Below are positions 1 through 30,120 of a DNA stretch of 30,120 bases, in pieces. Source of the stretch: Promethearchaeota archaeon (GTDB lineage: Archaea > Asgardarchaeota > Hermodarchaeia > Hermodarchaeales > Hermodarchaeaceae). Position 1 is the stretch's first letter. Each line of letters starts with the position of its first letter. The stretch is taken from assembly GCA_048938295.1 (NCBI GenBank), contig JBHLMI010000012.1:31303-61422 (forward strand). Direction: 5' to 3'. The notes under the pieces are model-generated. The model searched no databases. It was not told where the DNA came from and worked only from the letters and a program-made list of their open reading frames with translations. The position numbers and the translations under genes are program-made.

Positions 1-82
1 TTTCGGGTTTATGAATTTTTGACAAGCCGTTGAAGGTAAAGCCTAAAATTAGAAAGGGCTACACAAAGGAACTGGTGTTCTT

Positions 83-631
83 ATGCGAATTACTGGCTCA
101 GAAGAAGAAACCAAAGCCATCATCGAAGTTGCTAGACTGATGCGGCTTGCCGCACGAACCGCACCAAAGGGCAAAGGAATCGATGATCTTGAATCAATGA
201 TTTTGACAGGGAAAGAAAAAGATACTGTCGCCAAGGAATTATATAAGATGGCCAAAGCCCCTGACGATCATTGGACACGTGATGCAAAAAATGTTGAAGA
301 TTGCGCTGCATTAGTTCTCATCGGGCTAAAGGGACCGAAGGCTTTAGGCACACAATGTGGTGCTTGTGGATATGAAAATTGTAGCCAGATGCTTAAGGCA
401 GGACGAAAAGAGGGAAACTTCTTTGCTGGACCTACTTGTATCATCAAAGCATTGGATATGGGCATTGCCTTAGGAAGTGCGGTGAAAACCGCTCAAATCC
501 ATAATGTTGATAATAGGATATTCTTCCGTGCAGGAGCCGCAGCATATTCACTAAAACTCATGCCCGACTGCACGATTATTATTGGGATTCCTCTAGCAGC
601 CACGGGCAAAAACATATTCTTTGACCGATAA
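83..631 (+). CDS. DUF2148-type ferredoxin-like domain protein (nitroreductase-like fold, Fe-S Cys motif)
   Basis: N-terminal AARTAPKGKGID, Cys motif CGACGYENC plus a later C, DMGIALGSAVKTA..HNVDNRI and a C-terminal KNIFFDR, all typical of this family. Confidence 0.8.
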   Translation: MRITGSEEETKAIIEVARLMRLAARTAPKGKGIDDLESMILTGKEKDTVAKELYKMAKAPDDHWTRDAKNVEDCAALVLIGLKGPKALGTQCGACGYENCSQMLKAGRKEGNFFAGPTCIIKALDMGIALGSAVKTAQIHNVDNRIFFRAGAAAYSLKLMPDCTIIIGIPLAATGKNIFFDR

Positions 632-647
632 TTTGCAGTAGAAAAAG

Positions 648-773
648 TGGTAGCCCGTCGCGGATTCGAACCGCGGTCCCAAGGTTTCTCCTCCACTACG
701 ATTATGGGGTCCAGAGCCTCGGATGATTGACCATGGTGTATACTCGTTATGAGATATTCTACACTAACGGGCT
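648..773 (-). tRNA. tRNA-Gln(CUG) with two 25-nt introns (position 15/16 at 734-758; canonical 37/38 at 686-710) and encoded CCA
   Basis: Exons 773-759, 733-711 and 685-648 join to a 76-nt cloverleaf AGCCCGTTAGTGTAGTGGTCAATCATCCGAGGCTCTGGACCTTGGGACCGCGGTTCGAATCCGCGACGGGCTACCA. It has a 7-bp acceptor stem with A1-U72 (the archaeal tRNA-Gln hallmark), anticodon loop CUCUGGA, T-arm CGCGG-TTCGAAT-CCGCG and BHB-like junctions. A T5 tract follows the CCA. Confidence 0.93.
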
Positions 774-797
774 TCAGCGCAAGGATTCGAAGATGCC

Positions 798-1073
798 TTA
801 TTTAGTCTTTTTGCTTTTCGTTTTGGTTTTCTGTTTGGATTTCTGTTGCTGCTTTACTACCGGTTGGGGAGGTGCCGGAAACTCCTCTATCCGGCTAATC
901 AGCAACCCCGAATCAAGAAATATTGTGAATTTGTGGTCATCGTGGATAACTTCGAATGGAACAGGATATTGGGTTGCATCCTTGACTGCATCCATTGTAA
1001 CATAAAATACTGCGCGTTCACCACAGACTGGACATTTAAGTGCTTTCCAGAATTTTCGGGGAGGGCTAGACAT
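798..1073 (-). CDS. Small putative zinc-binding protein (CPVC...HDDH) with Lys/Gln-rich basic tail
   Basis: CPVC and IHDDH motifs followed by FTIFLDSGLLISRIEE; tail QQQKSKQKTKTKSKKTK. It lies directly downstream of prs on the same strand. ATG 1073 is preferred over TTG 1085. Confidence 0.65.
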   Translation of the reverse strand: MSSPPRKFWKALKCPVCGERAVFYVTMDAVKDATQYPVPFEVIHDDHKFTIFLDSGLLISRIEEFPAPPQPVVKQQQKSKQKTKTKSKKTK

Positions 1074-1088
1074 GCAAGATTTCACCAG

Positions 1089-1979
1089 TTATTTCAACTT
1101 CTTTACGGCATCAACAATGACGGGAGCAACTGAAACATGGCTTATGCCTGAGGGCACCGTGTCTGTACCGACTACATCGAGCGCGCCCGACTCATATATT
1201 CGGACCAATGCGTTGAGGACCAGGAGCGGGTGTGTACATGCAACGTAGATGTCTTTGGCTCCATTTTTCTTCAAGACTTCAATGGCCTTGATAATGGTGT
1301 TTCCTGTGCTGATGATGTCGTCGACGATGAGTACGTCCCGGCCTTTGAGGTTCAGTTCACGAGGTTGAATTTCTACGGTTTCAGCGTCGAGTCGTTTCTT
1401 AACGAGAGCGTCGTAATCTACAGATAGGGCGTCTGCAGCAATCTTTGCCCATGCTCCTGCCTCCGAATCAGGACCAATGACAGCGGGATTGTGAAGCGTA
1501 TGCTTGCCGTTCATGTACTTCGCTAGTTCTTCCATGGCACTCAGATCATGTAAGGGAACAGCTGTGAGTTCATCTTGATCAACAACCCGGTGCCGATGAG
1601 AGTCGATTGTATAGATATAATCTGAACCAGCAGCTTCGATTAGCCGGCTTACAGTTTTTAGGCTAATAGCTTCGCCTGTCTTGAAGCGTTCATCCTGTCG
1701 AGCATAGGCAAAATAGGGTAAGACGGTGACAACGCGTTTCGCTTTGAGATCTTTGAGGGCATCCAGCATAAGGAAGAGTTCAATGAGATAATCGTTGGGT
1801 TTGAGAGCCAAGGATTGGATGACAATGACCTCTTCTCTTGCGACATCTCCTAGAAATCGAATGTATGTCTCACCATCAGGGAAGTGCTTGATTTCGGTGT
1901 TCAAGTACTCAGCTTTGAGCGTTTGGGCGACATTCCAAGCGAGGAATTTAGATGGTGTACCACTTGTAACTAAGACCAT
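1089..1979 (-). CDS. prs: Ribose-phosphate pyrophosphokinase (archaeal type)
   Basis: HFPDGETYIR, PYFAYARQDERFKTGEAIS, GPDSEA, PRPP-binding LIVDDIISTGNTI, ACTHPL. ATG 1979 has a GAGGA upstream; the ORF track extends to 2027. Confidence 0.95.
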   Translation of the reverse strand: MVLVTSGTPSKFLAWNVAQTLKAEYLNTEIKHFPDGETYIRFLGDVAREEVIVIQSLALKPNDYLIELFLMLDALKDLKAKRVVTVLPYFAYARQDERFKTGEAISLKTVSRLIEAAGSDYIYTIDSHRHRVVDQDELTAVPLHDLSAMEELAKYMNGKHTLHNPAVIGPDSEAGAWAKIAADALSVDYDALVKKRLDAETVEIQPRELNLKGRDVLIVDDIISTGNTIIKAIEVLKKNGAKDIYVACTHPLLVLNALVRIYESGALDVVGTDTVPSGISHVSVAPVIVDAVKKLK

Positions 1980-2069
1980 GGACCATGTCCTCAGGAGGTG
2001 GTGTCCCTTACGTTCGACCAAGGGCAAATAAGCTTAGTGGAAGTCAATTGTGGAATTATTGTGTATGGA

Positions 2070-2867
2070 TTACTTCGCAAGCATATTCTCAATCCATAGT
2101 AGAAACGCCTTGAGGGTCTCATCTGCAATTCGCTGTGAATAGATTTGTACTGTCCCGGTTGCATCCATTCGGCATACTAGTGGTCGCCCGATGTCTTCTA
2201 TGATAGGAGTTATGAAACTGATTGCGTGAATGGAATCTGCGCTTTTTTGGACATCCTTGTAGAGGTCCAATTTATCTAAATCATGGGCACGAAGATTGAC
2301 TTCGTCGAGGCTAGTTCCGTTGAATTCAACACCTCGAAAGACAGCACGAACTAATTCACCTGGTCCTCCACCTGAAGAATCTGTTACATATCGGATAATA
2401 TTACGCATCTTCGTCCGGTTAATGTCATAGGAGTTGAGTCGCCCAGGATATCCGAGAACTGCAGATGATAATAACCAAGTCGCTGCGCTAACCGATCGGC
2501 GGGGTACATCCATGATGAAGCAGAAGCCTGTTTCTGGCCTCCACAATATTTGTGAGGTCACAGAATAGGGAACTGTTCGATATCGTCTTTGACGTCCACT
2601 AATTTCGGGAATTCGAACAAGACGTTCGTAGGAAAGGCTCAATTCGATGAATTCGGATGAGGCTTTCTGGACTTGTAATGTGGCATTGGGGAGAAGTTGC
2701 CCAATCCGTCGCGCGCTCATTCGACCACGCTGCCCTCTCTGAGAGGAGGTTTCTTCTTCACCAGCTCCTATAGGGCTTGCTAAATCATCAACTGTAAAAC
2801 GGAGTTGGATCAGTTTCCGGGTGACGGGAACTATCGCTCGAGTTTCGGTAATGTGTAGTGCCTGCAC
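2070..2867 (-). CDS. Hypothetical protein (alpha/beta, no recognised motif)
   Basis: 265-aa ORF filling the gap, co-oriented with prs, GTG start. Confidence 0.7.
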   Translation of the reverse strand: MQALHITETRAIVPVTRKLIQLRFTVDDLASPIGAGEEETSSQRGQRGRMSARRIGQLLPNATLQVQKASSEFIELSLSYERLVRIPEISGRQRRYRTVPYSVTSQILWRPETGFCFIMDVPRRSVSAATWLLSSAVLGYPGRLNSYDINRTKMRNIIRYVTDSSGGGPGELVRAVFRGVEFNGTSLDEVNLRAHDLDKLDLYKDVQKSADSIHAISFITPIIEDIGRPLVCRMDATGTVQIYSQRIADETLKAFLLWIENMLAK

Positions 2868-3019
2868 CTAAATACCTCCAACCGCACAGTGTAGGGTGCA
2901 ACTTCTATTTATTTGAAACAGTACCGATTTTAGTCGCCTTCTTCATAAGCCGATTAGAATGATGGAATCATTGAAAAAGCACAGAGCTGGCTAGGGTTCT
3001 CAGACAGGGAGGATAATCA

Positions 3020-3772
3020 ATGGCTCCGAAAAAGGAAGAGAAGAAACGTATCGTCATCACCCCAGATGAAGGAGAACATCATCACGCTCATGGTCACAGT
3101 CACGTGCATTCCCACTCTACAAGTTCTGAAATCGTTGATATCACGTTAGAAGAAAACTTCATGGACCGTAACAAAGCGCTAGCCCATGAGAATCTTGAAT
3201 ATTTCAACGAGCATGGAATTCGAACTGTCAATATTCTGGGCAGTGTTGGGTCAGGAAAGACCTCATTGATTGAAGCCATTACGCAAAAACTTGCTCACCG
3301 GCGTGATGAGATTTTAGTAATCGCCGGTGATGTTACTACAACCATTGACGCAGACCGCATCGCCCAACATGGTGTGAAGACCATTCAGGTGAATACTGGC
3401 GTTGAATGCCACCTGGATGCGAAGCTCATCCGAAAAGCCCTTGGCACCGCCGACCTTGCTTTAACCAAGATCATAATTATTGAAAATGTTGGCAACCTTA
3501 TCTGTCCAGCTGATTTCCCGTTGGGGAGTCACCTACGCCTTGTTGTAGTGAGTGTCACAGAGGGACCATGGATGATTCAAAAACACCCGGTCATGTTTCA
3601 TGAAGCAGACATCTTAGTCATTAATAAAATCGATTTGGCTGAAATTATGGATGTTGATGTCGACCAATTGGAGCGAGACGCAAAGCAAATCAATCCAAAC
3701 CTAGAAGTGTTCAGAACAAGTGTTCGAAAGGGTATAGGTGTTGATGAAGTAATCCAGCACTTAGGGTTCTGA
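3020..3772 (+). CDS. hypB: Hydrogenase nickel-incorporation GTPase HypB with His-rich N-terminus
   Basis: HHHAHGHSHVHSHS, P-loop GSVGSGKT, CHLDA, ENVGNLICPADF, NKID; GGGAGG Shine-Dalgarno upstream. Confidence 0.93.
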   Translation: MAPKKEEKKRIVITPDEGEHHHAHGHSHVHSHSTSSEIVDITLEENFMDRNKALAHENLEYFNEHGIRTVNILGSVGSGKTSLIEAITQKLAHRRDEILVIAGDVTTTIDADRIAQHGVKTIQVNTGVECHLDAKLIRKALGTADLALTKIIIIENVGNLICPADFPLGSHLRLVVVSVTEGPWMIQKHPVMFHEADILVINKIDLAEIMDVDVDQLERDAKQINPNLEVFRTSVRKGIGVDEVIQHLGF

Positions 3773-3786
3773 GCGAATTCTAACTT

Positions 3787-4182
3787 TTATCCAAAGCCTA
3801 ACATCTTTTCTAAACGCGCTGCAGTCCGTTTGAGCTCCAACAGTAAAGGACCTAAACGTGCATCCTGTTCTGTTATAAACAGAACAACCGCCAAGGGTCC
3901 GCTGTAACGGAGAAGGATATACCCCTTTTCGCATTTCACATAGATATTATCAAGTTCACCTTTCTTGAGATTGTCCATGGTCGTTGAACCGATGGAGAGC
4001 ATAGAAGAGGCTAATGCAGCTAATTCAGCTTCCCCGATCTTCGCATCAACTGCACTCGCCATGGGAAGCCCGTCAGTAGAGACAACAGCAACGCCTTGGA
4101 TGCCGTCTACGCTCTGTTCTGCCTCCCGAAGTATCTGCATTATGGCTTCCATTGGATCTTCAATATCAGGTGACTCGGTCAT
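3787..4182 (-). CDS. Roadblock/LC7 domain protein
   Basis: GIQGVAVVSTDGLPMAS, AELAALASSMLSIG, GELDNIYVKCEKGYILL and ARLGPLLLELKRTA match the roadblock pattern. ATG 4182 is preferred over 4227. Confidence 0.9.
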   Translation of the reverse strand: MTESPDIEDPMEAIMQILREAEQSVDGIQGVAVVSTDGLPMASAVDAKIGEAELAALASSMLSIGSTTMDNLKKGELDNIYVKCEKGYILLRYSGPLAVVLFITEQDARLGPLLLELKRTAARLEKMLGFG

Positions 4183-4252
4183 AGACAACACAAGGAATAG
4201 GCTGATTGGCACTATCACTTGATTCAAGCAGTTAAAAATCTGCGGCTCGACT

Positions 4253-5035
4253 TCAGGATTGCCCTATCCACCCTAAATTCTTCACAGTAACCAGTAGTCG
4301 TTCAGTGATTGGAAGCCCTATCATAATTCCTATTATGACCTGCATGAAATTGAAGGGCAATTCGGCGAATGCCGCATATTGAAAAATCAGGAGCTCATAA
4401 AGGAAGTAACCAATTATAATTACGGCACCTCCCAACAGCATAGCAGTCGCATTCCAAGCAGCCTTCGGTTCATAGCGATAAGTAATGTAAACGGTCATTG
4501 ATCCGAACACAATTCCAAAGACTACCCAAAGCCATGATGGAAGGAACAAGGGAATAAGCCACCAAGGAAGAACCTCGCTGCCTCCACTCAATTGAATTTC
4601 ACCACTAAATCGAAGGATACCAATGACAATTAGACAGGTGGCTAAACCGAAGCCAAGTACAAGCCCTAGATATCTTAGCATCTTTGATGAAAACCGAGTT
4701 CTAAACGCCCAGCTTAAATATCCGACGAGGAATCCTTCCGCTCCTTTGATTACTAACGTTGCCAACGCATAGTGAAAAAAGCCCGTCATAATATCAGCCA
4801 GCATTGAACCAACCCCACCAGCTACAGCACCGACAATTGGGCCAAACAAAATAGCCGTTGTGTAGACTCCTACTTCACCAAAATTGAAGTAACCCTGAGT
4901 GAAAGGCACATAGATTTGGAAAGCCGCGGTAAGAATCGTTACAAGTGCAGTCATCAGCGCCGTAACAGAAATTAGCAATGATTTTGGCATCTGAGGAAAA
5001 AAAAGTGATGGCTTGCCAATGTTCATTTTTCTCAC
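4253..5035 (-). CDS. ECF transporter S component (substrate unknown, possibly a CoA precursor)
   Basis: ALMTALVTILT, GYFNFGE, FGPIVGAVAGGVGSMLAD, TLVIKGAEG and NFMQVIIG are ECF S-component motifs; multiple TM helices. The start may instead be ATG 4990. Confidence 0.85.
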   Translation of the reverse strand: MRKMNIGKPSLFFPQMPKSLLISVTALMTALVTILTAAFQIYVPFTQGYFNFGEVGVYTTAILFGPIVGAVAGGVGSMLADIMTGFFHYALATLVIKGAEGFLVGYLSWAFRTRFSSKMLRYLGLVLGFGLATCLIVIGILRFSGEIQLSGGSEVLPWWLIPLFLPSWLWVVFGIVFGSMTVYITYRYEPKAAWNATAMLLGGAVIIIGYFLYELLIFQYAAFAELPFNFMQVIIGIMIGLPITERLLVTVKNLGWIGQS

Positions 5036-5062
5036 TTCTATTTGCTAAAGGAAGTTCCTAGT

Positions 5063-5989
5063 TTATGTATGTCTTGGTCCAGTACTAGCCACGTGAGAAA
5101 CAAGCAGGGCATTGGGTGGAAAGAGGTGTGCTACCGCGTGAATCACGGAATCAACCCTATCAACGTCAACCAATGCGTGAAAAGCATCACCAATCATATT
5201 CTGGGTTGCACCAAGTGCTCCCGCATCGGTGACTTTCTCTAACACATCCGCTATCCGTTCCGAGAGAAATCCAACCTTGTTTGCGAACCCATTACACAAC
5301 TTCATGAAATGTTTAGGAGTCGGGTTGGCGAGAATCTGTTGTAAGACTTTTGCCCCCTCCCGATTAACGATCTGCAAAGCGTTCTTGGAGAAAATGATAT
5401 CTTCCTTCGAAATGGGCGCAAAGCTTGCGGTCACAATTCGATGTGAGGGATCAATGGGTATCCAATCCACACGGTCATATCCCGGAGCTCCAGGTTCTAA
5501 AATTAGAATCATGCCACCTCGAATGACTCCACTGACACTTCCTAGCCCTGTGGCACAGCGTATTTCTGCAAAATGTGCAAATTGCCCAATCCTGTTTAAT
5601 GTAAGATGCATACCCAAGACACGACTTAAGGCCATGGCTGTACTGACAGCACCAGCGGCACTTGCTCCGTATCCTGCACCAATCGGAACTTCAACCTCAT
5701 GATTAACTTGTATTTGATAGGTTTCTTCGGTTTCATTGAGAAGAAGCCGGCACATCTCGCGTGTAACCTTCGCCTCCGGAGCGTTATGACCATTTATGGT
5801 AACTTGGATTTCAGTGGTTTCAGCTGGTTCAACTTTGACTTCAGTGTAGACCCCTTTCTCTAGAATAAATCCGCCACCTCTAGCTCCCACTTCATAGGCG
5901 TCTTGCAGGGTTTTCGGAGGTTGATTGGGAGTAACTGCTTGAAAGAAGCTTGAAATTCCTGCAGGGCAAAAAGCTGATGCACGCTTCAT
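5063..5989 (-). CDS. Pantoate-kinase-like GHMP kinase, paralog A (divergent pocket)
   Basis: AFCPAGISSFF, GHMP motif PIGAGYGASAAGA, AHFAE, TGLGSV, PGAPG, QNMIGDAFHAL. Confidence 0.8.
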   Translation of the reverse strand: MKRASAFCPAGISSFFQAVTPNQPPKTLQDAYEVGARGGGFILEKGVYTEVKVEPAETTEIQVTINGHNAPEAKVTREMCRLLLNETEETYQIQVNHEVEVPIGAGYGASAAGAVSTAMALSRVLGMHLTLNRIGQFAHFAEIRCATGLGSVSGVIRGGMILILEPGAPGYDRVDWIPIDPSHRIVTASFAPISKEDIIFSKNALQIVNREGAKVLQQILANPTPKHFMKLCNGFANKVGFLSERIADVLEKVTDAGALGATQNMIGDAFHALVDVDRVDSVIHAVAHLFPPNALLVSHVASTGPRHT

Positions 5990-6169
5990 ACAGTGTAACT
6001 CTTCAGTTGTTGAACTTCTTTAAGCTAATGGCAGGATGCCAGTTCAATCCAGTGTAAGGCTGTTTAAAACGTACTGCATTTAAATTTCCGTCGCATAGTT
6101 TTTATTTCACTACCAGCATCACGCGACATGCCGATGTGATTGAAAGTCACTCTACAGCAGGGCTCTGAA

Positions 6170-7087
6170 ATGAATACCGTTCGTGCATTTTCCCCCGGAC
6201 ATATCACTGGCTTCTTTCAGATATGTGATGAGCCAGAGGACCCACTGAAAAAGGGTTCACGCGGAGCGGGGGTTTCGGTAAGTAAAGGCGTTACTACCGA
6301 AGTCGAAATTGAGCCTGCTAAGTCTTCAATGATTCGAATAGAAATCAACGGAGATCCTTCCTACCATGCTCCAGTCTCCAAGAGTGTTATTGCTTGGTTC
6401 CTAGAGCTTCGACCTGAACAGAGCTATCAAATCAAAGTAAATCACAAAGTCGAGTTACCCATTGGTGCAGGTTTCGGAATGAGTGGAGCTGGAGCACTTA
6501 GTCTCGCACTTGCATTGAATAAAGCTGAGCAATACAACCTATCGCGGCTTGAAGTAGCCCAAGTCGCTCACATTATGGAAGTCCAACATCGAACGGGATT
6601 AGGAACAGTAATCGCAGAACTGATAGGAGGAATTGAAATTCGGAGTGCTGCAGGAGGACCAGGAGTAGGTCAGATCGAGACACTGCCCATAAGTGAGGAG
6701 TATCTGGTGGTCTGTTTACCTTTGGGCTCCATTCCCACCCCCAAATACCTGAGCGATCCAAATGCCCGGAAACGCATCAATGAACGAGGAGGACTCTTAA
6801 CTGATGCTCTCCGCGCCAATCCAACCGTAGGAAACTTCATGGATTATTCCCGCCATTTTGCAGAATACATCGGCTTGATCAGTGAACGGGTCCAATCAGT
6901 GCTGAAAGAAGCCGATGAAGCCGGATTCACCTGCAGCACCGCGATATTTGGTGAAAATATCTTCTCTATTGTTCTTCCTGACCAGGTTCAGCAATTAGCT
7001 GATATTCTTAAGCCCCATTGTGACCCTGAACATGAGGTGTTGGTTATGGAAATCGACTGTACGGGAGCGAAAGTCTTAGATGCCTAA
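6170..7087 (+). CDS. Pantoate kinase (PoK), paralog B
   Basis: AFSPGHITGFF, KGSRGAG, PIGAGFGMSGAGA, AHIME, GGIEIR..GGPG. It overlaps the PPS start and heads the CoA operon. ATG 6170 is preferred over TTG 6140. Confidence 0.88.
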   Translation: MNTVRAFSPGHITGFFQICDEPEDPLKKGSRGAGVSVSKGVTTEVEIEPAKSSMIRIEINGDPSYHAPVSKSVIAWFLELRPEQSYQIKVNHKVELPIGAGFGMSGAGALSLALALNKAEQYNLSRLEVAQVAHIMEVQHRTGLGTVIAELIGGIEIRSAAGGPGVGQIETLPISEEYLVVCLPLGSIPTPKYLSDPNARKRINERGGLLTDALRANPTVGNFMDYSRHFAEYIGLISERVQSVLKEADEAGFTCSTAIFGENIFSIVLPDQVQQLADILKPHCDPEHEVLVMEIDCTGAKVLDA

Positions 7088-7880
7088 ACACGAAGTTTCC
7101 CCTAAACATCCACGAGCAACATCTTTACGCATTCGAGAAAAACTCGTGCAGGGATTTGAAAAGGGCCTAACTTCCAGCTTTGGATTATTCGCACATGGTC
7201 GCGGAGAAGCGTTCGACTACCTGATTGGTGAAAAGACAACCGACAATGCAAAGCACGCTATTACCGTTGCAGCGGCATGTCTACTGTTAGGTCAAAAGCC
7301 GGTGTTATCTGTGAACGGTAACGTTGCAGCTTTAGTCCCTGATGATTTAGTAAAACTCTCAAATGCAGCTGGAGCAAAATTAGAAATTAATTTGTATCAT
7401 CGTTCAAAGGACCGTGAAAAAGCGATTGCCAAAGTTCTCAAGGAAGCTGGTGCAGAAGAAATCTATGGTCTTGACTCCAATTACTATGAGACGATTCCAG
7501 AGATTCATAGTGATCGCCGAATAGTAGATACTCGAGGATTGTTCACTGCTGATGTGGCCTTTGTTCCTTTGGAGGATGGGGACCGAACTGAGGGACTTGT
7601 TCGATTAGGAAAACGCGTTATTACCGTGGATTTAAATCCGCTATCACGAACCGCGCAAAAGGCAAGCATTTCAATCGTTGATAATGTGGTTCGGGCGATG
7701 CCACTATTAATCAAAGCGGTCGAGAGATTACACGATGAACCTCATGAAAAACTGAAAAAAATCCTCGACAACTTCGATAACCACTATAATCTCGCTGAAG
7801 CAATACGTCTCATCAATGATCGGCTAAGCACGCTAGCCCAAAACCACGACCTTCTGGAGTCGGGGGTTGAGAAAAAATGA
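7080..7880 (+). CDS. Phosphopantothenate synthetase (4-phosphopantoate--beta-alanine ligase, PPS)
   Basis: HPRATSLRIRE, AHGRGEAFDYLIGE, SVNGN, VPLEDGDRTE, VDLNPLSRT, IVDNVVRA. Confidence 0.95.
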   Translation: MPKHEVSPKHPRATSLRIREKLVQGFEKGLTSSFGLFAHGRGEAFDYLIGEKTTDNAKHAITVAAACLLLGQKPVLSVNGNVAALVPDDLVKLSNAAGAKLEINLYHRSKDREKAIAKVLKEAGAEEIYGLDSNYYETIPEIHSDRRIVDTRGLFTADVAFVPLEDGDRTEGLVRLGKRVITVDLNPLSRTAQKASISIVDNVVRAMPLLIKAVERLHDEPHEKLKKILDNFDNHYNLAEAIRLINDRLSTLAQNHDLLESGVEKK

Positions 7881-8770
7881 CGTTCGATCAGGTAATTGTA
7901 CTTGGCGCAGGGGCAATAGGGTCAACATATGGTGCTCTACTTTCACAAAAGTATAGAGTTATCCTCGTCGGTAGACCTGCACACATGAAGGCAATACGGG
8001 AAAAGGGATTAACAATGGTTGGTGATGCTGCAGGAACTTACACAATGGAAACCACAACTGAGATAACCGAAATTCCTCCGAAAACGCTTCTATTGGTAAC
8101 AGTAAAAGCTCATAACTTACACGAAGCCCTCACACCAATTCGAGAATTCATCAAGAAAGACACTACCGTCTTATTCTTACAAAATGGCTTGGGCATCAAA
8201 GAACTTGCCCAGAAGATACTAACTGGCAGGGGTAAAATCGTGTGTGGTGTCGTTGTTTTTGGCGCAGATTTCCTTGGACCAGGATGCATCCGAGCCAATT
8301 TAGGCTTCACATTTTTAGACTCCGATGCCGATTCAATGGAAGTTAGCAGATTCTTTACTGAAGCTGGGCTTGTTGTTGTGAATTCTGAGGATTTCCAAGC
8401 GGATGTGTGGCGAAAAGTAGTGATTAACTGTGTTGTTAACCCCTTAAGTGCAATCTTACAGGCTCCAACGAAAAGCCTTGTATCCCAACAGCTTGCAAGC
8501 ATCAGAAGAGGTATTGTTGAAGAATGTATAGCCGTAGGACAAGCAGAGGGAATACACCTCGACTTAGGTATCCTTGAGATAATGGAATCGAACATGCCGA
8601 GTTTTAAGAACCGAAGTTCGATGTTACAAGATGTGATGTATGGACGCAAAACAGAGATTGACTTTCTCAACGGGAGAATAGTCGAAATAGGAAGACGCCA
8701 TCAGATTCCTACACCCGTTAATGAGACACTAACACAGCTGATACGGTACTTGGAGGCAGAAAGACAATGA
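7877..8770 (+). CDS. panE: 2-dehydropantoate 2-reductase
   Basis: GAGAIG Rossmann motif, VTVKA, LQNGLG, WRKVVINCVVNPLSA, SSMLQDV..GRKTEIDFLNG; ATGA overlap with PPS. Confidence 0.92.
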   Translation: MTFDQVIVLGAGAIGSTYGALLSQKYRVILVGRPAHMKAIREKGLTMVGDAAGTYTMETTTEITEIPPKTLLLVTVKAHNLHEALTPIREFIKKDTTVLFLQNGLGIKELAQKILTGRGKIVCGVVVFGADFLGPGCIRANLGFTFLDSDADSMEVSRFFTEAGLVVVNSEDFQADVWRKVVINCVVNPLSAILQAPTKSLVSQQLASIRRGIVEECIAVGQAEGIHLDLGILEIMESNMPSFKNRSSMLQDVMYGRKTEIDFLNGRIVEIGRRHQIPTPVNETLTQLIRYLEAERQ

Positions 8771-9537
8771 AGCCAAATCAGATTCAGGCATTAAAAGGCA
8801 AACAGAAGATTGTAATGCTTACTGCCTATGATTACCAGATTGCAAGAATTCTCGAAGCTAATAACGTTGACATGATTTTAGTGGGCGATAGTTTAGGAAT
8901 GGTCTTTCAAGGAAATCCGGATACCAAACAGGTCACTATGGAAGCGATGCTCTATCATACTCAGGCGGTTGCTAGGGGTGCCAAAACTACGTTAATCACT
9001 GCTGATATGCCGATCCATAGTTATGATACGCCGGAAGAGGCGTTATCTAACGCCAAGCGCTTGTTCCAAGTGGGAGCCCATGCGGTGAAAATTGAAGGCA
9101 ACCAACCTGAAGTGATTAAATTACTTCAACAGCATAACATCCCAATCATGGGGCATGTGGGCCTGCTACCTCAAACAGCTGAAAAATTTCAGGTTAAGGG
9201 AAAAATCCCCGAACAGGCAGATCAAATCTGGCGTGATGCGTTAGAATTGGATAGACTTGGCGTTTTCTCAATGGTCTTAGAGTGTGTGCCGGAGTGGTTG
9301 GCTAGGAAAATTACTCATGATGTGAAAACTCCAACCATCGGTATCGGTGCAGGGAAATACTGTGATGGCCAGGTTCTGGTAATCACCGAGCTCTTGGGGA
9401 TGGTTAGTAACGACCATCTACCAAAATTCGTCAAGCAGTATGCGAACCTAGACAAGGTCATTGGTGAGGCTGTAACAGAATTCGTTCAAGAGGTTAGAAC
9501 CAGTAAATACCCCGATAATGAACACACATACCATTAA
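8767..9537 (+). CDS. panB: 3-methyl-2-oxobutanoate hydroxymethyltransferase
   Basis: MLTAYD, ILVGDSLGM, ADMP, AVKIEG, GHVGLLPQ, LECVP, IGIGAG, DGQVLV. Confidence 0.96.
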   Translation: MKPNQIQALKGKQKIVMLTAYDYQIARILEANNVDMILVGDSLGMVFQGNPDTKQVTMEAMLYHTQAVARGAKTTLITADMPIHSYDTPEEALSNAKRLFQVGAHAVKIEGNQPEVIKLLQQHNIPIMGHVGLLPQTAEKFQVKGKIPEQADQIWRDALELDRLGVFSMVLECVPEWLARKITHDVKTPTIGIGAGKYCDGQVLVITELLGMVSNDHLPKFVKQYANLDKVIGEAVTEFVQEVRTSKYPDNEHTYH

Positions 9538-9575
9538 GTGCTGTGAAAGCTAAAAGAAAGCAGGAGTCGATTGAG

Positions 9576-10835
9576 ATGCCGATGGATACCCACCCTTCAA
9601 AAGACATTGTGGAGTCGCTAGGGATTGAGCTGCGAGGAAAATTAATCGTACTCTGTGTTACAGGCAGTGTCGCCGCTATTCAGAGCCCTGAAATCGCCCG
9701 GTTATTAATGCGCCATGGTGGCGAAGTTGTGACGGTTTTTTCAGAGGCAGCACATGAGATTATCCACCCGTATTTACTGGAATGGGCAACCGGGAACCCA
9801 GTCATCACGAAGCTGACGGGAAAAATCGAGCACGTAGCTCTAGCCGGAGAACACGCAGGAAAAGCAGATCTAATCTTGGTGGCACCAGCAACTGCTAATA
9901 CCATTTCCAAAATTGCAATGGGTATCGATGATACACCGGTAACGTCGACGGTGACCACTGCATTTGGTTCTGGAATACCCATTATCATCGTTCCAGCTAT
10001 GCATGTCTCTATGTACAAACACCCTATAGTTCGAGAGAATATTCAGAAACTCGAAAAACTTGGTGTAGAGTTCATAGGACCACGAATGGAGGAAGGAAAA
10101 GCAAAAATTGCTACTCCTAATGAAGTATTGAATTCGGTCCTAACAAAGTTAGCGACACTTTCTGACTTGGCGGGAAAACACATCCTTGTTACAGCAGGAC
10201 CTACTCTCGAATATATTGATCCTGTCCGGATAGTGACCAGTAAAAGTTCGGGGAGAATGGGAGTTGAACTAGCTAAGGCAGCTTACGAAAGAGGCGCTGA
10301 TGTGACAGTAGTGTATGGTCACGGGAAAATGCCTCCTCCCGAAAAAGTCAAACTAATCCAAGTTGAAACCACGCAAGAGATGTATGATGCGGTCACTAGC
10401 GAGTTGAAAAAATCAAATTATGACATTCTAATCGCAGCCGCAGCTGTAGCGGATTGGACTCCGCAAACTCGCCAAAAAGAGAAGGTGCCAACCGCGGACA
10501 CAAAGATGTTGTCAGTCACATTTCAACCAACTCCGAAAATCGTTGACGCAGTTAAGAACCTGCAAGAATCAATTTTCCTTGTGCTTTTCAAAGCTGAACA
10601 TAATGTCTCGGACGACGAATTGATAACAAGGGCACACAATCGTTTAATCAGTGCTAAAGCTGATTTGATAGTCGCTAATGATGTGGGTCGCCCTGGAGTG
10701 GGGTTTGGTACAACTACCAACGAATTGTTCGTGATTGATAAGAAGAAGAAAGTGACTCATATCCCCAAGACGACAAAAATTAAAGCAGCACATAAGTTAC
10801 TGGATATCATGTTGAAATTGTTACAGAAAAAGTGA
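9576..10835 (+). CDS. coaBC: Bifunctional phosphopantothenoylcysteine decarboxylase/synthetase
   Basis: VTGSVAA, APATANTISK, PAMHVSMY, TAGPTLEYIDPVR..SSGRMG, AAAVADW, FKAE, ANDVG. ATG 9576 follows AGGAG; the ORF track start is 9543. Confidence 0.96.
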   Translation: MPMDTHPSKDIVESLGIELRGKLIVLCVTGSVAAIQSPEIARLLMRHGGEVVTVFSEAAHEIIHPYLLEWATGNPVITKLTGKIEHVALAGEHAGKADLILVAPATANTISKIAMGIDDTPVTSTVTTAFGSGIPIIIVPAMHVSMYKHPIVRENIQKLEKLGVEFIGPRMEEGKAKIATPNEVLNSVLTKLATLSDLAGKHILVTAGPTLEYIDPVRIVTSKSSGRMGVELAKAAYERGADVTVVYGHGKMPPPEKVKLIQVETTQEMYDAVTSELKKSNYDILIAAAAVADWTPQTRQKEKVPTADTKMLSVTFQPTPKIVDAVKNLQESIFLVLFKAEHNVSDDELITRAHNRLISAKADLIVANDVGRPGVGFGTTTNELFVIDKKKKVTHIPKTTKIKAAHKLLDIMLKLLQKK

Positions 10836-10847
10836 TACTGAAACCGT

Positions 10848-11864
10848 TTACCGTGATTTTTGGAGAGCCTTCCAAAGGGCATCTTCTGTAGGTTGTTTCA
10901 ACTTCTTTATCGACCCATCAAAGTCGATTATTGTTCGTTGAGACTGGTTGTCAACAAAGCGTCCAATGATTGTGGCAGTGATATTCTCCCTTCTAAGAGC
11001 TTCGAGAAGTTGAGGGGCCTGCTTCTCTTCGACAGCCATTAGCATGGCTCCGCTAGCGATTAGGTCAAGGGGGTTGATGTCAAAAACCTGACAGATTTGC
11101 TGAGTTTCTTGCTGGATGAATATTTTGCTTCGATCTACAATGAAACCTAAGCCAGAGGCATCAGCTAACTCGTGAAGACCGTTCGATACTCCACCCTCTG
11201 TTGGATCATGCATTGCTCTAACGGCACCTGTAGACATTGCAATGAGGGCCTCAGGAACAACACTAATTTTGTTAATGAATTCCTGCGCGCGATCTACTAG
11301 GGAGGCACCCAGTTTTTGCTGTAAAAATGTTGCTCGTTCGGTGGCTAAAATCGCTGTTCCTTCAATAGCTACACCCTTTGTTAGGACAATGGCGTTTCCC
11401 GGCTGTGCCTGGGTTGATGTGACATATTGATCCTGTTCTGCCAGTCCCATCATGAAGCCGATTATTATTACTCGTTTTAGTTCAGGTGTTACTTCGGTAT
11501 GCCCACCAATGATACTGATGTTCAATTCCTTCGCAGCTGAATGCATGGATGCCATGATGTGTTCCAATTGATTAACTTCGGAATCTTCCGGCAGCAGAAT
11601 CGTAGTGAGGAACCATCGGGGTCGGATACCGAATGTTGCTACATCATTTGCGCAAACGTGAACAACGTAAGCACCAATGTTTTGAGTGGCTCCGGTGATA
11701 GGATCTGTACTCGCCGCAACCACTTGCTGACCTACGCGGATTAGAGCTGCATCTCGACCTATTCCTGGGCCATGCAAGATGCTGGCGTCTTCTACTCCAA
11801 GAAAGGGGAACACATGTTTTTCTAAAATATCTGGTGGGACCTTTCCCAATGGTAGCGTTGGCAT
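10848..11864 (-). CDS. AIR synthase (PurM/HypE/ThiL-like) family protein, function unknown
   Basis: GKVPP..L, GPGIGRDAA, STDPITGA, ANDVATFG, IIGGHTEVT, MHDPTEGGV..GLHELA, SGAML. Confidence 0.85.
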   Translation of the reverse strand: MPTLPLGKVPPDILEKHVFPFLGVEDASILHGPGIGRDAALIRVGQQVVAASTDPITGATQNIGAYVVHVCANDVATFGIRPRWFLTTILLPEDSEVNQLEHIMASMHSAAKELNISIIGGHTEVTPELKRVIIIGFMMGLAEQDQYVTSTQAQPGNAIVLTKGVAIEGTAILATERATFLQQKLGASLVDRAQEFINKISVVPEALIAMSTGAVRAMHDPTEGGVSNGLHELADASGLGFIVDRSKIFIQQETQQICQVFDINPLDLIASGAMLMAVEEKQAPQLLEALRRENITATIIGRFVDNQSQRTIIDFDGSIKKLKQPTEDALWKALQKSR

Positions 11865-12031
11865 CTAGTAGACACCTCTTACGGATTCTGCAGGAAAATT
11901 GGCTTAAATGTGTGTTTATCGCTATATAGAAAGCTTAGGAAGAAATGCACGCAATCTTTTAAGGCGCCAGTCTAGCAAATGAAATAACAGGGCACATCCT
12001 ATCGAGGGAAATCCTCTTCTGTTGATTTGAT

Positions 12032-12676
12032 ATGAGCCGTAGACGTGGAATTTGGATCTATGGGTGTCCTTTTGTTGTGATGGTAGCTGGTATTGCATTC
12101 TGGGTAGTAAATCCGGTTATTGCCGTCATGATAATGATCATAGCCGGCCTTACATTAGCAATTGTCTATGTTTACCGATCAGATAGTGATGAGACACCTC
12201 AAACCCTGGCTAGGGAACCAGACCTCGCACCAGATTTTCTTAGCGATGTCTTCATCGACGCAGATGATAAGTCTTCTATATCGGAAGTTACCCCATTCTT
12301 ATTTCACCCCCTTGATGAAACAGTAGCGACGGAGCCAACTGCTATTCTCCAGCAGCGAATTGAGGAATTGGAAAAGCGCGCTAAAGCACTTAGAGAAGAG
12401 CTTGCGAGAGATCCCACCTCTATTTCTGCGCCTAAAATTTCGCCTTCTAAAAGCCTTGAAAGAAATGGCGAAAATGATGAAGATGAGCTCTCAGAAAAAG
12501 CCATAGAGCAATTATTAGAAGTACTTGATGAGAAGCTTGCGAAACGCGCAATCTCAGAGCAATTATATACGCGGTTACACGACAAGTATATAGCGAGGAT
12601 AAAGAAAACAAAAATGAAACGTGAAGCTTCTTCGAAGAAGCGGGGAACCAAAGACTTTAGCACAGGTGACAAATAG
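12032..12676 (+). CDS. Membrane-anchored coiled-coil protein with SHOCT-like C-terminal helical hairpin (A)
   Basis: Two N-terminal hydrophobic helices, coiled coil QQRIEELEKRAKALREEL, and LLEVLDEKLAKRAISEQLYTRLHDKY. Confidence 0.75.
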   Translation: MSRRRGIWIYGCPFVVMVAGIAFWVVNPVIAVMIMIIAGLTLAIVYVYRSDSDETPQTLAREPDLAPDFLSDVFIDADDKSSISEVTPFLFHPLDETVATEPTAILQQRIEELEKRAKALREELARDPTSISAPKISPSKSLERNGENDEDELSEKAIEQLLEVLDEKLAKRAISEQLYTRLHDKYIARIKKTKMKREASSKKRGTKDFSTGDK

Positions 12677-12679
12677 GTC

Positions 12680-13474
12680 ATGCCCAGTAAGCGAACGTCC
12701 GCGATAATCGGCATTTGGGTTATTGTGGCGGTCCTTGTAATCGTTGATGCTCTTCTATTTTCAGGGCTCCTACTTGACAGTCTTTTCCCCGGATTAAACG
12801 GCATCACAAACGTTTTGATTTTTGCCTTGATTCCCTTCGCTATAGCAAGTGCTTTACTCGATCGTCGTACAGTACCTGAGCTGACAAACGGACCTTCCCG
12901 TCGACTACCTCAAGGCGCCCGATCAGTTTCTGGACAACCAATGGAAAGTGCACACCCTAAACCCCGAATTAAACGAGACAAGCGTGCAGAACAGCTCGAA
13001 ACGATAATTGTTGAGCCTGGAGCGAATGCAACTATTTTGTCAAATGCATCTAATTCTGCATCACCACCTCCGATTCAAAGCGAAACTTCTAGCTCACGCT
13101 ACCTTAGATCTCGCCGCACATCTCCTGAAGAAACAGCCGAAATGGACAAACAGGTTAAGGAACAACTTGATGCAATAGAGCTTGAGATGGCCAAGTTAGA
13201 AGAACAACTTGAACAAAACGGTATTGCAGCTCCAGCATCTAATATCAATTCTGCCTTTAACTCGGAAAATGCTGTACAAACCACTAATACAGTGACCTCT
13301 CCCACTAATACAAGAGATGACTCGGTTTCTAGTGAGGAGGCAACATCTGAACTACAGGCAATCGATGAACTCCTTGCTCGATTGGAACAACGTAAACGTG
13401 CAGGAGGCGTTGAAGAAGAAACCTATCAACGTCTTCGTGAAAAATATCTCAAACGCCGTTCCGAACTCGCCTGA
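12680..13474 (+). CDS. Membrane-anchored coiled-coil protein with SHOCT-like C-terminal helical hairpin (B)
   Basis: Two N-terminal hydrophobic helices, S/P/T-rich linkers, coiled coil KEQLDAIELEMAKLEEQL, and LLARLEQRKRAGGVEEETYQRLREKY; 3 nt after gene A. Confidence 0.75.
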   Translation: MPSKRTSAIIGIWVIVAVLVIVDALLFSGLLLDSLFPGLNGITNVLIFALIPFAIASALLDRRTVPELTNGPSRRLPQGARSVSGQPMESAHPKPRIKRDKRAEQLETIIVEPGANATILSNASNSASPPPIQSETSSSRYLRSRRTSPEETAEMDKQVKEQLDAIELEMAKLEEQLEQNGIAAPASNINSAFNSENAVQTTNTVTSPTNTRDDSVSSEEATSELQAIDELLARLEQRKRAGGVEEETYQRLREKYLKRRSELA

Positions 13475-13478
13475 ATAC

Positions 13479-13509
13479 GCCCATCACGTCTGGGTAGTTT
13501 TTCTTTTTT
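13479..13509 (+). terminator. Putative terminator (short hairpin plus T tract) between convergent genes
   Basis: GCCCA-N7-TGGGT followed by TTTTTCTTTTTT immediately after the stop at 13474. Confidence 0.4.
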
Positions 13510-13536
13510 CATTATGCCTTTACATTATTTGGCGAT

Positions 13537-14316
13537 TCAAAACTCCAGGCGACGAAGCTTGAGCGTCGGTAAACTCTTACGGACGCTATCAATCTCTTCG
13601 AGGTTTATAGTTGTCTCAATCAATTGAGGTTCTTTATCACCTTGAGCTAAGGTTTTCCCTGCTGGATTGATGATTGCACTTCTTCCTCCATAAAGGTGCT
13701 TACCATCACTTCCAACACGATTACATCCAACAACAAATAGCTGGTTCTCAATCGCCCTTGCCCGTAGTAGTGTCGCCCATACAGCTGCCCTCTCAGCAGG
13801 GAACTCAGCTGGACAAAAAATAACCTGCGCTCCGTTGAGAGCTAACTGTCTTGTGATTTCGGGAAAACGCAAATCAAAACAGATAATGACGCCGAACAGG
13901 CCAAGCTCGGTTTTAAATATGGAAGTGTCTGATCCCGCGGAGAGGTACTGATGTTCTTGGAATGGAGGAAATAAATGTACTTTATCATAGAAACCTAGTA
14001 GCTTGCCGTCTTTTCCAATCAGATGGCATGTATTAAAGAGCTGTTGGCCTCGTTCTTCTAAAATGCTGCCTGCAATAATGAAAATACGAAACCGACCAGC
14101 TAAATCCCGGAGTAATTGGAGTGAATGGCCATTTGGAGGTTCGGCAAGACTATTCGCTTTGTCTAGGCAATATCCTGTTGTGAATAGTTCGGGCAACAGA
14201 ATCAGGTCAACTTTATGCGTTGCGGCTTCCTTTATCATAGATACCGCAGTTTCAAGGTTTGTCTCTTTGTTTCCAAGGGCAATATCCATCTGTGCACAGG
14301 CAACCCGGAACTCCAT
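13537..14316 (-). CDS. Carbon-nitrogen hydrolase (nitrilase superfamily, Nit/omega-amidase-like)
   Basis: Catalytic triad motifs LPELFTTGY, YDKVHLF and IICFDLRFPE; RARAIENQ, GCNRVG. Confidence 0.92.
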   Translation of the reverse strand: MEFRVACAQMDIALGNKETNLETAVSMIKEAATHKVDLILLPELFTTGYCLDKANSLAEPPNGHSLQLLRDLAGRFRIFIIAGSILEERGQQLFNTCHLIGKDGKLLGFYDKVHLFPPFQEHQYLSAGSDTSIFKTELGLFGVIICFDLRFPEITRQLALNGAQVIFCPAEFPAERAAVWATLLRARAIENQLFVVGCNRVGSDGKHLYGGRSAIINPAGKTLAQGDKEPQLIETTINLEEIDSVRKSLPTLKLRRLEF

Positions 14317-14415
14317 AATAACCTAGTCCTTTAACCTGCCTCCTCAAAAATTCTAGTAAAAACATTTCGCCAAAGCAAAGGTTTTATCTTTGAGAGGTTT
14401 TTATCACGCACGTTG

Positions 14416-14778
14416 ATGACCGTGACCGACATTGAACTCAAACCTTCTACTCTAATGAAGCTTAAGGATTTACATAACCTTGTCCGATTGGTCCATTGGT
14501 GGGCTGCCCGTGAACGTACCGCGACAATCCTGTATTTCAAAAAGGGAGACAAATATATCATGGGCACAATGACATCGATACCTGGATGGTACGAGCTTCA
14601 AGGAATGCCCCTCTTTCTCTATGTAGAAACGACCGAGAAACCGAAAGGCGTCTTTATCAAGTACAAAGCCGATCCTGAAGAACAATGGAGTTATGCTAGT
14701 GGCACGTTTGATCGATCGTGGATGTATATCCCGCTCATCGAACTATCTGTTGCTCCAGAATTTCTTAAGAACTTCTAG
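14416..14778 (+). CDS. Conserved-looking archaeal hypothetical protein
   Basis: Compact 120-aa ORF filling the gap. The pattern LxNLVRL...WYELQGMPLFLYV...YIPLIEL...PEF resembles an uncharacterised crenarchaeal-type small protein (from memory, not verified). Confidence 0.7.
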   Translation: MTVTDIELKPSTLMKLKDLHNLVRLVHWWAARERTATILYFKKGDKYIMGTMTSIPGWYELQGMPLFLYVETTEKPKGVFIKYKADPEEQWSYASGTFDRSWMYIPLIELSVAPEFLKNF

Positions 14779-14779
14779 T

Positions 14780-15976
14780 CTAGATTAGTTCGTCTTCATC
14801 TTCGTCGGCTAGCGAATCAGCGTCTTCGAGCACTTGCTTTTCTAGTGAATCTGTTTCTTCGGTGATTAGCTGATCACCTTCTATTAATTCGTCAGGAGCA
14901 GCGAAGAAGCTTATTGTAAAAGCTATGATAAAGATGAGGCTGGACCCAACCATAAGCAGAGGTCGGAGAAAGGTTGCAGATACGCTAAAGAAGCCATTGA
15001 GCACTTCGACTATGAGGAAAGACGCAGTAAAGAGGATACCAATGATGGATAGTTTGAGACCTCCACCAATGCCTACGACGAATTTCACAAGATAAACAAT
15101 TGCGATGAGCCCGAGACAAAGATAGTTGACATAGCTGATATTACCTAAAGTTCCAGCAAAGCCTATGAAGTCAGGAAAAGCGAGATTAAAAGTAGCACCT
15201 GAACTCAACGAAAGGGAGAAGAAGGGAATGAAGGGATTCAGCACCACCCAGAAGATAATGAAGAAGGCGAATTCACCAAAGCGAATGAACCACAATCGCT
15301 GGCTTGTGTTATGACGAATCCTACCAGCTTCATCCAAGGTCCCATAAGAGAGGTGAAAAAGCGATCCAATCGCTAAAGCGTTGACAATACATAGCGAAGT
15401 AAAGTACATAGGGTCGAAAAGAACCCACCAGGCCGTGAAGATAATTCCTGAAATCGCGATGAAATATTGGAACCAGATTATCGTCAAGTAGACGGGAACT
15501 ATGGCTAAGAGAATGAATACAATGAGGGTATAGCCCATTCGTGCACTTTGACTTTTTTGCCAGATGTTATCTGAGCGGTGGACGATACGATAAGCCAAAA
15601 TTAGAGCAGCGAAGATGGCGAGAGGCGGGGAGAAGAAAGGAAAGATGAAGAAGGTGAGAATGATGAGGGTGTTAAAGCTATAGAGCATTCGCCATCTAAG
15701 GGGAATGAGATTGCCTTTGGCGTTCATGATATCTGAGGCATTAAGGGTGCGTTCTCGGAAGATAAAGACGAAGAGAATCCAGGGAAACGCGAAAACAACA
15801 GGGAGGATGAAGTATCGAAAAACACTTGATGCGGGAAATGCCATCAATCCCGGTATCATTGGAGCAAAGTACGAAAGGACAAAAATGAGGACAATGAAGT
15901 AAGCAATCATTCCTATTGCGACTAATAAAGGAAGCAGTATACTAGATCGTTTGAGATAGTAGGAGAAGACGGACAT
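14780..15976 (-). CDS. Polytopic membrane protein with acidic C-terminal tail
   Basis: About 10 hydrophobic segments; tail DELIEGDQLITEETDSLEKQVLEDADSLADEDEDELI. Confidence 0.8.
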   Translation of the reverse strand: MSVFSYYLKRSSILLPLLVAIGMIAYFIVLIFVLSYFAPMIPGLMAFPASSVFRYFILPVVFAFPWILFVFIFRERTLNASDIMNAKGNLIPLRWRMLYSFNTLIILTFFIFPFFSPPLAIFAALILAYRIVHRSDNIWQKSQSARMGYTLIVFILLAIVPVYLTIIWFQYFIAISGIIFTAWWVLFDPMYFTSLCIVNALAIGSLFHLSYGTLDEAGRIRHNTSQRLWFIRFGEFAFFIIFWVVLNPFIPFFSLSLSSGATFNLAFPDFIGFAGTLGNISYVNYLCLGLIAIVYLVKFVVGIGGGLKLSIIGILFTASFLIVEVLNGFFSVSATFLRPLLMVGSSLIFIIAFTISFFAAPDELIEGDQLITEETDSLEKQVLEDADSLADEDEDELI

Positions 15977-16128
15977 GGCTGCTCGCTAGGGCTTTAGAGA
16001 ATTCACCGTTTTTAATTTGCTGCCTGCCAGTTGCATCATTGGCAAAATAGTAGAAATGCTTAAATTATGTTCACGGCTAAGACGCCTATATACTTTACAA
16101 TCATAAACTATCTTGGTCGGTGAGAACT

Positions 16129-17211
16129 ATGGGACAAATTAGAGTTGCTATCGCTGGACTCGGAAATTGCGCGTCAGCTCTTGTTCAGGGCATCCATTAT
16201 TACAAGGATGTCACAGGAAAAGAGGAGCGCGTACCAGGGCTCATGCATCCCATCTTCGGAGATTATCTGCTGCGAGATATCAAATTCGTTGCAGCATTCG
16301 AAGTGAATGCCGGAAAGCTTGGAAAAGATATCAGCGAGGCTATCTTTGTCCCCCCTAATTGTGTGATTAAGTTCACTGAAATACCTTCATTGGGAGTCAA
16401 AGTTTTGCCTGCACCTATCATGGATGGTGTTGCAGAGCATATGTTCGGGGCCTTCGATGTCTATGACCCTAAGAAAATAGAACCAGTAGATGTCGCTGAA
16501 GAACTTCGCAGATCTAAGGCAGAAATGCTGATTAATTTCCTTCCCGTCGGCAGTGCTAAGGCATCACGCTATTATGCCCAGGCAGCCTTGGACGCGGGAT
16601 GCGGATTCCTCAACTGTATCCCTGAATTCATTGTCTCTGATCGTGGCTGGCAAGAGAAATTCCACAAAGCCGGTCTCCCCATGGCTGGTGATGACATCAA
16701 AAGCCAAGTGGGAGCCACAATTCTCCATCGAGTCATTGCCCAATTGCTATCTGACCGTGGAATTGAAATTGACGAAACTTACCAACTCAACATCGGGGGC
16801 AACACTGATTTTTTGAATATGACTGCAGAACACCGCCTAACAAGTAAGCGCATTAGCAAAACTGAGGCAGTAACCAGCATTTTGGATTATCCTGTGCCCA
16901 CCCGTATCGGTCCCAGCGACTATGTTCCATTCCTTAATGATACTAAAATCTGTTACATTCATGCCCAGGGAAAAAAATGGGGCGGAATGCCCCTCCATAT
17001 CGCACTAAAACTCTCTGTACAAGACTCACCGAATAGTGCTGGGGTTGTTGCTGATGTTATCCGTGCTACCAAAATCGCTTTGGACCGAGGAATTAGCGGT
17101 CCGCTCCTTAGCATCTCAGCCTATTCATTTAAACACCCTCCAGAACAGATTGAAGATTCTATAGCAAAAAGGTATGTTGAAGAATTCATACAAGGAGAAC
17201 GCGAGCGTTAA
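16129..17211 (+). CDS. ino1: myo-inositol-1-phosphate synthase
   Basis: IAGLGNCASALVQG, NFLPVGS, NCIPEFI, GDDIKSQVGATI, YQLNIGGNTDFLNM, SKRISKT, DSPNSAGV. Confidence 0.96.
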   Translation: MGQIRVAIAGLGNCASALVQGIHYYKDVTGKEERVPGLMHPIFGDYLLRDIKFVAAFEVNAGKLGKDISEAIFVPPNCVIKFTEIPSLGVKVLPAPIMDGVAEHMFGAFDVYDPKKIEPVDVAEELRRSKAEMLINFLPVGSAKASRYYAQAALDAGCGFLNCIPEFIVSDRGWQEKFHKAGLPMAGDDIKSQVGATILHRVIAQLLSDRGIEIDETYQLNIGGNTDFLNMTAEHRLTSKRISKTEAVTSILDYPVPTRIGPSDYVPFLNDTKICYIHAQGKKWGGMPLHIALKLSVQDSPNSAGVVADVIRATKIALDRGISGPLLSISAYSFKHPPEQIEDSIAKRYVEEFIQGERER

Positions 17212-17323
17212 ACGAAGTAATCAAATTGGAATATATCTTATTCTATTACCAAAACCGTCATTCACTTTGAATGCCCTCTCCCCCGTTATATTTCCTGAAA
17301 CCTAATAATCAGTGGCGTCTCTT

Positions 17324-17477
17324 ATGGCAGAATCGCCGAAGCGATTATTTGATGAAACTGATTATTCCCATTCTAGTGCAGGTATTTCTTCTGTCTTGAA
17401 AAGAGCCTAAAAAGGATGAGAATAACATCGCTAAACGACGAGTTGAAGAGTTCATAAAGGGTACGCGAGATCGTTGA
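17324..17477 (+). pseudogene. Frameshifted small ORF or remnant whose 3' end encodes a copy of the Ino1 C-terminal peptide
   Basis: 17427-17477 reads IAKRRVEEFIKGTRDR* versus Ino1 IAKRYVEEFIQGERER* (12/16 identical, stop aligned). ATG 17324 joins it only through a +1 shift in the A4 run at 17399-17402. Confidence 0.55.
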
Positions 17478-17509
17478 ATTCAGGTTTTTTCCTGACAACA
17501 AGAGCTGTT

Positions 17510-17707
17510 TTAGTCTGATGGTGTTTTCGGCATGGTGAGGGGAGAGCCTGAAATCCACAGCTCGCGTTTCAGGAGGTCGCGGATGGCTACTCGGATTGCT
17601 TCACTCCTCGTTGGATATGTACCTCTATCTACTAATGTGTCAAGTCCTCGTACGTAGGCTTTAGGGAGTTTGACCGATACTAAATGCAAGCGTATTACCC
17701 GGGACAT
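17510..17707 (-). CDS. Ribbon-helix-helix (CopG/Arc/MetJ) regulator, CdrS-like
   Basis: LVSVKLP beta strand, YVRGLDTLVDRGTYPTRSEAIRVAIRDLLKREL; a TATA element at leaderless spacing supports ATG 17707. Confidence 0.9.
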   Translation of the reverse strand: MSRVIRLHLVSVKLPKAYVRGLDTLVDRGTYPTRSEAIRVAIRDLLKRELWISGSPLTMPKTPSD

Positions 17708-17737
17708 ACCCAGACATATACCTGGACATTATAAAAA
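17696..17737 (-). promoter_or_regulatory. Leaderless promoter of the RHH gene with three ATGTCYNGGTA-like direct repeats (putative autoregulatory operator)
   Basis: The minus strand reads GTTTTTATA ATGTCCAGGTA T ATGTCTGGGT ATGTCCCGGGTA; the TATA lies about 21-30 nt upstream of the ATG; repeats are spaced 12 and 10 nt. Confidence 0.6.
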
Positions 17738-17771
17738 CACTTCCACCCAATGCAAACCAGCTTTCTCCTAC

Positions 17772-17807
17772 TCGGAGTTTTCGGAAAAGCCTTTTAAGAA
17801 ACTCCGA
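17772..17807 (+). promoter_or_regulatory. Palindrome enclosing the putative tes BRE/TATA
   Basis: TCGGAGTTT-N18-AAACTCCGA perfect 9-bp inverted repeat, with inner AAAAG-C-CTTTT and TTTTAAG; AGGAG Shine-Dalgarno at 17851-17855. Confidence 0.5.
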
Positions 17808-17867
17808 CACGAAACAATACAAACTCACCACCAGAGAGTGGTAACCACAAAGGAGCGATTATTCACA

Positions 17868-19385
17868 ATGGAAAAAATGACACCTAAAGAACTCCCCTAC
17901 ACAACCAAATCTGTATGCCCTGAATGCTTCTGTGTGCTTGAAGCCACCGTCTATGAAGAAGACGGAAAAGTCATGATCAAGAAAAAATGTGATGAGCACG
18001 GTGAATGCGTAGACACTTACTGGTCCAGTGTATCGGAGTTCAATCGAGCTTTTCAATACGCTTACAAAGGTATTGGCCTTGATAACCCTCGAACTGAAAC
18101 CGTTTATGGATGTCCAAACGACTGTGGGCTGTGCCCAAACCACAAAACCCATACAAACCTAGCACTAATCGATGTTACCAACCGATGTAACCTCGAGTGC
18201 CCGATTTGTTTTGCCCACGCTGGGAAGGCAGGTTATGTCTATGAGCCGACGCTAGATCAAATTCGAGGAATGCTTGAGAACTTACGTGCTAACAAACCAG
18301 TCCCTGCCCCTGCGGTCCAATTTGCAGGAGGCGAACCAACGATGCGGGCAGACCTTCCTGAAATCATCAAGTTGGCAAAGGAAACTGGTTTCTCCCACGT
18401 TGAGATTGCTACAAATGGGTTAATGCTTGCGCAAAAAGGATATGCCAAGAAACTAGCCGAAGCCGGGTTAAGCACAGTGTACATGCAGTTTGATGGGGTA
18501 ACAAAGGAGCCATATCTCGCCGCTCGTGGTGTGAACCTACTTTCTCAGAAACTAAAGGCCCTTGAAAATTGCCGTGAAGAAGGCTTACACAGCATTGTTC
18601 TTGTTCCCACCCTTGTACGAGGTGTTAACGACCACCAGGTCGGCGACATCATCCGTTTCGCAGTCAAAAACCATGACATCGTCCGTTGTATCAACTTTCA
18701 ACCAGTAGCGATTACAGGACGAATTGATACCGAAAAGCGCCAAGAGATGCGAATAACAATTCCAGATTTGAACTGTCTCGCCGAAGAACAAACCGATGGC
18801 ATAATGAAACAGAGCGACTGGTATCCTGTTCCTTTTGTAATGCCCGTTTCACGAGCGCTTGGTCTTCTCTCAGGAACACCAATGGTGGAATTCTCTGAGC
18901 ACCCAGCTTGCGGGATGGCTACTTTCATTGTCATCGAAGACGACGGGAGCTGGGCTCCGATAACCAAGTACGTTGAGGTCGAAAAATTCCTCGGTACACT
19001 TGAAAAAATGGCAAAGGACTTCGAAAAAGGAAGAACCACGCGTGGCAAGATGCGTGGAGTGTTAGGGGCGATGCGATTCTTCAAGAAACGCGGGATGCTC
19101 ATGAGCCTTGCCAATAACCTTCTCCTCAAGAAAGACTATGATGCACTTGCAGAGTTCATGAAACGTATCATCATGGTGGGTTCTATGCACTTCATGGATC
19201 CCTACAACTTCGACCTTGAGCGTGTTGAACGGTGTGGAATTCATTACGCGATTCCTGATGGTCGAATTATTCCCTTCTGCTCTATGAACTCCTTCCATCG
19301 AGAAAAAGTTGAGAAGCAGTTTGCCATACCCGTAGAGGAATGGCAGGCAGCTCACCCGGGTAAGAAGATGAACGCACCTGCATAA
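17868..19385 (+). CDS. tes: Tetraether lipid synthase Tes (radical SAM, GDGT macrocycle formation)
   Basis: N-terminal CPEC...CDEH metal site, CPNDCGLCPNH, radical SAM CNLECPIC, GGEPT, LVPTL, NFQPV and C-terminal EHPACG / ERCGIHY..PDGRIIPFCSMN. ATG 17868 follows AGGAG; the ORF track start 17670 is too far upstream. Confidence 0.88.
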   Translation: MEKMTPKELPYTTKSVCPECFCVLEATVYEEDGKVMIKKKCDEHGECVDTYWSSVSEFNRAFQYAYKGIGLDNPRTETVYGCPNDCGLCPNHKTHTNLALIDVTNRCNLECPICFAHAGKAGYVYEPTLDQIRGMLENLRANKPVPAPAVQFAGGEPTMRADLPEIIKLAKETGFSHVEIATNGLMLAQKGYAKKLAEAGLSTVYMQFDGVTKEPYLAARGVNLLSQKLKALENCREEGLHSIVLVPTLVRGVNDHQVGDIIRFAVKNHDIVRCINFQPVAITGRIDTEKRQEMRITIPDLNCLAEEQTDGIMKQSDWYPVPFVMPVSRALGLLSGTPMVEFSEHPACGMATFIVIEDDGSWAPITKYVEVEKFLGTLEKMAKDFEKGRTTRGKMRGVLGAMRFFKKRGMLMSLANNLLLKKDYDALAEFMKRIIMVGSMHFMDPYNFDLERVERCGIHYAIPDGRIIPFCSMNSFHREKVEKQFAIPVEEWQAAHPGKKMNAPA

Positions 19386-19448
19386 CCGTTCACTTCCACC
19401 CTTTCCCTTTATTTTTCAGTTTATACCTAATATCCCTGGCGCTGGATA

Positions 19449-20033
19449 TTGACGTCAGACAAGACCTTATTAAAATCTGCTATCCGTTTTCTAGGAGTGG
19501 CAGAAAGTGGGATAATGGGAGCACATCAAACGACTCTTGGTGGAGTCGTAATGCGAGGAGATTTGATTATAGATGGGATGGTTTGGGACCGAGCCACTAT
19601 ACTTGGGTCAGATGCTACTCAATCAATTATACGAATGCTTGTCCGACTGAACCGTACAGATTTAGGTGGTATTATGTTACACGGCACCGTTATTGCGGGC
19701 TATAATATCATCGAGCTGGATTTACTACACCAGGACACATCATTACCCATAATAAGTGTAACAAAACAACCTCAAGAGGATTTACAGAAGCACCTGAAGG
19801 CGACGTTTCCTTCAGATTGGAACCAACGGTGGCAGATTGCCCAACGAAATGGAGAACTCAGGTCCTTAGTACTTGATTCCCAATCTCATATGTTTGTTCA
19901 GTCGAAAGGGTGCAGATGGGATGTAGTGAAGGGAGTTATTAAACGATTTACGAGGTTCGGGGGGTTGCCCGAACCCATTCGTGTTGCACGGCTATTTGCT
20001 CGTGCGATTGGTGAAATTGAAAGGCAACCGTAA
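19449..20033 (+). CDS. DUF99 family protein (endonuclease V-like fold)
   Basis: RFLGVAES, GGVVMRGDLIIDG, GSDATQSII, GTVIAGYNII, LPIISVT, PEPIRVARL. Confidence 0.85.
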   Translation: MTSDKTLLKSAIRFLGVAESGIMGAHQTTLGGVVMRGDLIIDGMVWDRATILGSDATQSIIRMLVRLNRTDLGGIMLHGTVIAGYNIIELDLLHQDTSLPIISVTKQPQEDLQKHLKATFPSDWNQRWQIAQRNGELRSLVLDSQSHMFVQSKGCRWDVVKGVIKRFTRFGGLPEPIRVARLFARAIGEIERQP

Positions 20034-20041
20034 ATGAATGT

Positions 20042-21139
20042 TTAAAGCTCCAGTTGATTTTTGCCAAGAAGTAGTTCGACAATTTCGAGGTATCCTTCCG
20101 CGGGAAGAAGGGTGAAATAGGATTGGGTGTTGTATCGAGAGTTTAGCAGCAAATCCTGGAAGAGTATCATGTTTAAGGCTCGTGTGAATTGGTTGGGGGA
20201 GACCAGAAAACCCATCCCTTCGCCAACTTGCTTAAATTGGGTGAATAAACTGGTTTGACTGACATAGATGTGTCCGGGGTGGTTGACGAAGTATTGCCCG
20301 ATGGCTTGTAGCAGAAGAACGGTGGTTGCATCGAGATCGGTGAGGTTGGATAGATGTCCACTCCAAAAGTCATAATGGAGTGTCCGGGAATTGAGACAGG
20401 ATTGACGAATCTGGTCCGCACAAATGTGGTAGTTTGTTGAGATGAGGGGATGGAGGTTCTGGAGGAGTTCAACGATTGTCGCGGGCCGTTGGAAGTCAAG
20501 GATGCAAATAAGATCTGCTATAAACTCGGTAATATGAGATGGAAGGAGGTAAGGAAAAACCTCTGTGACCCGTTGCTTGACGATGTCCAAGAATTGATGA
20601 TCAGTAAATGGTTCGAGCTCGATAGCCACGTCAAGATACTGTGAAGCGGCAGAGTCTAGCTGGCGGGGGTAATACCGAGGAGCGGTTGCCATTGAGCAGA
20701 TGTTGTTTTCTTTGCACATGTTCAAGAATTTTTTATAAACTTCGCTGGTTTGCGTGTCGACGTCATCTAATACGAAGATGAGTGGCACCTCAGATTTTCG
20801 TATGAGTTGCTTGAGCAGCGACCATTGTTCAGGAAGAGGGCAAGCAGGCGTTTGAAAAGGATTCAAAGTATGAATGGTGTCTGAAACGATTTCGGTTGAT
20901 TGTTTTCCCTGAAAGCGAATGAGTGGAAGATGAAATTCACCCAATTCGTGGTGTCCGAAAAATCGAAGAAGCGTGGTTCTTCCAATTCCGAAGCTGCCAT
21001 GAACTAAGATGTTCATTGGTTGGTTGGAGACATTATCAGCGGTAATGAGGTTTGCGAGGGCCGCAAGCTCTTGATCACGATGCAAAAGCTTCGGAGGAAG
21101 GTAGTTTGTGTTGTAAAGTGCATCGACTGATGAACCCAT
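20042..21139 (-). CDS. Divergent Cdc6/Orc1-like AAA+ protein with winged-helix C-terminus, degenerate ATPase motifs
   Basis: YNTNYLPPKLLHRDQEL N-terminal motif, Walker A HGSFGIGRT, Walker B FVLDDVD, LEPFTDHQFLDIVKQRV and a wHTH-like tail. Start at ATG 21139 or TTG 21148. Confidence 0.8.
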   Translation of the reverse strand: MGSSVDALYNTNYLPPKLLHRDQELAALANLITADNVSNQPMNILVHGSFGIGRTTLLRFFGHHELGEFHLPLIRFQGKQSTEIVSDTIHTLNPFQTPACPLPEQWSLLKQLIRKSEVPLIFVLDDVDTQTSEVYKKFLNMCKENNICSMATAPRYYPRQLDSAASQYLDVAIELEPFTDHQFLDIVKQRVTEVFPYLLPSHITEFIADLICILDFQRPATIVELLQNLHPLISTNYHICADQIRQSCLNSRTLHYDFWSGHLSNLTDLDATTVLLLQAIGQYFVNHPGHIYVSQTSLFTQFKQVGEGMGFLVSPNQFTRALNMILFQDLLLNSRYNTQSYFTLLPAEGYLEIVELLLGKNQLEL

Positions 21140-21350
21140 GGCAACCAATTGCGATTTCCGTAGAACCTATTTAAACTACAATACGGTCCAGCAAATATTC
21201 AGCGGGTGGAGGTAACTGAAAGTATTTTTTTGTACTTCTCATTTTCGGTGCCCGCAACAGCACAGAAATCCCAAAAGTGGCTAGAGCAACCTTATAATAC
21301 TGAAACTACGAAGAGAAGAACGTAGTCAGATATCGAGGATGTAATTAACG

Positions 21351-22046
21351 ATGGCCGAGACTCCCTTTAAAGACCTACAAGACCTCATGCGACGAATCGA
21401 GCAATCCACTGGGCTTGAAGCCCTGGCAGTGGTGACGCGTGAAGGAATTCGTCTTGCCTGTGCAGTAAGCGGTGATGTCGACTCCGATATCTTCTCCGCA
21501 GCTACAGCCACACTGGTAAATGTTGGTGAAGAAACTCTTCGACAGCTGAGCCAAGGCACTCTTTCTGAGGTGATTCTTAGAGGAAACAAAGGCTTCACAA
21601 TAATTATGCGGGGAACACCTGAAACGCTTCTGGTAGGAGCGAGTCGGGATCAGATTCGTCTTGGCTATTACATCGGCCTCATGAAAATTTATGCGACCAA
21701 GGTCACCAAAATCATGGAATCTCATCCACTCGAACCTGAGCAACTTCTTGGATTCCGAAAGATGCCTGCTGATAAGGCTATTGCAGAAACCATCATTGAA
21801 CCCGAAGTACCAACAGAACCAATATTCCCGGAGCCTGAACCTAGCGTAGAACCGGAAGACGCCATTACTCCAGGCATGGAGACTCAGCCAACACCTGCAG
21901 AGCCAAGGATTACGCCCGTGGAACAACCAGGACTTGAAACTGTTAGCATGTCAGAGGCGAGTAGCGATGTGGATGACGTTTCTGTGGATGATAAAGAGGC
22001 CATCCTTGCGGCGCTGAAAGCATTAGGGTTTGACGAGCCAGAGTAA
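21351..22046 (+). CDS. Roadblock/LC7 domain protein with long acidic Pro/Glu-rich tail
   Basis: GLEALAVVTREGIRLA, DIFSAATATLVNVG, GTLSEVILRGNKGFTII, RLGYYIG; about 100-aa disordered tail ending DDKEAILAALKALGFDEPE. Confidence 0.88.
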   Translation: MAETPFKDLQDLMRRIEQSTGLEALAVVTREGIRLACAVSGDVDSDIFSAATATLVNVGEETLRQLSQGTLSEVILRGNKGFTIIMRGTPETLLVGASRDQIRLGYYIGLMKIYATKVTKIMESHPLEPEQLLGFRKMPADKAIAETIIEPEVPTEPIFPEPEPSVEPEDAITPGMETQPTPAEPRITPVEQPGLETVSMSEASSDVDDVSVDDKEAILAALKALGFDEPE

Positions 22047-22129
22047 CTCCTACAACTCTTCCTCGAATCAATTATTTGGAAAGCCAATAATGTTAGAAGA
22101 CCTGAGACCACATATCGTGAGAGAGCGAT

Positions 22130-22822
22130 TCACACAAATAACCCTAGCAACGCCAGAGTCACAAAAATACAAAGCAGCATCACAGCTCCGAAGGCAACAA
22201 AGGCTTCCAAAAAATTCCCCAATCCCCAGGAAAACTCAGGAGTTGTGATGTGCTCGCCAAATACTTCCTGTAACATCTTTTCGAACCAAGTATCTTTGTA
22301 GACCACTTCGGATGTTTCTTCTAAAGAAAGCATAATACCAAATAGGTCGGGAATGATCTCTGCCGGATTGCGTGCGTATTCATATGCTAGCTCGTATTCC
22401 TTCCGGCTATCAACCCGGTAAATGCGAAGGTCTAGGTCATTCATATCAAGGGTTTGAGCGAACTTCATAGGATCCATGACAAGGGCAACCGCCTCGGGGA
22501 AAAATGCCTGATACCGTAGTTGTGTGGAGACATCAGTACCCGACATAAAAACGCCAAGACCTGGGTGTGTATGGTGCCACCCAACAATCACTTCACCGAC
22601 CCCACGTTCAGCTAACTCCTCGGCTAAAATCGCCATATCAGCATCATTGATACTAACATGTGTCCTTGTTCCTCTTTGCCGCGGAAATGTTGCGCGGGTT
22701 ATAATGATCTTATTCCGTTCGATTTTTCCAATGAGAAATCCACCGATTTCCGTCCGACCGGCACGAGCAGCCTTACTTAGCATCAGTGATAGGATGCCGG
22801 GGAATATCTCGATTCTTCGCAC
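22130..22822 (-). CDS. JAB1/MPN/Mov34 (JAMM) metalloprotease, Rpn11/CSN5-like, with C-terminal transmembrane helix
   Basis: EIGGFLIG, intact JAMM motif VGWHHTHPGLGVFMSGTD, TQLRYQ, AVALVMDP; hydrophobic C-terminus FVAFGAVMLLCIFVTLALLGLFV. Confidence 0.88.
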   Translation of the reverse strand: MRRIEIFPGILSLMLSKAARAGRTEIGGFLIGKIERNKIIITRATFPRQRGTRTHVSINDADMAILAEELAERGVGEVIVGWHHTHPGLGVFMSGTDVSTQLRYQAFFPEAVALVMDPMKFAQTLDMNDLDLRIYRVDSRKEYELAYEYARNPAEIIPDLFGIMLSLEETSEVVYKDTWFEKMLQEVFGEHITTPEFSWGLGNFLEAFVAFGAVMLLCIFVTLALLGLFV

Positions 22823-22913
22823 TCTCTAAACCCTAACAACCTAAGAGTAAGACAAGACTAAAAAGCCTTACTTGTGGTTCCTCAGCTAAAACAGATTCGA
22901 ACCGTGTTCTCCA

Positions 22914-25478
22914 ATGCGACCACTGAAGCCTCCTTTTAGTCTGGCGTTATTTCCTGAGCAGAAACGAGAACTTGCAGCATTTGTCACTATTTTTCGCCCC
23001 AAGCGATCAAATGTGCCAATTCTTCGAGCTCGTGTTCAGTTTGAGATGAGAAAAGGACGACTACGACCAGAGAAATTATGGCTAGTTCGAAAGGGAGGAA
23101 TTAGTCCAGTCAACCCACAAACCTTTGTGATCTGGGCCAGGGAAGCCGAGTATATTGCGATCCCTCGACAACCACATTTTCTATTTCTAACGGAACTAAA
23201 GGGAATGCTAAGAGATTTTGGTGTAAAGGAACCCATGATTGTACGGGCTTGCAGCTCATGCATCACTGAAGGCAAGCTAACGATGCTACGCAAGCAACAG
23301 GTCTACCAACTTGTGGGACAGCCAGTCTGTTACAAATGCGCATCGCAAGAGTTGATGAATCGTCTACAATCGATAGACGTTGAGATTTCCAAGCAGGCGT
23401 ATGGCAGTTTAGAAACAATGTTACAACGCCTAAAATCAGTAGAAAAGGTTGTTTCGTTTCTTTCCTCTCAATTTCGCCCAAGTCGTAATCCTGCTATGAC
23501 CCTGTATGATCAGATTCAAGCAGTAAAAGAGCCTGAGAAAAAGGTTCCAGTGGCTACGCTTCCCATTCCAAAGGAGCTTATTGAGGTCTTAGAAAGGTCT
23601 GGGATAGAATATCTGCTTCCGATTCAAGCTAAAGCAGTGAGTGCAGGATTATTAGAGGGGAAATCGATTCTAGCTGTCTCAGATACAACGAGTGGAAAAT
23701 CACTTGTCGGTGAACTAGCGGGATTAAGAGCGGCAATGCAAGGAAAGGTCTACATCTACTTGTCTCCCTTAGTAGCTTTAGCCAACCAGAAATACCATGA
23801 ATATTGTGAAAAATTTGGACCACTCGGACTGCGTGTAGCCATTCGCGTGGGCATGAGTGGTATTGATGTTGGAGATGAAGCCTTAGTAATTGTTGACGAT
23901 GAAGTCGAGGAGGCAAACATCATCGTTGCAAGTTATGAGGGATTTGACTACCTACTTCGTTCCGGTAAAGCTAGTAAATTCGGGGATGTTAACGTCGTTG
24001 TAATCGACGAAATCCAGATGGTCGCTGATGAGGACCGAGGACCAGAGTTGGATGGGTTAATCACGCGGCTACAAAGTCTTTTTCCCCAAGCTCAATTGGT
24101 GGCACTCTCTGCAACCGTGGGAAATCCCGAAGAATTAGCTCAGGAGCTGAATTTGGTCCCGGTGATTCTTCGGGGTCGGCCTGTGCCCTTGCAGCGCCAC
24201 CTTATTATGGTACTCACAGAACCAGATAAACTCAGAATCATTGCGGACCTTACAAGGTCTGAATTCAAGCAGAAGAGCTCCTATGGTTTTCAAGGCCAAA
24301 CAATTGTGTTTACTAATTCTCGGCGAAGCACACACTCGATTGCTTCCGAATTGCAGAAACAACGGATTTCCGCCCGGGCATACCATGCAGGCATGACATA
24401 CCCTCAACGTCACAAAATAGAGGAAGCGTTCGCGTCAGGTAAAATCGCAGTGGTCGTTACCACTGCGGCGTTGGCTGCAGGTGTTGATTTCCCAGCAAGT
24501 ATGGTTATTTTTCAAAGTCTTATGATGGGAACCAAGACCTTGACTGTTGGCGAGTTCACACAAATGCTTGGCCGTGCTGGTCGACTTGGAAAACATGATG
24601 TTGGAAAAGCAGTATTATTGGCTGAAATTGGACGAAGATACTTCGGAGACGAACGAAAGAGCGAAGAAGATGTAGCTCTGGATTTGTTAAATAATCCGAT
24701 AGAAAATGTGCATCCTGAAGCAACCTACGAACAGTCTGTAGACCAACTCCTTGCTACTTTATCTAGTTACGATTCAATATCCCGGAAACATCTCGAAAAC
24801 GCTTATCAGCGACTTCTTTCACGTACAGCGACATTTTCAGAGGCATTACGGTTTTTAAGGCAACATAAGCTTACCACCCAAGTCGGACAAGATGTTATTC
24901 CCACTGAGTTAGGTCGTGCTGCGGCGATTTCATATTTTTCAGCCTCGAATGTTGCAGCAATTCAAGAACATCATCACAACACAGCTGATGACCTTTCGGT
25001 TAAACTCGAGCCTTTAAGAAATGTGTACCTGTCTCCAAGATTGCAAGGTGAAATTGAACGCGCCTTCCGCACCAGATTCGCTACACGATTATTTGCAGGC
25101 GCAGTATTGGATCTAATGAGTGCTAAACGTAGTCGCCGATTGAAGCGGCTGCCCAATTGGGTACTACGAATGTTTAGTAAATGGACTGTGGACTTCTTTA
25201 ACTGTCACTGCGATGAGAGTCCTTTCTGTGATTGTGGGATCTGGAATGTATCTAAGGCTGTTTTATCCCTGCGTTACCGAGGACTTACGCCCTCCCAAAT
25301 TAATTCAACTTTCCTTGAAGAGTATGAACTCTTTATCTATCCAGGAGATATCTTTGGTTTTCTTGACAACCAAGTGCACATCCTCCAAGGGATTAACCGT
25401 GTAGCTGAAGTCATCGGACGGTATGCATTGGCAGAAAATGCCGCAGAGACAATTGACGCAATTGAAAATCCAGTCTGA
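22914..25478 (+). CDS. Archaeal Ski2-like DExH helicase (ASH-Ski2-type architecture)
   Basis: N-terminal CSSC..CYKC, Q motif LLPIQ, SDTTSGKS, YLSPLVALANQK, DEIQ, LSAT, TNSRR, YHAG, TTAALAAGVDFPA, QMLGRAGR and C-terminal FFNCHCDESPFCDCG. Confidence 0.88.
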   Translation: MRPLKPPFSLALFPEQKRELAAFVTIFRPKRSNVPILRARVQFEMRKGRLRPEKLWLVRKGGISPVNPQTFVIWAREAEYIAIPRQPHFLFLTELKGMLRDFGVKEPMIVRACSSCITEGKLTMLRKQQVYQLVGQPVCYKCASQELMNRLQSIDVEISKQAYGSLETMLQRLKSVEKVVSFLSSQFRPSRNPAMTLYDQIQAVKEPEKKVPVATLPIPKELIEVLERSGIEYLLPIQAKAVSAGLLEGKSILAVSDTTSGKSLVGELAGLRAAMQGKVYIYLSPLVALANQKYHEYCEKFGPLGLRVAIRVGMSGIDVGDEALVIVDDEVEEANIIVASYEGFDYLLRSGKASKFGDVNVVVIDEIQMVADEDRGPELDGLITRLQSLFPQAQLVALSATVGNPEELAQELNLVPVILRGRPVPLQRHLIMVLTEPDKLRIIADLTRSEFKQKSSYGFQGQTIVFTNSRRSTHSIASELQKQRISARAYHAGMTYPQRHKIEEAFASGKIAVVVTTAALAAGVDFPASMVIFQSLMMGTKTLTVGEFTQMLGRAGRLGKHDVGKAVLLAEIGRRYFGDERKSEEDVALDLLNNPIENVHPEATYEQSVDQLLATLSSYDSISRKHLENAYQRLLSRTATFSEALRFLRQHKLTTQVGQDVIPTELGRAAAISYFSASNVAAIQEHHHNTADDLSVKLEPLRNVYLSPRLQGEIERAFRTRFATRLFAGAVLDLMSAKRSRRLKRLPNWVLRMFSKWTVDFFNCHCDESPFCDCGIWNVSKAVLSLRYRGLTPSQINSTFLEEYELFIYPGDIFGFLDNQVHILQGINRVAEVIGRYALAENAAETIDAIENPV

Positions 25479-25486
25479 AAAAGCCC

Positions 25487-26263
25487 TCAATCATCAAAGA
25501 TGAAGAATTTCCGGTTACCGAGTAGATAGGCTAGAATTGAATTAAATTCGGTTTCGACAACTTGGCTTGATGTTGAGGCTGTAGCTGGATCGGTTTGCAT
25601 CTCGATGATAATCCATTCATCGAAACTTGCTGGATCGAATGCGTCAAATTCCATGATATCAATTCGGAAGGTCCAGATATGTCTGGGGTCACTGAACCGA
25701 TTCCGTATGAGCCCTTCTTTGAATGGGGTATATAACCGATTTTTTTGCCCTCCAAGTAGAAATCGGGCTTTCTTCATCCCTGAAATATAAGAGATGTTTC
25801 GGGGAACAATTCGTGTTTCTTTGATGAGTGTGGTAGGCATTCCTCCTTCAGGTGTTACCGTTATCATCTGACCGGGGTCTTCAACTGATCCTTTTTTGAT
25901 CACTAAGGTTCGCATTATTTCCTGAACCTGTTCAATGGAAGCCTGTTCAAGAGGGTCCAAGATTTCAGGGTTGAGAATGTCAAGAATTGGAATTGGCTGA
26001 CGAGGACGCATCTGAGTTGGATCGAAGATGACAGCGCCTACTAAATATTCAACATCCACGGGTTTTTCTTTAATCAGTACTTGTCCTTTGACAACACCAG
26101 GACCAACAAACGCAGATCGGACAACTTCACCCTGAAGAAAACTAAACAGCTGTCGAGACGCAATGAGAAGCTCTCCACTGAGGGTGATTTTCTCACCAAG
26201 AATTGTGAAACCTGGGATAACGTAATCTAAAACCCAAAGGAGGGGCGGGTTGTACTCAGTCAT
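25487..26263 (-). CDS. Hypothetical protein (beta-rich)
   Basis: 258-aa ORF, 21 nt downstream of the co-oriented 404-aa gene. Confidence 0.7.
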   Translation of the reverse strand: MTEYNPPLLWVLDYVIPGFTILGEKITLSGELLIASRQLFSFLQGEVVRSAFVGPGVVKGQVLIKEKPVDVEYLVGAVIFDPTQMRPRQPIPILDILNPEILDPLEQASIEQVQEIMRTLVIKKGSVEDPGQMITVTPEGGMPTTLIKETRIVPRNISYISGMKKARFLLGGQKNRLYTPFKEGLIRNRFSDPRHIWTFRIDIMEFDAFDPASFDEWIIIEMQTDPATASTSSQVVETEFNSILAYLLGNRKFFIFDD

Positions 26264-26284
26264 GGAGATTCATCTCGATTGCAC

Positions 26285-27499
26285 CTAGTCTTCCCTTCTG
26301 TTTGATTTTGATCGGAGCTGTGGAATTTTGGCTAATAGGTTCTCAAGGACATAGGCTTCAATTTGAGCCCTGTAGTCCTCTCCCGCAGAATCTCGGATTT
26401 CTCGTAGTTCTTGTCGAACGTCTGTCTTCTTTGAGTGGGTCCAAGAGAATCGACTGTCTAAATCGAAGATGATGGTTTCACCGATTTTATCCAAGGGTGT
26501 GCCTTGTTCGATTAGACTACTCGTGACCGTTGAGATTTTTTCCCGTAAAAAGGAAGCTCGCTCATCAGGAGCCTTCATCGATGCAAGCCACACGTCTCGT
26601 TCCAAGAAATCAAGGGGAGTCTTTAACGGAGGACCCATCCGTGGTTTTGATGGAAAGGGAGAATGAATGAAGCCGCCCTTCGGTTGCTCTTCGAGCGATT
26701 CAAGTGGTGGTGGTGAAACCTCAATGAGAATTTCTCCAGCTGTTTTTATCGAGACTGCTTCCGGTGACCCCTGAACTTCTTTGATTAGGATTTGAATTTC
26801 TCCAAGCACTTTGTTAAGTAAGCGGGATTCTTCTTCATCATCTTCTTGGCTTAGAAATTGTTCATATCGTCGCAACTTTATTAGAAGCGAAGCCCGGGCA
26901 CCGTTAATGGCATCAGAAATATCTGATTCTTTGTACCCAATTAAACCCCCAGCAATTGCCTGAATTGCTAAGTAAATATTAGCACCTTCGTGGTCATTTA
27001 TCCAACGCTCAATCAATGGTTTGAAACAACCTTCATTCATTTTTCTTCTTTGTGCTAAAACGGCCACAACCTGTTCATTTGCTGGTTCGATTTCATCGGC
27101 GATGGTGCGTTCAAGATTCACAAGGTTCCGAAGGTCACCGACTAAAACCTTCCCAAGCTGTCCATAAAGATACTCAACCCATTTTCCTTCTTTTACTGCT
27201 ACCTCGCGTTGATATGTATCAATTTCTGGAACCGGGCTCCCTTGCTTGGCTCTACGATCAAACTCCTGCATTAGAATGCTACAAGAGGGCTTATGGTCTG
27301 GGATTACTCCATCGAGCATCACGCGATATGCTACTCGGGCAACCTCGAGATGAACACAGCATTCATCTGCAATTGCTAGTGCTGCATCGTCAGAAACTCG
27401 TGCGACCTTTTCATCTAGTGTTCCATAGGTTAGATTAAACTCTTCAGCCAAGCGATTGCTTAAACGCCGTATCTCATCTTCGTCGACATTGTAGCTCAT
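26285..27499 (-). CDS. Hypothetical protein (helical, acidic)
   Basis: 404-aa ORF with ATG start and no recognised motif. Confidence 0.75.
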   Translation of the reverse strand: MSYNVDEDEIRRLSNRLAEEFNLTYGTLDEKVARVSDDAALAIADECCVHLEVARVAYRVMLDGVIPDHKPSCSILMQEFDRRAKQGSPVPEIDTYQREVAVKEGKWVEYLYGQLGKVLVGDLRNLVNLERTIADEIEPANEQVVAVLAQRRKMNEGCFKPLIERWINDHEGANIYLAIQAIAGGLIGYKESDISDAINGARASLLIKLRRYEQFLSQEDDEEESRLLNKVLGEIQILIKEVQGSPEAVSIKTAGEILIEVSPPPLESLEEQPKGGFIHSPFPSKPRMGPPLKTPLDFLERDVWLASMKAPDERASFLREKISTVTSSLIEQGTPLDKIGETIIFDLDSRFSWTHSKKTDVRQELREIRDSAGEDYRAQIEAYVLENLLAKIPQLRSKSNRRED

Positions 27500-27696
27500 G
27501 CCCGATCACTCCTCGGTACCACTAATACCGCTTTCAACTCAGTAGCCGTGAGGATACTACAACGTAGTTAAGGCTCGGCTTAAGTGTTATGGCGCGGATT
27601 GATTGAGCCTTATTCGTCTGACGAATATTTGATGCCGTACAGTGGAAATTCTTAAAAAACGGTGCTATCCAAGCGGGCTCAACTAAGGTGACACAA

Positions 27697-28914
27697 ATGC
27701 CCCGAAATATCGCCGTTTCGAAAGCCGTTACACTTCCCATTGAACAACAATCTCTCGAAATCGTTGAACGGAAAGGTAAAGGCCACCCTGATACCATTCT
27801 GGATGCCGTTGTTGAAAATGTTGGCGTAAAGCTCTGCAACTACTACATCGACAATTTTGGTGGAATTCTTCATCACAATGTCGACAAAGGATCTATTGCT
27901 GGTGGGCGTGCCAGAGTTAGCTTCGGGGGTGGCGAATTATTAGAACCAATCTACATTTGTGTGGTAGGTCGAGCAACCACAGAGGTCTTCAAAGACGGAA
28001 AGCTTCTCCGAATTCCGCTTGGAACATTAACCCTTAGTTCAATGAAAAATACCCTAAAGAAAACGCTCCGTTTTCTTGATCCCACAGAGCAAGTGATTAT
28101 GGATTATAGAATCAAGCCAGGTTCTGCCGATCTAACACACGTTTTCGATCATTCAATTGATGACATACCTCGAGCAAATGATACTTCATTTGGTGTCGCG
28201 TTTGCACCTTTCTCGGAAACGGAAACAATTGTTTATAAAACAGAACAGCTTCTGAACTCAGATGCGTTCAAAAAGAAACATCCTGAAGTGGGAGAAGATG
28301 TGAAGGTCATGGGATTACGTACTGATGGCGAGATCAAACTCACAGTCGCCGCTGCTATGATCGCTCATCTAACCCCTGACGCGGACCATTATCATGGAGT
28401 ACTCAAAGATGTAGAGGACGCTGTGTTGGACCAAGCAAAGAAGATTACAGACCGAGAAGTAAGCGTAGTCATTAACTCTGCTGATGATCCTAGGCGAGGG
28501 ATGTATTATCTCACAATCACAGGAACATCCGCAGAGATGGGAGACGATGCAGGAGTCGGTCGAGGAAATCGTGCAAACGGGCTGATCACACCATGTCGAC
28601 CAATGAGTTTGGAGGCTACAGCAGGCAAGAACCCTCAAAACCACGTGGGCAAAATCTACAATGTCTTAGCAGGACGTATGGCAAATCGAATAATCGTTGA
28701 AGAGCCACGAGTCTCTGAAATCGCAATCAAAATACTCTCCCGAATTGGATACCCAATTGATCAACCCCTCATTACCTCAGCTGAGGTAATTCCTGATGAA
28801 AAGGCCTCTTGGAGCGCAGTAGAGAAGAGTGTCACCGCTATCATGGATGCGGAGCTGGAGGATGTCTGCTCAATACAACAATTAATCCTGGATGGAAAGG
28901 CAAGTCTATTCTAA
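27697..28914 (+). CDS. mat: S-adenosylmethionine synthetase, archaeal type
   Basis: [67 protein letters not shown] 27697 follows AAGGTGA; the ORF track start is GTG 27688. Confidence 0.96.
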
Positions 28915-28946
28915 CGATAAAATACCCAAGTTATCGTTATTCGTTG

Positions 28947-29162
28947 TTAAAGGGCTAGAAATACCAAGAGCAATTGCACACCAAACCCAATGGCAAGGGC
29001 AATCAAAAGAATCGCAAAAAACATCTTCAGCCATGGAGGTTGTCGAGCCTTTTCAACAATATAAACTAGCCAAGTAGAAAGAAGAATACCCAAGACTATG
29101 AGTAAGATGCCATATACATGATACCAGGGAAGGAATAACGACCATTGCATGCTAGGTAACAC
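28947..29162 (-). CDS. Small two-TM membrane protein
   Basis: Two hydrophobic helices separated by EKARQPP; start uncertain (possibly the internal Met of MQWSL). Confidence 0.55.
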   Translation of the reverse strand: MLPSMQWSLFLPWYHVYGILLIVLGILLSTWLVYIVEKARQPPWLKMFFAILLIALAIGFGVQLLLVFLAL

Positions 29163-29242
29163 CTGTGAATATCAGCAGTGAGAGAACAGCCTCACCTTTT
29201 AATTATTTTTGGTCTGGGTGGTCCAGGAGCTAAAGAATGTTG

Positions 29243-29995
29243 TCAAACCGTCATAGAATGTTCCCGAGTGAATTTAGACCCATCGACAACGAGGGCACGA
29301 TGCAGAATCCCGCTTCGTTGAGTCTTCAACCGCAGTTCTTTCGAGCTAATCTTTTTCATTTCTGGTGGGAAAAGCAACTTCTGGATCTCATAATTATTCT
29401 CGATCAGCAGAGAAGAGAAATCTAACGGAATCTCCTCAATGAAGTCGGGAACGAGTTCAGAGAGGAACTTCTGTTCGAACTCCGTCTTAGCAGGAATCTG
29501 AGTGGTTCCAAATTTAAGCCGCTCTTCAAGCCGAGGCTCTTTTTGTGCAGATGGAATTTTAGCCTTTACTTTATGACTCCAACCAAGACTCGTTTTTAAG
29601 TTACAGAAAACGTAAGCATTCGGACCGACCTCGTTGTACAAAGCTTCAACCTGTTTCCTAGAGTATTCGCCGACTAATTTCGATTGGTAAAGGAGGGTTC
29701 GAGGTTTCTTCTTCGACGGTTCTGATTCGAATCCCATGCCCGCTAGCACTTCGTCAAGGGGCTCATAACCGAGAAGGATCCCGGAAACGGATATGGTTTC
29801 CACTGGCACCAAAGTAAGCAGCATCGAAGCAGGGAGATCCTGGTACATGTACGTTGTACGGACCTTGATATTCCCTGCCTTGGTTTTAGTGATTTCGGCA
29901 GCAGGTCCTGGATACTCTCCTCGTCCATATCGCAGGAAGGCACGATGCACGGACTCATCTACCATACCTTTCAAAATCTTCGTTGTGAAATGCAT
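29243..29995 (-). CDS. Conserved archaeal hypothetical protein
   Basis: 250-aa ORF. The N-terminus FTTKILKGMVDESVHRAFLRYGRGEY and C-terminal RLKTQRSGILHR..VDG resemble an uncharacterised archaeal family (from memory, not verified). Confidence 0.75.
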   Translation of the reverse strand: MHFTTKILKGMVDESVHRAFLRYGRGEYPGPAAEITKTKAGNIKVRTTYMYQDLPASMLLTLVPVETISVSGILLGYEPLDEVLAGMGFESEPSKKKPRTLLYQSKLVGEYSRKQVEALYNEVGPNAYVFCNLKTSLGWSHKVKAKIPSAQKEPRLEERLKFGTTQIPAKTEFEQKFLSELVPDFIEEIPLDFSSLLIENNYEIQKLLFPPEMKKISSKELRLKTQRSGILHRALVVDGSKFTREHSMTV

Positions 29996-30120
29996 CTACT
30001 CGCACCACGTCAAGATAACACAAGGAGTTCAAAAATCATTAGGTAGGAGAGCATCCCATAGAGATAGTTTTTTACTAAGAGAAAACCCTCAGTTTATCAA
30101 ATAGCTCAACGAGGCTCCAG

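Follow-up and report, generated by a model that had tools for sequence, protein, structure and literature searches.

Introduction

In fungal mitochondria, mORFs bringing a foreign gene C-terminus have been described for atp6 of Allomyces macrogynus and for atp6, atp9, cox2 and nad3 of Glomus sp. (PMC3630166 and its reference 48). The Glomus mORFs are of LAGLIDADG type in three of the four cases, and the two C-termini of Glomus atp6 share 63.5% nucleotide and 91% amino acid identity (PMC3630166). The locus described here has the same arrangement: the gene now ends in an inserted C-terminus, an endonuclease open reading frame (ORF) follows, and the native C-terminus has been displaced to a position downstream of it. 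It likewise shows low DNA and high protein identity of the two copies (here 67% and 75%), and here too their affinities differ, the native copy going with the closest relative and the inserted one with a different lineage. The differences are considerable. Our locus lies on an Asgard chromosome, in the gene for a cytosolic lipid-headgroup enzyme, whereas mORFs are found in organelle respiratory genes. The ORF is free-standing, with a spacer behind the stop codon and a TATA box, whereas mORFs are in frame with the host gene. Moreover, its product is about 540 aa long and has a nuclease core flanked by HTH domains on either side, and hardly anything of the ORF is left in the window itself.

Free-standing homing endonuclease genes (HEGs) between genes are also known from T-even phages. 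The Seg and Mob enzymes, of GIY-YIG or HNH type, spread in mixed infections by double-strand-break repair with co-conversion of variable length ('intronless homing'), and the HEG-bearing allele is protected by differences in the target sequence. By analogy, the cassette described here would share with them its free-standing, intergenic nature and a co-conversion of variable length. To our knowledge, the phage genes are usually not accompanied by a duplicated replacement end of the neighbouring gene. For the omega element of yeast mitochondria, Goddard and Burt reportedly described a homing cycle of invasion, fixation, degeneration and loss. Our literature search revealed no description of C-terminus-swapping cassettes of this kind in Asgard or other archaeal chromosomes.

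In this study, we analyse a second, displaced copy (echo) of the end of the archaeal ino1 gene. With a probability of roughly 0.9, we regard the echo as the original ino1 3' end of this lineage, displaced by a HEG cassette that brought a replacement end and later lost about 1.5 kb.

Results

The end of ino1 occurs twice

The window, i.e. the whole stretch of DNA analysed (30,120 nt; G000:C1:31303-61422), was compared with 14 genomes of the genus. The locus comprises the following features, in window coordinates.

16129-17211, plus strand: ino1 (archaeal myo-inositol-1-phosphate synthase), intact coding sequence of 360 aa, today a hybrid gene (Pfam Inos-1-P_synth, E 2.5e-33)
17095-17211, plus strand: imported 3' tract of ino1 (co-converted), with the replacement tail at 17161-17211 (4 mismatches in 117 nt to G005)
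17212-17313, plus strand: left arm of the cassette, with spacer, TATA-like box TTATATTT and HEG start region (GTG 17312) (about 90-92% identical to G005 and G006)
17314-17318, no strand: deletion junction, with a loss of about 1.43-1.50 kb from the endonuclease ORF (alignments to G005 and G006)
17319-17410, plus strand: LAGLIDADG endonuclease gene, 3' stump with the final ~30 codons and TAA at 17408-17410 (89% nucleotide identity to the 3' end of the G005 HEG)
17398-17426, plus strand: left part of the displaced ino1 end, decayed from KHPPEQIEDS to KEPKKDENN (about 90% shared with G005 and G006)
17427-17477, plus strand: echo, displaced native ino1 3' end (nearest to the functional tail of G001)
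17478-17509, no strand: native intergenic spacer between ino1 and the RHH gene, about 32 nt (matching spacing in HEG-less relatives)
17510-17707, minus strand: convergent RHH (CopG-type) gene, right synteny anchor (Pfam RHH_1, E 4.4e-9; syntenic in relatives)
17868-19385, plus strand: radical SAM gene with HMPTM-type zinc ribbon (Radical_SAM, E 2.3e-28; Zn_ribbon_HMPTM, E 3.5e-16)

The radical SAM gene is a synteny anchor and lies outside the element. The remnant at 17398-17426 overlaps the HEG stop codon and travels with the cassette.

The present tail of ino1 at 17161-17211 encodes IAKRYVEEFIQGERER and a stop. A second copy of the last 16 ino1 codons, the echo, is displaced 266 nt downstream (17427-17477, IAKRRVEEFIKGTRDR and a stop). 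The two share 12 of 16 amino acids plus the stop and 34 of 51 nucleotides. Of the 12 identical residues, 6 are encoded by different codons, the stop is TAA in the tail and TGA in the echo, and the nucleotide differences fall on codon positions 1/2/3 as 4/2/10. An earlier note on this DNA had given the coordinates, identities, six synonymous changes and stop change of this pair, together with the positions of the TATA-like box (17286-17293), of ATG 17324 and of a run of four A (A4 run, 17399-17402), and all of these were reproduced. When the tail peptide was shuffled (n=500) and searched against the six-frame translation of the window, the best matches reached at most 8 of 17 positions, as compared to 13 of 17 observed; the resemblance of tail and echo is far beyond chance. 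No second tail copy is present within 1.5 kb of ino1 in 11 HEG-less relatives. The reading frame of the echo has no ATG, GTG or TTG start codon. The ATG at 17324 opens a 28-aa ORF as claimed, which is part of a 32-aa ORF opening at GTG 17312.

Gene order places the echo at the ancestral end of ino1

Orthologs of ino1 were found in all 14 relatives of the genus (85-91% amino acid identity). In the 11 HEG-less relatives of the genus or family, the homologue of 17510-17900, comprising the convergent RHH gene and the start of the radical SAM gene, begins about 16-47 nt past the ino1 stop (about 34 nt in G014). In the window, this block begins 32 nt past the stop of the echo and not past the present ino1 stop. 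The echo therefore stands at the ancestral ino1 3' end, and 17212-17426 is an insertion. The stretch 17442-17504 is 92% identical to the ino1 end of G001 and the 30 nt downstream of it.

G001 has an insertion of its own, about 930 nt between a point 30 nt past the ino1 stop and the RHH gene (L063, G001:C60). It was considered as a related remnant and rejected, as it contains an unrelated 254-aa ORF on the minus strand.

The complete cassette in relatives and its remains in the window

Inserts of 1.6-1.7 kb sit at exactly the same site in G005, G006 and GCA_016550425.1, between the ino1 stop and an echo of the ino1 tail. The endonuclease ORF in these three genomes is thus flanked by two host 3' ends; in the window only the ends of the ORF are found. 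The G005 insert contains an intact 544-aa ORF followed by the echo IAKQQVEEFIQGTRER and a stop. In G006 the same ORF is frameshifted into pieces of 143 aa and 388 aa. The HEG of GCA_016550425.1 (P0003), 57% identical to that of G005, lies between ino1 and the RHH gene.

The window aligns to these inserts in two separate arms. Positions 17212-17313 match the sequence directly after the ino1 stop in G005 and G006 (about 90-92%), which there continues into the 544-aa ORF, and 17314-17477 match a site about 1.7 kb further downstream on the same contigs, with 89% identity of 17319-17441 to the right end of the cassette. In the alignment to G005, window positions 17002-17313 correspond to 920-1233 and 17319-17720 to 2733-3118; in that to G006 the two arms join at 17314. 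From the split alignment to G005 it follows that about 1.5 kb, nearly the whole ORF, is missing from the window.

The stump ends in FDETDYSHSSAGISSVLKRA and a stop, as compared to FDETGYSYSSAGIFYILKRA and a stop in G005, and one extra base near 17347 shifts its frame. Judged by this alignment, the 28-aa ORF of the earlier note is the frameshifted C-terminal stump of the endonuclease gene. The TATA box is kept in G005 and G006, and in G005 it starts 28 nt before the ATG used by NCBI (P0002, 529 aa), a spacing that fits a leaderless archaeal transcript and a role as the HEG's own promoter. At 17312-17410, the HEG start codon region is fused to the last ~30 codons, which leaves an open 32-codon frame behind an intact TATA box; its first 11 codons are shifted and the frame is then restored by a 1-nt insertion. 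This open frame is probably accidental, though it might be translated.

In GCA_016550425.1 the echo is complete. It comprises 26 aa (HPPEQIEDSVAKLRVEEHIQGTRER and a stop), begins right after the FK codons and includes an undecayed HPPEQIEDS. Hence the last ~78 nt of ino1 are duplicated, and the KEPKKDENN of the window represents KHPPEQIEDS after decay, so that the loose mirroring of these two strings pointed out in the earlier note reflects real homology. In the same genome, the HEG runs into the echo in its own frame and without an A-run, and thus no conserved frameshift signal links HEG and echo.

The remnant in the window, termed ghost here (about 251-266 nt), was also considered as a MITE-like repeat; this was rejected since no other copy exists in the genome. 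An Rfam search of 17100-17600 at a permissive threshold gave no match.

Assembly support

Two Logan contigs cover the ghost with zero differences. The first, from the probable source sample (775 nt, depth 43), spans 17191-17900, the second, from another sample (490 nt, depth 10.6), spans 17219-17708, and neither has an indel at the A4 run. As far as contigs, as distinct from raw reads, can tell, the ghost stretch is not an assembly artefact. Logan contigs break within the tract common to the species (17157-17220). Loose contig ends (17314, 17204) belong to a G005-like allele with HEG in sample X2 and a G005-like allele without HEG in X1; carriers and non-carriers thus occur in samples of the same sediment study.

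The endonuclease and its family

The G005 ORF (P0001) encodes a free-standing HTH-LAGLIDADG-HTH protein of about 540 aa. Alignment of 11 family members (paralogs) over their full length revealed two motifs, AFAYxLGxxVSDA with an invariant D307 and FLQGLNDGDG with invariant D413, D415 and G416. The G005 protein carries both LAGLIDADG motifs in one chain, each with its conserved acidic residue. The AlphaFold model of this protein (mean pLDDT 87) predicts the LAGLIDADG alpha-beta-beta-alpha-beta-beta-alpha double-domain fold, and in a fold search of the PDB with this model the best 20 matches were all LAGLIDADG proteins, including PI-SceI, the Tli VMA intein, E-DreI, I-Tsp061I, I-DmoI, I-SceI and WhiA. 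I-DmoI and I-Tsp061I (target TM about 0.63-0.65) are the best compact structural matches for the core and, like the G005 protein, have two LAGLIDADG motifs per chain. They differ in being encoded in rRNA introns, in their size of about 180-200 aa and in lacking N- and C-terminal HTH domains, and their sequence identity to the G005 protein is 13-17%.

Pfam LAGLIDADG_3 (PF14528) scores 20.9 bits on the G005 protein, under the gathering score of 22.5, and matches 10 of the 11 family members at E <= 0.01 (best 9.4e-6). HTH models match the regions flanking the nuclease core at both ends. One database relative has a precomputed PF14528 match and is named 'LAGLIDADG family homing endonuclease' by NCBI. 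A sequence-profile search of the PDB with the family alignment found nothing. A profile search of 301 genomes from across a sample of the phylum detected the family in 47, nearly all belonging to two families. Its distribution is patchy, with multiple copies in the genus, many of which are truncated.

The WhiA structures among the fold matches and the HTH domains at both protein ends might suggest that the ORF is a domesticated, WhiA-like DNA-binding regulator or otherwise inactive. In that case, the cassette and its tail would have passed between co-occurring species through ordinary homologous recombination alone, and the echo would remain the displaced native tail without being a product of homing. 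We regard this as improbable. The acidic residues of both motifs are invariant in the 11 paralogs, unlike those of WhiA. Pseudogenes are many in this patchy, multi-copy family, HEGs just 57% identical occupy one and the same site, and the repeated link with duplicated gene ends is the signature of a selfish endonuclease.

Other members of the family were found in the following contexts. An intact HTH-LAGLIDADG member of 528 aa (L072, G000:C1:969-2546) lies on the same contig about 29 kb upstream of the window, and tblastx around it detected no tail echo. Paralogous HEGs, 35-40% identical, are likewise flanked by echoes of the 3' end of a neighbouring gene: a Trm112-like gene (L083 in G012:C44, 1319-1396 and 3117-3194; 26 aa, 61% identity, E 3e-9) and a ThrRS-editing-domain gene (L069 and L070; G010:C12, G012:C51), whose echo is ESGRS[IL]D and the stop only. 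Both of these host genes lie on the opposite strand, facing the 3' end of the HEG. In genomes of family f6, HEG homologues lie inside open frames of 600-1500 aa (e.g. G090:C34:11536-13764, G223:C28:10492-12678, G100:C8:11258-12841), in some cases preceded closely and in frame by a partial copy of the N-terminal part. These long frames could be in-frame host-gene fusions as in fungal mORFs, or tandem copies.

Foreign and native tail

Concerning the first 942 nt of ino1, the tree places G000 and G001 as sisters (82% identical, support 97/96), and G002, G005 and G006 as a separate tight clade (92-94% identical); all genomes are metagenome bins and the host phylogeny is here based on ino1 itself. 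G000 is 75% identical to G005 and G006 over this part. Over the next 120 nt (17071-17190), G000, G001, G005 and G006 are 88-95% alike, and the HEG-less G002 is just 72% identical to its sisters G005 and G006. The site in G002 is empty and without the converted tract. The present tail together with about 117 nt of the ino1 3' end is 97-100% identical to G005 and G006. The tail alone matches that of G005 at 50 of 51 positions, and its last 21 nt match G005 and G006 at 21 of 21 and G001 at 12 of 21. Given 97-100% identity at the 3' end as compared to 75% elsewhere in ino1, the present tail and at least 117 nt of the gene's 3' end travelled with the cassette. The left ends of the converted tracts differ (about 17034 in G006, 17079 in G005 and 17095 in G000), as expected of gene-conversion tracts.

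Each echo has its counterpart elsewhere. According to the tail identity matrix, the G000 echo matches the functional tail of G001 at 44 of 51 positions, with 21 of 21 in the right-hand part. The echo of G005 matches the tail of G002 at 47 of 51, and that of GCA_016550425.1 the tail of G014 at 43 of 51. Since the window's echo is closest to the G001 tail and keeps the ancestral distance of about 32 nt to the RHH gene, we infer that the echo is the native ino1 end and the present tail foreign. That the two tails resemble each other as protein, but not as DNA, is explained by their origin as orthologous alleles from species with about 75% ino1 identity. Each tail evolved under purifying selection in its own lineage and not as a duplicate evolving in place. 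The coding selection proposed in the earlier note thus did shape both tails, in separate lineages and not in situ. The displaced copies of two genomes carry changes that never occur in functional tails: the G006 echo has Pro at an Ala position that is invariant in 30 functional tails sampled, and the GCA_016550425.1 echo has His at a Phe/Tyr position that is strictly aromatic in functional tails.

In the HEG-less G011 (L016, G011:C23), the 3' 120 nt of ino1 are 85-86% identical to the travelling tract, the rest of the gene 73-76%. G011 may be near the lineage that donated the replacement tail, or may once have been a carrier itself.

Discussion

The proposed history of the locus comprises three steps. 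A cassette would have entered the ino1 3' end by double-strand-break repair (homing), coming from another species of the genus; it comprised a replacement for that end, about 60-120 nt of spacer including a TATA box of its own, and an ORF for an HTH-LAGLIDADG-HTH protein of about 540 aa. The incoming tail would thereby have become the end of functional ino1, and the native tail would have been pushed to the far side of the cassette, beside the RHH gene. A simple internal deletion of about 1.5 kb in the endonuclease ORF of G000 would then have left the 266-nt ghost, i.e. the two cassette ends and the displaced tail. The earlier note had considered the segment as the 3' scar of a displaced ino1 allele; this was essentially right and incomplete, as the LAGLIDADG cassette that brought the replacement tail had been missed.

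The spread of the cassette was presumably driven by the endonuclease, which would cleave the HEG-less ino1 end, probably near the FK/HPP codons where the duplication begins. The presumed insertion-point sequence TTTAAACACCCTCCAGAACAG is still present in the replacement tail of G000, G005 and G006. In its present form, the ghost allele is probably inert and no longer cut.

Within one genus, the site is found with an intact HEG (G005), with a frameshifted HEG (G006), as a ghost with a deletion of about 1.5 kb (G000), and HEG-free with a converted tract (G001). These states agree with the homing cycle of Goddard and Burt. The difference is that loss here leaves a duplicated gene end or a hybrid tail, not a clean intron-less site. 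The hybrid is seen in G001, whose tail is chimeric: its left 15 nt match the travelling tail at 14 of 15 positions, its right 21 nt match the G000 echo at 21 of 21, and the joint lies within the shared GTTGAAGANTTCATA. On the simplest reading, the two tail copies of G001 would have recombined with each other, with loss of the cassette.

The other suggestion of the earlier note was that the segment encodes a microprotein, the echo being translated from the 28- or 32-aa ORF via a +1 shift, or being fused to it once a 1-nt sequencing error in the A4 run is corrected. The product would carry the terminal helix of Ino1, mimic it and regulate the enzyme, and would thus control inositol lipid headgroup synthesis. 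A TATA-like box with an open 32-codon frame upstream, and a G000 echo without any obviously disabling change, are what such a gene would show. We nevertheless consider a microprotein very unlikely. The upstream ORF is a frameshifted HEG stump and the TATA box, conserved in G005 and G006, is the HEG promoter. The echo frame has no start codon of its own, and the echo is missing in 11 of 14 relatives of the genus. The A4 run is free of indels in the contigs of both samples, which speaks against a sequencing error, and as a fusion point it is missing from the homologous junction of GCA_016550425.1, where the HEG frame enters the echo differently. Finally, the G006 and GCA_016550425.1 echoes are altered at the invariant and the strictly aromatic position.

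About as remote is the possibility that an integrative element of the integrase type left the insert behind, with an ino1 3' end in its attP and the two copies as attL and attR. Direct repeats do bracket an insert at a gene 3' end, and GTTGAAGANTTCATA is a core common to both. In the full-length inserts of G005, G006 and GCA_016550425.1, however, the LAGLIDADG gene is the sole ORF and no integrase is present; the ghost is single-copy in the genome, and the ends of the conversion tracts vary with no fixed crossover core. A tandem duplication of the ino1 3' end in situ, with later divergence and no mobile element, would explain two co-oriented copies 266 nt apart and can practically be dismissed, given that near-identical partners of the two copies are found in two different species (50/51 in G005; right half 21/21 in G001) and that the DNA between them is homologous to both ends of the 1.7-kb HEG cassette.

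For ino1, the outcome is sobering: the locus contains no concealed control of inositol-lipid headgroup synthesis, and the gene itself is an intact hybrid, with its last ~39 codons derived from another species. The feature is a degraded homing-endonuclease cassette with a swapped gene end, of a kind known from fungal mitochondria and in a host domain that is new for it. The locus nonetheless presents the stages of the homing cycle in Asgard archaea with unusual clarity, as a natural series, and provides direct sequence evidence for recent interspecies DNA transfer and recombination in these uncultured organisms. As a warning, conserved marker genes in these genomes can have xenologous 3' ends. 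A concrete candidate enzyme-target pair is given by the G005 protein and the HEG-less end of ino1. We lean slightly towards the view that the ino1 ghost is one footprint among several of an HEG family that is currently active and homes into the 3' ends of conserved housekeeping genes (ino1, the Trm112-like gene and the ThrRS-editing-domain gene), carrying replacement ends with it. If true, housekeeping genes would be made mosaic by it, and DNA exchange would be documented between co-occurring species about 75% identical in ino1.
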